Source of the DNA: Oscillospiraceae bacterium
GTDB taxonomy: Bacteria > Bacillota > Clostridia > Oscillospirales > CAG-272
NCBI GenBank assembly: GCA_015064285.1
Contig: SVSN01000006.1
Location: 6,975-70,974, forward strand
Length of the DNA: 64,000 nucleotides
Direction of reading: 5' to 3'
Each line of letters starts with the position of its first letter. Position 1 is the first letter of the stretch. Under the pieces are notes generated by a model, which worked only from the letters and a program-made list of their open reading frames with translations, searched no databases and had not been told where the DNA came from. Shown here piece after piece: positions 1-64,000 of the stretch. The translations under genes were made by a program, and so were the position numbers.

Positions 1-170
1 AGGCGGCGATTCTATCCCTGCTGGAAACGGAGTCTGTCAGCCATCACGCCGACCCCACTCTTGTGAACATCATAAACGAGGAGGTCTACACCTACCTGTC
101 CGGCGACCATTCCGCTGAGGACACCGCCCACATCCTGCAGAGCCGGATTTCCACCTACCTTGCGGAGTGA
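1..170 (+). CDS. 3' end of a CDS entering from the left edge (last 55 codons; product not identifiable, tail resembles C-termini of solute-binding lipoproteins)
   Basis: Frame 3 is open from the window edge to TGA 168-170 (...DTAHILQSRISTYLAE*). Codons are GC3-rich like neighbouring genes. Confidence 0.35.
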   Translation, partial: AAILSLLETESVSHHADPTLVNIINEEVYTYLSGDHSAEDTAHILQSRISTYLAE

Positions 171-318
171 AAATCGCATAAATATACAGAGGAAAGCTCC
201 CGGTTCTGCGGATTTCGGGGGCATTCCTGTTTATTTTTCACCAAATGCCTCCCCCCGCCTTGTGGGAAACGCCCGGTTTTCGTATGAATATACCATACAT
301 CTCCGTTGAATGTTTCCA

Positions 319-347
319 TTGACAACTGACGCTTTTTTCCATATAAT
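319..347 (+). promoter_or_regulatory. sigma-A type promoter of the aspartate kinase gene
   Basis: TTGACA 319-324, exact 17-nt spacer, TATAAT 342-347. It lies about 30 nt before the start codon. Confidence 0.6.
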
Positions 348-379
348 TATAGTATTGCAGAGTATACCCATATCATGAG

Positions 380-1720
380 ATGATGAGGAAAAATAAGTTG
401 GAAAGACAGATTAAAGTAGTCAAGTTCGGCGGCAGCTCCCTTGCCAGCGCTGAACAGTTCAAGAAAGTAAAAGACATCATTACCGCTGAGGAAAGCCGCC
501 GTTTTGTGGTTCCCTCCGCGCCCGGCAAGCGTTTCAGCGGAGACACCAAAGTGACAGATATGCTGTACGAATGCTACAACGTATCCGCCAGAGGCGAAGA
601 CATCACCGACATTTTCGCAGGGGTTCGCCAGCGCTACAACCAGATCATCGAAGGTCTGGGCCTGTCCCTGAATCTGGACGAAGAATACACCCACATCGAA
701 TGGGCCATCGCCCACCACGCAGGCCGTGACTACGCCGCCAGCCGTGGGGAATACCTGAACGGTATGATTCTGGCCGCTTATCTGGGTTATGACTTCATCG
801 ATCCCGCGCCTTTCGTACGGTTCGCCGACAACGGTGTGTACGATGCGGAAACCTCCCACAACCTGCTGACCGCTGAGCTGGCCAAGCACGAAACCGGCGT
901 TATCCCCGGCTTCTACGGTTCCATGCCCAACGGCACCATCCGCACCTTCTCCCGCGGCGGTTCCGATATCACCGGTTCCATCGTGGCAAGAGCGGTAAAC
1001 GCTGACATTTATGAAAACTGGACCGACGTAAACGGCTTCCTGATGGCCGACCCCCGGATCGTGGAAAATCCCAAGGGGATTGAAATCATCACCTACCGGG
1101 AACTGCGTGAGCTGTCCTACATGGGTGCAGGTGTGCTCCACGAAGACGCCATTTTCCCGGTTCGCTTCGCCGGTATCCCGGTCAACATCCGGAACACCAA
1201 CAACCCCGGCGACCCCGGCACCATGATCGTATCCAGCACCGACAAGTACGATACCGAGTCCATCATCACCGGTGTGGCCGGCAAGAAGGGCTTCTCCGTT
1301 GTAACCATAGAAAAGGCCATGATGAACGCAGAACGGGGCTTCGGCCGGAAAGTTCTGGAAGCCATCGAAAACGAAGGTATGTCCTTCGAGCATCTGCCCT
1401 CCGGCATCGACACCATGAGCGTAGTACTGAACTCCGCCGAGCTGGAACACTGCCGTGACCGGATCGTAAGCCGCATCAAATCCCTGGTAGAACCGGATTC
1501 TGTCTCCATTGACGACGGTCTGGCACTGGTTGCCGTTGTAGGCCGGGGCATGGTTATGGCAAAAGGTACAGCTGCCCGTGTGTTCAACGCCTGCGGCAAG
1601 GCCGGTGTCAATATCCGCATGATCGACCAGGGTTCCTCTGAGCTGAACATCATCATCGGTGTGGTGGAAGAAGATTTCGAAAAGGCCCTGTCTGCCATCT
1701 ACCACGAATTTGTAAAATAA
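380..1720 (+). CDS. aspartate kinase
   Basis: 446-aa ORF. It has the N-terminal VVKFGGSSLAS amino-acid-kinase ATP site and a C-terminal ACT-like regulatory half. In-frame TTG 398 behind GAGGA is an alternative start. Confidence 0.9.
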   Translation: MMRKNKLERQIKVVKFGGSSLASAEQFKKVKDIITAEESRRFVVPSAPGKRFSGDTKVTDMLYECYNVSARGEDITDIFAGVRQRYNQIIEGLGLSLNLDEEYTHIEWAIAHHAGRDYAASRGEYLNGMILAAYLGYDFIDPAPFVRFADNGVYDAETSHNLLTAELAKHETGVIPGFYGSMPNGTIRTFSRGGSDITGSIVARAVNADIYENWTDVNGFLMADPRIVENPKGIEIITYRELRELSYMGAGVLHEDAIFPVRFAGIPVNIRNTNNPGDPGTMIVSSTDKYDTESIITGVAGKKGFSVVTIEKAMMNAERGFGRKVLEAIENEGMSFEHLPSGIDTMSVVLNSAELEHCRDRIVSRIKSLVEPDSVSIDDGLALVAVVGRGMVMAKGTAARVFNACGKAGVNIRMIDQGSSELNIIIGVVEEDFEKALSAIYHEFVK

Positions 1721-1725
1721 AAAAC

Positions 1726-1750
1726 GGGAGGGCTTTCGCTCTCCCATTTT
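1726..1750. terminator. bidirectional intrinsic terminator between convergent genes
   Basis: Hairpin GGGAGgGC-tttc-GCtCTCCC is flanked by an A-run upstream and ATTTT downstream. Confidence 0.6.
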
Positions 1751-1765
1751 GCTTTTCCGCTTTGT

Positions 1766-2116
1766 TTATTCCTTATCCGGGAATACGTGCAGGGGCAGTT
1801 CGGTACCACCGATGATGTGGAAATGCAGGTGCTGTACGCTCTGTCCCGCATCGGGGCCGCAGTTGGAGATCAGACGGTAGCCGTTCTTCACCCCGGCCAT
1901 CTTGGCAATTTCCGGAATCTTTTCAAAAATCTTTGCCACCACGGCGCTGTTGCCCTCATTCACTTCGTCCATGGAGCCGATGTGGCACTTGGGGATCACC
2001 AGAACGTGAACCGGTGCTTCCGGCGCGATGTCGTGGAAGGCCAGCATATTGTCGTCTTCGTATACCTTCTTGGAGGGAATCTCCCCGGCGATAATCTTAC
2101 AGAATAAGCAGTCCAT
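1766..2116 (-). CDS. HIT (histidine triad) family protein
   Basis: 116 aa with the histidine-triad motif HLHFHIIGG near the C-terminus. Confidence 0.9.
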   Translation of the reverse strand: MDCLFCKIIAGEIPSKKVYEDDNMLAFHDIAPEAPVHVLVIPKCHIGSMDEVNEGNSAVVAKIFEKIPEIAKMAGVKNGYRLISNCGPDAGQSVQHLHFHIIGGTELPLHVFPDKE

Positions 2117-2191
2117 TGTGTAAACTCCTTCGATACATTGGTTTTCAACCGTATTGTATCACATAAATCACAAAAAATCAAGGGAATCCAT

Positions 2192-3025
2192 ATGAAAGTA
2201 TTTGATATACACACCCACACCTATCCGGAAAAAATTTCGGACAAGGCCGTAGTCAGCCTCAACGCATTTTACAATTTCGTCTGCGAAGGCAAGGGCACCT
2301 ATGCGGATCTGGAAAGCCAGGCGGCGGACAACCATGTAAAGGGCTACCTGCTCTTTTCCGTGGCCACCAATCCCCATCAGGTTCCCAAAGTCAACGACTC
2401 CATCGCCGCTCTGGCAGAACATTCCCGCTCTCAGGGATATCTGACCGTGGGTTTTGCGGGCATGCACCAGGACTACGAAGATTTCGAGGGCGAAGTGGAG
2501 CGCGCCATCGCCATGGGTCTGCAGGGCATCAAGATTCACCCGGACATTCAGGGGGTGGATATCGACGATCCCCGGCTGTTCCGTCTGTACGAAATCATGG
2601 AGGGCCGGATTCCCCTGTATCTGCACATGGGCGACGACCGTCCCCAGTACCGCTTCTCCGAGCCGAAAAAACTGGCCCGCACACTGGAATGCTTCCCGAA
2701 GCTGGAGGCAGTGGCTGCCCATCTGGGCGGATACAAGGCCGCCGATGAAGCCATCGAATATCTGGCCGGCAACGACAGAGTGTGGTACGACACCTCCAGC
2801 GCTCTCTGGTACCTGACACCGGAACGGGCGGGCGGGATCATCCATGCCCTGAACCCGGAAAAGGTCATGTTCGGCACCGACTATCCCGTCAAGAACCCGG
2901 CAGGAGAGCTGGAACGGTTCTCCGCCATCCCCGGTCTGACCGATCGTGAAAGAGAAGACATTCTGTGGAACAACGCCGTCCGTTTCCTCCGTCTGGAAGA
3001 ACAGGCGAAAGCACTGGGGCTGTGA
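2192..3025 (+). CDS. amidohydrolase-family metal-dependent hydrolase (PF04909-like TIM barrel)
   Basis: ORF trimmed to ATG 2192 (MKVFDIHTHTYP..). It has an N-terminal HxH metal site, internal HMGD and C-terminal FGTDYP. Confidence 0.8.
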   Translation: MKVFDIHTHTYPEKISDKAVVSLNAFYNFVCEGKGTYADLESQAADNHVKGYLLFSVATNPHQVPKVNDSIAALAEHSRSQGYLTVGFAGMHQDYEDFEGEVERAIAMGLQGIKIHPDIQGVDIDDPRLFRLYEIMEGRIPLYLHMGDDRPQYRFSEPKKLARTLECFPKLEAVAAHLGGYKAADEAIEYLAGNDRVWYDTSSALWYLTPERAGGIIHALNPEKVMFGTDYPVKNPAGELERFSAIPGLTDREREDILWNNAVRFLRLEEQAKALGL

Positions 3026-4104
3026 TGATGGTACCGGAAATCTGGAACAAGCCGTCCCTCTGGGATGTGCTGGCGGCAGAAAAACGTCCCATCTTCCTGT
3101 ACGGTACCGGCAACGGCGGGGATAAAATCCTGGACGTATGCGCCGCCCGGGGCATCTCCGTCACCGGTGTATTTGCCTCCGACGGATTTGTCCGCAGCCG
3201 CACGTTCCGGGATATGCCGGTACAGGCGTACAGCGATGTGACTGCCGCTTACGGAGAAGATATCGTGATCCTGCTGGCATTCGGCACCACCCTGCCGGAA
3301 GTCACAGCATTTATCGATATGCTGGATGAAAAGCACCCCCTGTACATTCCGGAAGTCCCCCTGTACGGCGGTGCCCTGTTTGACAGAGAACTGCTGACAG
3401 CGGTACATCCGACCCTGACAGAACTGCGCTCCCTTCTGGCGGATGAGCATTCCCGGCTGCTGTTTGACGATGCCATCCTGTTCCGCCTGACCGGAGAGAG
3501 AAAATACCTCCGCCGCACCACCGATCCCACCGCGGATATCCGCACCCTTTTCGCCGGCCGGGACATCCGCACCATGCTGGACGGCGGTGCCTTCCGGGGA
3601 GACAGTGCCGCCATGTACGCCGAAGCCATTCCGACACTGGAAGTGATCCACGCCGCCGAAGCTGACCAGCGTACCCACAGACATCTGTGTGCGTATGCCG
3701 AAAGCGAAACCCGCTGTCAGGTAATTCCCCATCACTGCGCCCTGTGGGACAGCGATGGAGAACTGACCTACACCTCCTCTGCCAGCCGCGGATCGGGTAC
3801 TGCCGGACAGAACCACCGGGCAAAGACCGTCACCGTCACCGCCCTCACCATCGACACCCTTTTCCGGGACACCAAACCGGATTTAATCAAACTGGACGTG
3901 GAAGGGGCTGAAAACAATGCCCTGCGGGGTGCTGAAAAAACCATCCTGACCCATCGTCCTGCCATGTCCGTCTCGCTCTACCACCGCACCGAAGACCTGT
4001 GGACGCTCCCCTGGCTGCTCCACGAATTTCTTCCGGAGAAAAAACTGTATCTCCGCCGACCGGACTGCATTCCCTTCTGGGATCTGACTCTGTTTGCACT
4101 GTAA
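3025..4104 (+). CDS. FkbM-family SAM-dependent methyltransferase with N-terminal Rossmann-like extension
   Basis: ATG 3025 overlaps the upstream TGA (TGATG). It carries the DLIKLDVEGAENNALRGAEKTI motif typical of FkbM methyltransferases. Confidence 0.75.
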   Translation: MMVPEIWNKPSLWDVLAAEKRPIFLYGTGNGGDKILDVCAARGISVTGVFASDGFVRSRTFRDMPVQAYSDVTAAYGEDIVILLAFGTTLPEVTAFIDMLDEKHPLYIPEVPLYGGALFDRELLTAVHPTLTELRSLLADEHSRLLFDDAILFRLTGERKYLRRTTDPTADIRTLFAGRDIRTMLDGGAFRGDSAAMYAEAIPTLEVIHAAEADQRTHRHLCAYAESETRCQVIPHHCALWDSDGELTYTSSASRGSGTAGQNHRAKTVTVTALTIDTLFRDTKPDLIKLDVEGAENNALRGAEKTILTHRPAMSVSLYHRTEDLWTLPWLLHEFLPEKKLYLRRPDCIPFWDLTLFAL

Positions 4105-4108
4105 TCTG

Positions 4109-4138
4109 CTTCTGACTTCTTACATCTTATCTCTTATA
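4109..4138 (-). repeat. heptad TAAGARR array, single arm (site A)
   Basis: Minus strand reads TATAAGAGATAAGATGTAAGAAGTCAGAAG, with TAA every 7 nt (all three frames). It lies between two plus-strand genes. Confidence 0.6.
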
Positions 4139-4157
4139 TGAAAACGCGGAGGTTCCC

Positions 4158-4856
4158 ATGTCTGTTTGTTTCATTGCCCATCGTGGCTACAGCAGCAAAT
4201 ATCTGATGAACACCGAAGAAGCCTTTCTGAAAGCGGTGGAACACGGTTCCGGCGGCATCGAAACCGATGTACGGATCACCGCCGACGGGGTTCTGGTGGT
4301 CTGTCACGACAGCGACGCCGTTTTTGAAGACGGAACCCGGCTGGAGATCGCCGATGCCACTTTCGCACAGCTGACGGAAAAGCCGCTGAAGAATCCTTTC
4401 ACCGACACAAAGCTGTATCTCTGCACCTTCCGGCGGTATCTGGAAATCTGCCGTGACGGGCACATGATCTGCTTTATCGAGTTCAAGGGTTCCTTCCCGG
4501 ACGAAAAAATTACGGAAGCCTTCCGAATGGCGGAAGAAGTATACGACCTGTCCATGTGCTCTCTCCAGTCCTTCGATTACGACAACCTGCTCCGTGCCCA
4601 TGCCGCTTTCCCTGCCCTGAACATCATGCTCACCTGCTGGGAGCACAACACCGATGTGGACCGCTGTCTGGCTGATGGCTTCGACATTGACATGGACTAC
4701 CGGAATATCAAAGACAGTACCGTGGCACAGTTCCATCGGGCGGGACTGAAGGTAGGTCTGTGGACAGCCAACACCAGAGAAGCACTGGATTTCTGCCTTG
4801 CCAAAGGAGCGGACTATATTGAGTCCGATGTGTTCGCCGATGCGGACGGGAACTGA
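4158..4856 (+). CDS. glycerophosphodiester phosphodiesterase family protein
   Basis: IAHRGYS...ETDVRITADGVLVVCHD signature; GGAGG 7 nt upstream of the ATG. Confidence 0.85.
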   Translation: MSVCFIAHRGYSSKYLMNTEEAFLKAVEHGSGGIETDVRITADGVLVVCHDSDAVFEDGTRLEIADATFAQLTEKPLKNPFTDTKLYLCTFRRYLEICRDGHMICFIEFKGSFPDEKITEAFRMAEEVYDLSMCSLQSFDYDNLLRAHAAFPALNIMLTCWEHNTDVDRCLADGFDIDMDYRNIKDSTVAQFHRAGLKVGLWTANTREALDFCLAKGADYIESDVFADADGN

Positions 4857-4918
4857 ACAGAGACAAAAATACCGTATCTCCTCTTTATGCAAGAGAAAGA
4901 AACGGCGTTTTTTCATAT

Positions 4919-5464
4919 TCACAGCATCTTCGTCATCAGAATATCGTCCCGGTAAGTCCCGTCACGCATGCGAAAGGCATCCGGCCGCCGTCCCGTAATC
5001 TCAAATCCCATTTTGGTGTACAGCGCCAGTCCGCGCTGGTTACCGTCAGTCATTTCCAGCTCCATCTGCCGCAGTCCTCTCTCCCGGGAAATCCGGATCA
5101 TCTCCTCAAAGAGCGCCGTGCCGATGCCAAGATTCCAGTAGGCCTGCCGGATGGCAATGCCCACCGTGGCTCTGTGCCGCATTTTCGCCTTCCGCATCAA
5201 CTGCAGCGAACAGTTTCCCGCAATCCGACCGTTCACCATGCACACAATCATAATGCTGTTTTCTGCGGCAAGCAGACTTTCCAGCTTCTGCCGCTCGATT
5301 TCCACAGTTTCGTACACTTCATCCGCTGTCCGGGAAATAAACTCGGTTTCGGACGAAATGTCCCGCAGGAAATCCAGCATTTCTTCCGCTCTTTCGGGAT
5401 CCGGCGGGACAAGCATCGCATCCGTCCCGTTTTTCAGTTTGATTTGTTTTGTTTCGTAAGTCAT
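4919..5464 (-). CDS. GNAT family N-acetyltransferase
   Basis: Trimmed to ATG 5464 behind GGAGG. It has the acetyl-CoA loop QAYWNLGIGTALF. Confidence 0.8.
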   Translation of the reverse strand: MTYETKQIKLKNGTDAMLVPPDPERAEEMLDFLRDISSETEFISRTADEVYETVEIERQKLESLLAAENSIMIVCMVNGRIAGNCSLQLMRKAKMRHRATVGIAIRQAYWNLGIGTALFEEMIRISRERGLRQMELEMTDGNQRGLALYTKMGFEITGRRPDAFRMRDGTYRDDILMTKML

Positions 5465-5559
5465 GTCTGCCTCCTTATACAGAATAAAGCATCTTCCTTC
5501 CACATTTTGAAAAGAAGATGCTCCATTATACCACATATGGTATGTTCTGTCAAGAAATA

Positions 5560-6135
5560 TTATTCCACATTCTCCGCGGAAAAAGTGATTGTCAGCGCCA
5601 TGCCGGTGCTGCAGGGCAGTTCTCTGAAATCCGTTTCGCTGCGGATAGCGTTTTCTTCCGTCCCCACCTTGTAGTACAGCACAATTTCCTCTTCCAGTAC
5701 GATGTCCTCAGTGTTCTGCAGTCGTTCCTCCACCATCATAAGCGGTGCGGAAAACTCCGCCAGCACTGGAAAAGTATACTTGCTCTGTCCCGTTTCGCTG
5801 ACCTGGATCAGATCTATTTCCGACTCCTTCACCCGCAGAACAATATCCCGCTCGGTCATTTCCTTATTACCCTTCACGTTCCCGGCACTGGTCCATTCCC
5901 CGTTCTCATAGAACCAGATCTGCAGGTTTACGGATTTCACCGAATCATCGGTAACATACGTAAAGAACATTACTTCATCATCCAGTATGTCCAGAACCTT
6001 CTTCGTTTCCGCAGAAAACTCCGTGGGGTAAATGGTCATAGGCTTGCCTGTGGTTTTTCCGTCCTCCTGTGTCGTGCCGCATCCGACAAGCATCAGCACA
6101 GACAAAACAATCAGCAGCAGTTTCATACGTTTCAT
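5560..6135 (-). CDS. hypothetical lipoprotein
   Basis: Trimmed to ATG 6135 behind GAGGTGA. It has a signal peptide with lipobox LMLVGCG. No recognisable domain. Confidence 0.7.
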   Translation of the reverse strand: MKRMKLLLIVLSVLMLVGCGTTQEDGKTTGKPMTIYPTEFSAETKKVLDILDDEVMFFTYVTDDSVKSVNLQIWFYENGEWTSAGNVKGNKEMTERDIVLRVKESEIDLIQVSETGQSKYTFPVLAEFSAPLMMVEERLQNTEDIVLEEEIVLYYKVGTEENAIRSETDFRELPCSTGMALTITFSAENVE

Positions 6136-6145
6136 AGGATTCACC

Positions 6146-6922
6146 TCACAGCACCGTATACGTACAGCTCTCAAAAATTCCCACCTCAGCCCCGGTCAGA
6201 TGCCGGATTACATCTGCCAGCACATAACATACCGGGAATTCCGTATCATAATGTCCTGCTTCCAGAGTTACGATTCCCTCCTCCGCCGCTTCACCCGCCA
6301 TGTTGTAGCCGGCATCCCCGGTGAGAAACACATCCGCTCCGGCAGAGAGCGCAGGATAGATAAAGTCCTTCCCGTCCCCGCCGCAGACCGCAAGTCGTTT
6401 TACCAGCCTGTCCGGATCCCCGTTCAGCCGCACCATGGGGAAACCGAATTCCGTTTTCAGTCTTTCCGCCAGTTTCCCAGCCGTTACAGGCGGATCCAGT
6501 GTGACAAGCCGTCCCAGTGTCGGTGCTTCTTCGTCCCCGAATACCCCGTCCGGCTGCAGTTTCAGTGCCCCGCAAAGCGCATCGTTCACACCGCCTTCTG
6601 CCGCATCCAGCCGGGTGTGGAAGGACAGCACCGTAATCCCGTTCTGCAGCGCTTTCAGCACATGGCGTCCGTGCACCGAATTCGGAGAGATGGATTTCAG
6701 TCCCCGGAACAGCATGGGATGATGGGTCACCACCACATCAAAGCCACCGTTTACCGCATGGTCCAGTGTTTCCGCTGTGGCATCCAGGGCTACCAGCACC
6801 CGTTTCACTTCCGCATCCGGATCGGGACAGACCATCATACCGTCGTTGTCCCAGGGACAGGACAGACTTTTCGGATATTTTTCGTCCAGTGCTTTATACA
6901 GTTCCCCAACCGTCATGTTCAT
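6146..6922 (-). CDS. Nif3-like dinuclear metal center protein (YqfO family)
   Basis: ATG 6922 overlaps the trmK stop (ATGA). It has VVTHHPMLFRG and GHYDTE motifs. trmK-nif3 synteny matches yqfN-yqfO of Bacillus. Confidence 0.85.
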   Translation of the reverse strand: MNMTVGELYKALDEKYPKSLSCPWDNDGMMVCPDPDAEVKRVLVALDATAETLDHAVNGGFDVVVTHHPMLFRGLKSISPNSVHGRHVLKALQNGITVLSFHTRLDAAEGGVNDALCGALKLQPDGVFGDEEAPTLGRLVTLDPPVTAGKLAERLKTEFGFPMVRLNGDPDRLVKRLAVCGGDGKDFIYPALSAGADVFLTGDAGYNMAGEAAEEGIVTLEAGHYDTEFPVCYVLADVIRHLTGAEVGIFESCTYTVL

Positions 6923-7623
6923 ACCATCCTTTCCAGCTGTGCAAGCAGTGCTTTTTCGTAAGCGGTGTCCAGTCCGCCGGCTTCTCTGCCCCGGATCTGC
7001 TTGGTCAGCGCCTTTTTGTGCCGTTCCATCCATGCCGGGTACAGCGGATCCTGCCGGTCCATTTCCCGTCCCGCAAGCAGTTCCCCTTCGGTATACACAA
7101 CCTTTTCACCGGCAGCATATTCCGCCCGGATACAGCTGTACACCCGTCCCGCCGCCTGACATAGCACCTCTTCCCGGATCAAAAATCCGTCTTCCAGCAG
7201 GCTTTTCCGCAGTTCATATCCGCTGGACATGGGCTGCAGAATCAGACTGCACTTCTTCTCCTTCACATACGCCGACCGGGTCACAATGGCCGCAATCAGT
7301 TCGCCCCCCATACCGCAGATACATACATCGGTGACACCGTTTTTCTCCGGCTCCACACCGTCCAGTCCGTCGCACAGGTACAGTGCCAGTCTGTCGGCTA
7401 CACCGTATTTGATGCTGTTTTCCCTGGCTCTGTCCAGAGGCCCTTTGTTGATATCCGAAGCCACTGCGAAAGAACAGATTCCCTGCTGCAGCAGCCAGAT
7501 GGGAATATACCCATGATCCGTTCCAACGTCCACCGTCACACCGCCGGGCCGCACCAGTGAAGCCGCCGTTTTCAGCCGGTCATCCGGCAGGGAAAGGACA
7601 GGGAATACACCGTTTTCATTCAT
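6919..7623 (-). CDS. trmK: tRNA (adenine(22)-N(1))-methyltransferase TrmK
   Basis: VDVGTDHGYIPIWLL SAM motif and overall TrmK layout. The ATG 7623 start is preferred over GTG 7632. Confidence 0.8.
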   Translation of the reverse strand: MNENGVFPVLSLPDDRLKTAASLVRPGGVTVDVGTDHGYIPIWLLQQGICSFAVASDINKGPLDRARENSIKYGVADRLALYLCDGLDGVEPEKNGVTDVCICGMGGELIAAIVTRSAYVKEKKCSLILQPMSSGYELRKSLLEDGFLIREEVLCQAAGRVYSCIRAEYAAGEKVVYTEGELLAGREMDRQDPLYPAWMERHKKALTKQIRGREAGGLDTAYEKALLAQLERMV

Positions 7624-7635
7624 ATTGTTCACCCA

Positions 7636-7663
7636 ATAAAAACGGGCAGACTTGCATCCGCCC
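7636..7663 (-). terminator. intrinsic terminator after the DUF1858 gene
   Basis: Minus strand has GGGCGGA-tgcaag-TCTGCCC (one mismatch) followed by a U-run. Confidence 0.55.
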
Positions 7664-7677
7664 TGTTTTTTCTTTGT

Positions 7678-7881
7678 TTATTTCTTGGTTGCGAAGTATT
7701 CGTTCAGCTTGGCGATCAGCGCGTCTGCGTCTGTGCCGTGTACTTCACAGGCGTCTTCAATGCATTCGCCTCTGGATACCGGGCAATCCAGGCAGTGCAT
7801 GCCGATTTCCAGGAAAAACTGACCTGCTTCTTCGTCAAAATCCAGAATATCACCGATAATGGTTTCTCTCGTTACTTCCAT
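7678..7881 (-). CDS. DUF1858 / hybrid-cluster-protein-associated redox disulfide domain protein
   Basis: 67 aa. The GMHCLDCPVSRGECIEDACEVHG pattern matches the small CxxC redox-disulfide family. Confidence 0.75.
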   Translation of the reverse strand: MEVTRETIIGDILDFDEEAGQFFLEIGMHCLDCPVSRGECIEDACEVHGTDADALIAKLNEYFATKK

Positions 7882-7909
7882 GGTATTTATACTCCTTTGC
7901 GTTTTGGTT

Positions 7910-9202
7910 TCAGTTGGCTTTTTTTACGTTGCTGACCGGATCCGGCACTGTTATCCGACGGATATCGGCACCCAGTCCCTGCAGCTTTCCGCAGATATCA
8001 TCATACCCACGTTCAATCAATTTAATTTCGGAAATTTCTGTCTCACCTTCACACATGAGCGCAGCAATCATCACGGCAATCCCGCCCCGCAGGTCTGTGG
8101 CAATCACCGGTGCCGCTGTCAGCTGTGTAGGCCCTTCGATATACACGATGCGGCCTTCCACCTTGATCTGCGCACCCATTCGGTTCAGTTCTTCCACATA
8201 CCGGAACCGGTTGTCATAAATGCTTTCGTTGATGTAGCTGACCCCTTCGGCACGGCACAGCATAGCCGTCATCTGGGGATGCATATCTGTGGGGAACCCG
8301 GGATACGGCAGGGTTTTCACGCTGGTCTTCCGCATCTTTGCACAGCCCGTTACGTGCACCGCATCGTCAAATTCTTCCACATCTGCGCCTACTTCGATAA
8401 GCTTTGCGGTAATGGATTCCAGATGCTTGGGGATGACGTTATTAATCCGCACGGAACCGGCTGTAGCGGCAGCTGCCACCATAAAGGAGCCTGCTTCGAT
8501 CATATCGGGAATAATGGCGTAGGTACAGCCGTGCAGTTCTTCCACACCTCTGATCTTGATCACATCAGACCCGGCACCGGTAATATTGGCACCGCAGGAG
8601 TTGAGGAAGTTGGCGCAGTCCACGATATGGGGTTCTTTGGCCGCATTGTCGATGTAAGTAGTGCCTTCTGCCGTAGCCGCCGCAATCATGATATTCAGCG
8701 TTGCACCCACGGTAGATACATCAAAGAAGATACTGGCGCTTTTCGGCCCGTCTTCCGATGTGATTTCCACATAACCACCTTCGGTATTTACCACGCCGCC
8801 CATAGCTTCAAAGCCCTTGATATGCTGGTCGATCGGCCGTACACCAAAATCGCACCCGCCGGGCAGACCAACTCTCGCTCTGCCGAACCGGCCGAATTCC
8901 GCCCCCAGCAGATAATAAGATCCGCGGATTCTCCGTACCAGTTCATACTCGGAGGAACAGGGAATCACGTCCGTACAGTCCACTTCGTAGGTAGTCCGAT
9001 CCAGCATACGGATCTTTGCCCCCATACCCTTCAGAATCTCGAAGGAACAGGTAATGTCACTGATGTTCGGTATATTTTCCAGAACGATCTTGTCTTTCAC
9101 CAGTACACAGGCATATATGATGGGAAGCGCAGCGTTCTTGAAACCGCTGACTTCCACACTCCCCATCAGCGGTGTGCCGCCCCGCACCAATATTTTTTCC
9201 AT
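7910..9202 (-). CDS. murA: UDP-N-acetylglucosamine 1-carboxyvinyltransferase
   Basis: MEKILVRGGTPLMGSVEVSGFKNAALPI N-terminus and active-site LPGGCDFGVRPID. The start is uncertain among ATG 9202, 9214 and 9229. Confidence 0.9.
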   Translation of the reverse strand: MEKILVRGGTPLMGSVEVSGFKNAALPIIYACVLVKDKIVLENIPNISDITCSFEILKGMGAKIRMLDRTTYEVDCTDVIPCSSEYELVRRIRGSYYLLGAEFGRFGRARVGLPGGCDFGVRPIDQHIKGFEAMGGVVNTEGGYVEITSEDGPKSASIFFDVSTVGATLNIMIAAATAEGTTYIDNAAKEPHIVDCANFLNSCGANITGAGSDVIKIRGVEELHGCTYAIIPDMIEAGSFMVAAAATAGSVRINNVIPKHLESITAKLIEVGADVEEFDDAVHVTGCAKMRKTSVKTLPYPGFPTDMHPQMTAMLCRAEGVSYINESIYDNRFRYVEELNRMGAQIKVEGRIVYIEGPTQLTAAPVIATDLRGGIAVMIAALMCEGETEISEIKLIERGYDDICGKLQGLGADIRRITVPDPVSNVKKAN

Positions 9203-9464
9203 GTCAAGTACCATGCCTTTCTTCCCCATCCCAATGGCGGACGGGCGCGTTTTTACCGGTGTTCCGGTATATTTATCAAAGCCGCAGACCAGCTTCCGAT
9301 GTCTGATCGGATGCTGCGGGAAATATTACAAATTCAAACGATGCAACAGGCATAAATCGCCGCAACGATACAGCATATATTATAACAGGAATGAAACCAA
9401 ATGAAAAGGGTTTTTTGCCATGATTTTCACATCCTTCATATTTTCCGGTAATTTCGCCTGCAAG

Positions 9465-10418
9465 CTAGGAGGTTATTTCCTCCATTTTTGTGTACAACGT
9501 ACCATCCAGAGCACTATACACCAATTCTCCTGCTGTATCGGTCTTTACGCGCCAGCAGGGAATCAGACAAAAACCTTCATTCTGTGCCAGAAAATACAGA
9601 GAATAACACTGTTCCAGCCCCAGAACCATACACCTGCCGTTCGGTATATCTATACCGGCCAGTGTACGCTTCATCATAAACAGGATATTCGTAATATCAG
9701 AAAGCTGTGCAGTATAGGATTCCGCAAAGTTCATAAAGCACCATTTACCGGCCGCTTCTGTAACCACGCCGTTCTCCACCACACAGATCACGGAATTCTC
9801 CGTTACTTCCACACCATCGATTTGCCGCAGACAACGCACGTAAGTCCTGCCATTATCATAGCCGTGTACGGAAGCAATCACCGTCTCGATCTGCAGATTC
9901 CTCTGCAGCTGTTCGTCCTGACGATCCAGAAATGTCATGGCAGCCTGTGCAGCACTTCCGGATACTGAAAGCGGCGAAAGTCCTTCAGTCAGCTGCTCAT
10001 ATACCTGCAGAGAGCCGTCCGCGTGGTTTACAACACCTTCCGGTTCCAGCGAAGCATGCCGGTAATGAAACCCGAATCCATCGGTAAACTCTGTAATATC
10101 GCCGCTGTAATGCAGAAACAGCTGTCCTTCCGGAATGACAAATCTGCTCTTGATCTCGCTTCCGGTCAGCAGAACAGCGGTCTTTTCCTCATACTCACTG
10201 CCGTCAGATACATAGATAAGGCCATCCTCACGCCTCCGAGGCACCATATCTGCTTCCAGATATATTCCCTCGTCTGCCAGAACGCGGCACAGATCTTCCA
10301 CAGCAGTTTCCGGAATCCGGTATACATTCCGATGCAGCACCAGCAGATTTGCTGCCAAAATAAACAATGCCAGACAGAGTACCGTAAACAGCACTGCCAT
10401 AATCCTCTTCTGCCGCAT
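9465..10418 (-). CDS. membrane-anchored regulatory protein, YycI-like by position
   Basis: GGAGGTG lies 7 nt before the ATG. It has a single N-terminal TM. It is the fourth gene of a WalR/WalK/YycH/YycI-like operon; the function is inferred from synteny only. Confidence 0.6.
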   Translation of the reverse strand: MRQKRIMAVLFTVLCLALFILAANLLVLHRNVYRIPETAVEDLCRVLADEGIYLEADMVPRRREDGLIYVSDGSEYEEKTAVLLTGSEIKSRFVIPEGQLFLHYSGDITEFTDGFGFHYRHASLEPEGVVNHADGSLQVYEQLTEGLSPLSVSGSAAQAAMTFLDRQDEQLQRNLQIETVIASVHGYDNGRTYVRCLRQIDGVEVTENSVICVVENGVVTEAAGKWCFMNFAESYTAQLSDITNILFMMKRTLAGIDIPNGRCMVLGLEQCYSLYFLAQNEGFCLIPCWRVKTDTAGELVYSALDGTLYTKMEEITS

Positions 10419-10445
10419 GGAACATCACCTCCGGATCTGTTTCTC

Positions 10446-11819
10446 TTATTGCTTCCGGTACAAAACCCATACCGGATAGATACCATTGCTTTCAAAATCT
10501 GTCGGATATGTCAGAGTTACATCTGTGTAAAGTACATCTGTCTCCGCGATTCCCGCAAGAACACCGGTTTCCAGATATCCGGTATCAAAATCCCCCAATG
10601 ACCGGATGGAAATAGTATACATATCTGCCAGCATCACCCGTTCGTTCACCACCTGCACGATCAGCGCCGGCTCACAGCCATCCAGAAGCAGGTTATCAAA
10701 TGCGTACCGGAATACAATCTGCAAGATTCCATCTATCACATAAATTTCCGTCAGTATCAGTTCACCGTCTCCGCCCAGATAGTATGTGTGTATATTCCGC
10801 AGATTCTGCACAATTGTACAGGCGGCTCTCAGTCCGTCCATGGGTGTGTATCGCTCTTTGTATCCCACAAAATTCTCCAGTCGAATCCCGCCGTCAGCCC
10901 CTGCCGTATAGATAAATCTGTTCGACTGCATCCGGAAAATCCCGTGGGATTCAACAGTTACCTGTGTACCGTCATTTTCATCATGGGTACTGAGTTTATC
11001 AGGGTTAAAATCAAACTGTCTGAGCAGCTTTTTGAAATGATTCCGGTTTTCCTGAATCATAACGGCAGAATCCGGCGTCAGCAGCATATTGCGTACCCGC
11101 AGCCGCTCCAGAAAGACCGGTTCTGTATCTCCGCAGCCTTCCGCACCCAACTTAAACCGGAAAAAGCTGCCGGAAAAGCTTTTTGAAAAGGCCGTTACGG
11201 AAGCAAGCGTAGGATATTCCCGCCTGCCGTCGCAAAGATACCGCCAAATTGTTCCCTCCAGATCCTGCACATAGATCTGACAGTCCCCATAATGCTCATC
11301 CGGCAGCAGCAGAATCATCTCCCGTACCGGCATGACCGTTTCGTCATCCACCTTTTCCACACCACCGCAAAGCGAGGCCGCCGCTCCCTGAAGAACCATA
11401 ACCGGCAGAGCACTGTGATAACGGATATATACAGCCCGTTTGCTTCTGGAAGCCATTTCCCAGTTCACATCCGTATCTTCTATGGGAGAAGCCATCAGTC
11501 CATCGGCAAGGCAGGGAGACAGCATTGTATACAGTTCTCTGACCACATTGTCTCCCACAGATATCCCGATTCCTTCCGGATCCGGCGAAATACCAATAAA
11601 AGCAGGGTATACATAGTCACTGGGAGAAGCCGCAACCGCTTCATCTTCCATATCGGAAAGCAGTGAGGACAGCGCAAAAGGCGGATCAGAATACAGCGTC
11701 CCGCTGGCGGCACTGTTCATGGCAATGGTCAGCACCATCAGCGCCAGCATCAGTGCAAACGACAGAACCACGCAGGCTACCAGTATTTTTTCTCCGCGGG
11801 ACATGTGGTTTTTCCGCAC
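10446..11819 (-). CDS. membrane-anchored regulatory protein, YycH-like by position and size
   Basis: GTG 11819 lies 7 nt after GGAGG. It has an N-terminal TM, is 457 aa and sits directly downstream of the kinase gene. Confidence 0.6.
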   Translation of the reverse strand: MRKNHMSRGEKILVACVVLSFALMLALMVLTIAMNSAASGTLYSDPPFALSSLLSDMEDEAVAASPSDYVYPAFIGISPDPEGIGISVGDNVVRELYTMLSPCLADGLMASPIEDTDVNWEMASRSKRAVYIRYHSALPVMVLQGAAASLCGGVEKVDDETVMPVREMILLLPDEHYGDCQIYVQDLEGTIWRYLCDGRREYPTLASVTAFSKSFSGSFFRFKLGAEGCGDTEPVFLERLRVRNMLLTPDSAVMIQENRNHFKKLLRQFDFNPDKLSTHDENDGTQVTVESHGIFRMQSNRFIYTAGADGGIRLENFVGYKERYTPMDGLRAACTIVQNLRNIHTYYLGGDGELILTEIYVIDGILQIVFRYAFDNLLLDGCEPALIVQVVNERVMLADMYTISIRSLGDFDTGYLETGVLAGIAETDVLYTDVTLTYPTDFESNGIYPVWVLYRKQ

Positions 11820-11849
11820 AGAACCGCCTCCTTCCCTCTATAGTCTTCG

Positions 11850-13685
11850 TTATACCGCTTTTTCTTCTGTTTCTGTATTTTTCAGTCTGGTTACAAAAGG
11901 CAGTTCAATACGCACTTCTGTCCCCTCATTAAGCCGGCTGTTGATGGCGATACGCCCGCCATGGGCTTCCACCAGTTCCTTGGCAATCGCCAGCCCCAAT
12001 CCGGTTCCTCCGGCATCCGATGTACGGGATTTTTCTACCCGATAGAACCGCTCAAACAGATGCTCAATATCGCTTTCCGGGATTCCCACACCATTATCCT
12101 TCACTGTGGTGATCAGATGGTCATTTTCCCGGAACATTTTCACATCTATCCGGCCGCCCTCCGGCGTATACTTGATCGCATTGGACAGGATATTGATCAT
12201 CACCTGTTCCAGCCGCTGTCGGTCACCGGTTACAGCAGGCAGATCCGGTTCCGCTACGCAGGAAATCTCATGTCCGTGAGATTCCAGATCCGTCCGCATT
12301 ACTTCACAAAGCCGTCTGACCGATGCAGGCATGTCGAAAGTTTCCACCTGCCACTTGGTTCGCTTGTTGTCCAATCGGGACAGCACCAGCAGATCCGATA
12401 CAATCCGTGTCATCCGATCACTTTCAGAAAGAATCATATCGAGGAAATATTCCCGCATTTCCCCTTCCATTTCCGGATCGGAAAGAATGGTTTCCGTGGC
12501 TCCCTTGATAGAAGTCAGGGGTGTACGCAGCTCATGGGACACATTGGCCACAAATTCCCGTCGGCTCTCGTCCAGTTCATACCGTCCTGTCACATCATGG
12601 GCAATCACGATGCAGCCGGGCACCATTTTTCCGCCTTCTGCGTACCGGATGATCCCGAAACTCACGTCAAACACACGTCCGGCAAAAATCCGGTCACGGA
12701 AGACAAAGCCGTCCTTGGATCGTTCCACTTCTGCATCCGGTGAGGTAAGACGTAAGGTTTTGCCGTCCCGCTGCAGGGGAATATCCATTTCTTCCAGACA
12801 AACATCCAAAGAAGGGATCCCAGCTTTGTCAAAGGTATTTTCGTACAGATCCGCCGCGCTGTTGTTCCAGTGCAGCAGTTTACCGTTGGCAGCAAAGGTA
12901 AACACAGCATCCCGCATACAGGCCAGCACCGTCTGGAGCTTTTCTCTTTCTCCGGATACGGCATCCAGTGTTTCTTTCAGCTGGTCTTTCATATAGTTGA
13001 AATTGGCTGTCAGCACACCCAGTTCGTCACTGGAATTTACTTCGATAGGATGGGTAAAATCCCCTTCCGCCACCATCCGTGTCCCATGGGTCAGCCGCTG
13101 GATCGGAGAGGTAATGGCTTTTGCAAGGAAGAAAGAAAGTAGAATCGCAATCAGAATCCCCACAAACATGGCCTGCAGAATGATAGAGAAAATCACCTGA
13201 TTCAGCTGCCGCACCTCTTCCAGTGAGTCTTTGATATATACAATAACCCGTCCGTCTTCAAAAGGCACAGCCCAATCGGCATATTCCGTACCACTGAAAA
13301 TCCGGTTGTCATACCGTCCTGCCATGGCAGCCAGTATATTGGGCGTAATCGCCAGTTCTGTTCCCAAAAGGATGTCAGACCCCGCCAGCAGTTCTCCGTC
13401 CCCGTCCAGTACATAATAGTTCCGGTACGCATCGATCCCCAGAATACTGCCGTAGGAAGACAGAATCTCCTTCATATTTGTGCGATTGTTGCTTCCGCCG
13501 GCTGCTTGCTGCAGTTCATGGTACAGAATAGTACCTTCATCAAAGCACTCTTCCATCTGACTGCCAAACTGATTCGTGAAATAGCCGGAAACCCCGTTGA
13601 TCAGGATGGCTGACACCGCACACATGACTGCGATAATAAAGATCAGCAGAATCAGCACGATCTTAAAATACAGACTTTTGAACAT
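11850..13685 (-). CDS. sensor histidine kinase (WalK/VicK-like: 2 TM, HAMP, PAS, HisKA, HATPase)
   Basis: H-box SHELRTPLTSI; N and G boxes NAIKYT, DNGVGI, GTGLGLAI. Confidence 0.9.
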   Translation of the reverse strand: MFKSLYFKIVLILLIFIIAVMCAVSAILINGVSGYFTNQFGSQMEECFDEGTILYHELQQAAGGSNNRTNMKEILSSYGSILGIDAYRNYYVLDGDGELLAGSDILLGTELAITPNILAAMAGRYDNRIFSGTEYADWAVPFEDGRVIVYIKDSLEEVRQLNQVIFSIILQAMFVGILIAILLSFFLAKAITSPIQRLTHGTRMVAEGDFTHPIEVNSSDELGVLTANFNYMKDQLKETLDAVSGEREKLQTVLACMRDAVFTFAANGKLLHWNNSAADLYENTFDKAGIPSLDVCLEEMDIPLQRDGKTLRLTSPDAEVERSKDGFVFRDRIFAGRVFDVSFGIIRYAEGGKMVPGCIVIAHDVTGRYELDESRREFVANVSHELRTPLTSIKGATETILSDPEMEGEMREYFLDMILSESDRMTRIVSDLLVLSRLDNKRTKWQVETFDMPASVRRLCEVMRTDLESHGHEISCVAEPDLPAVTGDRQRLEQVMINILSNAIKYTPEGGRIDVKMFRENDHLITTVKDNGVGIPESDIEHLFERFYRVEKSRTSDAGGTGLGLAIAKELVEAHGGRIAINSRLNEGTEVRIELPFVTRLKNTETEEKAV

Positions 13686-13727
13686 AGATAGTCTCCCCGG
13701 TGTGAGAGAAATTTTGTCTGGTCAGAC

Positions 13728-14450
13728 TCAGTGTTTCGCCAGAAAATACCCAACGCCTCTTTTGGTCAGCAGATATTCCGGTCTTGCGGGATCTTTTTCG
13801 ATCTTGTTGCGGATCCGGCATACCGTTACGTCCACTGTACGGATATCGCCGTAGTAATCGTCATAGCCCCAGATGGCTTCCAGCAGGGCTTCTCTGGAAT
13901 AGGCTTTTCCCACATTTGCTGCCAGAAATGCTATGAAATCATAGTCCTTTTTGGACAGTTCAATGGGTTCTCCGCCTTTGGTAACAGAGTAGTGAACGGT
14001 ATCAATCGTCAGTTCCCCTACCGTGATGGCAGCTTCTTCCGCCGGCAGTGCGCTGCGTGCCTGCACCACTTCTCCGGAACTGCGCCGGATATTGGCACGG
14101 ATCCGGGAAAGCAGCTCCTTGAAGGAGAAGGGCTTGGTCACATAATCGTCCGCACCGGTATCCAGCCCCAGAATCTTGTCCTTTTCCTCTTCTCTGGCCG
14201 TCACGAAAATAATCGGCACCTGAGAAACCAGCCGTACTTTTTCGCACACTTCAAACCCATTCATCCGGGGCAGCATGATGTCCAGAAGGATCAGGTCATA
14301 GCCGCCCGTCAGCGCCTCTGTCAGTCCGGTCTCCCCGTCATAGGCACAGGTACAGTCATATCCTTCCTTCTTAATATTATAAGCCAGTACCTGTGCAATA
14401 TTTTTTTCATCTTCTACAATCAGAATTCTTTTCTTTCCATTTGTTTCCAC
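13728..14450 (-). CDS. OmpR/PhoB-family response regulator (WalR-like)
   Basis: Receiver domain (ILIVEDE..., LILLDIMLP) plus a C-terminal winged-helix (RGVGYFL). Confidence 0.9.
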   Translation of the reverse strand: METNGKKRILIVEDEKNIAQVLAYNIKKEGYDCTCAYDGETGLTEALTGGYDLILLDIMLPRMNGFEVCEKVRLVSQVPIIFVTAREEEKDKILGLDTGADDYVTKPFSFKELLSRIRANIRRSSGEVVQARSALPAEEAAITVGELTIDTVHYSVTKGGEPIELSKKDYDFIAFLAANVGKAYSREALLEAIWGYDDYYGDIRTVDVTVCRIRNKIEKDPARPEYLLTKRGVGYFLAKH

Positions 14451-14466
14451 GATATTCCCTTCTTTC

Positions 14467-15525
14467 TTATGGCAGCAGTACGTCAGACCGGCACCATTCC
14501 GGATCTGCCGTCAGGTTGCAGAGCAGTGCCAGCATCCGCTGAGAACAGCCGTCCCATCCCACTCTTACTACTGCCGTGTCATTCTCCAGCATATATGCAT
14601 ACAGTTCTTCATACAACAGATCCGGGTCTGTGGTCTGGTTTACCGTGAAATCCGGTTCCAAAATCACATACCCCGCCTGCCGCAGCGCATCTCTGTCTGT
14701 GGTTTCTTCCGCAGGCATCACCAGTTCCAGCCGCCGGCAGCCCATGGCTTCCAGTCTGGCATTCACCGCTTCCGCCTCTTCTGCAGATCCGGCACAGATA
14801 CCGCTGTTTTTCCAGAATCCGTATTCCCGCAGTTTCTCATCCGTCGAGCCGGCATGCAGAAACATGGTGCATACCAGACCGCTGCTTCTGACAATGTCTT
14901 CCGCCGGTATATACCCCTGCTTCTCATAATTGTCTCCGGTGACAATATAAACCCGCTTGATCCCATCCCCTTCGGGAACCTGTTCCGGTTCTGTACTGTC
15001 TTCTTCTGTTTTCTGTGTTTCCTCCGGTGTACGTTCCGGCACATACATAGCCAGCAGTTCTTCCATATTCCGTGAGGCACTTCCGTCCGACATCCGCAGG
15101 ATCATATGTCCGTCTTCACTCTGGGTATATTCACAGACCAGCGAAAAGATCCCGGCAATCCATTCCCCGCTCAGATAAGTATGCCCGTTTTCCCGGAATA
15201 CACTGATGTTCTCATGAATCAGACCGTTGACTACTGCCGTTTTGCTGCTGAACAGAACGGAGACATAGGTACCATCTGTGTGGGTCAGCAGCAGATTCTC
15301 CTCACCGCGATGCCAGGAAACCGTGATATCACTGAACATCCCCAGCATATCCGCCGGTACATGGTAGATCCCATCCTTAACCAGAAGAGGCGCTACACTG
15401 TCTTTATACCAGGCTTCATCGTTATGAAACAGGGTCGGCACGACAGCACTGTTTGCAAAAGTTCCCACACCGATAGCAATAGCAGCCAGTACCGCCAGAA
15501 GCGCCGGAATCCAGATCCGTTTCAT
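14467..15525 (-). CDS. secreted/anchored protein with copper-amine-oxidase N-terminal-like (stalk) domain
   Basis: N-terminal TM/signal MKRIWIPALLAVLAAIAIG. It shows a repeated beta-rich pattern (VKDGIYHVPADML..., TAVVNGLIHENISVF). Confidence 0.6.
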   Translation of the reverse strand: MKRIWIPALLAVLAAIAIGVGTFANSAVVPTLFHNDEAWYKDSVAPLLVKDGIYHVPADMLGMFSDITVSWHRGEENLLLTHTDGTYVSVLFSSKTAVVNGLIHENISVFRENGHTYLSGEWIAGIFSLVCEYTQSEDGHMILRMSDGSASRNMEELLAMYVPERTPEETQKTEEDSTEPEQVPEGDGIKRVYIVTGDNYEKQGYIPAEDIVRSSGLVCTMFLHAGSTDEKLREYGFWKNSGICAGSAEEAEAVNARLEAMGCRRLELVMPAEETTDRDALRQAGYVILEPDFTVNQTTDPDLLYEELYAYMLENDTAVVRVGWDGCSQRMLALLCNLTADPEWCRSDVLLP

Positions 15526-15532
15526 GCCATTC

Positions 15533-16663
15533 TCACCCTTCCGTGATATATTCTTTCTCCGTGTGCAGATGGTATGCCACTGCCAGATCCACTACCATAC
15601 CGTAGCTTCTGGTACCTTCCGCTGTTCCCTGCAATACCAGATAGGTATTGTTCACCGCATCACTGACTTCCGCTGCCGTATTGTCACGGTACTTGTCGAA
15701 AAATTCGCTGTAGCACTGCAGGTCATACCGTACCCGGCTGTCCAGTGCACGGACTACTTCATAATACAGCTCCGGTGAAGCCGTATACAGAGGAGACGCC
15801 AGATATTCATACATATTCAGATACCCACTGTACTGCATATAGATATCTTCCGAACCAATGCAGACCAGATAGGCCAGAAAATTCGCTTCGTTTTCTCTGG
15901 CAATGCCGCGCTGGTGCGCCATTTCATGGGCTGTGGTATATACATTCACAAAATAGGGATAGTTGGTATTCAGATTGGCTTCTCCGGTAAAGTAAGTATA
16001 CATCCCGGAGATGTGGGTATAGGTCATCAGAGACGACAGAGTAATCTGTTTTACAGGCACGTGCAGTACCGGGAGAAAATCATATCGTCCCGCCAGTTTT
16101 TCATAGGAATCCAGACACAGTTCCACCGTCTTTTCGTGATCATAGGGTCTGACGGAACCTTTTTCTTCCACATAATGAACACCGTCCGCCAGAATGTTCA
16201 GCCGTTCCACCACGATCATGGCCGTTTCATACAGCTGCTTTGCGGAAACTTCCTGTCTGTCCAGCCCCAGCTTTCGATCCACAGTGGTTCCCCGGTATCC
16301 GGCGGCAAAAGTGGCAACAAACAGCGTGTACATCACCGCTACTATGGCCAGAAGCCCGGCGATCACCCGGACAGCATACCGTTTTCCCCGGGAAGCTTTC
16401 CGGACACTCACCACGATCAGTACAGTCGCCAGCACCGGAATCCCCAGAATGATGGTTTCCGCCAGAGAAAAGGGAATCCATCCGGTCAGATGCGCCGTAA
16501 GACTGCGAAAAAATATACTGATATTTTCGTTGAACCAATCCGCAAAAGAACGGTTAAAAACGAAAACAATATGACATACCGCCGCCGCCAGAGTCACAAG
16601 CCAGACAGGCAGACAGACCGCCGGCAGCCAGCGATGGATTCTTCTAAAGGTTCTCGTCCACAT
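15533..16663 (-). CDS. DUF3810 domain-containing membrane protein (zincin-like HExxH)
   Basis: It has N-terminal TM helices and AHEMAHQRGIARENEANFLAYL, characteristic of DUF3810. Confidence 0.75.
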   Translation of the reverse strand: MWTRTFRRIHRWLPAVCLPVWLVTLAAAVCHIVFVFNRSFADWFNENISIFFRSLTAHLTGWIPFSLAETIILGIPVLATVLIVVSVRKASRGKRYAVRVIAGLLAIVAVMYTLFVATFAAGYRGTTVDRKLGLDRQEVSAKQLYETAMIVVERLNILADGVHYVEEKGSVRPYDHEKTVELCLDSYEKLAGRYDFLPVLHVPVKQITLSSLMTYTHISGMYTYFTGEANLNTNYPYFVNVYTTAHEMAHQRGIARENEANFLAYLVCIGSEDIYMQYSGYLNMYEYLASPLYTASPELYYEVVRALDSRVRYDLQCYSEFFDKYRDNTAAEVSDAVNNTYLVLQGTAEGTRSYGMVVDLAVAYHLHTEKEYITEG

Positions 16664-17636
16664 GGGGATCTTCCTTTCTCATCAGAGGAATTGCGTTTTG
16701 GCAGCAGGCTTCCGCCGCTGCCAGTATCGTTTCCCGTTCTCCGGTCACTGCATCCAGCAGCGCCAGCATATCTTCATGCAGCGGCGCCGTCAGAGCCATG
16801 TGCCGGCCGTCTTCCGGATGGGGAAAGCAGGTCAGATACGAATGGAGGGCGTGCCTTGTAATATAGGGGGACGCCGTACCGTACAGATCATCCCCGGTCA
16901 CGGGACAGCCGATTCCGGCAAACTGTACCCGGATCTGATGGGTTCGTCCGGTAATGGGGTGCGCCATAACCACCGCATGTCTGCCGTTTTCCCACAGAAC
17001 CGCATAATCGGTCAGGGCAATTTTGGCGTCCGGCATATCCGGGGTTGTTTCTTCTCTTTTGATGATGCTGTCTCCCACCCGATGCATCCAGGTGGTCAGC
17101 CGTCCGCTTTTCTCCGCAGGCACACCGTCCAGTACCGCCAGATAGGTTTTGGAAATCTGTCCGGTGGTCATATAGGTATACATTTTATAAGAAGCATCCC
17201 GGGTATTGGCGGTCAGCATACATCCGCTGGTATCCCTGTCCAGCCGGTTCACAGGCCGGAACACATAGGGCTTGTCCCGGTACCGCCACGCCAGCGCATT
17301 GGATACGGTATCCTTCTGATGGCCGAGGGACGGATGGGCAGGCATATCCGCCGGCTTGTTCACCACTGTGATCCATTCATCCTCATAGATCACCTCAAGG
17401 GGCAGCTCCACAGCGATGGTATACGGACTCACATCCGCTGCAGAATCTTCCACCTTCAGGGAAAGCACATCCCCTTCACACAGCACATACCGCACCGTCC
17501 GGAACTCCCCGTTGACCAGGATCCCGCCTTCGGAAAATTTCAGTTTTTTGATCAGATTGGAAGAATACCCCAGATCCCGCTGCAGTACCTCTCTGATGGT
17601 TTTCCCCGCCCGGGCAGCATCTATTCCCAGTTCCAT
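16644..17636 (-). CDS. RluA-family pseudouridine synthase (RluD-like)
   Basis: N-terminal S4-like domain; catalytic motif NRLDRDTSGCML; HQIRVQ motif. Confidence 0.85.
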   Translation of the reverse strand: MELGIDAARAGKTIREVLQRDLGYSSNLIKKLKFSEGGILVNGEFRTVRYVLCEGDVLSLKVEDSAADVSPYTIAVELPLEVIYEDEWITVVNKPADMPAHPSLGHQKDTVSNALAWRYRDKPYVFRPVNRLDRDTSGCMLTANTRDASYKMYTYMTTGQISKTYLAVLDGVPAEKSGRLTTWMHRVGDSIIKREETTPDMPDAKIALTDYAVLWENGRHAVVMAHPITGRTHQIRVQFAGIGCPVTGDDLYGTASPYITRHALHSYLTCFPHPEDGRHMALTAPLHEDMLALLDAVTGERETILAAAEACCQNAIPLMRKEDPHVDENL

Positions 17637-17698
17637 GAAATGATTCTCTACCTTTTATTTATATAGTATATACTGCAGGCTGTCCGTACATCCTGCAT

Positions 17699-18046
17699 TC
17701 AGTCGTCCAGTTCCCGCCAGTAGCTGTAATAGGCAACGATGGTACGTTCTTCTCCGCCGTGCTCCAGATCGGGTGCGGTAATCACAACACCTTCCAGGGA
17801 AAGCAGTTCCCATGCCTGCAGATCCAGTACATTGGCCCGCATGACCACATCCTGGCTGGCATATACCAGAAGCTCATCCTCTTTGCGGATGATGGAACCC
17901 TTCTTGGCAACCACTTCTTCGATGCCTTCGATCTTTTCCGTTACACATTTCAGGCTCCGGCCGTCCAGATAATTGGCCAGATCGTTCTTATAGCGCTTAC
18001 TGTTGACATTCTTGCTTTTCGTCCAGTGTTTGCTCTTCTTAAACAT
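17699..18046 (-). CDS. hypothetical protein (115 aa)
   Basis: Trimmed to ATG 18046, 5 nt after AGGTG. It has a basic N-terminus and no recognised domain. It is divergent from the ABC/DUF1854 cluster. Confidence 0.6.
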   Translation of the reverse strand: MFKKSKHWTKSKNVNSKRYKNDLANYLDGRSLKCVTEKIEGIEEVVAKKGSIIRKEDELLVYASQDVVMRANVLDLQAWELLSLEGVVITAPDLEHGGEERTIVAYYSYWRELDD

Positions 18047-18323
18047 ATTGTCACCTCGAAATTGATGCATTTTATGCAATATGCCGAAATTTCAAAAAAT
18101 TGTGAAATACTCTTGCATATTCCGTGATTTATGTTATCATAAATGAACATAGAGGATTCAAACTTGGACTCCTATGGTCTCCGGTAAGAATCATCTGTGG
18201 AATGGTCATCACCATTATAGCACAAAAGCTGCTCTGTGTGAATAACAAACCGTAAATTTTTACACGGAGCTGCAAATCCAACCAGAGAAAGCCCATTTTC
18301 AAACAGGGCACGGAGATGAAACT

Positions 18324-20723
18324 ATGCTTCCGTTAGACAATTTATCAGAAGCGGCTGTCCGCGCACTTATTGACAGCGGCCGCTCACCGGAGAGTTTGTC
18401 GGTTGCACTGCAGATGGACCTGGATTTTGACGGCAATTTCGGGGAAAGCTGGCTTATTTACGACCCCGAAAAGAAATCTCTCATCCGGCTGCTCGCAGAC
18501 CCCGACTCCATCCCCAAGGTCTCCCAGACCATGAAGAGTCATGCCCATGACAACTTTGAGAACTTCGGCAAGACCCCGCCGGCACAGTATGTGAAATATC
18601 TCGATGAATTTCCCTTCGATATATTTTCCGACATGATTATTGACACCTTCATGTCCTCCAACCGGCTGCTGATGCTGAAGCACGATGCACCGAAACCGGA
18701 CACGGAAGGCCTGTCTCGCGAAGAAGCGGACAAAGCCATGGACGAATGGAACAAGGGTGCCGTCACCGAAATTGTCGGTTACTGTACCAACTCCAAGAGA
18801 CAGAGACTGTTCGCATTCCGGGATATCGTGGAACGGATCTACAGAGGCGACAACATCACGGAAGAAGACCAGATCTTCGATCAGTTCAATGCCAAATGCC
18901 CCAAGTGCGGCAAGCGGTATGAGAATCAGTACCGGAAGATCTGTACCGCCTGCTCCAAAAAGGGCGACCTGATCACCCGTCTGCTGGGCTTCCTGAAACC
19001 CTTCAAGCTGCAGGTATTCACCGTCATCTGCTGTATGATTGCCTCCTCCGGTATCTCCCTGATCAGCCCGATTATCAACGGTCAGATTCTTTACGACCGG
19101 GTTATCGACTCCGACGGCGACTGGCATACACTGGAAAAACTGTTCATTGTGCTGTCCGTTATCGTGGGACTGGCGCTGCTCTCTCTGGGCGTCGGCATTC
19201 TCCAGAACCGGGCCAACGCAAGACTGTCTACCCGTATGACCAAGAATATGAAGCAGAAGGTATTCGACTGTATGCTTCATCTGTCCCTGCGCTACTTCAA
19301 TGACAACCCTACCGGCCGTCTGATCAGCCGTGTAAACTATGACGCCGAAAGAATCCAGGCCTTCTATATCGACGGGCTGCCCCATTTCATCGTCAATACC
19401 GTCAATCTGATCGGCCTTACCATTTTCCTGTTCTCCCTGAACTGGAAGCTGACCCTGATGGTGTTCGTGCCTGTGCCGATTATCATCATCATTTTCCGGG
19501 TTATGCTGCCCAAGCTGTGGAGAATGTACTCCAAGCAGTGGCGTGCTTCTTCTTCCCTGAACTCCATGCTGGGCGACTCCCTGAACGGTGTCCGCGTGGT
19601 TAAGGCGTTCGCCAAGGAAGCGGAAGAAACCAACCGGTTCTACGGTTACTCCGAAAGACTGTACAACGCCAACCTGAAGGTAAACATCACCACCCTGACC
19701 ATCTTCCCCCTTGTCAGCCTGCTGATGGGTATGTCCTCCCAGATGATCTGGGGCTTCGGCGGTCTGTCCGTTATGGGTATGGAAATGTCCTACGGTGATT
19801 TCACCACATACCTTGGCTACATAGGCATGATCTTCGGGCCTCTGCAGTTCTACTCCACCTTCACCAACCAGATCACCGATGTTATGAACGCCGCACAGCG
19901 TATGTTCGAGATTCTGGACATGGTTCCCGAAATCATGGACGACAAGGAAGCCGTGGATATCCCCGAATTCAAGGGCGATATCCAGTTCCAGAACGTCAAC
20001 TTCCACTATAACCCCAACCGTCCCATTCTGAAGGACGTGAACATCAAGGTCAATGCCGGTGACAACATCGGACTGGTGGGTCACACCGGTTCCGGTAAGA
20101 GTACCATCGCCAATCTGATCACCCGTATGTACGATACCATCTCCGGTACCATCACCATTGACGGCATCGACATCCGGAAGATCAAGCTGTCCTGCCTGCG
20201 GAAGAATATCGCCATCGTGTCTCAGGAAATCTTCCTGTTCCGCGGCACCATCGCCGACAACATCCGCTATGCCCGTCCGGATGCCACCATGGAAGAAGTC
20301 ATTGCTGCGGCCAGAGCGGCCAATGCCCATGACTTCATCGTACGGATGCCCGAAGGCTACGAAACCGAAGTCGGTACCGGTTCCAGATCCCTGTCCGGCG
20401 GGGAACGGCAGCGTGTCTCCATTGCGAGAGCTCTGCTGATGTCTCCCTCCATCCTGATTCTGGACGAAGCCACCGCCGCCATGGATACCGAAACAGAACG
20501 TCTCATCAGTGACGCTCTTGCCAAGCTGATCAAGGGACGCACCTGTATTTCCATTGCGCACCGTCTGTCCACCCTGAAGGACTGCAACTATCTGTTCGCC
20601 ATCGAAAACGGGGAAATTGCCGAAGAAGGTTCTCCCGAACAGCTGATGGAAAAGAAGGGTGTATACTACAAGCTGTATATGCTCCAGTCCGAAGCTATGA
20701 AGAAGGTTCTCTCCGGTATGTAA
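18324..20723 (+). CDS. ABC transporter permease/ATP-binding protein (type I exporter half) with ~215-aa N-terminal extension ending in a zinc ribbon
   Basis: Walker A GHTGSGKSTI, signature LSGGERQRV, Walker B ILILDEAT. A six-TM core follows CPKCGKRYENQYRKICTAC. Confidence 0.9.
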   Translation: MLPLDNLSEAAVRALIDSGRSPESLSVALQMDLDFDGNFGESWLIYDPEKKSLIRLLADPDSIPKVSQTMKSHAHDNFENFGKTPPAQYVKYLDEFPFDIFSDMIIDTFMSSNRLLMLKHDAPKPDTEGLSREEADKAMDEWNKGAVTEIVGYCTNSKRQRLFAFRDIVERIYRGDNITEEDQIFDQFNAKCPKCGKRYENQYRKICTACSKKGDLITRLLGFLKPFKLQVFTVICCMIASSGISLISPIINGQILYDRVIDSDGDWHTLEKLFIVLSVIVGLALLSLGVGILQNRANARLSTRMTKNMKQKVFDCMLHLSLRYFNDNPTGRLISRVNYDAERIQAFYIDGLPHFIVNTVNLIGLTIFLFSLNWKLTLMVFVPVPIIIIIFRVMLPKLWRMYSKQWRASSSLNSMLGDSLNGVRVVKAFAKEAEETNRFYGYSERLYNANLKVNITTLTIFPLVSLLMGMSSQMIWGFGGLSVMGMEMSYGDFTTYLGYIGMIFGPLQFYSTFTNQITDVMNAAQRMFEILDMVPEIMDDKEAVDIPEFKGDIQFQNVNFHYNPNRPILKDVNIKVNAGDNIGLVGHTGSGKSTIANLITRMYDTISGTITIDGIDIRKIKLSCLRKNIAIVSQEIFLFRGTIADNIRYARPDATMEEVIAAARAANAHDFIVRMPEGYETEVGTGSRSLSGGERQRVSIARALLMSPSILILDEATAAMDTETERLISDALAKLIKGRTCISIAHRLSTLKDCNYLFAIENGEIAEEGSPEQLMEKKGVYYKLYMLQSEAMKKVLSGM

Positions 20724-20787
20724 GCCGGGATCGCCCACCGTTTTTCCACGACTTCCGGCATTACACGCCGTATGACGAGGTAATAAT

Positions 20788-21483
20788 ATGAGTACTGAAG
20801 AAAAGACCGCTGTTTCCAAGGTAGAGGAAACCAAGGATAAAAAGGCCGAAAACAAGGCTGAAAACAAAAAAGAAGAACTGAAGAAGACCGACAAGGCTGC
20901 TGAAGTTGCCGAAGATGAGGAAGAGGATGAGGACGAAGTCAATCCGGATGAGCTGTTCAAGCACCGGGAATCCATCAATCTGACTCCCGAAAACGCATGG
21001 TTCTCCGCTTCCGTCGGCGGACTGATCTCCCTGAAGATCAAAAATGCCGAAGGCGAAACGGAAGAATTTGAACGTGTGGTCATCCGCCGTTCCTTCCCCG
21101 TTACCGCTCCCAACGAATTCCTGTCCGTCCGTGAACCCGACTCCCGCAAAAAAGGCAGAGGTTCCGAAATCGGCATGATCCGGGATCTGGCCATCTTCGA
21201 TAAGGACACCGTAGCCCTGATCAACGCTGAACTGGATCTGCGGTACTTCACCCCTGAAATCAAGAAGATCACCGCCGCCAAGGAAAAATTCGGCTACTGC
21301 TACTGGGAAGCCGATACCAGCGCCGGTCACGTTTCCTTCGTTCTGAACAACCCCTTCTCCAACATCCGCAAGCTGGAAGACGGCCGTATCATGATCGCTG
21401 ACATGGACGGTAACTGCTTCCTGATTCCCGACCCCGAAGCCCTGGACCGCCAGAGCTACAAGGTTATCGAAATTTACATCTAA
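20788..21483 (+). CDS. DUF1854 domain-containing protein with acidic/lysine-rich N-terminal tail
   Basis: The C-terminal 170 aa match my recollection of DUF1854 (RRSFPVT..., EIGMIRDL, LRYFTPEI, GNCFLIPDPEALD). It sits between two ABC genes, as is typical for the family. Confidence 0.75.
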   Translation: MSTEEKTAVSKVEETKDKKAENKAENKKEELKKTDKAAEVAEDEEEDEDEVNPDELFKHRESINLTPENAWFSASVGGLISLKIKNAEGETEEFERVVIRRSFPVTAPNEFLSVREPDSRKKGRGSEIGMIRDLAIFDKDTVALINAELDLRYFTPEIKKITAAKEKFGYCYWEADTSAGHVSFVLNNPFSNIRKLEDGRIMIADMDGNCFLIPDPEALDRQSYKVIEIYI

Positions 21484-21531
21484 GTTTAACGTCGTCCCCT
21501 GGATCTGTTATCCAAACGGAGGTAAAAATCC

Positions 21532-23799
21532 ATGAAACTCATGTACGATCTGCCACAGGCGGACAAAGCTGCGTATGATGCCGCTGCCGCCGGTGAAAAG
21601 ATGATGTACTGCGTTCCCTTCAATATGCATGAGGATCGCTTTGTGGCAGGCTGGACGGTCGTTACAGATCAGCATATTTACTGTATTCTGGACGGAAAGA
21701 TTCTGTCCGCCACCGACCTGTCCCGCTGTACCGTATTCTCCACGGAAGTGCTGTACGGCAACTGCGCCTTCTACGCCTGTATCGACGGCATCACCACCCT
21801 GGTCTGCCGTTTCCTTTCCGGCCGTAACCTGTCCCGGTACTCGGTACTGGTGAACGCCTGTGAGTCCCTGGCTGAAAAGCTGCGCAATAAAGAAGATCCC
21901 GGCGAACCGGTGGTCAACAACGAGCGCGAACGGTTCTGTCCCAAGTGCGGACGTCCCTTTGTTGCCGGTACCACCGTCTGCCCCTTCTGCCGTGACGCCA
22001 AGGAAGTTTACAAAAAGCTCTGGGGCCTGACCAAAGGTCTCCGGCTGATGCTGTTCTTCCCCCTGTTCGTATCCTTCATTACACTGGCCATCCAGTTCAT
22101 TCTGCCGGCCATCCAGAAGGTAGCCGTAAACGATTATCTGACCAACAAGTCTATCTACAGAGAAGGCATTTCTCTTGCCGACCCCAATCTGCAGGCATTC
22201 CTGCTGATTTTCCTGGCCATTGTATCCATCGATCTGTTCCAGCGTGCTATCGGCGTTATCCAGAGCCGTCTGTCTGCCATCTCCGGTAACAAGTTTACCA
22301 TGATGATGCGGACGCTGCTGTACGAAAAGATCCAGATGCTGTCCATTGCCTCCATCTCCAAGAAATCCACCGGTGACCTGATGGGTCGTATTACCGGGGA
22401 CGTAGGCGTAGTGCAGGGCTTTATGACCGGGCAGCTGCCCTCCCTGTTCTCCATGGCCGCATCCTTCGTGCTGGCACTGGTATTCCTGCTGATTCTGGAC
22501 CCCGTCATGAGTATGTTTGTATTCGTGCCGATTCCGTTCGTTGTATACCTGGTGTCCCGTTTCTGGAGCACTATGCAGAGACGGAACCGGAAGGGCTGGG
22601 TGCTGGGCTACCATGTAAACCTGTTCTTACAGGATATCCTGAACGGGATCCGCGTTGTCAAGACTTTCGGTAACGAAGAAAGAGAAATCGGCAAGTTCGT
22701 TACCCGCACCGACCGCGCCGCCCGCCAGAACGAATCCAACGCCAAGCTGTATGACACCATCTTCCCGCTGCTGAGCTTTGTAGTCCGTTTCGGTTCCTAC
22801 CTGATCCTGTTCTACGGGAACTACAAGCTGTTCACAGGCGCCATGAACTACGGTGATCTGCACCAGTTCAACTCCTACGCCAACATCATCTACGGTCCTC
22901 TGATCACCATTACCTTTATCCCCCGTCAGGTTTCCGCATTCCTGACCTCTCTGGGTAAGGTTCTGGAAATCCTGGAAGAAGAACCGGAAGTTGCCGATAT
23001 CGGCCTGCCTATCGATATTGCCATCGAAGGCGACGTATCCATCAAGAATGTAACCTTCGGTTATGACTCCTATAACCCCGTGCTCCAGAACATCAATCTG
23101 GAAGTCAAGAAGGGGGAAATGATCGGTATCGTAGGCCACTCCGGCTGCGGTAAGACCACGCTGATCAACCTGCTGATGCGTCTGTACGACGTAAATGAAG
23201 GGGAAATCTGCATTGATGACGTAAACATCAAGGATATCTCCCAGAACGCACTCCGTTCCCAGATCGGTGTCGTACTGCAGGAAACCCACCTGTTCTCCGG
23301 TTCCATCCGGGACAACATCAAGTACGCCAAGCCTCTGGCTTCCGATGAAGAAGTGGTTGCCGCCGCCAAGATGGCCAACGCCCACGACTTTATCGTAAAC
23401 CTGCCGGAAGGCTATAACACCATGGTCGGGGAAAAGGGTTACTCCCTGTCCGGCGGGGAACGGCAGCGTGTGGCCATCGCCCGTGCGCTGATTCACAACC
23501 CGCGGATCCTGATTCTGGACGAAGCCACCGCCGCTCTGGACACCGAAACCGAAAAGCTGATCCAGGATGCGCTGAACAAGCTGTCCCAGAACCGTACCAC
23601 CTTCGCCATCGCCCATCGTCTGTCCACCCTGCGCAACGCCGACCGGCTGATCGTACTGGACAAGGGCCAGATGGTAGAATGCGGCACACACCAGGAACTG
23701 CTGGATCTGAAGGGATTCTACTGGAAACTGGTTATGGCACAGCGTCAGGGTTCCGGCTTCCAGAAAAAGAAGGAACCTGCCAAGGCTGCCGCCAAATAA
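21532..23799 (+). CDS. ABC transporter permease/ATP-binding protein (type I exporter half) with ~170-aa N-terminal extension ending in a zinc ribbon
   Basis: GHSGCGKTTL, LSGGERQRV, ILILDEAT. CPKCGRPFVAGTTVCPFC lies just before TM1. GGAGG is 9 nt upstream. Confidence 0.9.
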   Translation: MKLMYDLPQADKAAYDAAAAGEKMMYCVPFNMHEDRFVAGWTVVTDQHIYCILDGKILSATDLSRCTVFSTEVLYGNCAFYACIDGITTLVCRFLSGRNLSRYSVLVNACESLAEKLRNKEDPGEPVVNNERERFCPKCGRPFVAGTTVCPFCRDAKEVYKKLWGLTKGLRLMLFFPLFVSFITLAIQFILPAIQKVAVNDYLTNKSIYREGISLADPNLQAFLLIFLAIVSIDLFQRAIGVIQSRLSAISGNKFTMMMRTLLYEKIQMLSIASISKKSTGDLMGRITGDVGVVQGFMTGQLPSLFSMAASFVLALVFLLILDPVMSMFVFVPIPFVVYLVSRFWSTMQRRNRKGWVLGYHVNLFLQDILNGIRVVKTFGNEEREIGKFVTRTDRAARQNESNAKLYDTIFPLLSFVVRFGSYLILFYGNYKLFTGAMNYGDLHQFNSYANIIYGPLITITFIPRQVSAFLTSLGKVLEILEEEPEVADIGLPIDIAIEGDVSIKNVTFGYDSYNPVLQNINLEVKKGEMIGIVGHSGCGKTTLINLLMRLYDVNEGEICIDDVNIKDISQNALRSQIGVVLQETHLFSGSIRDNIKYAKPLASDEEVVAAAKMANAHDFIVNLPEGYNTMVGEKGYSLSGGERQRVAIARALIHNPRILILDEATAALDTETEKLIQDALNKLSQNRTTFAIAHRLSTLRNADRLIVLDKGQMVECGTHQELLDLKGFYWKLVMAQRQGSGFQKKKEPAKAAAK

Positions 23800-23812
23800 G
23801 ACTTTATCACTG

Positions 23813-23845
23813 TACCACCCGGGGGAAACTTCGGGTGGTATTTTA
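23813..23845 (+). terminator. intrinsic terminator after the ABC cluster
   Basis: TACCACCCG-ggggaaactt-CGGGTGGTA (9 bp) followed by TTTTA. Confidence 0.7.
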
Positions 23846-23862
23846 GTCGGAAAGGAGTTGTT

Positions 23863-24354
23863 ATGAGTAATATGTTCTGTTTCGCCGCAGACTGTGTACT
23901 CGGTGAGGAAAGCTGGTCAAATCCTGATGGATCCAATGAACAGTATGCCATCTGGCCCACTAATCCCCTTGACTGGTACGATATCCGGACAGAACTGCCT
24001 TATATGGCTGAAATCTGCTTGAATGACTGCACGGAACCCATTGGGAAAGAATTGATCCGCTATATCCGGCTGCATCTGGAACACACGGAAGAAATGGAGT
24101 TGTGGCGTCTGTGGATGGGTGAGGAAGAATATAAAATCCGCTGGTATGTGATCTCCATAGACGAACTAACGCCCAAAGATCTGCAGATACTGTATTCGAT
24201 GCCGGATTTATACAGCATGAATACACACGATCCGGACGGTGTTACCCTGCCCTCCGAAAGACCCGTACAGCATTGTCTGATCATTACCCGTGAGCCCTGT
24301 CAGTGGGATGGTCACGGAGTAAAAAACTGGCGTGATTTATATCCTTCCACGTAA
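23863..24354 (+). CDS. hypothetical protein (163 aa)
   Basis: AGGAG lies 6 nt before the ATG. Codon usage is GC3-rich. No recognised domain. Confidence 0.65.
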   Translation: MSNMFCFAADCVLGEESWSNPDGSNEQYAIWPTNPLDWYDIRTELPYMAEICLNDCTEPIGKELIRYIRLHLEHTEEMELWRLWMGEEEYKIRWYVISIDELTPKDLQILYSMPDLYSMNTHDPDGVTLPSERPVQHCLIITREPCQWDGHGVKNWRDLYPST

Positions 24355-24390
24355 ACAAGGAAGCTCAGAATACCACAAAGGAGGTACACC

Positions 24391-24924
24391 ATGCCCGAAT
24401 ACTGGGATATCTGTGACGAAAACGGCATTCCCACCGGCCGTATCCACCAAAAAGGTACACCCATGAATCCCGGCGAATACCATATGGCTGTCACAGTGTG
24501 GATCCTGAACCGGAAAGGTGAGTTTCTTCTGTCCCGCCGGGTTCCTACCGCCAGACACAATGCCGGTTTCTGGGAACCCACCTGCGGCAGTGCTCTTGCC
24601 GGAGAAGACAGCCTCGCCGCCGCCTGCAGAGAAGTCCGGGAAGAACTGGGTCTGACACTGGATCCGTCTGCCGGTACTATGTTTGACCGCTACAACTGGC
24701 CACATCTGAACGGAAGCGGTATGGTTCACTTCTGCGTATGGGTTTTCCGCGGGGAATTCCCGCTGGACGAGGTGATTCTGCAGCCTGCGGAAACCTGCGA
24801 TGCCCGCTGGGCGGACGAGGATACCATCCGTTCCCTGATCCGGGAAGGAGTATTCGTACCCTACAGCTATCTGGACAAGCTGTTTGCCTTCTGCCGCAAT
24901 CTGCCAGGAGGATTGCCGGACTGA
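24391..24924 (+). CDS. NUDIX hydrolase
   Basis: Nudix box GSALAGEDSLAAACREVREELGL (GX5EX7REUXEEXGU). Confidence 0.85.
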   Translation: MPEYWDICDENGIPTGRIHQKGTPMNPGEYHMAVTVWILNRKGEFLLSRRVPTARHNAGFWEPTCGSALAGEDSLAAACREVREELGLTLDPSAGTMFDRYNWPHLNGSGMVHFCVWVFRGEFPLDEVILQPAETCDARWADEDTIRSLIREGVFVPYSYLDKLFAFCRNLPGGLPD

Positions 24925-24985
24925 AAAAAGATCCTGTGGGAAACTCTGCTTTTTACCAAAGTTTCCATAGGAGAAAGGATAATTT

Positions 24986-25738
24986 ATGACCACCAAAGAT
25001 ATCCGCCGCATCGCTCTGGAACAGTCTGCCATTGACGCCGGCTGCCGCCCGGAAGATTTTACTGCCGGCGAAATCCGCACCTGTATTTCCCGCCCCCATC
25101 CGGATGCCCGGAAATACCTGAAGCTGCCCCTGTTCTGCGATTTTGTCAGTTACGGTACCGGTATTGTGATCTCTGCCTGTACAGAAAAAATCGCCGCACT
25201 GGGACAGCAGTATGTGGAGGAGCATCCCTATCCGAACACTTTTGAAACCCCTTCTCTCCACCGGCTGACGGAACTGTTTGCCCCCTGGAACGCAAAGCCC
25301 TATTACATGGCGGAGTATTTCCTCCCCGACCCTGACCGGATTCCGGATCTGCCCTGCCCCTATCCCACCAAACTGCTGACGCCTGTGGATTTTACGGACC
25401 TGTACCGTCCGGAATGGAGCAACGCACTGGTGGAAAAGCGGAAAGAACTGGACAGACTGGGTGTGGGCGCCTATGACGGAGACACCCTGATCGGATTTGC
25501 TGCCTGCAGCGCGGACTGTGATACCATGTGGCAGATCGGCATTGATGTTCTCCCAGCCTACCGCCGTATGGGTATAGCGGAAGCCCTGACCAGCCGTCTG
25601 GCAAAGGAGATTCTGGCACTGGGCAAGGTACCCTTCTACTGTGCCGCCTGGAGCAATATCGGCTCCGTCCGCAACGCCATTGCCTGCGGTTTCCGTCCTG
25701 CCTGGGTACATCTGACCTGCCTGCGAAGCCGCAACTGA
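24986..25738 (+). CDS. GNAT family N-acetyltransferase
   Basis: The C-terminal half carries VLPAYRRMGIAEALTSRL, an acetyl-CoA binding loop. Confidence 0.75.
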   Translation: MTTKDIRRIALEQSAIDAGCRPEDFTAGEIRTCISRPHPDARKYLKLPLFCDFVSYGTGIVISACTEKIAALGQQYVEEHPYPNTFETPSLHRLTELFAPWNAKPYYMAEYFLPDPDRIPDLPCPYPTKLLTPVDFTDLYRPEWSNALVEKRKELDRLGVGAYDGDTLIGFAACSADCDTMWQIGIDVLPAYRRMGIAEALTSRLAKEILALGKVPFYCAAWSNIGSVRNAIACGFRPAWVHLTCLRSRN

Positions 25739-25746
25739 ACATACAG

Positions 25747-25777
25747 AAAACCGACACCTGTGAAGATGCCGGTTTTT
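25747..25777. terminator. bidirectional terminator between convergent genes
   Basis: AAAACCGACA-cctgtgaaga-TGCCGGTTTTT (one mismatch) with flanking A/T runs. Confidence 0.55.
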
Positions 25778-25783
25778 GTTTAT

Positions 25784-27421
25784 TTATTCCATATATATCG
25801 TATCCAGATACGCCAGCCGATCCCGGAACCAGTCGTACAGGAACTGCACATGTTCGTCATAGCTCATGCCCGGATCCATCTGATAGGGGATGTACCGCTG
25901 GTATATATCCCAGACCTCATAGTTCCGCCGGAAGGACGCACCGAACTGTTCCTGCAGCCGTCCGATCAGAGAGGTACCAAGCTCGTTGTCCGCGTAGACA
26001 TTTTCCAGCAGCGGACGCATTTCTCTGTACCGTTTTGCTACCGCTTCCGCGAAATCCTCGTGTTCAAACAGTGCCTTGAACCAGTTTTCCCGGTTCCACA
26101 GCCCCCTTGAACTGTCTCCGGAATCATCGCCCCGTCCTTTGATATTCAGATAAATCCGGTATCCTTCCTCGTCCACATGGGGACACACATTCCCGGAAGA
26201 CAGGTCAAAGTCCCATACCGGCCCGGCATACAACTTGTCGTCCTTGATGAAATACCGGGTGGAGAAAGCGTTGCTGTCCAGATTTTTCGTATATTCCAAA
26301 GTCAGATATACATTGACAAAGGAATCCACATCAATATAGTCCCGGTACCGGTCAGAATCTTCTTTCAGAGCCTCTTCCATTTCTTCTATGAAGGTGTGCA
26401 GATATCTCTTCTGGGTACTGGAAATTTTTTCCGGACGATCCACTTTGAAGCGGACACCCAGTTTCTCTGTGCGGATGTAGTAACTGCCGTCGTCCCGGTT
26501 GCTGTCGGCTTCCAGAATCATTTCGTTGGCATCCGTATCCACATCCACCCGGTTCTCCGCATCGGATATGGCTTCCACCAGTTCATAGTTGCCGAGATAT
26601 GTCCCATTCAGGTATACCTCCACAAAGGTTCCCTGGGGCGTATAGGGACAGCCCAGCGCTTCCGCCAGTGTAAACCCGATCCGTCCCCGGATCAGAGAAT
26701 AGTCTCCCATGTTGGCCAGCAGACACCAGCGCTTGCCGGCATCCATACCGTACAGAGATTCATTGTATGGCAGTTTGAAGGAATACGGGAACTTGGGGCC
26801 GCCGGCAGTGGAATTGCCGCGTACCCGGATTTCACAGCCCCGGAAGGTCATCTCTTCCCCTTCTTCTCCCTCCGCAGGTACAAACCCCATAATGCAGGGC
26901 GAATAGCTATGCCCGATTTTACTGCTCACAGAGGATATGTATACTCTGGCCGTATCTCCCCGCTGCAGAGACAGATTGGATGCTCTCTCCAGAATCTGTG
27001 GATACAGAGCCTCGTACTGTGCCTGGGGCGTATTGTCATCGTACAGCATTTCCCGGATCTCCGCCTGATACGCACGGTACTCCTCCATGGCATCGCTGTC
27101 GTAACTCTTGATATGGTGAAGCAGATCCAGCGCATTCAGACAGGCCTGTTTTGCCGCAAACCGATCCTTGAACCGCCAGGAGGGATCTGCAGTTTCTTCT
27201 GCCGTATCAGTTTCCGGCAGGTTCTCCTCCGCCCGGCATCCCGAAAGGCTGACCACCATGACCAGCGCCATCAGGACGACCATGAGGCGGCATACCCGGG
27301 TCGTGATGGTACGGGTGCGGCGGGCGGTCTTCGTGAGGAGCGGTATGCGCACCTTCTCTTTCATGTCCTTCGCCCAATCGTCTTTCATAGGGTTCTGTTC
27401 CGTTGTTTCCCGTAAATTCAT
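25784..27421 (-). CDS. CotH kinase-like family protein, membrane/lipid anchored
   Basis: GGAGG lies 6 nt before ATG 27421. It has a TM/lipobox VVSLSGC and a CotH-like core (FVEVYLNGTYLGNYELVE, YAGPVWDFDLS). Confidence 0.8.
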   Translation of the reverse strand: MNLRETTEQNPMKDDWAKDMKEKVRIPLLTKTARRTRTITTRVCRLMVVLMALVMVVSLSGCRAEENLPETDTAEETADPSWRFKDRFAAKQACLNALDLLHHIKSYDSDAMEEYRAYQAEIREMLYDDNTPQAQYEALYPQILERASNLSLQRGDTARVYISSVSSKIGHSYSPCIMGFVPAEGEEGEEMTFRGCEIRVRGNSTAGGPKFPYSFKLPYNESLYGMDAGKRWCLLANMGDYSLIRGRIGFTLAEALGCPYTPQGTFVEVYLNGTYLGNYELVEAISDAENRVDVDTDANEMILEADSNRDDGSYYIRTEKLGVRFKVDRPEKISSTQKRYLHTFIEEMEEALKEDSDRYRDYIDVDSFVNVYLTLEYTKNLDSNAFSTRYFIKDDKLYAGPVWDFDLSSGNVCPHVDEEGYRIYLNIKGRGDDSGDSSRGLWNRENWFKALFEHEDFAEAVAKRYREMRPLLENVYADNELGTSLIGRLQEQFGASFRRNYEVWDIYQRYIPYQMDPGMSYDEHVQFLYDWFRDRLAYLDTIYME

Positions 27422-29366
27422 TGAATTCCTCCATATCGGTCATATATCGTCTGGCCTGTGTGGAGAACAGAGTGTAATAAGTACCCCGTTTCTGCATCAG
27501 CTGGCTGTGGTTGCCGATCTCGATTACCGCTCCCTTTTCCAGTACCACAATCTTGTTGGCCACCGTTGCGCTGGACAGCCGGTGAGAGACAAAAATCGTA
27601 GTCTTGTCTTCTCTCAGAGAGTCAAACTGGTTGTAGATTTCCTGTTCGGCAATGGGGTCCAGGCTGGCGGTAGGTTCGTCCAGAATGATGATATCGGAGT
27701 CCGAATAGAACGCTCTGGCAATGGATAGCTTCTGCCACTGACCGATAGACAATTCGATCCCGTTTTCTTCAAAGTACCGCATCAGCGGTGTGTCATACTG
27801 ACTGGGCAGATCGGCAATAAACTGGTCCGCACTGCTCTGTCGGGCTGCATACTCGATCTCGTCCATACCTGCCTCTCTGTCCAGCTGTCCGAACTGAATG
27901 TTTTCCTTTACATTCACGGCATATTTGCCGAAGTCCTGGAAAATAATCCCGAACAGCCGATACAGATCGGTGGTATCATATTCCCGAATATCGTGTCCGT
28001 CCAGATAGATCGTCCCCTCCGTGGGGTCGTACAGTCGGGTCAGCAGCTTGATCAGCGTAGTTTTCCCCGCCCCGTTCAGACCTACCAGCACAACCGTGTC
28101 TCCCGGTTCAATGGTCAGGTTCACATGGTCGATCACGTTCCGTTCGGTACCGGGATACCGGAAGGAAACATTTTCAAACCGGATCTGGTGGCCGGTGTGG
28201 TGCATGACTTTTCTGGGTTCTGTCCGTTCGCCCAGCAGAGGTACAATGGTGATCTTTTCATTCATGAAGGTAATCAGGTTGTCAATGAACAACGTACCTT
28301 CATAAATGGAGGCTGTAGTGGAAATCAGGGTACCGATTCCGGATGCAATAGAATGAAGCGCACCGGTGTACAGGGAATAGTCACCCACCTCGTAGCGTCC
28401 TTCCGTAACCCCTTTGGCAATATACAGAAACAGCAGACAGTTCACCGTAGTGGTGAGAACCGTAGAAGCCATATGCCACAGTCCTTCGCCGACAAACAGT
28501 TTCCGCAGTCCTCTGTAGTACTTTTTGAACGTTTCGTTGTACCGTCCGATGAACAGTTCCGAAAGCCCGAACAGGCGCACTTCCTTGACCATATCCTTGT
28601 TGGTCATCAGGTTGGAATAATAGTTCATCTGCCGCCGTTCCTTGGAGTGGTGGCGCATATAGAAGAAGTTCTTCCGGCGATAGATAAAATTGATCACCGC
28701 CGTAGGAATACTCAGCAGCGCAATAAACCAGGGTGCCGCCGGGCTGACCGCTGCCAGTACCACAATAAAGGACACCATACTGATGGCAGTGGAGATAATG
28801 GTAAAGTTGGCGTTGATGATCTGCAGAGGACGGTTGCCGGCTTCTCTCTTGGCGTTTTCCAGCTTTTCATAAAACTCCGGACGGTCAAAAGAAGCCAGAT
28901 CCACATCCTTGGCTTTGTTCATCAGCCGCAGATTCACATTGTTCACCACCAGTTCTCCGGCGATGTTGGTAACAATATTGGACAGCCGGCTGATCAGACT
29001 GGTACCGAAATTATAGGAAAACCGCAGAATCAGCAGTCCCGCTACCACCGAAAGCTGGCTGGGCATACCGTTTACCGCTGCCACATAGGCTGATGCCAGA
29101 CTGTTCAGCAGCTCCTTATTGATGAAAGCACCTATTACCGGTGTTACCCCATTGAACACGGCCATAAAAACCATGAAAAACAGAATCCACGGTCTTGTGT
29201 CCCAGACAATTCTGAATATGTACAGAAGCCGGTGGAAGAATTTGGACACCACCCGCCACAGATACCCGGGAACCTCCCGCAGAGACTCCGGTTTCGGTTC
29301 TTTCAGCTTTTCTCTTGCTCTTTCCATAGGGCCCATGAATCCCTGAGATGGTCCGCCTCGTGCCAT
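27207..29366 (-). CDS. ABC transporter permease/ATP-binding protein (type I exporter) with His/Pro/Gly-rich C-terminal tail
   Basis: ATG 29366 lies 9 nt after GGAGG. It has Walker A GLNGAGKTTL, signature LSIGQWQKL and Walker B IIILDEPT. The ORF runs about 75 codons past the usual end and into the CotH gene. Confidence 0.85.
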   Translation of the reverse strand: MARGGPSQGFMGPMERAREKLKEPKPESLREVPGYLWRVVSKFFHRLLYIFRIVWDTRPWILFFMVFMAVFNGVTPVIGAFINKELLNSLASAYVAAVNGMPSQLSVVAGLLILRFSYNFGTSLISRLSNIVTNIAGELVVNNVNLRLMNKAKDVDLASFDRPEFYEKLENAKREAGNRPLQIINANFTIISTAISMVSFIVVLAAVSPAAPWFIALLSIPTAVINFIYRRKNFFYMRHHSKERRQMNYYSNLMTNKDMVKEVRLFGLSELFIGRYNETFKKYYRGLRKLFVGEGLWHMASTVLTTTVNCLLFLYIAKGVTEGRYEVGDYSLYTGALHSIASGIGTLISTTASIYEGTLFIDNLITFMNEKITIVPLLGERTEPRKVMHHTGHQIRFENVSFRYPGTERNVIDHVNLTIEPGDTVVLVGLNGAGKTTLIKLLTRLYDPTEGTIYLDGHDIREYDTTDLYRLFGIIFQDFGKYAVNVKENIQFGQLDREAGMDEIEYAARQSSADQFIADLPSQYDTPLMRYFEENGIELSIGQWQKLSIARAFYSDSDIIILDEPTASLDPIAEQEIYNQFDSLREDKTTIFVSHRLSSATVANKIVVLEKGAVIEIGNHSQLMQKRGTYYTLFSTQARRYMTDMEEFNEFTGNNGTEPYERRLGEGHEREGAHTAPHEDRPPHPYHHDPGMPPHGRPDGAGHGGQPFGMPGGGEPAGN

Positions 29367-29410
29367 ACAGTACACCCTCCCCTGTAAAAAGTCATAGTTC
29401 TCATAATACT

Positions 29411-29439
29411 ATTATACCGCAGAAAAGATGGAATGTCAA
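29411..29439 (-). promoter_or_regulatory. sigma-A type promoter of the ABC/CotH operon
   Basis: Minus strand has TTGACA (29439-29434), 17 nt, TATAAT (29416-29411). Confidence 0.6.
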
Positions 29440-29608
29440 AGGTTACCGCCAAGTTTCCCAATATTTCATGGTTTTGCACACATACATCCATTCTACCGAA
29501 ACCATCTGGTGAAAAATTCATAAGAACTATTTACTTTCCATAAAATTTATGATATACTAACCTTACTTTCACAGCTATTTTTCCAAGAATATAAAGGAGA
29601 CTGTCAGG

Positions 29609-31171
29609 ATGCAATACCGTATTTTTTCTGAAAACGAATGGGTATATCCGGATACGGAACTGACCGGCGAGAACACTGCCATTCTCAATACACCCCGGGG
29701 TGCGGATGTGTGTTTTCAGGTACTGACCGATCATCCTCTGCGGGAAGAATCCATCACGGTTCAGTGGACGGGACTGGGGTCCATCGTTCCGGAAGTATAT
29801 CAGCTCATGGGCGCTTATGTGGACGAAAACAGCCATGCAAAATCTCTGACCACGCTGGATTATGACAGCGTCAAAGACTTTGTCACCCGCCGCGCACCGT
29901 TCACGGTATACGACATGACCCGGCCGCTGGACAGCGGTCTGCTGGCAACGGATTTTGCCTCCGACAGAGCGGCATTCTATATCCGGCTGAACGTACCGGC
30001 AGATGTAGAACCCGGTCAGTATACAGGAACTGTGACCCTTTGTCCGGGCGAGGAAAAGCTGGTGCTGCCGGTCTCGGTGAAGGTGTACAAAACCGTTGTT
30101 CCCGCCAGAGAAGAAGCCGGTTTCCATATGATCAACTGGCTGTATTACGACAAGCTGGCCGAGCAGCACGGCGCAGAAATCATGACGCCCGCCTATCGGG
30201 ACATCCTTCTCGCCTATTTCGACAACCAGCGGGATATGCGAAACGATTATCTGATGATTCCCAGCGGTACCCCGGTCCGGGATGAAACCGGCCGTGTCAC
30301 AGATTTTGATTTTACCCATGCGGCGTATGTGGGGAATCTGGCCCTGAAACATGGCTTCCGGTATATTCTCGGCGGATTTGTAGCCCGTTTTGTCCGGTGG
30401 GACGATCCGGAACAGATGCTGCTCTGGGACAGAGAGGTAGGCGTAAGCACACTGGAAGGCTACCGGCAACTGAAGCTGTATTTCACCCGTGCCTGGGAGT
30501 GTGTCACTGCCAACGGTTGGCAGACACAGTATATGCAGTGTCTGGTGGACGAACCGCAGTTTCCCAACAGCCTGTCCTACCGTGCCCTCTCCGGCATCTG
30601 TCGAAGCCGTATGCCCGGCGTAAAAATTCATGACCCCGTGGAAACTACAGAAATCGGCGGTGCGCTGGACGTATGGGTGGTCAAACAGGCTGTATTTGAA
30701 AAGTATCTGCCAGAATACCAGGCACTGCAGGCCATGGGTGAGGAAATGTGGCTCTACACCTGCGGATTCCCTGCAGGCAAGACCATGAACCGGGTGATGG
30801 ATCTGCCTCTGACTGTCAGTCGGCTGCCCTTCTGGATGTGTGTTCTGTATGACTGCCCCGGTTTTCTCCACTGGGGGTACCACTGCCACAACGAAGAAAG
30901 AGAACGCTCCACCTGTTATCGTGCAGGCGAAAACATCCGTTACCCTGCCGGCAACGCCCATGTGGTATATCCCGGTGACAATCGTCCCTGGTACAGTGTC
31001 CGCGGGCATCTGCAGCGTGCCGGTGCCGTGGATGCGGAACTGTTCCGTATGCTGCCTGCCGAAGACGCAAAAGCCCTGATCCGCCAGGTGTGCACCACCT
31101 TTGATCTCTACAACCCTGCCGCAGAAGCCCTGGAAGCCGTCCGCGTCCGGCTGCTGGAAATGCTCGGCTGA
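29609..31171 (+). CDS. DUF4091 domain-containing protein (glycoside-hydrolase-like)
   Basis: 520 aa. The N-terminal pattern YRIFSENEWVYPD...CFQVL and overall layout match my recollection of DUF4091 proteins. Confidence 0.7.
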   Translation: MQYRIFSENEWVYPDTELTGENTAILNTPRGADVCFQVLTDHPLREESITVQWTGLGSIVPEVYQLMGAYVDENSHAKSLTTLDYDSVKDFVTRRAPFTVYDMTRPLDSGLLATDFASDRAAFYIRLNVPADVEPGQYTGTVTLCPGEEKLVLPVSVKVYKTVVPAREEAGFHMINWLYYDKLAEQHGAEIMTPAYRDILLAYFDNQRDMRNDYLMIPSGTPVRDETGRVTDFDFTHAAYVGNLALKHGFRYILGGFVARFVRWDDPEQMLLWDREVGVSTLEGYRQLKLYFTRAWECVTANGWQTQYMQCLVDEPQFPNSLSYRALSGICRSRMPGVKIHDPVETTEIGGALDVWVVKQAVFEKYLPEYQALQAMGEEMWLYTCGFPAGKTMNRVMDLPLTVSRLPFWMCVLYDCPGFLHWGYHCHNEERERSTCYRAGENIRYPAGNAHVVYPGDNRPWYSVRGHLQRAGAVDAELFRMLPAEDAKALIRQVCTTFDLYNPAAEALEAVRVRLLEMLG

Positions 31172-31200
31172 TCTATTTGTCAACGAAAGGAAGTACTGTT

Positions 31201-32661
31201 ATGAAAAAAACACTCATACTGCTGCTTGCCGCACTGCTTCTGTCCTCCTGCGGTCAGACAGCACCGGAGACAGCCCCCAATGAAACCACAACACAGGCAG
31301 ACAACACAGTGGAAGAAACCGAACCGGAAACCGAAGACCCGTACCTCGACACCGTGGAAGCGGAAGACTTCGGCGGCCGGGACTTCACCATGCTCCTGCG
31401 GGACGAAGGCAGCGAAGTCAGCTGGTCAATTTTTGATGCCGTAGCAGAAGAAGCCACCGGTGAGGCTATCAACGATGCCATCTACAACCGGAATCTCTCC
31501 ATCGCTGAAAAATACAATGTGGAAATCGTGGGAGATATGAACAAATCCTCTCTGTCAACGTTGAACACCGCCGTAAAGGCAGGCGACTCCACTTATGACG
31601 CCGCTTTTCTGAATACGTATGACAGCGGTTCCGCCGCGCAGGCCGGTTCTCTGATGGATTACGGTATGCTGTCGGATATCGACATGACAAAGCCCTACTG
31701 GGACCAGCGCTGTATCGCAGATCTGTCCATCGGCGGAAAGACCTACTTCCTGACCGGAGATATTTCCACCATCGACAAGAAGGCCACATGGATTCTGATG
31801 TTCAACAAGAATCTGATTTCCAGCTTTGCTCTGGAATCTCCCTACGATCTGGTGAACGAAGGCAGATGGACCATCGACAAGTTCCAGGAAATGTCCGCGG
31901 ATGTATCCAGCGACCTGAACGGTGACGGGGAATGGACTGTGGACGACCAGTACGGTCTTGCCACCACACCGGATACCGTACACGGCCTGTTCTATTCCTG
32001 CGGCGGCCGCTATATCATCAAGGATGAAAACGACCTGCCCACCTTCGATATGGACATCGACCTGTGCACCACCATTCTGGAAACCGCCGGCAAGATTCTG
32101 TCCAACACCCAGAACACCCTGCTGTCCACCAACATCAAAGGCTCCGCTAACGTATTTCTGGATCTGCGGGACTGCTTCATCGAAGGACGGAGTCTGTTCT
32201 ATGGAGAAGTTATGTTCCATGTGGCGGGACTGCGGGAAATGGCGGACGATTTCGGTATCATCCCCATGCCCAAGCTGAACGAGGCACAGGCGGAATACAT
32301 CACTTACACCAATCCGGCCGGGCCCATGCTGGTGGTTCCCGTGACCACACCTGATCTGACCTGCACCGGTAAAGTACTGGAATCCCTGGCTTCCGCTTCC
32401 CACTACACCCTGACACCGGCTTACTACGACATCGCGCTGAAGGGAAAATTCGCCCGTGACGAAGACTCCGCCGCCATGCTGGATATCCTCTTTGCCAACC
32501 GGGTATACGACCTGACCCAGGCATACGGATGGGGTTCCATGCCGGCCTCCTTCCGGGATCTGGCGGTAAAGGGTTCCACCGACCTGGCATCTCTTGTGGC
32601 TTCCAAGCAGGGCGCCTTTGACTCTGCCGTGGACAAGTTTGTCAGTGCGTTCACAGATTAA
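31201..32661 (+). CDS. extracellular solute-binding lipoprotein (ABC-type, family 1), paralogue 1
   Basis: ATG 31201 lies 7 nt after AGGAAG. It has lipobox LLLSSCG. Blocks TGEAINDAIYNRN, KPYWDQ, SIGG, GRWTIDK and DLNGDG..TVDDQYG are shared with the genes at 39137 and 60995. Confidence 0.85.
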   Translation: MKKTLILLLAALLLSSCGQTAPETAPNETTTQADNTVEETEPETEDPYLDTVEAEDFGGRDFTMLLRDEGSEVSWSIFDAVAEEATGEAINDAIYNRNLSIAEKYNVEIVGDMNKSSLSTLNTAVKAGDSTYDAAFLNTYDSGSAAQAGSLMDYGMLSDIDMTKPYWDQRCIADLSIGGKTYFLTGDISTIDKKATWILMFNKNLISSFALESPYDLVNEGRWTIDKFQEMSADVSSDLNGDGEWTVDDQYGLATTPDTVHGLFYSCGGRYIIKDENDLPTFDMDIDLCTTILETAGKILSNTQNTLLSTNIKGSANVFLDLRDCFIEGRSLFYGEVMFHVAGLREMADDFGIIPMPKLNEAQAEYITYTNPAGPMLVVPVTTPDLTCTGKVLESLASASHYTLTPAYYDIALKGKFARDEDSAAMLDILFANRVYDLTQAYGWGSMPASFRDLAVKGSTDLASLVASKQGAFDSAVDKFVSAFTD

Positions 32662-32680
32662 AACCAAATAAAATCAAAAG

Positions 32681-32718
32681 CTCTCCGGAAACTGTTTCTG
32701 CAGTCCCGGAGAGTTTTT
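32681..32718. terminator. bidirectional terminator
   Basis: CTCTCCGG-17 nt-CCGGAGAG followed by TTTTT, with an A-run upstream. Confidence 0.65.
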
Positions 32719-32726
32719 GTATAGTT

Positions 32727-33923
32727 TTATTCGTCCGCCTGTACAGGATACGGCTTTGACGAGCACGCCAGGGTGATCCCCTCTCCGTTCTCATCCGGGA
32801 ACGGGGTACGGAAGTCACCGGCATACTTTGCTCTTTCCGCCGGATTTTTGAAATCGGGAATATCGTAGGATTTTCCGTCTTCCAGCGCACTGTACCATGC
32901 CAGAATCCCCGCCGCCGACAGAGCTACAGAACGGTATACGTCAAAGAAAGGCTCGTATTCGCCGTGCAGGTAGTCGAGGAACCGCTTGCTCAGCAGGAAA
33001 TCACTGCCGCCATGACCTGCATTCTTTTCGGAGTCACTGCGTACAGCCGGTCTGGCATCGTATGTTTTTCTGGAAGCTTCCCCTTCCGGCACTGCCCAGG
33101 GGTTGTAGCGGTACAGAACCTGATCCTGGTCTTCTCTGACCGTTTCCAGCGTACCGTTTTCGCAGGCAAGCCGGAACCATTTGCAGGTAGGCCCAAGGGA
33201 GGCACAGGCAGTGGTACGGAAGATACAGCCGCTGTCCATTTCGGTCAGGATCACAGATCCCACGTCCCCGCGTTTGGCGGTAGGATACTTCCCCATCACA
33301 TCCGGCGCAAAAATAGCCTTGGCATTAACCTTCTTCGGCATGGTACCCGTAATGCTCATCAGCACGCCCAGGTCATGCATATTGTAGTAGGTACGGGGCA
33401 GATACCGCCGCCAGTGATACCTGTCTTCCGGCGGAATATGAGGAGAGGTGCCGGGGGGACTTACATGGAAATATTCCCCTTCGCCGTACAGCACTCTGCC
33501 GAAGGTACCGCCCTTGTACAGCCTGTCAATCTCCTGACAGCCGTACATACAGGGCACATTGGCGCCCAGCATATATTTCCCGGTGCTGGCTTCTGCCGCT
33601 TCCACCAGTGCCACGCATTCCCCCAGTGTCGGTGCAGCTGTGGTTTCGCTCAGTACGGATATACCTTTTTGCAGCGCCGCAATGGCACATTTTGCGTGTT
33701 CGTGGAAATAATTGCACAGCACCACAGCGTCAATACCGGTCTCCAGCAGTTCTTCATAGCTTTCGCACACCTTTGCCGCCGGCGCAATCTCCAGTGCCGC
33801 CTGTACCAGTGCCGGATCCTTCTCAAACACAGCAGTCACTTCCGCGCCGTCCAGCAGTGTGTAACTGCGCACGTATTCTCTTCCGCGGTTCAGACCCATG
33901 ATACCGATTCTTACCTTTTCCAT
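32727..33923 (-). CDS. Gfo/Idh/MocA family oxidoreductase
   Basis: Trimmed to ATG 33923 behind GGAGAAG. It has the MEKVRIGIMGLNRGREY Rossmann N-terminus. The 195 upstream codons of the ORF are antisense-type filler. Confidence 0.85.
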   Translation of the reverse strand: MEKVRIGIMGLNRGREYVRSYTLLDGAEVTAVFEKDPALVQAALEIAPAAKVCESYEELLETGIDAVVLCNYFHEHAKCAIAALQKGISVLSETTAAPTLGECVALVEAAEASTGKYMLGANVPCMYGCQEIDRLYKGGTFGRVLYGEGEYFHVSPPGTSPHIPPEDRYHWRRYLPRTYYNMHDLGVLMSITGTMPKKVNAKAIFAPDVMGKYPTAKRGDVGSVILTEMDSGCIFRTTACASLGPTCKWFRLACENGTLETVREDQDQVLYRYNPWAVPEGEASRKTYDARPAVRSDSEKNAGHGGSDFLLSKRFLDYLHGEYEPFFDVYRSVALSAAGILAWYSALEDGKSYDIPDFKNPAERAKYAGDFRTPFPDENGEGITLACSSKPYPVQADE

Positions 33924-33969
33924 ACTTCTCCGTCCTTTCTGTTCCCGGAAAAACCGGATTCTTAATGAC

Positions 33970-33998
33970 AGTATACACAAAACCGGACCCATTGTAAA
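33970..33998 (-). promoter_or_regulatory. sigma-A type promoter of the oxidoreductase gene
   Basis: Minus strand has TTTACA, 17 nt, TATACT. Confidence 0.5.
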
Positions 33999-34100
33999 TA
34001 GAAAACGGAAAAAATACAATATTTTCCCAAGCAGATACTGTATATCCGAACCGCTTCCGGCACATCCTACAGGTATCTCTGTACAGAAAGGAGAACAAGG

Positions 34101-34580
34101 ATGGAACACAGAAAAACAGCGTACCCGGATCCCTTTCAGGAAAAACTGGAATCCTCTCAGGAACTGCTGGCGGAAATTCACAGGAACCTGACTATGGGTT
34201 CGGAAAACCTGACAAACGTGCTGCCCAAAGTCAGAGACAAATTCCTGACCCGGGAGATCACCTTTCAGCTGGAGGAATACGCCGCCCACACCCGGCAGGC
34301 AGTCTCGCTCATGTCGGAATACGGCGTCACCCCGGCCAAAACCAGTTTCATGAAATCCCTCATGTCCAAGGGCGGCATTGCGCTGAACACCCTGATCGAC
34401 CCTTCTGACGGCCACATTGCCGAGATGATCCGCCGGGGTACCAATCTGGGCGCATCGCAGCTTGCCAAAACCGTGGACCGTCTGGCCTATCGGGGCTGTG
34501 ACGACCATGTAGTCCAGTTCGGCCGCTCCGTAGTGGATTTCGAACGCACAGGCGCCGACCGGGCGGGAGAGTTTGTCTAA
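34101..34580 (+). CDS. hypothetical helical protein (159 aa)
   Basis: AGGAG lies 7 nt before the ATG. No recognised domain. Confidence 0.65.
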   Translation: MEHRKTAYPDPFQEKLESSQELLAEIHRNLTMGSENLTNVLPKVRDKFLTREITFQLEEYAAHTRQAVSLMSEYGVTPAKTSFMKSLMSKGGIALNTLIDPSDGHIAEMIRRGTNLGASQLAKTVDRLAYRGCDDHVVQFGRSVVDFERTGADRAGEFV

Positions 34581-34611
34581 GTAAGAAGTAAGAGGTCAGA
34601 AGTAAGAAGTA
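34578..34611 (+). repeat. heptad TAAGARR array, left arm of site B
   Basis: TAAGTAAGAAGTAAGAGGTCAGAAGTAAGAAGTA starts with the gene's own stop codon. TAA occurs at 34578, 34582, 34589 and 34603, covering all three frames. Confidence 0.65.
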
Positions 34612-34617
34612 TCAACG

Positions 34618-34687
34618 GACAGCAGAGCGGTTTTCCGGCTGACAGAATGATGCAACTGTCTGCCCAAGCACCGCTCTGCTGTCTTTT
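34618..34687 (+). terminator. large-loop hairpin plus T-run between convergent genes
   Basis: GACAGCAGAGCGGT (34618-34631) pairs perfectly with ACCGCTCTGCTGTC (34670-34683), followed by TTTT. The 38-nt loop has an inner 5-bp stem. Confidence 0.55.
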
Positions 34688-34689
34688 CG

Positions 34690-34720
34690 TTACTTCTTAT
34701 TTCTTATTTTATACCTCTTA
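34690..34720 (-). repeat. heptad TAAGARR array, right arm of site B
   Basis: Minus strand reads TAAGAGGTATAAAATAAGAAATAAGAAGTAA, starting with the stop codon of the ATPase gene. TAA occurs in all three frames. Confidence 0.65.
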
Positions 34721-36988
34721 CTTCTCCCACACCGTTCCCCGCATACGGTAGGCGGCGGCTTTAACGTCACGCAGACGGGGAAGATCCAGAAAACGGGCAC
34801 AGTCGGTGAAGAAGCTGGAGAATACCGCTTCCACGCCTTCGGTTGCCATCTGGCAGTACAGAGCAGTAAGGGCACTGTCCAGATCCACCGTTTCCGTTTT
34901 CTTTCTGATCATCAGGGCACGAAGGATGAATGCCGCGCCGTTCTGCTGGCCGGTAGTTTTCAGGCCGCTGATGTCCCGGATGTCAATCACTTCATCCCCG
35001 ATCCGGATCACTCCCAGCTCATCCACTGACAGCCGTTCCGTGCCGCTTCTTGCCGGGTAGGAAGAAAAACCTTCCCCGGACAGCACACGACTCTGCCGCC
35101 ACAAGCCCGGGTCTTCTTTGGTTTCCATACCATCCGGCGGCACATTCCCCATGTTTTCTTTCCAGACAGTTCCCGCTTCCTCCGTGGCGTCGGAAATCCG
35201 GAAGTCATCCATACGGTACACCCGGTCGGCCACGCCCAGATATTCACCGCTGCCGCCGATCACCAGAATGGACGACACCCCTGCCTCAGAAAGTTCCCTG
35301 ACCCTGTCGGTATATGGCGTGATGGGTTCGTGACGGATCAGGGCTTTCATCATCCGGTCACGGATCATAAAGTTGGTGGCAGACCGGTCTTCGTCAATCA
35401 GCAGCAGCTTCGCTCCGTCATGCACCGATTCCAGAATGTTGGCCGCCTGGGAGGTAGAGCCGGAAGCATGCTCCGTGGAAAAATCAGCCGGATCGCCGCC
35501 GGGAATCCACCGGATAAAGGGAGAGATATTAGCCCTTTTCACGCACCGTCCGTCCTCTGCCGCAATCTCCATGGCCGTTTCATCGGTGAGCACCAGTTCC
35601 CTGCCGTCCCCCCGGACATGGTTGTAAATCCCGGCGGCAATGGCATCCAGCAGGGTGGATTTTCCGGAGTAGCCGCCCCCGGTGATCACCGTCACCCCCC
35701 GGCGGATACCCATACCCTTCACCCCGGCCACTTCAATCTCGTCCGCCGGAACCGAGGTAAACGGAACCGCCGAAAGCAGCGGCCCGCCCAGATTGTTCCG
35801 GGGCAGAATACTGCCGTTGGCCAGAAACACACAATACCCGCTGTCCTTCAGGAACGTCCGGATCTGCTCCTGTTTTGCGGTCAGTTCCAGTGTTTTTTCC
35901 AGTTCCGCCGGGTCAAAATCCGCAATAAACCGTTCTATGGCATCCGGTAGGTCGGTGCAGAGCATTCTGATGGCTTTCTTCAGCTTCCCGGCAGGCAGCT
36001 GCACCTGGATCCGGATGCACAGGCAGGGACGGGGCGGTGTCAGCTTTTCATCCGGCAGCTGCAGTACCCTGCATCCGCTGATGTTTTCATAGTATTTGGT
36101 CGCGCACCGGGCAAAATACGCACTGTTCCGGGGCAGTACCGATGCGTCCGGGCGGTGGACATAATAGAATCCGTTTTCCTCCACGGGACGGCTCCGGTTG
36201 TCCAGCTCCGCATTCAGCGGATCAAAGTATCGGGCAATCCGGCGCAGGCAGTAGTCCGCGGCAGCCGTGGTATAGGGATTGGTGTACACATAGTTCACCG
36301 GCAGCTCCTCTGTGCCGTCATGCAGCTTTCCCGACAGCTCCGGCGGCAGGAATCTTGTCTCCGGAATCCCTACCACCACGGAGGGACAGCCCTTGTGCAT
36401 TTTGTCCGGCTCCTCCAGGGTATAGGAAATGTCGTCCTTCCAATAAGTAGAATCCTGTTCCCATTCCGGTTCCCGGGGAAGTGCTTCCGGATCCTCCGGC
36501 GGCAGGTACATATACAGCATCTTCCCGGCGTACACCGAAATGTTTCTGGGCGGCGAAGCTTCCCTGTCCTTATACTGATAAGTAGTCGTGTTTTCTTCCA
36601 TCTGCAGGAAGTACCATTTCAATCGTTTCAAATAGAAATTCTCCTTTGTGTCCTTGTACAGTCTGTCGAAGGGGATGGAAATCCGGATGTCCAGCCTCTG
36701 CGGCGCATTCCGGCTGCTGGGGGAGATCTCGTAGGACACATCGTCCTGCCAGTAGACCGGTTCCCAGTCGGTGTATTTTTCGTCCGTTGCCGGATCGTAT
36801 ACCTGCAGTACCCCATTGTACATCCGGGCGTAGCTGCAGTTGTCCCCTTTCAGAATCGCAAATAATCTTCTCGTAAAGGCTTCCTCCTTATGCTTCTCTC
36901 GTGCTGGTTCTGTGTCCCCGGCCGTTTCACGGCAGCAAAAAACACACCCGTGCCGCTTCTGTCCGTTGGTATCGGGCATGGGCGGCAT
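34718..36988 (-). CDS. ABC_ATPase (PF09818-like) P-loop protein with expanded N-terminal region
   Basis: It has the ITGGGYSGKSTLLDAIAAGIYNH P-loop and LLLIDEDRSATNFM. The N-terminal ~190 aa contain an internal duplication. The start is uncertain: ATG 36988 and 36979 lack an SD. Confidence 0.75.
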   Translation of the reverse strand: MPPMPDTNGQKRHGCVFCCRETAGDTEPAREKHKEEAFTRRLFAILKGDNCSYARMYNGVLQVYDPATDEKYTDWEPVYWQDDVSYEISPSSRNAPQRLDIRISIPFDRLYKDTKENFYLKRLKWYFLQMEENTTTYQYKDREASPPRNISVYAGKMLYMYLPPEDPEALPREPEWEQDSTYWKDDISYTLEEPDKMHKGCPSVVVGIPETRFLPPELSGKLHDGTEELPVNYVYTNPYTTAAADYCLRRIARYFDPLNAELDNRSRPVEENGFYYVHRPDASVLPRNSAYFARCATKYYENISGCRVLQLPDEKLTPPRPCLCIRIQVQLPAGKLKKAIRMLCTDLPDAIERFIADFDPAELEKTLELTAKQEQIRTFLKDSGYCVFLANGSILPRNNLGGPLLSAVPFTSVPADEIEVAGVKGMGIRRGVTVITGGGYSGKSTLLDAIAAGIYNHVRGDGRELVLTDETAMEIAAEDGRCVKRANISPFIRWIPGGDPADFSTEHASGSTSQAANILESVHDGAKLLLIDEDRSATNFMIRDRMMKALIRHEPITPYTDRVRELSEAGVSSILVIGGSGEYLGVADRVYRMDDFRISDATEEAGTVWKENMGNVPPDGMETKEDPGLWRQSRVLSGEGFSSYPARSGTERLSVDELGVIRIGDEVIDIRDISGLKTTGQQNGAAFILRALMIRKKTETVDLDSALTALYCQMATEGVEAVFSSFFTDCARFLDLPRLRDVKAAAYRMRGTVWEK

Positions 36989-37038
36989 ACCGGGTGTGCC
37001 TGTGGGAGAAAAAACACACCCGGGGTTCGGATGTGTGT
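36942..37038 (-). promoter_or_regulatory. candidate transcription attenuator: two terminator-shaped hairpins with shared 3' half CGGGTGTGT+U5 and competing alternative pairings
   Basis: B ACACACATCCG (37038-37028) pairs with C CGGGTGTGT (37022-14) followed by U5. D CACACCCGG (36998-90) pairs with E CGGGTGTGT (36950-42) followed by U5. C can also pair with D, and B with segment A inside the sORF. Confidence 0.5.
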
Positions 37039-37062
37039 CAGATTCTTATGAAGTAATCCTGT

Positions 37063-37122
37063 TTAAGCTGCAGTTACGGCGCAGGCGACACAGATATCCG
37101 AAAACATATTACCGTTTTTCAT
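37063..37122 (-). CDS. 19-codon sORF (MKNGNMFSDICVACAVTAA), candidate leader peptide or small peptide gene
   Basis: GGAGG lies 9 nt before ATG 37122 and the TAA is at 37065-37063. It has its own consensus promoter upstream and a terminator downstream. Confidence 0.45.
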   Translation of the reverse strand: MKNGNMFSDICVACAVTAA

Positions 37123-37179
37123 AATCATTCGCCTCCGTTTCCTTTGAAATGGGTTTCCCGGATCCCTCCGGGTGATTTT

Positions 37180-37208
37180 ATCATATCACACACTATGGCA
37201 TATGTCAA
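37180..37208 (-). promoter_or_regulatory. sigma-A type promoter of the sORF/ATPase unit
   Basis: Minus strand has TTGACA (37208-03), 17 nt, TATGAT (37185-80). Confidence 0.55.
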
Positions 37209-37226
37209 GGTGTTTTCAAAAATTTC

Positions 37227-38033
37227 TCAGAACACCGGAAAAACCAGTCTGCCTGCTTCATCCGCATGAGGTTCCAGCAGCCGGATATGGCGGTATGCCG
37301 GAAATCTTGCCAGACAATTCCGCAGGATACAGAAAAGTACCTTCTGCATTCCCGGTTCTTCGCCTGTTTTCACTATGCTGCTTTTCTCCCGGAGAAATAA
37401 GAGCATCTGCTGCCGGTATCTTTCGATTTCCGGCAGGGCAACCGTCTCCGGCAGTTCCGACAGACAGAGATAAAAATACCACATGGTCTGCCATGGCCGT
37501 TTTTTCTCTCCGTAATGCCGGTGAAATACGCCGATTCTGTCCCGCAGCCAACCAATGTTCTCCGGACATACCGTTCCCAGATACCGCAGGGCAATCAGGT
37601 TTGTATCAAAGCATTCGCCCATGCCGTCATCTTCATTTGCAAAGCAGGTGTGCCGCAGCCGCGCTACAGTCTTGTCATTCATATCCTGCACATCCGGGTG
37701 TTCCGGCACAAGCAGCGTCAGCAGCCGCAGGATTTCCAGTTCATATCCGTTGGCGGACAAAATATGGGTAGCCGGCAGCTGGCCGAGAATGGTACGGTAT
37801 TTCTCTCCGCCATGATAAGGGGGAATCATATACTCAGGGTACAGCCGCCTTCCTCCGGTATCCCGGTTCCCCGGAAATCGAACAGCGGAATAAAACCGTG
37901 CGGCAGTCTCTCTGGATGACCGTGCGGAGAGCAGCAAGGACACCAGTTTTTCCCGCTCCGCTGCCGGAATAAAAGCCGTCCCCCTGCAGAGTATCCGGTA
38001 ATTGGTCTGCACCATCGCTTCGTACGGTGTCAT
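37227..38033 (-). CDS. hypothetical alpha-helical protein (268 aa)
   Basis: Its start overlaps the upstream stop by 4 nt (ATGA). Codon usage resembles the neighbours. No recognised domain. Confidence 0.7.
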   Translation of the reverse strand: MTPYEAMVQTNYRILCRGTAFIPAAEREKLVSLLLSARSSRETAARFYSAVRFPGNRDTGGRRLYPEYMIPPYHGGEKYRTILGQLPATHILSANGYELEILRLLTLLVPEHPDVQDMNDKTVARLRHTCFANEDDGMGECFDTNLIALRYLGTVCPENIGWLRDRIGVFHRHYGEKKRPWQTMWYFYLCLSELPETVALPEIERYRQQMLLFLREKSSIVKTGEEPGMQKVLFCILRNCLARFPAYRHIRLLEPHADEAGRLVFPVF

Positions 38034-38974
38034 GGGTTTTCTCCTGCCGCCAGTCTGCGCACCGCATTTTCATTTGCCGCCAGCGCGCCGTCCGTTTCCA
38101 CCGAAAGCCTGCGCAGGTTTTCCATCACATGATCCAGTTCCTTGTCCAGCTCCTGCACTTTCCATCGTGCGCCTCTTATTCTGTCAAGCACAGCAAAATC
38201 CACAAAAATCCCGTCCCAGAAGAAGTCCGCAAACCGGGTGAATTCGTCAATCTCCACCTGTACATCCGCATACACCGCCACATCCGCCAGTTCGGCGTGA
38301 AATTCGCTGAGCAGCTTTTGCAGAGACTGGCTCATGCTGCCCGCTTTGTCCAGATGGTCGTATTTCGCGATATCCGCAAGAAGTCCGCCGCCGCCCCAGG
38401 CATCCCATCTGCCCAGATTTTCCGCATCACCAAGTTCTCTGTCGATCTGTGCCGCCAGTGCTTTCACCCGTTTTCCGGCGGTACAGGCTTCGTCCACTTC
38501 TCTTTTCCGCGCTCTGATCCCTTCCGCTTCCTTTTCCAGCCTGGCCAATTCTTCCGCCGCAGGGCCTGCCTGTGCCCGGATCTGCTGTTCTCTTTCCTCC
38601 AGACACTGTTCGTATTCCCGCTTGGCTTTTTTCAGTTCCCGCAGCTGTAGGGTAATCTCCTGGGTCTGCAGGCCGATTTCCGTCAGCCGGTTCTGTGCGT
38701 CCTCATATTTCGCCAGAGCCGCCGCCGCTTCCGCCTGTTCTCTTGTCAGTCTGTCCTGAAAAGTATTTTTCTGCAGTCTGGCCAGAAAGCCCTTCAGCGT
38801 CCGGCCGGTCAACTCCTCCACATCCCCCTGCTCTTCCGCCGCCTGCCGGGCATATATCTCCATACCGGTCTGCAGTTCTCTTTCTTCCTTCTGCAGAAGC
38901 CGCAGCTTCGCTTCCAGCTTATGCTTCTGATGCAGTTTTGCCTCCAGCTCCTGCAGTCTCTCCCTGTTCTCCAT
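38030..38974 (-). CDS. hypothetical coiled-coil protein (314 aa)
   Basis: Trimmed to ATG 38974, 5 nt after GGGAGG. It has about 190 aa of heptad-like E/K/L/Q/R-rich sequence, then WDAWGGGGLLADIAKYDHLDKA and a helical C-terminus. Confidence 0.7.
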   Translation of the reverse strand: MENRERLQELEAKLHQKHKLEAKLRLLQKEERELQTGMEIYARQAAEEQGDVEELTGRTLKGFLARLQKNTFQDRLTREQAEAAAALAKYEDAQNRLTEIGLQTQEITLQLRELKKAKREYEQCLEEREQQIRAQAGPAAEELARLEKEAEGIRARKREVDEACTAGKRVKALAAQIDRELGDAENLGRWDAWGGGGLLADIAKYDHLDKAGSMSQSLQKLLSEFHAELADVAVYADVQVEIDEFTRFADFFWDGIFVDFAVLDRIRGARWKVQELDKELDHVMENLRRLSVETDGALAANENAVRRLAAGENP

Positions 38975-39002
38975 ATAATCCTCCCATCTTTTATTTGACA
39001 GC

Positions 39003-39031
39003 AGTATACCACATTTCCCCTGCATTGTCAA
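39003..39031 (-). promoter_or_regulatory. sigma-A type promoter of the coiled-coil operon
   Basis: Minus strand has TTGACA (39031-26), 17 nt, TATACT (39008-03). Confidence 0.55.
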
Positions 39032-39107
39032 CAGGACACCGAAAATTTGTTCCGTACTCATACCAAAAAAGAACGACCCACCATCATCGGCAGGCCGCCC
39101 CTTTTCA

Positions 39108-39139
39108 TATACTTCTTATCTCTTGCATCTTATCTCTTA
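39108..39139 (-). repeat. heptad TAAGARR array, single arm (site C)
   Basis: Minus strand reads TAAGAGATAAGATGCAAGAGATAAGAAGTATA, starting with the SBP gene's stop codon. Confidence 0.6.
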
Positions 39140-40594
39140 TTTTTCTTCCAGTGCCTTGAACAGTTCGATAACATCATTGATGTTCTTTGCCTGTGTCTTG
39201 GTTTGGGATGCGTAAAAGGATGCCCATTCCTTCACATTGCCTCTGGCCAGAAAGTCCAGCGTGTAGGTAAAGCCCCACTTATCATAGATTTCCGCAAAGT
39301 CAGCGGTACGTCCCTGCACCACGATATCGATCATTTCATAAGATGCTTCGTCACGGGTATACTTGGATTTCAGCGCCACTTCATAAACGGCGGGACGGAT
39401 CTGCTTATACCCTTCTGCTGCCATAGCCTCCAGAATCAGAGATGCATACTGCAGACCTTCTTCATTCTTCACAATCGGAATCCCCACCGCAGAGGTATGT
39501 GCAGTAGCGTGGGTATAATGCTCATCCTGGGTTTCATCCAGTTTGACAACGGGCAGAATCCCGAAATCCTGTTCCATATCCCGGAAGGTGCTGGAAGATG
39601 CCTTCAGGCTGTTCATCTGGAACAGTACTCTGCCTTCCTTGAAAGCTTCGGAAGCAGGTGTACCGGTTTCATCCATAATGATGTAGTCGTTGTCAAAGTA
39701 AAAGCTCTTGAGCGTATCAAAAATGGCTACCATCCGTTCGGTATTGATAGCTTCCACAGGATACCCGTCGGCATCACGGCTGGTGACCGGCTGGTTCCAG
39801 GCAAACTGGTACACAAATCCAAATCCGCAGGCCTGTCCGTAGCCAAACTGATCCTTAGTGAAATCCATGGCACCATCGCCGTCCAGATCCGTACCGGCAA
39901 TGGAGCAGAGCTCCTTCATTTTGTCAATGGTCCACTTGCCTTCCTTGACCACAGAATACAGATCATCATCTCCGGTCAGGTCGATCAGCAGCTCCTTGTT
40001 GAAGTAAATGCATACATTGTCATAGTAATTGTCCAGATCATACATCCCTACGATCACATAGGCGCGTCCGCCGATGGAATAGGCTTCGTTTACCTTCTGA
40101 TACCACCAGGGCTTGGCAAAATCGATGTATCCGGCTGTAGAAATATCCGCCAGGTACCCGGCAGCGGCAGAGTCACCCAGATGCTTGTAATGCCATATGG
40201 CAACCTCGCACATATCGTCCCCGGCCTGTACGGCATTGTTCAGATCGGTAGCCTCTGCATCCGGTGCCAGGAACGGTTCGGAAAACTTCACATTGAACCG
40301 TTCTTCAATGGTAAGGTTCCGTTCGTACACAGCATCGGATACCACATCCCCTGTCTGTTCAGCCATATACACACCGTCAGCATGGCTGACACAACAGTTT
40401 CTGGTATAAATCCTGTAGTCTGCACCGCCGTAATCCATATCCGGCAGGTTATCCGGAATCTCGGTTTCAGCCGGTTCCGTTTCTGCCGCTGCAGTATCAG
40501 CCGCCAGAGTTTCTGTTTCCGCAGAAGTGTCCGAGCAGCCGGCAAGGGCAGACGCGATCATCAGAAGTGCCATTAGAAAAGACAGTTTTTTCAT
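39137..40594 (-). CDS. extracellular solute-binding lipoprotein, paralogue 2
   Basis: GGAGGAA precedes the ATG. It has lipobox ALAGCS and shares sequence blocks with the SBPs at 31201 and 60995. Confidence 0.85.
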   Translation of the reverse strand: MKKLSFLMALLMIASALAGCSDTSAETETLAADTAAAETEPAETEIPDNLPDMDYGGADYRIYTRNCCVSHADGVYMAEQTGDVVSDAVYERNLTIEERFNVKFSEPFLAPDAEATDLNNAVQAGDDMCEVAIWHYKHLGDSAAAGYLADISTAGYIDFAKPWWYQKVNEAYSIGGRAYVIVGMYDLDNYYDNVCIYFNKELLIDLTGDDDLYSVVKEGKWTIDKMKELCSIAGTDLDGDGAMDFTKDQFGYGQACGFGFVYQFAWNQPVTSRDADGYPVEAINTERMVAIFDTLKSFYFDNDYIIMDETGTPASEAFKEGRVLFQMNSLKASSSTFRDMEQDFGILPVVKLDETQDEHYTHATAHTSAVGIPIVKNEEGLQYASLILEAMAAEGYKQIRPAVYEVALKSKYTRDEASYEMIDIVVQGRTADFAEIYDKWGFTYTLDFLARGNVKEWASFYASQTKTQAKNINDVIELFKALEEK

Positions 40595-40640
40595 ACGTTC
40601 CTCCTCTGTATTTGCTGTTTATACTTACTGGATTATATGT

Positions 40641-40669
40641 ATTGTAGCACAAACAGCATCATAATGCAA
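40641..40669 (-). promoter_or_regulatory. sigma-A type promoter of SBP paralogue 2
   Basis: Minus strand has TTGCAT, 17 nt, TACAAT. Confidence 0.5.
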
Positions 40670-40848
40670 GAACCTTTCGGTTAAAATGGTTATACAGTCA
40701 ATTTTTCAGACCGTTTATTTATTGTGCCGTAGAACCGCAGGGTTACGGTTTCGCTGCCCGGTATATTACCCATTTTGATATGCAGAAAAATTTTACAAAG
40801 TATTTCCCGTTTTGGCACAGGCAGGTCACAACCTGGCCGCCGCAATGA

Positions 40849-40877
40849 TTGACAAATCAAAGGATATTTGGTATAAT
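40849..40877 (+). promoter_or_regulatory. sigma-A type promoter of the GNAT gene
   Basis: TTGACA 40849-54, 17 nt, TATAAT 40872-77. Confidence 0.6.
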
Positions 40878-40934
40878 AAAGACAGTTCCGGGCGGAATAT
40901 CCGCCGATGTCCGATTCCAAAGGAGGCTGTCGTC

Positions 40935-41438
40935 ATGTCCATCAAAATTGTTCAGCTGACCCAGAATCAGCTTCTTGGCTATCTCAGCGTAATCCGTCAG
41001 AGCTTTCATACCGTAGCGGAAACCTACGGCCTGCCGGAAGAAAACTGCGTTGCCAGCGGCTCATTTATCAAAATGGATCAGCTGATGGGAGATTTCCGTC
41101 GCGGCGTCAAGCTGTTCGGCTGTCTTTGTGATGGAACCTCTGCCGGATATATGCAGCTGGAAATGACCGAACCCGGGAAATACACGCTGGACAAGGTCGC
41201 CGTTCTGCCGGAATACAGAGGACAGGGACTGGGTATACAGATGCTGGAATATGCCACACGATATGCAGTCAAGCACGGCGGGCTGACCCTGACCGTATCC
41301 GTATTTGCCGCCGATGAGAGCCTGATCGAATGGTACCGCCGCCATGGTTTTGTCCTGCGGGATACCGTAACCAAACCGGGACTGCCTCTGGAAGTAGCCC
41401 GGCTGGAAAAAGATCTGCGCGGACTGGAAGTGGACTGA
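40935..41438 (+). CDS. GNAT family N-acetyltransferase
   Basis: Trimmed to ATG 40935 behind AGGAGG. It has the VLPEYRGQGLGIQML acetyl-CoA loop. Confidence 0.85.
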   Translation: MSIKIVQLTQNQLLGYLSVIRQSFHTVAETYGLPEENCVASGSFIKMDQLMGDFRRGVKLFGCLCDGTSAGYMQLEMTEPGKYTLDKVAVLPEYRGQGLGIQMLEYATRYAVKHGGLTLTVSVFAADESLIEWYRRHGFVLRDTVTKPGLPLEVARLEKDLRGLEVD

Positions 41439-41457
41439 TTCAGTCCATAGAAAACGC

Positions 41458-41486
41458 AATCCTGCTTCGGCGGGATTTTTCTTTTC
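41458..41486 (+). terminator. intrinsic terminator after the GNAT gene
   Basis: AATCCTGC-ttcg-GCGGGATT followed by a T-rich run. Confidence 0.65.
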
Positions 41487-41504
41487 CCGGACACTGCTGC
41501 ATAC

Positions 41505-41543
41505 AAAAAACAGACCTGCCATTTGGCAAGTCTGTTTTCTTTT
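41505..41543. terminator. bidirectional terminator (serves the transporter gene on the minus strand)
   Basis: AAAAAA CAGACCTGCC-attt-GGCAAGTCTG TTTTCTTTT, a 10-bp stem with one mismatch. Confidence 0.65.
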
Positions 41544-41551
41544 CGGAAATG

Positions 41552-42907
41552 TCAGATTTTCATGATACCCAGTACATCCAGGATGGAGGAAACCAGAATC
41601 AGCACGATACAGATAGGCGCTACATACTTGATAACCACCACAAAGAGCTTTTCAGACTTGAACTTCCCGGTCAGAGAAATTTCGTCGATCAGGGTCTTGG
41701 GCTTGATGAAATATCCCACAAACACACAGGTCAGGAATGCTACAACCGGCATCATCACACTGTTGGAAATAAAGTCGAAGAAATCCAGGAAAGGCATGCC
41801 CAGAAGCAGGATATGGGACCATACACCGTTGCCCAGAGAAGAAGGAATGCCCATCAGCAGGCAGTAAACGAATACCACCACGCAGGTGACCTTCCGGTTC
41901 CAGTGGAATTTATCCTGAAAGAAGGACACCACGGTTTCCATCAGAGAAATGGAAGAAGTCAGCGCCGCAAACAGCACCAGCAGGAAGAAGAGAGCACCGA
42001 TAACCGTACCGCCCTTCATGCTGTCAAATACCTTGGGCAGGGTGATGAACATCAGGCCGGGGCCTTTGCCCAGTGCCGCTTCATCCCCGCCGGAGAAGGC
42101 AAATACAGAGGGAATCACCATGAGTCCTGCCAGGAAGGCAATACCGGTATCAAAAACTTCAATATGGTGTACAGACTGTTCCAGATCCACATCCTTCTTC
42201 ATGTAGGAACCGTAGGTAATCATGATACCCATGGCAAGAGACATGGAATAGAACAGCTGCCCCATGGCCGCCAGAATGGTAGTAGCGGAAAAATGGGAGA
42301 AATCGGGAATCAGGTAATACTTCACGCCTTCCAGTGCACCGGGCAGGAACATGGAATATACAGCGATCACCAGTGCCAGCACCACCAGCACCGGCATCAT
42401 AATCTTGGAAACCTTTTCGATCCCCTTGTCCACCCCCAGCAGCACAACGACTGCTGTCAGTGCCATAAACACGAAGAACCATACCAGCGGTTCTCCCACA
42501 CCGGAGATAAACCCACCGAAATAGTCATCGCCGGCTGCGGTATGTGCATCTCCGGACAGGTATACTGCCAGATACTTGGTAACCCAGCCGCCGATTACAG
42601 AATAATACGGCAGAATGATCATGGGAACCAGCGCCGCCAGATAGCCTACCCAGGCAAAACGTTTGTCAAGGGCTTTGAATGCACCTATAACCGACAGACC
42701 GGTCTTCCGGCCCAATGCGATTTCCGCCGACATCAGCGCAAAACCGAATGTCAGTGCCAGAATCAGATATACCAGCAGGAAAATCCCGCCGCCGTACTTT
42801 GCCGCCAGATAGGGGAAACGCCAGATGTTTCCCAGACCCACGGCAGAACCGGCAGCCGCCAGGATGAACCCCAGCTTACCGGTAAAGGAACTGCGTTTTT
42901 CGTTCAT
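41552..42907 (-). CDS. sodium-dependent transporter (neurotransmitter:sodium symporter / SNF family)
   Basis: GLGNIWRFPYLAAKYGGG signature and about 11-12 TM helices. Confidence 0.9.
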   Translation of the reverse strand: MNEKRSSFTGKLGFILAAAGSAVGLGNIWRFPYLAAKYGGGIFLLVYLILALTFGFALMSAEIALGRKTGLSVIGAFKALDKRFAWVGYLAALVPMIILPYYSVIGGWVTKYLAVYLSGDAHTAAGDDYFGGFISGVGEPLVWFFVFMALTAVVVLLGVDKGIEKVSKIMMPVLVVLALVIAVYSMFLPGALEGVKYYLIPDFSHFSATTILAAMGQLFYSMSLAMGIMITYGSYMKKDVDLEQSVHHIEVFDTGIAFLAGLMVIPSVFAFSGGDEAALGKGPGLMFITLPKVFDSMKGGTVIGALFFLLVLFAALTSSISLMETVVSFFQDKFHWNRKVTCVVVFVYCLLMGIPSSLGNGVWSHILLLGMPFLDFFDFISNSVMMPVVAFLTCVFVGYFIKPKTLIDEISLTGKFKSEKLFVVVIKYVAPICIVLILVSSILDVLGIMKI

Positions 42908-42950
42908 GTTGTTTTCTCCGGATCAGAATGAATTAAAATATGCTTCTTAT

Positions 42951-42979
42951 AGTATACCATAAATCGCCTCTGTTTGCAA
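42951..42979 (-). promoter_or_regulatory. sigma-A type promoter of the SNF transporter gene
   Basis: Minus strand has TTGCAA, 17 nt, TGgTATACT (extended -10). Confidence 0.5.
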
Positions 42980-43035
42980 TGAAGAAAACAGAATTCATGA
43001 AAATAAATGCTGTTTTTCATGAACACGCAGTCTGT

Positions 43036-44178
43036 TTATTCCTGTTCCAGCGAAATCACAATCCCGCCTGCGGTAATGCTTACCACCTCATCCACCGGCA
43101 GTTCTGCGTCAAACATCATGATACAGTGGCCGTAGTAGGGTTCCTCATGCCCATCCGTACCGCCGCCTGTGTTCAGGCCGCTGATGGAAACAGCAGACTT
43201 TTCGTTTTCATCGGCAGGACGCCATGTACCGTCTTCAAGCAGGCGGAGCAGGCCGTATTCCGCGTCTCGGATGAATTCCTGTTTATAGGTAATCACGGTT
43301 CCGTCCCGCAGGGTCACGGCAAATCCGATGGCATCATTGCCCATGATCAGAGCTTTATTCTCTGCGTCCACCTTCCAGTACACACCTATGCTCAGGGGAG
43401 ACATACGAACTTCATACACCTGTGCGGGAATCCGCACCAGATCCGCTTCCGTCCGTTCTTCCGGTAGAATGGCAGGATCCACACCAAGCAGATCACCGGT
43501 CACATCCACCGGAATCACACGGGTAAGGTCCTCATAGTTCAGGCTGAATGCCAGCGTCCATTCCCCTTCCAAAAACATGGTTTCCGCTGCGCCATTCTCT
43601 TCCCATACCCGGATTCCGCCGCATTTCACAGCATATTTGGACGCCATCACGCCGTCCCGGCTCTGAATGGACATTTTACAGGAGAAGGTTGTACTGCCGT
43701 CCGGGTTTACCGTTCTTGCCAGCTCGCCCCAGGAAGAGCCGTAGCTCGAAAGACCTTTTTCCCAGGGCAGACCGGTAGGTTCCAGCTTCAGATCCAGAGA
43801 ATAGCTGTCCTCAGGCAGTACAGTGTCCGCTCCCACGGTCAGATCCACGAACACAACGGCTGTCTGGCTGTCACCCATGATTCCCTTCAGTTCCAGATCG
43901 ATTTCCGCCCCGGAAGAGCGCTCTGCCACATTGTCCGGCATGGCGGTCATTTCGTCCAGCATGGTGTGCCCGTCCCCGAAGGCTGCTTTCAGATAGAACG
44001 AAAGATCCACCGGGGCAGCCGCATTCACCGTCACAAGCATAGCCGCAAACAGCAGCAGTGCCACCGGAAGCACAATCCATTTTCTGCGGACATGGTGCTT
44101 TTTTTCCTGGCCCGCCGCTTCCTGTATATACATATCTCCTACCTCCGTCATTGCATTTTCCAGATTTGTTTTCGTCAT
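43036..44178 (-). CDS. putative anti-sigma factor, single-pass membrane protein with ~300-aa extracytoplasmic domain
   Basis: It has a 4-nt ATGA overlap with the sigma gene. A short cytoplasmic N-terminus is followed by the TM WIVLPVALLLFAAMLVTV. Confidence 0.65.
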   Translation of the reverse strand: MTKTNLENAMTEVGDMYIQEAAGQEKKHHVRRKWIVLPVALLLFAAMLVTVNAAAPVDLSFYLKAAFGDGHTMLDEMTAMPDNVAERSSGAEIDLELKGIMGDSQTAVVFVDLTVGADTVLPEDSYSLDLKLEPTGLPWEKGLSSYGSSWGELARTVNPDGSTTFSCKMSIQSRDGVMASKYAVKCGGIRVWEENGAAETMFLEGEWTLAFSLNYEDLTRVIPVDVTGDLLGVDPAILPEERTEADLVRIPAQVYEVRMSPLSIGVYWKVDAENKALIMGNDAIGFAVTLRDGTVITYKQEFIRDAEYGLLRLLEDGTWRPADENEKSAVSISGLNTGGGTDGHEEPYYGHCIMMFDAELPVDEVVSITAGGIVISLEQE

Positions 44179-44750
44179 ACAGTGATTCCCTCCTTCTCCA
44201 GATAGCGCCGCAGCTTTGCCTTCAGCCGGTGAAGCCGCACGCTGACATGGTTTTCTGTGATCCCCAGTCTGCCGGCAATGTCCGGTATGGGGTCTTCAAA
44301 CCAGTACCGCCGAAGAAAGAGAATCCGTTCCTCTTTCTTCAGTCCCGTCAGAAATCCGTTCAGTGCCTCCCGCAGCACCGCCTCATCGGTTTCCGTTCCA
44401 TCGACCACTGCCAGTTCGTCCAGTACATCCAGCCTTCCTTCCGCCTGCATGGCATCAATGGATACCGCCTCTCCGGCATACCGTTTGACCGCTCTGGCAT
44501 CTCTGCGGCGGTGGAGCGCAATATACCGGGTAATCCGCAGGACATAAGGCAGCAGCGGATCCGGTCTGGCCGGCGGAATCCGGTTCCAGAGGGCGGCAAG
44601 GGTATCGTTCACGCATTCTCCGGCGTCTTCCGGACTCCCGGTAATCTGCACCGCAATGCTGTGGCAGAGTCTGCCGTAACGGTCCTGCAGAACCGACAGC
44701 GCCTCCTCTGAACGGGAGAACAGCATTGTGATGATGGTTTTGTCGTCCAT
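44175..44750 (-). CDS. RNA polymerase sigma-70 family (ECF-type) sigma factor
   Basis: It has region 2 (…YRLCHSIAVQITGSPEDAGECVNDT) and the region 4 HTH (IAGRLGITENHVSVRLHRLKAKL). Confidence 0.85.
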   Translation of the reverse strand: MDDKTIITMLFSRSEEALSVLQDRYGRLCHSIAVQITGSPEDAGECVNDTLAALWNRIPPARPDPLLPYVLRITRYIALHRRRDARAVKRYAGEAVSIDAMQAEGRLDVLDELAVVDGTETDEAVLREALNGFLTGLKKEERILFLRRYWFEDPIPDIAGRLGITENHVSVRLHRLKAKLRRYLEKEGITV

Positions 44751-44840
44751 AGTTTTCTCCTTATGCTTTCGAATCCGATCGTCTTCATCTGTATTCTGCC
44801 GGTTCAGTAACAGATCTTACACATTTCTGAAAAATTGCAG

Positions 44841-44880
44841 AAAAAATCCATCGAACCCCCACACAAAGGATCCGATGGAT
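44841..44880 (-). terminator. intrinsic terminator after the cohesin/dockerin gene
   Basis: ATCCATCG-22 nt-CGATGGAT with flanking A and T runs. Confidence 0.55.
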
Positions 44881-44917
44881 TTTTCTCGCATCTCAAAATA
44901 ACATACTGTTCATGCGG

Positions 44918-47677
44918 TTACTGCAGTGTAACATCCCATCCGGCAACATACTGCCGCATCAGAATTACGTCTTTACCGCTGATTGTACCGTCACCGTTTA
45001 CATCTGCAACTCTTATATCGGCTACAGCTCCTTCGATAGCAGCAACATACTGCCGCAGCAGGATCAGGTCTTTACCGGAAACAACACCATCACCGTTCAA
45101 ATCTCCGGCAATCAGAAGTTTCGTCTTAAATGTCCCGACTGTACACTCGATATCTGCTAATGTCAGATCTATACATTCTGTGCATTCAATTTTCAGCAGA
45201 TCTGCTGTTTCGGTCCATTCCGCCTTATCGGCTGCACGGAAAGTAAGACGCAGAATTTCACCAGTGGTTTCCAGTTTCTGGATGCTGTCCCAAAGAACGA
45301 TGTACGGTTTCTGATCAATGGTTTCACTCAGGGTACAATTCCCAATGATATCTGTACCTGCAGCGTTCACCAGTTCCAGTACCGTGTCATCGTATGTAAT
45401 CTCCAGTTTCAGCGCACCCAGTCCTTCTGCAGGCAGACTGTCAATACTTACGATCACATCTGCTGTCCTGCCGGCCTTGATTTCCAGATCCGAAACGGAA
45501 AGCTGCACCGAACCCTTTACGGGAATTACCACATCCACAGTATCCCTCCAGGATTTGCCATTCAGTTCACATACCGCCGTGTACCGGATCAGACCGGTTT
45601 CATCCGCTGTGGATTCTGCAATCACTTCACTGGTCACAGTACAGATTTCAGTATATCTTTCTTCACAGCCCGAACAGCAAAATTCTGCTTTGCAGGATGT
45701 ATAATCTTCTGCCCAGAAAAATTCCGGGTCGACCCATACATGTACGTGTTCCAGCTGCGCTTCCATTTCCCAGCCGCAGATTTCACACTTGATTCCATAC
45801 GCTTCTGTTGCTCCGCCTTCATGATCGGGAATATGTTCCGCTTTGTCTGCTTCCGCTTCACATCTGCCGCAGACATGCCAGTGTGCCGTTTCATCGGCTT
45901 CCCAGGCACTTCCGGGTTCATGTCCCAGCGCTTCTCCGTATTCAAAAGTTTCCGTTCCCGCTTCTCCACAGCTGCAGGATACGTAGTACTCTGCTGCTTC
46001 TGTGCAGGTCGCTTCCGTTTTCAGATACTTCGCTTCCGCTGCTTCTACGGTATAGTTGTGTTCGTGTTCCAGCTGCGCTTCCATTTCCCAGCCACAGATT
46101 TCACACTTGATTCCATACGCTTCTGTTGCTCCACCTTCATGGTCGGGAATATGTTCCGCTTTGTCTGCTTCCGCTTCACATCTGCCGCAGACATGCCAGT
46201 GTGCCGTTTCATCGGCTTCCCAGGCACTCCCGGGTTCATGTCCCAGCGCTTCTCCGTATTCAAAAGTTTCCGTTCCCGCTTCTCCGCAGCTGCAGGATAC
46301 GTAGTACTCTGCTGCTTCTGTGCAGGTCGCTTCCGTTTTCAGATACTTCGCTTCCGCTGCTTCTACGGTATAGTTGTGTACATGAATCTCTTCTTCCGAC
46401 AGTTTATAACGCAGGGTATAGTTGGTTTTTGTATTGGTATCAAAATTCGGTGTTGTGGAAAGTTCACAGTACAGATATCCGTCGTCATACCACATACCGT
46501 AAATACTGAAACCATCCCCAAAGCTATGTTCAGGCGTCCAGATGATTTCAGAAGTCCCGGAATTGACATCATAACGATACACAGACTGACTCAGATTATA
46601 GTACAGATAGTCTCCATCGCTGACCAGTCGGGCAAAGTTACCCACCCAGTAGGAGCTGCCGCCGGCTGTCCACATGTCATCCACACTGATAAGCTCCGTT
46701 CCTTCATAAGTCTTCAGCATCGCAGATGACTCATCAATGTAGTAAATCTGTCCGTTCAGCCGCTGGAATGCCGTTTCGGATCCACGCCAGAAATGATTGT
46801 CATACCGTGTATCAGAAGGAGCCGTGTTGTAGTCAGTGGCTTCGTGGCTTACTGCAAATTCTGCGGAAGAACACAGAAAATTGGTATGATTGATCCGGCC
46901 GCTGATATCCCATATGGGATCGTCCCAGGTAATGTCCACATGATAGTCAACACCATTGATCTCAACAATGTTCCAGACATGGCTCAGAGTGTCGGAATCG
47001 CAAAGAACAGAATCGATACCTACCTTATTGAGCAGATACTGATAGGTTTCCGCATACCCCTGGCAGACAGATCTTCTGTTTACCAGAACACCGTATGCCC
47101 GATAAGATTCTGCAGGAATAGAACCGTTCAGATAATTCTGATAGTCATATGCACAATGCTCCGCAATACGGTCGTGAATCAGCAGAGCTTTTTCGACATC
47201 TCCCATGGAAGATACGTTCAGCCCTTCCAGAATATCCGCCACAGCCGCATCCCAGATAATACGCTTTTCCCGATACTGAGCATCGGTCATGGTGTATTCC
47301 ACATTGATAAATGCATATGTATTTCCCGAAGAATAATAGGAAAGAGAAGTTGCCTTGGCATAGAAATACTCCGCCAGATCCACATGAATCAGATTAAAAA
47401 CAGCTTCCATATACGCATCTGTTCTGGGAATATTATAGGATGATATATCGATCTGGGTATTTCGCTTTTCCAGTTCCGCTGCTACATAGGATTTTAAGGC
47501 ATTCTTATCCAGAATTGCATCCAGATCCGCAGCATCTCTGGCGGAAATCCCCGTCATCATTGTCTCGCCGATCATGTCACAGACCAGAATATCCCCAATG
47601 GGTTCCTCAGCCTGTACGCCTGTGACTACAGCACTGCATGTGATCAGTGTTATAATCAGACAAAGCCATTTTTTCAT
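44918..47677 (-). CDS. secreted multidomain protein: transglutaminase-like cysteine protease core, duplicated Cys-rich modules, cohesin-like domain, C-terminal type I dockerin
   Basis: ATG 47677 lies behind AGGAGG. It has signal peptide MKKWLCLIITLITCSAVVTGVQA and a Cys-His-Asp core (CQGYAETYQ...SHVWNIV...DITWDD). It also has a cohesin-like ALKLEITYDDTVLELV and dockerin repeats DLNGDGVVSGKD / DVNGDGTISGKD. Confidence 0.85.
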   Translation of the reverse strand: MKKWLCLIITLITCSAVVTGVQAEEPIGDILVCDMIGETMMTGISARDAADLDAILDKNALKSYVAAELEKRNTQIDISSYNIPRTDAYMEAVFNLIHVDLAEYFYAKATSLSYYSSGNTYAFINVEYTMTDAQYREKRIIWDAAVADILEGLNVSSMGDVEKALLIHDRIAEHCAYDYQNYLNGSIPAESYRAYGVLVNRRSVCQGYAETYQYLLNKVGIDSVLCDSDTLSHVWNIVEINGVDYHVDITWDDPIWDISGRINHTNFLCSSAEFAVSHEATDYNTAPSDTRYDNHFWRGSETAFQRLNGQIYYIDESSAMLKTYEGTELISVDDMWTAGGSSYWVGNFARLVSDGDYLYYNLSQSVYRYDVNSGTSEIIWTPEHSFGDGFSIYGMWYDDGYLYCELSTTPNFDTNTKTNYTLRYKLSEEEIHVHNYTVEAAEAKYLKTEATCTEAAEYYVSCSCGEAGTETFEYGEALGHEPGSAWEADETAHWHVCGRCEAEADKAEHIPDHEGGATEAYGIKCEICGWEMEAQLEHEHNYTVEAAEAKYLKTEATCTEAAEYYVSCSCGEAGTETFEYGEALGHEPGSAWEADETAHWHVCGRCEAEADKAEHIPDHEGGATEAYGIKCEICGWEMEAQLEHVHVWVDPEFFWAEDYTSCKAEFCCSGCEERYTEICTVTSEVIAESTADETGLIRYTAVCELNGKSWRDTVDVVIPVKGSVQLSVSDLEIKAGRTADVIVSIDSLPAEGLGALKLEITYDDTVLELVNAAGTDIIGNCTLSETIDQKPYIVLWDSIQKLETTGEILRLTFRAADKAEWTETADLLKIECTECIDLTLADIECTVGTFKTKLLIAGDLNGDGVVSGKDLILLRQYVAAIEGAVADIRVADVNGDGTISGKDVILMRQYVAGWDVTLQ
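45746..46381 (-). repeat. 318-bp tandem duplication (2 copies) inside the cohesin/dockerin gene
   Basis: 45746-46063 and 46064-46381 differ at 6 of 318 positions. Five differences are synonymous (45776, 45815, 45824, 45911, 45968) and one changes the junction codon E/V (46062). Confidence 0.9.
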
Positions 47678-47766
47678 GTTGGTAGTCCTCCTGACCCATA
47701 AAAATGTCCGCAGGCTCGGTTTCTTTCGGAAACCAACTGCCCGCACATGGAAATGATACTTGAATT

Positions 47767-47795
47767 ATTGTATCACTTTCCAGTAAAAAAGTCAA
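47767..47795 (-). promoter_or_regulatory. sigma-A type promoter of the cohesin/dockerin gene
   Basis: Minus strand has TTGACT, 17 nt, TACAAT. Confidence 0.5.
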
Positions 47796-47844
47796 TCATT
47801 CCGAGCAACGAATTATTCTCTTTCATGATTATTTACCGTTTTCC

Positions 47845-47878
47845 TCAAAAAACATCGGATCCCATGAAAGGATCCGAT
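47845..47878 (-). terminator. intrinsic terminator after the SDR gene
   Basis: Minus strand has ATCGGATCC-tttcatg-GGATCCGAT (9 bp) followed by GTTTTTT. Confidence 0.7.
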
Positions 47879-47895
47879 AGAATTCTTATACTTTC

Positions 47896-48672
47896 TTACA
47901 GTCTTCTCAGCATCATGCCGCCGTCCACGTTGACCACGTCTCCGGTGGAGTACCGCATGGCACCGTTGGCCAGAGCCAGCACCGTATTGCCAAGGTCTTC
48001 CGGCTGCCCCATTCTGGCAATGGGCATCAGGCCTTCGTCGATCATCTTCTGGTACTTTTCTCTTACCCCGGCGGTCATATCGGTAGCAATAATGCCCGGA
48101 CGCACTTCATATACATTGACACCGTGGCGTGCCATCCGGTCGGCATACAGCTTCACAGCCATGGAAAGCCCTGCTTTGGAGATACAGTATTCCCCTCTGC
48201 TGATGCTGGACACTTCCGCACTGATAGAGGTAATAAACACAATCGCCCGCATGGCATCGGTTTCCACTTCCGCCATCCGTCTGGCCATCAGCTGGGTCAG
48301 GAAGAATGCCCCCCGGCAGTTGATATCCACCACCCGGTCGTAGCTTTCCTCGGTCATTTCCAGAATATCATTCCGTACAGTGGGCGCAACCCCGGCGTTG
48401 TTCACCAGAATTTCCACCGTTCCGAATCTGCCCCAGGCTTCTGCCATGATTTTTTCTCTGTCTTCTCCCACGGAAATATCCCCCTGCACATAGAAGGATT
48501 CCGGAGAAATCGCCTGCAGTTCTTGCAGGTATGCGGCTACTCTTTCGTCACAGACATCTCTGGTACCCACCGCACATACGGCATATCCGTCTTTTGCCAG
48601 CGCCATGGAAATGCCCTTCCCGATTCCACGGGCGGCTCCCGTTACGATGGCACAGCGTTTTCCGTTAAACAT
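47896..48672 (-). CDS. SDR family oxidoreductase (3-oxoacyl reductase-like)
   Basis: TGAARGIGKG Rossmann motif, NNAG, catalytic YCISK. Confidence 0.85.
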   Translation of the reverse strand: MFNGKRCAIVTGAARGIGKGISMALAKDGYAVCAVGTRDVCDERVAAYLQELQAISPESFYVQGDISVGEDREKIMAEAWGRFGTVEILVNNAGVAPTVRNDILEMTEESYDRVVDINCRGAFFLTQLMARRMAEVETDAMRAIVFITSISAEVSSISRGEYCISKAGLSMAVKLYADRMARHGVNVYEVRPGIIATDMTAGVREKYQKMIDEGLMPIARMGQPEDLGNTVLALANGAMRYSTGDVVNVDGGMMLRRL

Positions 48673-48677
48673 ACTCT

Positions 48678-49136
48678 TTACCTCGTTTCTTTGTCATCCG
48701 CCATCTGTACACCGGAAGAGGTGATGATCCGCTTCTTCGGCGTTTCTGCCGGGCAGGGCGGCTCATCAGACGGTTCCGGTTCTGTTTTTTCTGTTTTTCT
48801 GCCATCGAAAAACCGGTCTGCCGCTTCAAAAAAGGCATCCATCCGTTCTGAGATGGTATCCAGCACAGGTCTTCCCATCCCGGCACGGTTGTCGGTATAG
48901 TCAAACAGAATCAGACCGCAGTCCCGGCAGATCCATCCGTGAAAGTTTCCCCGGTGGTCACTGAACAACCCGTCACCGGTGAGCTGCACTTCTCCTTCTT
49001 CATCCGGCCGGAGAGACCAGATCTGCCGCTGTCTGTTGAAAGCGGCATACTCACTGATCTGCAGATACCCGGTATCCATTTCTCTGCCGCAGCCGGGACA
49101 CAGTCTTGTTTTCTTTTCCTCGTCCATATTATTCAC
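48678..49136 (-). CDS. zinc-ribbon domain protein (152 aa)
   Basis: It has CPGCG ... CRDCG Cys pairs and overlaps the upstream stop by 8 nt. Confidence 0.65.
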   Translation of the reverse strand: MNNMDEEKKTRLCPGCGREMDTGYLQISEYAAFNRQRQIWSLRPDEEGEVQLTGDGLFSDHRGNFHGWICRDCGLILFDYTDNRAGMGRPVLDTISERMDAFFEAADRFFDGRKTEKTEPEPSDEPPCPAETPKKRIITSSGVQMADDKETR

Positions 49137-50451
49137 TGAACAGTTCCTTATACATAGGCGTGTACACTTCTCTGTCCCGGATGGGGCAGCCGGTGGCGTG
49201 GATTTTCCGCATCATGGCGGTACACTTGGAACAGGTCAGGCATACCTTGCGGGTATCCAGCTGACCTTTTTCCAGAATATCCTTCGCGAAATCCGGATAG
49301 GCAAAGGCCATACGTCCGAATCCCGCCGCATCGGTCATACCGCTCTGTACAGCAGCAGCGGCAACCTGTGGAGCAAACTGCCGCAGGTAGCTGTAGCCGG
49401 TGCCGATCATGGTCATGCCGGGGCAGATTTTCTTCATATGCGCCGCCGCATCCAGCAGACGCTTCACACCGGTGAGCCGTTCTTCCGGAGGCTCGTACCC
49501 GCCGTTGTCGTAAGGCCGGTTCACGTGGGGATTGATATAGGGCGAACCAAGGGTCATGTCCACCAGACGGATCCCTCTGTCATAGGCACCCTTCAGCAGC
49601 ATCTCCGGTTCTTCCCAGTCAATTTTCAGATAATCTTCCCTGTCCGCGCCGAAGCCCCAGGGATAGGGCAGGCAGTCGTACAGTCCCAGACGGGAGGCCA
49701 GAATAAAGTCTTTGTCCGCCCAGACAGAAGCCGCTTCAATGGAGTCAAAGAATACTCTCGCCCGGTTTTCAAAACAGCCGCCGTAACGTCCTTCACGGTT
49801 ATACGCGGAGAGCAGTTCGCTGAACAGATATTTGTGACAGCACTTGATGTCCACCCCGTCAAAGCCGGCATCTTTCGCCAGCTTGGCGGCCTTCCCGAAG
49901 ATTTCCGGCAGGCTGTCCAGATATTCGTCCGTTACCACCGGCCAGTCGGGATCCACCATCATTTTCTCGTTCATCAGAGGATTGTGGTAGCTGATCACCG
50001 GTTCCGGCTTGTTGTGGGGTCTGGAAAACCGTCCGGAATGGGTCAGCTGCAATATCAGCGGTGTGCCGTCGGACAGTTTATGCATCCGTTCGGCCAGCGC
50101 CTTGTAGGAATCGGCATTGTTTTCGTGAATCCAGAGCTGGCCTTCGCTGGTTCTGCCTTCTTCCACCACAGTGGTGGCTTCCAGCCAGATCAGCCCCGCA
50201 CCACCGGTGGAAAAACGGTCGCAGCGGCGGATGGTCAGTTCCCCCGGTGCACCGTCGATGGTGGAGTCAAACCCTTCCATGGGATGCACGGTCAGCCGGT
50301 TTTTCAGGGTCACATTGCTGTCCCCCACCGTCACGGGAGAAGCCAGCACAGACAGGTCATCGCTCCAGGGCAGGTCAAAACCTACTGATTTTGCGGCGTC
50401 CTGCAGAGACTGAGGCGTTCTGTATGTAAACTTTTCCATCATATGCTTCAT
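49129..50451 (-). CDS. NADH:flavin oxidoreductase (Old Yellow Enzyme family) with C-terminal Cys cluster
   Basis: It has the OYE pattern (VHPMEGFDS..., LILQLTHSGRFS) and C-terminal CLTCSKCTAMM...GCP. The start may be ATG 50451, 50442 or 50439. Confidence 0.8.
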   Translation of the reverse strand: MKHMMEKFTYRTPQSLQDAAKSVGFDLPWSDDLSVLASPVTVGDSNVTLKNRLTVHPMEGFDSTIDGAPGELTIRRCDRFSTGGAGLIWLEATTVVEEGRTSEGQLWIHENNADSYKALAERMHKLSDGTPLILQLTHSGRFSRPHNKPEPVISYHNPLMNEKMMVDPDWPVVTDEYLDSLPEIFGKAAKLAKDAGFDGVDIKCCHKYLFSELLSAYNREGRYGGCFENRARVFFDSIEAASVWADKDFILASRLGLYDCLPYPWGFGADREDYLKIDWEEPEMLLKGAYDRGIRLVDMTLGSPYINPHVNRPYDNGGYEPPEERLTGVKRLLDAAAHMKKICPGMTMIGTGYSYLRQFAPQVAAAAVQSGMTDAAGFGRMAFAYPDFAKDILEKGQLDTRKVCLTCSKCTAMMRKIHATGCPIRDREVYTPMYKELFSE

Positions 50452-50471
50452 TCCTTTTCCATAAGATATAC

Positions 50472-50516
50472 TTCATGATGCGGCAGGGTGATTTACCTAC
50501 ACAGTGCACCCCACCC
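50472..50516. repeat. 45-nt direct repeat, copy 1 (proximal to the OYE gene)
   Basis: TTCATGATGCGGCAG-ggtgattta-CCTACACAgTGCACCCCACCC. Confidence 0.8.
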
Positions 50517-50598
50517 ATTTCTGCAGGCAAAACTTCGGAAAGAATTCCGGTCCCCGCAGGGGATGAAAAACGGTTGGTCCCGTTTTTCAAGGGATTCT

Positions 50599-50643
50599 TT
50601 CATGATGCGGCAGACAAACTCACCTACACAATGCACCCCACCC
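50599..50643. repeat. 45-nt direct repeat, copy 2 (abuts the dehydrogenase stop codon)
   Basis: TTCATGATGCGGCAG-acaaactca-CCTACACAaTGCACCCCACCC. It lies 127 nt from copy 1. The copies are identical except for a 9-nt central block and one further base. Confidence 0.8.
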
Positions 50644-50646
50644 GCA

Positions 50647-51657
50647 TCAGGCCATCGTTTCCAGCATTTTCAGAGTCACGTTATACTGGACAGGTCTGCC
50701 TTCATCATAGGCAAGGGCTTCTTCCGCCATGTATTCCGCCATGCGGTGTACTTCATTGCCAAGGGATCCGGCGATATGGGGTGTCAGATATACATTGGGC
50801 ATGGTGTACAGGGGAGAATCGGCCGCCGGCGGTTCCGGGAAGGTCACGTCCAGCACCGCGCACCGGGTAGGTACATCCTGCAGGGCCTTTATCATATCGG
50901 CTTCCACCACCTGTGCGCCCCGACCGGTATTGATAAAGGTGGCGTGGGGCTTCATGGTGTCAAACAGAGCAGCGTTCAGCATGCCGACAGTCTGAGGATT
51001 GTTGGCCAGATGGTTGGAGATCACATCACACTGGGCAAACAGGGTAGGCAGATCGCACTTGACAACCCCCAGCTCTGCTGCCTTATCTTCGGGCAGGAAG
51101 GGGTCAAATACCAGAATTTCCGTTTTTTCCAGCGTATGCAGCCGTTCGATCACCATCTTGCCGATCATACCGGCACCGATAATCCCCACTTTGATTTCGT
51201 AGTTTCCGGGCCACTTAGCGCTGTCGGGACGGTTGGGCCATGCATTGCCGGAACCGGGTACATGGAGTCTGCCGAAGAAACCGGTGGCTGCCAGAATGAT
51301 CTGGGCAAAGGTATATTCCGCCACGGGAACACCGTTTGCCGCCCAGGCACTGAACACAGCCACACCTTCTTCCAGAAATTCTCTGGCAAAACCCTGTACG
51401 GAACCGGCACCGTAGAATACAGCTTCTGCCGCGGGCAGTCCGGCTCTGATTTCTTCATTTGTAAAGTGTGGCATTCCCCATGTAGAGAACAGATACTGCA
51501 CAGCCCCTGCGTCCGGATGGGCCAGCAGTTCCTCTTTGGTCAGGGTTCTTCCGTCAGCAATAAAGTCATAGCGTTCCGACAGGGTCTGCAGGGTATCCCT
51601 GCTGTACACACGCTCCACACTATGCGCCAGACCTACATAAGCAGCAACTTTTTTCAT
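50647..51657 (-). CDS. D-isomer specific 2-hydroxyacid dehydrogenase family protein
   Basis: It has NAD motif GIIGAGMIGK and the C-terminal catalytic region ...NTGRGAQV...TPHIAG. Confidence 0.85.
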   Translation of the reverse strand: MKKVAAYVGLAHSVERVYSRDTLQTLSERYDFIADGRTLTKEELLAHPDAGAVQYLFSTWGMPHFTNEEIRAGLPAAEAVFYGAGSVQGFAREFLEEGVAVFSAWAANGVPVAEYTFAQIILAATGFFGRLHVPGSGNAWPNRPDSAKWPGNYEIKVGIIGAGMIGKMVIERLHTLEKTEILVFDPFLPEDKAAELGVVKCDLPTLFAQCDVISNHLANNPQTVGMLNAALFDTMKPHATFINTGRGAQVVEADMIKALQDVPTRCAVLDVTFPEPPAADSPLYTMPNVYLTPHIAGSLGNEVHRMAEYMAEEALAYDEGRPVQYNVTLKMLETMA

Positions 51658-51684
51658 AATGGCAGATCCTTTCTGTGTGCCCGG

Positions 51685-52887
51685 TCAATTCCCGAACATA
51701 TATTTTCCGAAGTCTTCAAATTCCAGAATTTCCGACAAAATGTAGTTGGAGATAAACATTCCCTGGGGTGTCAGAGCGTACCGGCCGTCCCGGTAGGTCA
51801 TATATCCGCCTTTGAGGAAGCGGGTCAGCTTGTCCCCGTACAGAGCATCAAAGGACGCACCGAACCGGCGGATAAACTCTCTGGTGTCCAGCCCCTCGTT
51901 CAGGCGGAACCGGAGCATGATGTATTCGCCCAGCCTTTCTCTTTCTTCCACGGCCTCGTTTTCCACAGTCAGCCGGATGGGAGAACCGGGTACCTCAATG
52001 GCACGGCAGTATTTTTCTCTGTCGGGGGTAAAGGCGAACCGGTTTCCGTTGAAGTAGGAGTGTGCCGACACGCCGAAGCCCAGATATTCCTCGCAGTTCC
52101 AGTATTTCAGGTTGTGCATGCACATTCTGCCGGGGCGGGCAAAGTTGGAAATTTCGTACTGGAAATAGCCCATCTGCCGCAGGTACTCAATAGCCTGCAG
52201 ATACATATCGGCATCCAGATCTTCGTCCGGCAGCAGCGGCTTTATTTCGTCATAGTTCTGATAGAACTTGGTACCCGGCTCGATTTTCAGATCGTACAGG
52301 GAGATGTGCTCCGGCCCCATTCTGACCACGTACCGAAGGGTATGCAGCAGGGACTGCATGGTCTGATGAGGAATGCCGAACATGAGATCCACATTGATAT
52401 TGGCAAATCCGGCATCTCTTGCCATCTTGAAGCTGCGGGCAAAATCCTTCCGGGTATGGGTACGACCCAGGGCTGCCAGCTCATTGTCGTGAGCGCTCTG
52501 CAGCCCGAAGCTGATCCGGTTTACCCCCAGTCTGTTCAGCCGGCGCAGGTTTTCGTATGTTACGGTGGCAGGATTGGCTTCCATGGAAAACTCCACGTTT
52601 TTTGTCAGCCGGAAGTTGTGCTTCACCGCCTTTACCAGCCTTGTCAGTTCCTCAATGGGAATGGAGGTAGGTGTGCCGCCGCCGATGAATACCGTATTCG
52701 GTTCGTACATTTTCGCCCCCACCCGGTACCGCTCCATATGGGCGATCAGCGCATTCACATACCGGGTAATACACGCTCCATCCGGTGCAGGCCCTGAGTT
52801 GAAATCGCAGTACGCACATTTGGACAGGCAGAAAGGGATATGGATATAGATCCCCAGTCGTTTTTTATCTGTCATGATCATTGGCAT
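51685..52887 (-). CDS. hemW: radical SAM family heme chaperone HemW (coproporphyrinogen III oxidase-like)
   Basis: IHIPFCLSKCAYCDF CxxxCxxC motif; lepA-hemW synteny. The start is uncertain among ATG 52887, 52881 and 52875. Confidence 0.85.
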   Translation of the reverse strand: MPMIMTDKKRLGIYIHIPFCLSKCAYCDFNSGPAPDGACITRYVNALIAHMERYRVGAKMYEPNTVFIGGGTPTSIPIEELTRLVKAVKHNFRLTKNVEFSMEANPATVTYENLRRLNRLGVNRISFGLQSAHDNELAALGRTHTRKDFARSFKMARDAGFANINVDLMFGIPHQTMQSLLHTLRYVVRMGPEHISLYDLKIEPGTKFYQNYDEIKPLLPDEDLDADMYLQAIEYLRQMGYFQYEISNFARPGRMCMHNLKYWNCEEYLGFGVSAHSYFNGNRFAFTPDREKYCRAIEVPGSPIRLTVENEAVEERERLGEYIMLRFRLNEGLDTREFIRRFGASFDALYGDKLTRFLKGGYMTYRDGRYALTPQGMFISNYILSEILEFEDFGKYMFGN

Positions 52888-53005
52888 AGGCTTTCTCTTT
52901 TCTTCTTTGGTTTGGAGGTGCACGGAATCCTGCAGGGAGAAACAGATGCAAACTTCCGGAAACCAGTGAAATAAACACTGAATAACCTGGATATCAGCGT
53001 TTCCT

Positions 53006-54826
53006 TTAATTATCGTCGTCCAGTTTCAGCACGGCCATGAACGCCTCAGGCGATACCTGTACGCTGCCCAGCTGACGCATCTTCTTCTTGCCTTCCTTCT
53101 GCTTTTCCAGCAGCTTCTTCTTTCTGGTGATGTCACCGCCGTAACACTTGGCAAGAACGTCCTTACGCAGCGCCTTGACCGTTTCTCTGGCGATGATCTT
53201 GGAGCCGATCGCGGCCTGAATCGGTACTTCAAACAGCTGACGCGGGATATTGTCCTTCAGCTTTTCGGCAATCTTTCTGGCTCTGGCATAGGCTTTTTCC
53301 TGGTGTACAATGAAGGTCAGGGCGTCCACCATTTCACCGTTGAGAAGGAAGTCCAGCTTCACCAGTTCACTGGGCACATAGCCTTCAAACTCATAGTCCA
53401 GGGACGCATAGCCGCGGCTTCTGGATTTCAGCGCGTCAAAGAAGTCGTAGATAATTTCGTTCAGGGGAAGCTTATAGTGCAGTTCCACACGTTCGGTATC
53501 AATGTACTTCATGTCGATAAAGGTACCACGGCGATCCTGACACAGATCCATGATACCGCCCACATATTCGGTAGGCGTGATGACGGAAGCCGCCACGATG
53601 GGTTCCGCCGCAATATCGATTTCGTCCGGTGCGGGATAGTTGGTAGGGTTATCGATGTAGATGGTTTCCCCGTTTTTCTTGGTGATTTCGTAAATTACGC
53701 TGGGAGCGGTGGTGATCAGGTCCAGATTGAACTCTCTCTCCAGCCGTTCCTCAATGATTTCCATGTGCAGAAGGCCCAGAAAACCGCAGCGGAACCCGAA
53801 GCCCAGAGCAATGGAGGTTTCCGGTTCAAAGGAGAAAGCGGCATCGTTGAGCTGCAGCTTTTCCAGCGCATCCTTGGTTTCGTTGTACCGTGCGCCGTCT
53901 GCCGGATAAATACCGGCATATACCATGGACTGTACTTTCTTGAAGCCGGGCAGCGGCTCGTCCGCGGGTACTTCCGCCAGCGTAACGGTATCACCCACAC
54001 GGGTATCGGAAACATTCTTGATGGAGGCAGTCAGGTAACCTACTTCCCCGGCGGTCAGCACACCGGTGGAGCGCAGACCGAAGGGTTCCATGGTGCCCAC
54101 TTCCACAGTGTCAAATTCTGCACCGGTATGCATCAGCTTGATCCGATCCCCGGCTTTCAGAGTACCTTCCATCACACGAACGTAAACCACAACACCCAGA
54201 TAGGAGTTGTACACAGAGTCAAAGATCAGGCAGCGCAGAGGTGCGTCTTCGTCCCCTTCGGGAGCGGGCACATCCCGGATGATGGCTTCCATGACAGATT
54301 CGATATTGACGCCGGTCTTGGCGGAAACGGCGGGACAGCCCTCGGCTGGAATCCCGATCACATCTTCGATTTCCTGCTGTACTCTGGGCACATCGGCGGA
54401 GGGCAGGTCGATTTTGTTGACAACAGGCACAATCTCCAGTCCAGCATCCACAGCCAGATAGGCGTTGGCCAGGGTCTGTGCTTCGATCCCCTGGGTGGCG
54501 TCCACCACCAGCAGTGCTCCTTCGCAGGCGTTTAGGGAACGGGAAACTTCGTAGTTGAAGTCCACGTGACCGGGGGTGTCGATCATGTTCAGGGCGTACT
54601 CTTCCCCGTCGGGTGCAGTATAGTCAATCCGGACAGCACGGGCTTTGATGGTGATGCCGCGTTCTCTTTCCAGATCCATGTTATCCAGCAGCTGTTCTTC
54701 CATATCCCGCTTGGCGACGGTGTTGGAGAATTCCAGAATCCGGTCAGCCAGGGTGGATTTGCCGTGGTCAATGTGGGCGATGATGGAAAAATTCCGTATA
54801 TGCTTCTGTTTTTCGGTCTGAGGCAT
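53006..54826 (-). CDS. lepA: translation elongation factor 4
   Basis: [18 protein letters not shown] (G1), DTPGHVDF (G3), NKID (G4) and the LepA C-terminal domain. Confidence 0.95.
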
Positions 54827-54876
54827 GGGTGCTCTCACTTTCTTGTTTTGTGTATATCTTGTTTTGTAAATACTAT

Positions 54877-54921
54877 ATTATACCAGATTATATTATACCA
54901 GATTCCGGGGTGGAAAATCAA
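54877..54921 (-). promoter_or_regulatory. lepA promoter region with tandemly duplicated extended -10 box
   Basis: Minus strand has TTGATT (54921-16), 18 nt, TGGTATAAT (54900-892), and a second TGGTATAAT 15 nt downstream (54885-877). Confidence 0.5.
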
Positions 54922-55048
54922 GAGGGGAGCAAGGAAAATCGGTAATGACTGTCAAGAAGTACGGCTTTGGAGCAGTCCGTTCTCTCCAACAGATTCCAAG
55001 AATATCAAAACACACACAATATGTGCATAAAAATTCAAAATTTATACG

Positions 55049-55077
55049 TTGACAAGCCGTTCTTTCTATTGTATAAT
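55049..55077 (+). promoter_or_regulatory. sigma-A type promoter of the histidine phosphatase gene
   Basis: TTGACA 55049-54, 17 nt, TATAAT 55072-77. Confidence 0.6.
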
Positions 55078-55139
55078 GTAAACAGAAAAGTATTTTCATT
55101 CCCGAACAGGCAGAAAAACAAAAGAAGGAGGGCTTACCA

Positions 55140-55919
55140 GTGGCGCAGAACGGACATCCCAGCAAACGCAGTCATACCCTGCCCATTTATCCGGTGTATC
55201 TTGTATCCCCCAGCCGGAGTGCCCACCTGCTGCTGGAAGGCAGACGGCTGATCTGTCTGGTTCGGCACGGTCAGACCGACTGGAACCAGATCAAGAGACT
55301 TCAGGGCCGTGAGAATGTTCCCCTGAACGAAACCGGTGTCCGTCAGGCCATCCACACAGCCGAACTGTTCCGGCGGAGTGTACTCTGCGGTGTCCGGTTC
55401 GGGAAAGTCTGCACATCCCCGCTTTCCCGTGCGGTAGATACAGCGGGTTATATTCAGGCGGCGCTGGACAATCCTTCTGTTCCCTGTGATTTTAATACAC
55501 CTCCCAGGTCAGCGGACGAGCTCTCCGTTCTGCCCCGGCTGATCGAACGGGACTATGGTTCCCTCTCCGGTCTGACGCTGGAAGAACGGCGCCACCAGTT
55601 TCCCGGCGGCGAAAAACAGGCCGGCAATGTGGAAAGCGTTCCCGCGGCGGCTGCCCGTATGTGCGCTGCCTTTGACGATATGCTGGAAGCGGTTCCGGAA
55701 CATGCCGTTATCGGTGTCACCCACGGCGGCATTCTGAATGCGGTATTCTCCCGGCTGACCTCCGGTGAGATCGGCACGGGCAAATCCCTGACAGTAAACT
55801 GCAGTATGTCCCTGATTGCCGCCGGTATCGGTTCTCCCATTCCGCTGGCATACAACCTGCAGGAACAGGGTATTTTAGATTACCTGCGGAAAATGGTAGC
55901 CGCAGGTGCGGACTTCTGA
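55140..55919 (+). CDS. histidine phosphatase family protein (phosphoglycerate mutase-like)
   Basis: GTG 55140 lies 8 nt after AAGGAGGG and is the only in-frame start. The RHG motif LVRHGQTDWN follows a 37-aa N-terminal extension. Confidence 0.8.
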   Translation: MAQNGHPSKRSHTLPIYPVYLVSPSRSAHLLLEGRRLICLVRHGQTDWNQIKRLQGRENVPLNETGVRQAIHTAELFRRSVLCGVRFGKVCTSPLSRAVDTAGYIQAALDNPSVPCDFNTPPRSADELSVLPRLIERDYGSLSGLTLEERRHQFPGGEKQAGNVESVPAAAARMCAAFDDMLEAVPEHAVIGVTHGGILNAVFSRLTSGEIGTGKSLTVNCSMSLIAAGIGSPIPLAYNLQEQGILDYLRKMVAAGADF

Positions 55920-55923
55920 CCAT

Positions 55924-55954
55924 ATAAGAAGTAAGAGATAAGAAATAAGAAGTA
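55924..55954 (+). repeat. heptad TAAGARR array, left arm of site D
   Basis: ATAAGAAGTAAGAGATAAGAAATAAGAAGTA has TAA at 55925, 55932, 55939 and 55946 (period 7, all frames). It starts 5 nt after the TGA of the phosphatase gene. Confidence 0.7.
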
Positions 55955-55977
55955 TACAGTGCATACTGAACTGAAAA

Positions 55978-56024
55978 CGGCTTACAGCGGGAAGATACGC
56001 CCGGGTTCTGTAAGCCGTTTTTTT
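55978..56024 (+). terminator. intrinsic terminator between convergent genes
   Basis: CGGCTTACAG-20 nt-CTGTAAGCCG (10 bp) followed by T7. Confidence 0.75.
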
Positions 56025-56042
56025 GTATTGCAGGCAGTGCGG

Positions 56043-56076
56043 TACTTCTTACCTCTTACCTCTTACCTCTTACCTC
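56043..56076 (-). repeat. heptad TAAGAGG array, right arm of site D
   Basis: Minus strand reads GAGGTAAGAGGTAAGAGGTAAGAGGTAAGAAGTA, with TAA at 56072, 56065, 56058 (the gene stop) and 56051. The repeat encodes the last codons (VRGKR) of the adjacent gene. Confidence 0.7.
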
Positions 56077-56820
56077 GTCCAGGCATCGTGCGGCAAACCG
56101 GTGCAGGGTTTCCGGGGCTGCCAGTACCGGAGTCCCTTTTGTGTATGCGTCCGCTGCCTGCCGGATGACATCGTGCCATGCCGGTTCCAGATGGGCAAGG
56201 CCCCATGTGCCGCCGTCTGCTTTGGAAAGCACCGCACCTTCCCGGCAGAACGCCAGCACCCGACACAGGTTCAGGATGCAGTACACCGGGGTATCCGTAA
56301 TTTCCTCTTCCATGTTTTGTACATCGTACAGCAGGGAGGCAAGATAGTCTTTTTCCGGTACCGGCCCAAACAGTTCTGCGGCAGGAGGGCCGTACAGAGT
56401 ATGTCCGACAGCACGGGTCACGGTGAAATGCGCCGCCAGATCCGGATCGGTACCGTGCATACCGGCGCAGAATTCCAAAGGCTCCCGTCTGCACCGTTCC
56501 AGATGGGCGTTTGAGAAGTGGAACAGATACGGCGTGGGATATACAAATGCCCGGCAGAACCGCTCTTCTACCACACTCATTTCCAGCCCTTTGGGCGGAC
56601 AATCCTGCTGTACGGACAGAATCCACAACAGAAGTTTTTCCTTTTCCGCCATGGTCAGTTCTTCCCGCACCACCGCAAGAAAATCCACGTCGCTGCCCTC
56701 CCACCGGAAGCATCCGAAGGCCGCCGAGCCGTGGACATACAGCCCGGTCAGCTTTTCACCGAGGATTTCTCTGTACGCTCCGGCAATCCGGTCAAGCAGA
56801 TCCTGCAGCCGTTTATCCAT
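56056..56820 (-). CDS. aminoglycoside nucleotidyltransferase-like protein (AadA / ANT family: NTP-transferase domain plus DUF4111)
   Basis: Trimmed to ATG 56820. It has LYVHGSAAFGCFRWEGSDVDFLAV and a C-terminal LNLCRVLAF...SKADGGTWG pattern as in AadA-type enzymes. It overlaps the upstream gene by 8 nt. Confidence 0.7.
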   Translation of the reverse strand: MDKRLQDLLDRIAGAYREILGEKLTGLYVHGSAAFGCFRWEGSDVDFLAVVREELTMAEKEKLLLWILSVQQDCPPKGLEMSVVEERFCRAFVYPTPYLFHFSNAHLERCRREPLEFCAGMHGTDPDLAAHFTVTRAVGHTLYGPPAAELFGPVPEKDYLASLLYDVQNMEEEITDTPVYCILNLCRVLAFCREGAVLSKADGGTWGLAHLEPAWHDVIRQAADAYTKGTPVLAAPETLHRFAARCLDEVRGKR

Positions 56821-57526
56821 GGTATCCCTCCAGCAGAGCCGCAATCGCCTGTACATCTTCCCTGCCGCTGTGTCCAAGCATCAGATCCGGTGTTTTTCCG
56901 TCCAGTTTGTCCCGCAGTACGGCAAGCAGAATATTCATACACTTCTCCTCAAATTCCGGTGCAGTCTCCGGCAGAAGCACCTCTCTGCATTCCCACACAT
57001 GGGGCAGCGTACGGGCAAGACTGCGGGCCTTTTCCGTCTCTCCCAGCGCCAGCCGAACCCGGCACAGATTGGCGCGGACCGTGGAGCGGATCGCCTCGTT
57101 TTCACAGGTAAGGAGCAGTTTTTCCGAAATCTCCGCCGCTTCCGTCAGGGAATCTCTGTCTCCCAGTCTTGTCAGGGCAAGAGCGAGCTCCGAAAGAATT
57201 CCCGCATTCCCCGGCCAGATCCGCAGACCCCGGCGCAGGGTTTCCACCGCTTTTTTCGTTTCTCCCGCCTGCACCAGATCATGGGTTTCACAGAACACAT
57301 TCCGCAGACTGTCTTCGTCCCGGAGTCTGTCCATGCCCACCAGTTCATCCAGCGTCACGCCGTAGAAATTGGCAAGGGACGGCAAAAATTCCGCATCCGG
57401 GCAGGCGGAACCGGTTTCCCAGCGGGACACAGCCTGCGGCGACACCCCCAGCACCACCGCCACCTCTTCCTGTGTCAATCCTTTTTCCCCGCGGAATTTC
57501 CGCAGATTTTCATGCAGATACAGCAT
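56813..57526 (-). CDS. XRE-family HTH transcriptional regulator with helical-repeat (TPR-like) C-terminal domain
   Basis: Trimmed to ATG 57526. HTH: LTQEEVAVVLGVSPQAVSRWETG. Confidence 0.8.
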   Translation of the reverse strand: MLYLHENLRKFRGEKGLTQEEVAVVLGVSPQAVSRWETGSACPDAEFLPSLANFYGVTLDELVGMDRLRDEDSLRNVFCETHDLVQAGETKKAVETLRRGLRIWPGNAGILSELALALTRLGDRDSLTEAAEISEKLLLTCENEAIRSTVRANLCRVRLALGETEKARSLARTLPHVWECREVLLPETAPEFEEKCMNILLAVLRDKLDGKTPDLMLGHSGREDVQAIAALLEGYHG

Positions 57527-57559
57527 CCGGTCAACCTCCGTAGTTTTCTCTCTGACATC

Positions 57560-57588
57560 ATTATACCACACCCTCCCCCGTCTGTCCA
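57560..57588 (-). promoter_or_regulatory. promoter of the XRE/ANT operon
   Basis: Minus strand has TGGACA, 17 nt, TGGTATAAT (extended -10). Confidence 0.5.
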
Positions 57589-57653
57589 TGTATTCTTCCG
57601 GGAAGGTTATCCAACCGGGGCGTGAGAAAATGTCTAATCTTCTATACGCATCA

Positions 57654-57682
57654 TTTACATCCGGGAATTTTTATGCTATACT
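57654..57682 (+). promoter_or_regulatory. promoter of the 648-aa gene
   Basis: TTTACA 57654-59, 17 nt, TATACT 57677-82. Confidence 0.5.
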
Positions 57683-57719
57683 GAAAGCACAGAACAAAAG
57701 CGGCTTGAAGGAGGCTTGT

Positions 57720-59666
57720 ATGTTATCCATTCCCATTATCAACAGTATGTCTGACGAAAAGACAAGAGGCGACTATCTGGATCTGTTTTACCGGGCAGGG
57801 GCCGACCGGGTCTTTCTGTTTGTGGACAACCCCTTCGGCGACAGAAAAAAGCTGGATGCGGCCATGACGCAGCTGAAGGAAAACATGGCGTTCTATACCC
57901 ATCCTACCCGGCAGAACTGCGGGGGACTTACCGGACTCGAGGTGGGTGTGTGGATCGGCGGACTCGGCCACGGCGGCCCCCTGGCACACGACAAGGCGGC
58001 AAAGTCCGGCAGCTACACGAAAATCCGCGGCCTTTCAAACGGCGGGGAATCCGGCGACTCCTTCTGTCCGCTGGATCCGGACTACCGGGCCATGTATATT
58101 GACTTTGTGACGGAAATTGCCAAAACCGGCGCCCCGATGATTATGATCGATGACGACCTGCGGCTGGCGTTCCACGGGCCTGCGGTACTGGGCTGCGCCT
58201 GCGACAGGCACATGGCACTGTTCAACGAGCGGGCAAAGGCGGTGGGACTGGCGGATCACGATTGCACCAGAGAAGAGCTGGCGTCCTTCCTGTTCACCGG
58301 TCCCGCAACACCCCTGCGTAAGGTATGGCTGGATCTGATGGGAGACACGCTCCGGGACTTTGCCCGGGATCTGCGGGCCGCTGTGGACTCCGTAAATCCT
58401 GCCATCCGGCTGGGTCACTGTGCCTGCCTGTCCACCTGGGACATGGACGGAGTGGATTCTGTTGAGCTGGCACGGATTTTCGCCGGGAACACCCGTCCCT
58501 TCCTGCGGCTCATCGGCGCGGCTTACTGGAATGCAAACCACAACTTCCGCACCACCGGCATGGGATCTCTTACGGATCTGATCCGGATGCAGACCGCATG
58601 GTGCAGAGAACTGGCACCGGAGATGGAGCTGATGTCCGAAGGGGACGTTTACCCCAGACCCCGTTTCAACGTACCTGCCTCTTTTCTGGAATCCTATCAT
58701 CAGGCGCTGACCGCCGCAGGAATGCCGGATATCCTGAAATACATGATCGACTACAGCCACGAGCCTTACTATGAAACCGGCTATATCCGCCTGCATGAAC
58801 GGGGACAGATTCTCCGAGACCAGATCGAAGAAGCTTTTTCCGGCACCGAAGACGCCGGGATCTATGTCTACGAAGCCATGCACAAGCTGGCGGACATGGA
58901 CTGTACGGGCATCAGCGAGCATGAGATTTTCACCCGGTTCGTCCCGGCATCCGTGAACTATGTGTCCCGTCTGGGTCTGCCTGCCGCCTTTACCCGGACA
59001 AAATACACGCCCACCACCCTGGTGTTCGGCGAAAATGCAAAAACCATTCCGGCAGAAGCACTGGAAAGCAACCTGATTCTGGATGCGGTATCGGCACAGA
59101 TTCTGACAGACCGCGGCGTGGATGTGGGACTTGTGTCCGCAGAACCCATGGAAAAACCGGCTTCCGAGACACTGGGCGTACAGAAGTACACCTATCCGGT
59201 AGACACAGCCGGCCGGTTCTGGCGCATGAACACCGCAGAGGGTGCTTATGCCCTCAGCAGCTACGACAACGGCGCGCCGGCTTTGTATGCCTACAGGCGG
59301 CCAAGCGGGAAACTGGTACTGGTCTACGCCTTTGATATGGAATCGGTAAACTTCGGTTCCGTTTACATGAAAAACTACAGCCGCCGGTGGCAGATTCTGC
59401 AGCACGGGGAGCTGGAAATCCCGGTTGTGACGGACGAGGATCCCGGCCTGTACGTAATCTGCCGGAAGAATGAGGATAAAATGGCTGTGGGAATGTGGAA
59501 CTTCGGCATGGACATTGTGCTGCCCCAGGAAAAGATCCGTTTTGATGAAAACTACCGCACCATCCTGCCCATCGGCAAGGGGGATGTGATGGGCATGGGT
59601 ACTGCCGCGGCCTATCTGGACGAAATTCCCCCGTACTGCTTCGGCGGATTTGTGGTAAAGAAATAA
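57720..59666 (+). CDS. hypothetical protein (648 aa), no recognised domain
   Basis: Trimmed to ATG 57720, 5 nt after AAGGAGG. The upstream 117 codons of the ORF overlap the XRE gene and promoter region. Confidence 0.75.
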   Translation: MLSIPIINSMSDEKTRGDYLDLFYRAGADRVFLFVDNPFGDRKKLDAAMTQLKENMAFYTHPTRQNCGGLTGLEVGVWIGGLGHGGPLAHDKAAKSGSYTKIRGLSNGGESGDSFCPLDPDYRAMYIDFVTEIAKTGAPMIMIDDDLRLAFHGPAVLGCACDRHMALFNERAKAVGLADHDCTREELASFLFTGPATPLRKVWLDLMGDTLRDFARDLRAAVDSVNPAIRLGHCACLSTWDMDGVDSVELARIFAGNTRPFLRLIGAAYWNANHNFRTTGMGSLTDLIRMQTAWCRELAPEMELMSEGDVYPRPRFNVPASFLESYHQALTAAGMPDILKYMIDYSHEPYYETGYIRLHERGQILRDQIEEAFSGTEDAGIYVYEAMHKLADMDCTGISEHEIFTRFVPASVNYVSRLGLPAAFTRTKYTPTTLVFGENAKTIPAEALESNLILDAVSAQILTDRGVDVGLVSAEPMEKPASETLGVQKYTYPVDTAGRFWRMNTAEGAYALSSYDNGAPALYAYRRPSGKLVLVYAFDMESVNFGSVYMKNYSRRWQILQHGELEIPVVTDEDPGLYVICRKNEDKMAVGMWNFGMDIVLPQEKIRFDENYRTILPIGKGDVMGMGTAAAYLDEIPPYCFGGFVVKK

Positions 59667-59680
59667 GCACAACACAAAAA

Positions 59681-59710
59681 GGGTGAGACAAGCGTCCCGC
59701 CCTTTCTTTA
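59681..59710. terminator. bidirectional terminator between convergent genes
   Basis: GGGTGAGAC-aagc-GTCCCGCCC (one mismatch) with an upstream A-run and downstream TTTCTTT. Confidence 0.55.
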
Positions 59711-59712
59711 TG

Positions 59713-60843
59713 TTATTCTGCTTCCATCATGTCCTTTGCACGGCGCACCAGTGTCTGAAACCGCTTGTCATCCCGTACCGGGTTGAACTGCTTCCAATCG
59801 TTCAGGCAGGTGAACAGGAAATCCTGTCTGGCGGTGAACGCGTGGCAGTAGGTGGAGTATTCTTCCACACCGGTTGACGAACCGTCCGGCAGCAGCAGTG
59901 TCCATTCGTTCTTCAATGCCTTTATCCCCCGGAAGAACCAGTTATGTCCCAGCGCCAGTGCAGTACCGTCCGGAATGGCGTGCCATGTATCAAACAGGTC
60001 AAAAGTCTGTTCCAGTGTCCTCCAGCCTTCCTCGTAATCCCCGCATTCAAAATGGGATGCCGCCAGATAGAACTGATGTACAGCGTAAAAACCGAGCCAC
60101 CCCTCCGGCACCTCCCCGTTCTCCCCGAAGGACTCAAAGATCCCGACACGGTAAGCATTCCATGCCCGGCTGTTTTCCGGTTCGCCCCAGCAGCAGGACG
60201 GCTTGGTCAGAAAATGAATCATTGTGTGAATCTTATTGACCGCATTGCGGACCCGGAATTCTTCCCATTTTTTCTGAGAGGACAGCCGCTTTTCCAGCAC
60301 CTCCCCCTCATAGGCATCGTACATCCGGGCACACATTCCGTGCCACTTTTCAAACTGCTCATCCGGGCAGGTACGGCACAGGATCTCCAGTGCAGCATCC
60401 CGGTAGGTCTGCGTGGTGGAGATATTCATAATCTTTTCGCACATTTCCCACAGCCGGGGCAGGTGCTCTTCCCGTTTGGCTTCCGGCAGCCACATGAGAA
60501 TCCAGCAGACCTCATGGAGTACCACATCGCTTTCCGGGTATTTTCCGGCATATTCCAGTCCCAGCGCCAGACGCTCATCTTCGTCCATATCACTGCGCAC
60601 CCGGTCAGTGAAGCTGCGTATATCCGTCTCCACCGATTCCGCATCGCTGCCAAGCAGCATATCGATCGTCACACCGCATACCCGGGCAATCTTCGGCAGC
60701 AGGGTGATATCCGGATACCCGTCGCCTCTCTCCCATTTGGAAACGGACTGGGGCGAGATCCCCACAGCCTTTGCCAGCATATCCTGGGTCATCTCTTTTT
60801 CCAGCCGGTACTGGCGGAGTCGTTTTGCAAACAGCAATTCCAT
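59713..60843 (-). CDS. XRE-family HTH transcriptional regulator with large helical C-terminal domain (paralogue of 56813-57526 in the HTH)
   Basis: Trimmed to ATG 60843. HTH: MTQDMLAKAVGISPQSVSKWERG. Confidence 0.8.
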   Translation of the reverse strand: MELLFAKRLRQYRLEKEMTQDMLAKAVGISPQSVSKWERGDGYPDITLLPKIARVCGVTIDMLLGSDAESVETDIRSFTDRVRSDMDEDERLALGLEYAGKYPESDVVLHEVCWILMWLPEAKREEHLPRLWEMCEKIMNISTTQTYRDAALEILCRTCPDEQFEKWHGMCARMYDAYEGEVLEKRLSSQKKWEEFRVRNAVNKIHTMIHFLTKPSCCWGEPENSRAWNAYRVGIFESFGENGEVPEGWLGFYAVHQFYLAASHFECGDYEEGWRTLEQTFDLFDTWHAIPDGTALALGHNWFFRGIKALKNEWTLLLPDGSSTGVEEYSTYCHAFTARQDFLFTCLNDWKQFNPVRDDKRFQTLVRRAKDMMEAE

Positions 60844-60889
60844 ATGTTCTCTCCCGAAAATAAAGTACAGGGGCCCTCTGTCCGGTACT

Positions 60890-60918
60890 ATGATACCAGA
60901 GAAAGGTGCCCCCGTCAA
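60890..60918 (-). promoter_or_regulatory. promoter of the second XRE gene
   Basis: Minus strand has TTGACG, 17 nt, TGGTATCAT. Confidence 0.5.
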
Positions 60919-60994
60919 GAACCGGGCAGGAGATGAATCTCTACCGTCAGTAGGATTTTTGTCGTTTTGGTTGGGTTGACAAGGAATACCGGAC

Positions 60995-62488
60995 TTATCT
61001 TTCTGCAAAAGCCCTGATGCTTTCACTCTTTTTGGCAACATCCTGATCCACCGATTTCTTCTTCTGCTGGATCGTAGAAGCAATGGACAGGTTGGCTTTA
61101 TTACCGAACTGAATGAATTCATCCCGGAACTTCCCGAAATTGTATACCATCATGGGATCGATCAGCCGGTTTTCGATAATAATATCCATCATCCCAGCGG
61201 ACTGCTCATCTCTGGAATACTTGGTTTTCAGGGATTCATCCACATAGGCGGGAATCAGGGTATAATGGGAATAGGCAGCCATCGCTTCCAGAATCAGCCC
61301 CACTTCTTCCAGCTGGTCACCGGCAGTGCTCACAGGAATGGACAGAATCCCGGTGGTATAGGGAGACAGCACACTCCAGTACTTTTCCTGCGTCTCATCA
61401 TACTTGGGCGTGGGCAGAATCCCGAAATCCGCATCGCTTTCCCGCATGGCCGTTACATCGTCCAGACGCATCCAGTAGAACAGGCCGTGACCGGTTTCAA
61501 ACAGAATCCGATAGAATTCGTCCGAGGTATCCTTATACTGATGGTGATTGAAGAACCAGTTTTCCTGCATCAGATCGTATATCTTCTGTGTCACATTGAT
61601 ATCCCGTTCCGTACCATAGGTGAACTGGAACATATCGTCCGTATCCTTTGTAACCATCAGCTGTCCGGAACCGTAATAGAACGCATACATGACATCGTTG
61701 CCCCCAAGGAAGCCGTAACGGTCATCCACAGTCATGGTTCCGTCCCCGTTCACATCCACATTGCAGACATCGGCATATTCCATGAACAGATCCATGGTCC
61801 ATTTTCCATCCTCCACGGTCGTATACAGATCCGGCAGATTGTTGTCTGCAGCCAGCTGCTTATTGAAGGCAATGGCAGTAGTGGCATCCTTGTCATTGAC
61901 ATTGATGGAGGAAGCCACAGCAGGCAGATACCCGCCAATGGACATAGACTGTACGGCATTCTGATCCCACCAGGACTTTGTAAAGTCGATGTGGGGCACA
62001 TGCATCAGATTTGCCAGATCGCCGCCGATGCAGAGCTCATTCATATACAGCAGAATGGGATAGACCACATCATAGGTGTTGTCACCGGACTGCACTGCCG
62101 TGTGTACATCCTTGTTGAAAGTACCGATGCTTCTGTTTTCCAGCACAATTTCCACATTGTAGTTTTCTTCCACATAGGTATTCCGGTTGAACACAGCATC
62201 GTTGATGGCTTCCCCGGTAAGCGCTTCGGCATCCAGGTCACGGCAGTCACGGATGCTGCCGATCCATTCCGGATGCTGCCAATGGAGAAAACGGATTTCA
62301 TCCCCGTTGTAGTCAGCTGTTTCCGGAATATCCGGTTCCAGGCGTGTTTCCTCCGTTTCGGCAGAGACAGCTTCAGTCTGCGCAGCGGTATCTTCCACCG
62401 TTTCCGTTTCGCCCTGAGAACAAGCCATCTGGGACAGCGCCATCAGCATCGCCAGCACAATGGCCGCCGTTCGTACACTATATTTCAT
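60995..62488 (-). CDS. extracellular solute-binding lipoprotein, paralogue 3
   Basis: It has lipobox LSQMACS and the blocks TGEAINDAVFNRN, KSWWDQ, SIGG, GKWTMD and DVNGDGTMTVDDRYG, shared with the other two SBPs. Confidence 0.85.
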   Translation of the reverse strand: MKYSVRTAAIVLAMLMALSQMACSQGETETVEDTAAQTEAVSAETEETRLEPDIPETADYNGDEIRFLHWQHPEWIGSIRDCRDLDAEALTGEAINDAVFNRNTYVEENYNVEIVLENRSIGTFNKDVHTAVQSGDNTYDVVYPILLYMNELCIGGDLANLMHVPHIDFTKSWWDQNAVQSMSIGGYLPAVASSINVNDKDATTAIAFNKQLAADNNLPDLYTTVEDGKWTMDLFMEYADVCNVDVNGDGTMTVDDRYGFLGGNDVMYAFYYGSGQLMVTKDTDDMFQFTYGTERDINVTQKIYDLMQENWFFNHHQYKDTSDEFYRILFETGHGLFYWMRLDDVTAMRESDADFGILPTPKYDETQEKYWSVLSPYTTGILSIPVSTAGDQLEEVGLILEAMAAYSHYTLIPAYVDESLKTKYSRDEQSAGMMDIIIENRLIDPMMVYNFGKFRDEFIQFGNKANLSIASTIQQKKKSVDQDVAKKSESIRAFAER

Positions 62489-62630
62489 ATCAGTATCCTC
62501 ACATTTTTATTTTTATTACGCCAATTATAATACATATATCCCGCTATATTGTGAACAATTCATGAATATTACTTTAAAACATCCGTATAAAGCAGATAAA
62601 AATACTGCAATTCCGTTTCCCGGAAGCACG

Positions 62631-62661
62631 AAAAAAGCGAGCACCTTTTCAGATACTCGCT
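62631..62661 (-). terminator. intrinsic terminator of the tRNA operon
   Basis: Minus strand has AGCGAG-14 nt-CTCGCT followed by TTTTT, directly after tRNA-Gly. Confidence 0.6.
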
Positions 62662-62664
62662 TCA

Positions 62665-62737
62665 AGCGGATTACGGGGCTCGAACCCGCCACCTCGACCT
62701 TGGCAAGGTCGCGCTCTACCAAATGAGCTAAATCCGC
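62665..62737 (-). tRNA. tRNA-Gly(GCC)
   Basis: Hand-folded cloverleaf with acceptor GCGGATT/AATCCGC, anticodon loop TTGCCAA and T-loop TTCGAGC. 73 nt; no encoded CCA. Confidence 0.85.
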
Positions 62738-62768
62738 ATATGTTGTGTGAATGGCTCAGACCCACACA

Positions 62769-62841
62769 TGCCTCCGGTCGGAATCGAACCAACGACACGA
62801 AGATTTTCAGTCTTCTGCTCTACCAACTGAGCTACAGAGGC
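62769..62841 (-). tRNA. tRNA-Phe(GAA)
   Basis: Acceptor GCCTCTG/CGGAGGC, anticodon stem GAAGA/TCTTC with loop CTGAAAA, T-loop TTCGATT. 73 nt. Confidence 0.9.
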
Positions 62842-62869
62842 GTATAATCGTTGGGGTTCCAACAACTGA

Positions 62870-62943
62870 CGACCCGAAGGGGACTCGAACCCCTGACCTC
62901 TAGCGTGACAGGCTAGCGTTCTAACCAACTGAACTACCGGGCC
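62870..62943 (-). tRNA. tRNA-Asp(GUC)
   Basis: Acceptor GGCCCGG/TCGGGTC (two G-U pairs), anticodon loop CTGTCAC, T-loop TTCGAGT. 74 nt. Confidence 0.9.
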
Positions 62944-62967
62944 ATTCGTACCCGATTGGATACGATA

Positions 62968-63040
62968 TGGAAACAATAGGGCTCGAACCTATGACCCTCT
63001 GCTTGTAAGGCAGATGCTCTCCCAGCTGAGCTATGCTTCC
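62968..63040 (-). tRNA. tRNA-Val(UAC)
   Basis: Acceptor GGAAGCA/TGTTTCC, anticodon loop CTTACAA, T-loop TTCGAGC. 73 nt. Confidence 0.9.
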
Positions 63041-63081
63041 ATGTTTTCATCGGAACTTGCGTTGCCGTGTCAACGTATGAT

Positions 63082-63110
63082 ATTGTATCACGTTGTCTTT
63101 TGTTTGTCAA
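63082..63110 (-). promoter_or_regulatory. sigma-A type promoter of the tRNA operon with AT-rich UP-like element upstream
   Basis: Minus strand has TTGACA (63110-05), 17 nt, TACAAT (63087-82). An A/T-rich stretch spans 63111-63150. Confidence 0.6.
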
Positions 63111-63211
63111 TAGGTTTTTGAAAAGTTTTTTATATTTTTATTTCTTTCGGCAGCGGATAGAGCATACAGCTTTTTTCTCCGTTCCCCCACACGCTGCCGT
63201 CCAGATATCTG

Positions 63212-64000
63212 TTATTCTCCCGCCGCATCCGGTTTCCGCAGAATAAACAGAACCTCTCCCATATAAATATCCAGCCCCGTATCCGAAGACTCTTCACAGG
63301 TACCTGTACAGTCGGTGGGAATGTATTGCTTCAGAAACCGCATTACTGCTCTGCCATTCAGCTGATGCAAAGATTCCCATTCCGCTGTAATCTCAAACCC
63401 GGCTGAAGAAAATACATCTCTCCAGGAGTCCTGCAGGATCAGTCTCACCGCCTCCCGCAGCTGCTCAAACGGAAACACACCGAACAGCCCGCCGTCCGCC
63501 TCACAGGTTTCATACAGCAGCGGCAGATCCACATCACAGTCTGCCCATTGTTCGCAGGCAATAAAATACCCTCCCGGCCGCAGGATCCGGTACACTTCAG
63601 CAATGCTCTTTTCCACACCGGAAGTATACAGCAAACCTGTATTACCATGAAAAGCACTGCTCTGGATGGCGTGGATCCCGGTCACATAAGATACCGTGTT
63701 GTCCCGGATGGGAATATCGTTATTGTCAAAGGATGCGGTACAGATATGGTATTCCGGAAGCTCATCCTGCAGGCACCCGTCCAGTGTACGCATGGTGCCT
63801 TCATCCATATCGGAGACACATACGGGTACGTCAGGGTATCTTCCCAGCAGATACGGGATCATACCCATGCCGAAATCACTGGCGATATCCAGCACCGGTT
63901 CCCCGTCCGCGGCAATCTTTGCGAAAATCTCCTGCAGCTCCGGCATATTGATCCACGGAAAATCCTCACCGGACACACGCTGACGGAACGAGTCCGCAAA
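63212..64000 (-). CDS. class I SAM-dependent methyltransferase (5' end may lie beyond the right edge)
   Basis: It has motif I VLDIASDFGMG and ILRPGGYF. The frame stays open from GTG 63976 to the window edge, so the start is unresolved. Confidence 0.75.
   Translation of the reverse strand, partial: FADSFRQRVSGEDFPWINMPELQEIFAKIAADGEPVLDIASDFGMGMIPYLLGRYPDVPVCVSDMDEGTMRTLDGCLQDELPEYHICTASFDNNDIPIRDNTVSYVTGIHAIQSSAFHGNTGLLYTSGVEKSIAEVYRILRPGGYFIACEQWADCDVDLPLLYETCEADGGLFGVFPFEQLREAVRLILQDSWRDVFSSAGFEITAEWESLHQLNGRAVMRFLKQYIPTDCTGTCEESSDTGLDIYMGEVLFILRKPDAAGE

Follow-up and report, generated by a model that had tools for sequence, protein, structure and literature searches.

Upstream of a gene for an ATPase of the PF09818 family, an Oscillospiraceae bacterium (assembly GCA_015064285.1, contig SVSN01000006.1) carries a short open reading frame (sORF) followed by several copies of one short word, and the question raised by this locus is whether the arrangement controls the ATPase gene. 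The window, that is the whole 64,000-nucleotide stretch analysed, was compared with 17 related loci (L-numbered, ATPase protein identity 48-84%), the window being the 18th locus. PF09818 (COG3044-type 'ABC-class ATPase') is a widespread family, and we know of no function assigned to it in bacteria. Ribosome-mediated attenuation by interlocking word copies had been proposed in a preliminary description of the sequence, and the comparative evidence presented here supports it. The region 37208-36875 (minus strand) is best read as a promoter and a leader of about 300 nt belonging to the ATPase gene, in which six segments would form a ribosome-dependent anti-anti-terminator/anti-terminator/terminator attenuator; the probability of this joint reading was put at roughly 0.55. 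The features are as follows, in the order of transcription.

37180-37208, minus strand: sigma-70-type promoter, TTGACA (37208-03), 17-nt spacer with TG, TATGAT (37185-80)
37157-37172, minus strand: 5'-proximal hairpin CCCGGA-GGGA-UCCGGG, from sequence and folding
37117-37143, minus strand: segment 1, candidate 5' arm of the anti-anti-terminator, holding the Shine-Dalgarno sequence (SD) GGAGG (37136-32) and the AUG (37122-20)
37063-37122, minus strand: leader sORF, 19 codons and TAA (37065-63), MKNGNMFSDICVACAVTAA, with GGAGG 9 nt ahead of ATG 37122
37077-37104, minus strand: segment 2, word A CGGAUAUCUGUGU (37100-37088) and anti-SD UCGCCUGCGCCGU (37088-37076), able to pair with segment 1 or with B
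37040-37059, minus strand: hairpin in the spacer that separates B from the sORF stop, from the minimum free energy fold
37009-37041, minus strand: putative terminator T1, B arm 37038-28 (CUG extension from 37041), loop, C arm 37022-14, U-tract 37013-09
36937-36999, minus strand: putative terminator T2, D arm 36999-90, inner stem 36987-82/36956-51, E arm 36950-42, U-tract 36941-37
36986-36988, minus strand: ATG opening a mechanical ORF of 756 codons, not the true start
36872-36889, minus strand: ATPase ribosome-binding site AAGGAGG (36889-83), 8 nt, start ACG (36874-72), aligned with the MKRL N-terminus of homologues
34718-36874, minus strand: PF09818 (ABC_ATPase) and MRB1590_C protein of about 718 aa (Pfam E=8e-93)

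Most of these elements were found where the preliminary description had placed them: the promoter, the early GGGA-loop hairpin (37172-37157), the sORF with its SD and stop codon, the five words (A 37100-37088, B 37038-28, C 37022-14, D 36998-90, E 36950-42) and the T-runs after C (to 37009) and after E (to 36937). The start of the ATPase gene was not. ATG 36988 had been taken to open a long ORF with E inside its first 20 codons, and it was rejected as the ATPase start: it has no SD, L005 reads ATG CCG TAA at this point, and the N-termini of homologues lie about 38 codons downstream. The extension is unconserved, and E lies in those first codons of a mechanical ORF only, which are unconserved as coding sequence. 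The true start is ACG 36874, and D, E and both terminators therefore lie in the leader. At the same position the start codon is ACG in L005, ATC in six loci (L001, L094, L002-4 and L095), TTG in L101-L103, and ATG, GTG or TTG in the other tabulated relatives. This corrects the gene models, in which callers start the ATPase too early (inside T2) or, with ACG or ATC as its real start codon, too late. The N-terminal module of the protein is internally duplicated (repeat E=5e-5), and its structural relatives in the PDB are 5d6a and 4yix; the latter is MRB1590, a trypanosome protein that binds RNA (PMC4538832).

The promoter scored 11 of 12 matches with a TG ahead of the -10, and the -35 and extended -10 (TGTGnTATnnT) were the same in all six loci of alignment A1; transcription would start near 37173. 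Promoter scoring of the minus strand between T2 and the ATPase start returned no promoter-like site. The 5'-proximal hairpin is likely a 5' stabiliser or insulator; one or two hairpins of unrelated sequence occupy its position in every relative. The 251-nt leader folded more stably than 200 of 200 shuffles (z = -3.35).

The same order of promoter, 5' hairpin, SD-led sORF and terminator(s) was found ahead of the orthologous ATPase gene in all 17 relatives. Upstream neighbour genes differ between relatives and the leader still adjoins the ATPase. The ATPase with its conserved leader belongs to gut and rumen Clostridia. All 86 metagenome stretches matching GAAACGGAGGCGAAN{3,8}ATGAAA were ordinary SD and ATG starts of long genes, and none contained the leader. 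A search of Rfam 15 with window positions 36000-38000 (E<=10) returned nothing relevant, only sub-threshold snoRNA and TLS noise, and the leaders of the 17 relatives gave no match at gathering score. The literature search found no paper on regulation of the PF09818/MRB1590 family in bacteria, in line with the remark in the preliminary description that no such control was known for it. With neither an Rfam family nor a paper found that describes it, the leader is, on the present reading, a new addition to the ribosome-dependent attenuators.

An SD-led ORF of 15-25 codons, with a functional-looking ribosome-binding site, is present in 18/18 loci, and the sORF is presumably translated. A second in-frame ATG was noted at 37128, just 3 nt from the SD. 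Five close pairs of loci differed at 2 synonymous vs 20 non-synonymous sORF codons, so that no purifying selection on the peptide was seen; in the adjacent ATPase codons synonymous differences equalled or exceeded non-synonymous ones in the four well-aligned pairs (L092/L093 was left out due to indel misalignment). Third positions of GAT/GTC/GCC are fixed in the sORFs, and the CCGU of the window sits in another frame. Because the frame is conserved while the peptide sequence drifts, a regulatory leader ORF is favoured over a peptide gene, and the alternative offered in the preliminary description, an independent Cys/Ser/Thr peptide gene, is disfavoured by the substitution pattern. Among the 18 loci no arrest motif (RLR or IFVI) and no run of regulatory codons for one amino acid was found that would point to a signal. 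Ser-Asp occurs at codons 7-10 in about 11 loci, where the word UCGGAU encodes it. Cys-sensing and a chloramphenicol-type 'S-D' arrest were both set aside, being unconserved and requiring a stall that would cover the anti-terminator. The sORF stop precedes B and T1 by 24-69 nt, with one locus longer; by eye, the corresponding spacer of the relatives also holds a hairpin, differing in sequence.

T1 (B:C) was called terminator-like, with 9 pairs and a 5-nt loop as in the preliminary description; its dG is -12.5 kcal/mol, and its arms show compensatory changes in L098, L100, L101 and L102. The D:E hairpin with its U-tract was also recovered, in this case as the base of a longer hairpin (36999-36942, inner stem tgccgc/gcggca, dG -31.2 kcal/mol) that lies in the leader and not in the ATPase coding region. 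Both hairpins are expected to terminate transcription between the leader ORF and the ATPase gene. T1 is present in 18/18 loci and T2 in 15/18, the remaining three relatives having T1 only. At some loci the automatic hairpin finder gave long-range alternatives (B:E, C:D nested), and the arms were then defined by hand.

An alternative pairing of 9 bp joins C to D (37023-15 : 36998-90). When B was masked in the window, C:D reached a probability of 0.99 and T2 fell to 0.01; in 8 of 12 two-terminator loci C:D formed and T2 dropped to <=0.04 once B was unavailable. The 3' arm of T1 can thus, in most loci, double as a predicted anti-terminator of T2. L096 and L103 carry a second terminator with an unrelated stem and have no C:D. 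The even/odd 'zipper' of the preliminary description accordingly stands in so far as C:D replaces T2 in most two-terminator loci; its C:D/D:E half is an add-on and not the core, because three relatives are single-terminator and two have an unrelated second stem.

The five words were likewise borne out as pairing segments, and a sixth had been missed: the SD and AUG of the sORF, which can pair with A and the anti-SD, located within sORF codons 7-15. This duplex of segments 1 and 2 was computed at -18.5 kcal/mol in the window. The complementarity was found in 15/15 loci tested and exceeded shuffles at p<=0.05 in 9 of them, the loci being phylogenetically related and these per-locus p-values not independent. 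Mean energies were -21.1 kcal/mol for cognate vs -16.8 kcal/mol for non-cognate pairs (14 lineages), a mean reached in 0/20000 permutations (p<5e-5). The pairing is made of lineage-specific sequences, such as GGCGA/UCGCC, AGGGAUC/GAUCCCU in L096, GGCGAUC/GAUCGCC in L098 and GCGCAUGAUU/AAUCAUGUGC in L095. Segment 2 could instead pair with B (A:B, segments 2 and 3; -14.1 kcal/mol in the window), which would form the anti-terminator and compete with B:C. This alternative, already suggested in the preliminary description, is supported on three counts: the complementarity always falls in sORF codons 7-16, it beats shuffles in 9/15 loci (p<=0.03; weak in L096-L100, p 0.12-0.7), and cognate pairs are better than non-cognate ones (p=0.017). 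It is built from new nucleotides in L095 (UGUGCUGUA/UACAGCACA) and covaries in L102 (GGAUGuCGU/ACGCAUCC); covariation is otherwise limited because the word is common to all loci. Pairings 1:2 and 2:3 share 17 nt in the window and >=9 nt in 15/15 loci tested. The anti-terminator overlaps the 5' arm of the terminator, and the anti-anti-terminator could be occluded by a ribosome on the leader ORF. The 13-mer CGGGTGTGTTTTT has two exact copies in the 64-kb window, both in the leader; with <=2 mismatches it has 8 matches vs 1.6 expected, a number reached in 0/100 shuffles. A dispersed repeat or REP-like terminator word was rejected, given only two exact copies in 64 kb and remaining near-matches that are coding.

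Sequence and comparison thus show the elements, that they are conserved and that their complementarities exclude one another, and the following cycle is proposed. In the OFF state, probably the default, segment 1 would pair with segment 2 and sequester the sORF's ribosome-binding site, 3 would pair with 4 as T1 and 5 with 6 as back-up T2, and transcripts would end near 37009 or 36937. In the ON state, a ribosome held at the start codon or within the first 2-3 codons would occupy segment 1 and leave segment 2 free to pair with the emerging B, blocking T1; the freed C would pair with D, blocking T2 as well, and RNA polymerase would proceed into the ATPase gene, to be translated from the weak ACG start. 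With a ribosome anywhere from codon 6 to the stop, segment 2 would be covered, or unprotected from segment 1, and termination would follow.

This direction of the switch is suggested by equilibrium folding of 17 loci with ribosome footprints masked. T1 probability in the model was about 0.9-0.97 for free RNA and for a ribosome placed on codon 6, on codon 10 or on the final codon; no P-site other than codons 1-3 brought it below 0.5, and these did so in 9/17 loci including the window. For the window the value varies from 0.14 to 0.77 with the mask chosen. A ribosome parked at the start had no effect in seven loci (L002, L003, L097-L101) and a modest one in L001; the L103 row is uninformative, since the arms as defined there leave a loop of only 2 nt. 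Stalling in early elongation or initiation is the most likely signal, rather than shortage of a single amino acid.

The opposite logic, which we consider unlikely, would have efficient sORF translation, coupled to RNA polymerase, give read-through: a ribosome at the stop would hold the anti-SD while A pairs with B, absent or lagging ribosomes would permit termination, and the ATPase would be made only at high translation capacity. The geometry suits it, as a terminating ribosome (P-site 37068-66) would cover the anti-SD CCGU and not A, and since the stop lies 24-69 nt ahead of B (one locus longer) a coupled ribosome would arrive there before B emerges. In the folding model, however, T1 stays at 0.87-0.98 when the ribosome sits on the last sense codon (exception L100, 0.64), and pairing persists between the AUG-proximal part of segment 1 and the 5' part of A.

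Improbable, too, is an RNA-binding protein, possibly the ATPase itself, that reads CGGRUGUGU/ACACAYCCG and sets termination, with the sORF secondary. Unusually for terminator stems, almost every terminator retains the core CAYCC...GGRUG, down to a protein identity of 48%, and the ATPase is related to the RNA-binding MRB1590 (PMC4538832). Yet a segment bound to match two partners (A:B:C:D:E) should be frozen even if no protein reads it, most of the word is gone from L098 (GCGCGCAUCC) and from the second terminators in L096 and L103, and the conserved SD-led sORF and covarying SD:anti-SD pairing would be left unexplained.

That there is no regulation at all, the sORF being an independent peptide or small-RNA gene with two constitutive terminators and the ATPase having its own promoter, seems very improbable. 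The unit is indeed self-contained (promoter, ribosome-binding site, ORF, terminators), but its peptide is under no visible purifying selection, it always stands directly upstream of the ATPase whatever the neighbours, the required promoter-like site after T2 is absent, and the covarying alternative pairings would have no explanation. Hardly credible is a cysteine attenuator in which Cys codons of segment 2 report Cys-tRNA charging: such codons are frequent (2 in the window, 4 in L096, about 6% overall), but five loci (L003, L004, L098, L101, L102) have none, the UGU/UGC codons belong to the GUGU/UGC pairing word, a ribosome stalled at Cys would in the model cover the anti-terminator and turn the gene off on starvation, and we know of no link between the ATPase and Cys metabolism. 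Its precedent comes from mycobacteria, for which Cys-sensing short ORFs are reported (bioRxiv 10.1101/834739).

The proposed ribosome-dependent attenuator resembles several known systems without coinciding with any of them. Its 'zipper' recalls the multi-helix cascade of the his leader. In his and trp leaders, overlapping segments pair in even or odd register (for his, A:B, C:D, E:F vs B:C, D:E), only the last helix terminates, and regulatory codons, in a run close to the leader ORF's end, act as the sensor. The ATPase leader differs in having two terminator helices, no codon run (Cys is enriched but missing in 5 loci, which speaks against a trp/his/leu-type leader) and its ribosome-sensitive segment at the start of the ORF. 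The erm leaders control access to a downstream ribosome-binding site and need a conserved arrest peptide; ermC, too, has a leader peptide of 19 codons and at least four segments that pair alternately, whereas here the output would be transcription termination and the peptide is unconserved. None of the 18 peptides carries RLR or IFVI, arrest motifs of Erm, Msr or Cat/Cml leaders.

Closer is rli80-hflXr (lmo0762) of Listeria monocytogenes, in which a short ORF over an anti-anti-terminator was established experimentally and early stalling on the leader ORF leads to read-through (PMC6310831). In both, a promoter-driven leader ORF lies over the anti-anti-terminator, and an anti-terminator followed by an intrinsic terminator precedes an NTPase gene; rli80-hflXr has a constitutive promoter and a translation-related NTPase as target (PMC6310831). 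The ATPase leader differs in that it has no RLR arrest motif, its predicted anti-anti-terminator includes the SD and AUG of the leader ORF, most of its members have two terminators and the C:D relay, and the target is a PF09818 ATPase, not a GTPase. For bmrB-bmrCD of Bacillus subtilis, experiments have likewise established a short ORF over the anti-anti-terminator, and bmrB translation is needed for induced read-through into ATPase-encoding genes (PMC4191407). Shared with this system is a leader ORF with alternative stem-loops, one of them a terminator, before ATPase-encoding genes; the bmrB terminator lies inside the leader coding region, while the present sORF ends 24-69 nt (one longer) before T1, and the target is not a transporter.

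If the proposed attenuator operates as described, one decision sensed by a ribosome would be passed along two successive terminators through repeated use of a single 9-nt word, and a helix that sequesters an SD could double as an anti-anti-terminator. As a tentative extension, with the odds clearly against it, the N-extended Clostridia PF09818 ATPases may be translation-stress factors, turned on by ribosomes held at, or within a few codons of, the leader ORF's start. Were this true, drugs that inhibit the peptidyl-transferase centre (the lincosamide, pleuromutilin and streptogramin-A classes, each with livestock use) would induce the ATPase, as would defects in initiation or early elongation, in parallel to the ABC-F and HflXr resistance factors, and initiation fidelity would act on a second layer, the weak conserved ACG/ATC start. 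In that case the leader would be the first functional entry point to a large, uncharacterised family of ATPases, of which MRB1590 is the only relative studied, and, by reading ribosome behaviour, would link the PF09818 family to translation status.

The minus strand was re-read, and the coordinates given in the preliminary description were correct for all elements. Its observation of a short leader reading frame (sORF) followed by tandem terminators or alternative hairpins was confirmed, and its main interpretation, a ribosome-dependent attenuator, was supported, with corrections to the gene start, the number of segments (a sixth is added) and the second terminator, which is optional. The elements were as follows.

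37208–37180, minus strand: promoter TTGACA, 17 nt, TATGAT (11/12 match; TG ahead of the -10)
37172–37157, minus strand: 5' hairpin
ATG 37122 to TAA 37065–63, minus strand: sORF of 19 codons, GGAGG 9 nt 5' of the ATG
37100–88, minus strand: word A
37038–28, minus strand: word B
37022–14, minus strand: word C, then U-tract
36998–90, minus strand: word D
36950–42, minus strand: word E, then U-tract
36872–36889, minus strand: perfect AAGGAGG (36889–83), 8 nt, ACG 36874, at the homologues' start position
34718–36988, minus strand: mechanical ORF of 756 codons, PF09818 at residues 361–613, MRB1590_C at the C-terminus

Words B and C form a textbook terminator (T1; loop of 5 nt, 9 pairs, T6; dG -12.5 kcal/mol), and a long hairpin (T2; 36999–36942; dG -31.2 kcal/mol) has D:E at its base. 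Leader folding beat 200/200 shuffles (z = -3.35), and no Rfam model matched the leader in the window or relatives. The word as a dispersed repeat was ruled out because the 13-mer CGGGTGTGTTTTT has exactly two copies across the 64-kb window, both in the leader, and the remaining near-matches fall in coding sequence. Three consecutive upstream ORFs of 268, 343 and 485 aa (37227–40594, minus strand) belong to no Pfam family, the last giving a weak lipoprotein-signal match and nothing else; the 268-aa ORF ends 19 nt ahead of the leader -35 box, with no obvious terminator seen between.

Comparison covered 17 relatives (Clostridia, Ruminococcus-like and Oscillospiraceae MAGs from rumen, gut and sediment; 48–84% protein identity). 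Directly upstream of the ATPase gene, all 17 carry a promoter with TTGACA and an extended -10, one 5' hairpin or two (their sequences unrelated), an SD-led reading frame of 15–25 codons, mostly starting MK, and terminator arms with the retained core CAYCC...GGRUG. Since upstream neighbours vary by locus (SNF transporter, LacI, RsgA/TPK, MCP, others), the leader belongs to the ATPase gene. The proposed two-terminator zipper held in part: a second terminator is found in 15/18 loci (window included), but L097, L098 and L100 have a single terminator, and in L096 and L103 the second stem is unrelated to the word. A tRNA gene (L095 884–965, minus strand) lies about 170 nt upstream of that locus's leader promoter. 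In the metagenome pattern scan, one gene start (GAAACGGAGGCGAAGGTATGAAAGAAGAACCTGCACTC...) recurred in 17 contigs (L006, L012, L023, L025, L027, L028, L033, L049, L054, L055, L062, L063, L066, L080, L081, L085 and L088, with slight differences in L062 and L081); this gene is evidently very common in gut metagenomes and unrelated to the leader.

ATG 36988, previously taken as the ATPase start, was not upheld. Homologues span only about 92–95% of the mechanical ORF, and their N-termini (M-K/R-R-L...F..M..T.TY..MY.G) align further downstream, with window residues T-R-R-L-F-A-I-L...ARMYNG. The upstream extension is a chance open frame, because the closest genome match (L005, 84% identity) reads ATG CCG TAA there, a stop two codons on. 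The start position holds ACG in the window and L005, ATC in six relatives (L001, L094, L002–L004, L095), ATG in L092, L093, L096 and L097, GTG in L098 and TTG in L099–L103. The putative non-canonical codon stands 8–9 nt after a strong SD (L005 ~3003; L001 ~2940; L094 2480; L002–L004 ~2950; L095 ~1473) and continues in frame into the conserved x-K/R/E-R-L N-terminus; in L095, the stretch from the in-frame stop at -57 to the ATC contains no canonical start. The ATPase appears to begin at a non-canonical codon in the window and some relatives. With the start placed downstream, T1 and T2, E included, lie within a roughly 300-nt untranslated leader; on the minus strand between T2 and this start, no further promoter-like site was found.

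Public ATPase gene models begin too early or too late. The roughly 240 residues before PF09818 have no Pfam match, and residues ~1–190 from ACG (window ~36200–36874, minus strand) resemble a tandem duplication of a module of roughly 100 aa (KRLK..F..ME..T.TY ... YW.DD.SY ... I.IP; halves matched by pairwise BLASTP, E=5e-5). In L103 (~1135–1205) and L099 (~1452–1520), a second SD-led short ORF is seen between terminator 2 and the TTG start of the ATPase; the L103 ORF ends in a stop that overlaps this TTG (AUUUGA), and the L099 ORF crosses the TTG in a different frame, with its stop about 20 nt beyond. These may be a translational-coupling layer in those lineages.

The alternative of an independent peptide gene is argued against by the sORF codon differences in five close pairs (2 synonymous vs 20 non-synonymous; in adjacent ATPase codons synonymous changes were at or above non-synonymous) and by retention of SD, AUG, open frame and stop ahead of the spacer in 18/18 loci. 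Constraint in the conserved 3' half acts on RNA, since third positions of GAT, GTC and GCC are invariant while amino acids vary, and the conserved CCGU stands in a different frame in the window from that of other loci. The sORF fits a regulatory leader ORF.

Words A–E were present as described, but that five-segment account missed a sixth, the SD/AUG region (37143–37117; segment 1), complementary to A plus the following anti-SD (37104–37077; segment 2; duplex -18.5 kcal/mol; core ACGG-A-GGCGA / UCGCC-nn-CCGU). B to E are segments 3–6. The 1:2 pairing is AGGGAUC/GAUCCCU in L096, GGCGAUC/GAUCGCC in L098, GCGCAUGAUU/AAUCAUGUGC in L095 and CCAA..GGCG/CGCC.UUGG in L099. Across a matrix of 14 lineages, cognate duplexes averaged -21.1 kcal/mol and non-cognate ones -16.8; the cognate mean was reached by 0/20000 permutations. 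The claim that A:B competes with B:C was also borne out, as sORF codons 7–16 pair with B in every locus tested (cognate vs non-cognate p=0.017), overlapping the 1:2 pairing by at least 9 nt. A:B covaries in L102 (GGAUGuCGU/ACGCAUCC) and is built from new nucleotides in L095 (UGUGCUGUA/UACAGCACA). Because these codons pair with segment 1 or B, the leader has the classical design of anti-anti-terminator (1:2), anti-terminator (2:3) and terminator (3:4), which most loci extend by a choice between 4:5 (C:D) and 5:6 (T2). Several of the segments have to match two partners apiece, which also explains why the word is frozen across such divergent genomes.

Base-pair probabilities were calculated for transcripts ended at the T1 3' end, with a ribosome footprint of 28–34 nt forced unpaired. 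T1 probability was about 0.9–0.97 in free RNA and with the ribosome at codon 6 or 10 or the last sense codon; it fell below 0.5 only with the P-site at codons 1–3, in 9/17 informative loci including the window (0.14–0.42, mask-dependent), where T1 gave way to A:B in the masked MFE. With B unavailable, C:D reached 0.99 and T2 dropped to 0.01 in the window; C:D likewise formed and T2 dropped in 8/12 two-terminator loci. The equilibrium model gave no effect of the mask in seven loci, where kinetics may be relevant because A:B could pair before transcription has reached C. Under the model favoured here, read-through past both terminators would occur while a ribosome is held at the sORF start, and transcription would otherwise terminate. 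Kept as rivals are the same attenuator with opposite logic, a trans-acting protein that sets termination, and Cys sensing.

The leader would be a new ribosome-dependent transcription attenuator, unusual in its relay architecture. Among experimentally established systems, rli80-hflXr comes closest; in it, a 14-codon ORF lies over an anti-anti-terminator and lincomycin- or erythromycin-stalled ribosomes cause read-through (PMC6310831); the leader here is known from sequence. A further system of this kind is bmrB-bmrCD (PMC4191407). The present leader differs in several ways: it has neither an arrest motif nor a regulatory-codon run, its own SD and AUG lie inside the anti-anti-terminator, the relay couples two terminators, and its target is an as yet uncharacterised ATPase to which PDB 5d6a and the RNA-binding MRB1590 are related. 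A literature search found no publication on regulation of bacterial PF09818 genes, in agreement with the earlier statement that no attenuation control is known to be described for the family. The chief value of the leader is as a functional lead on PF09818 ATPases.
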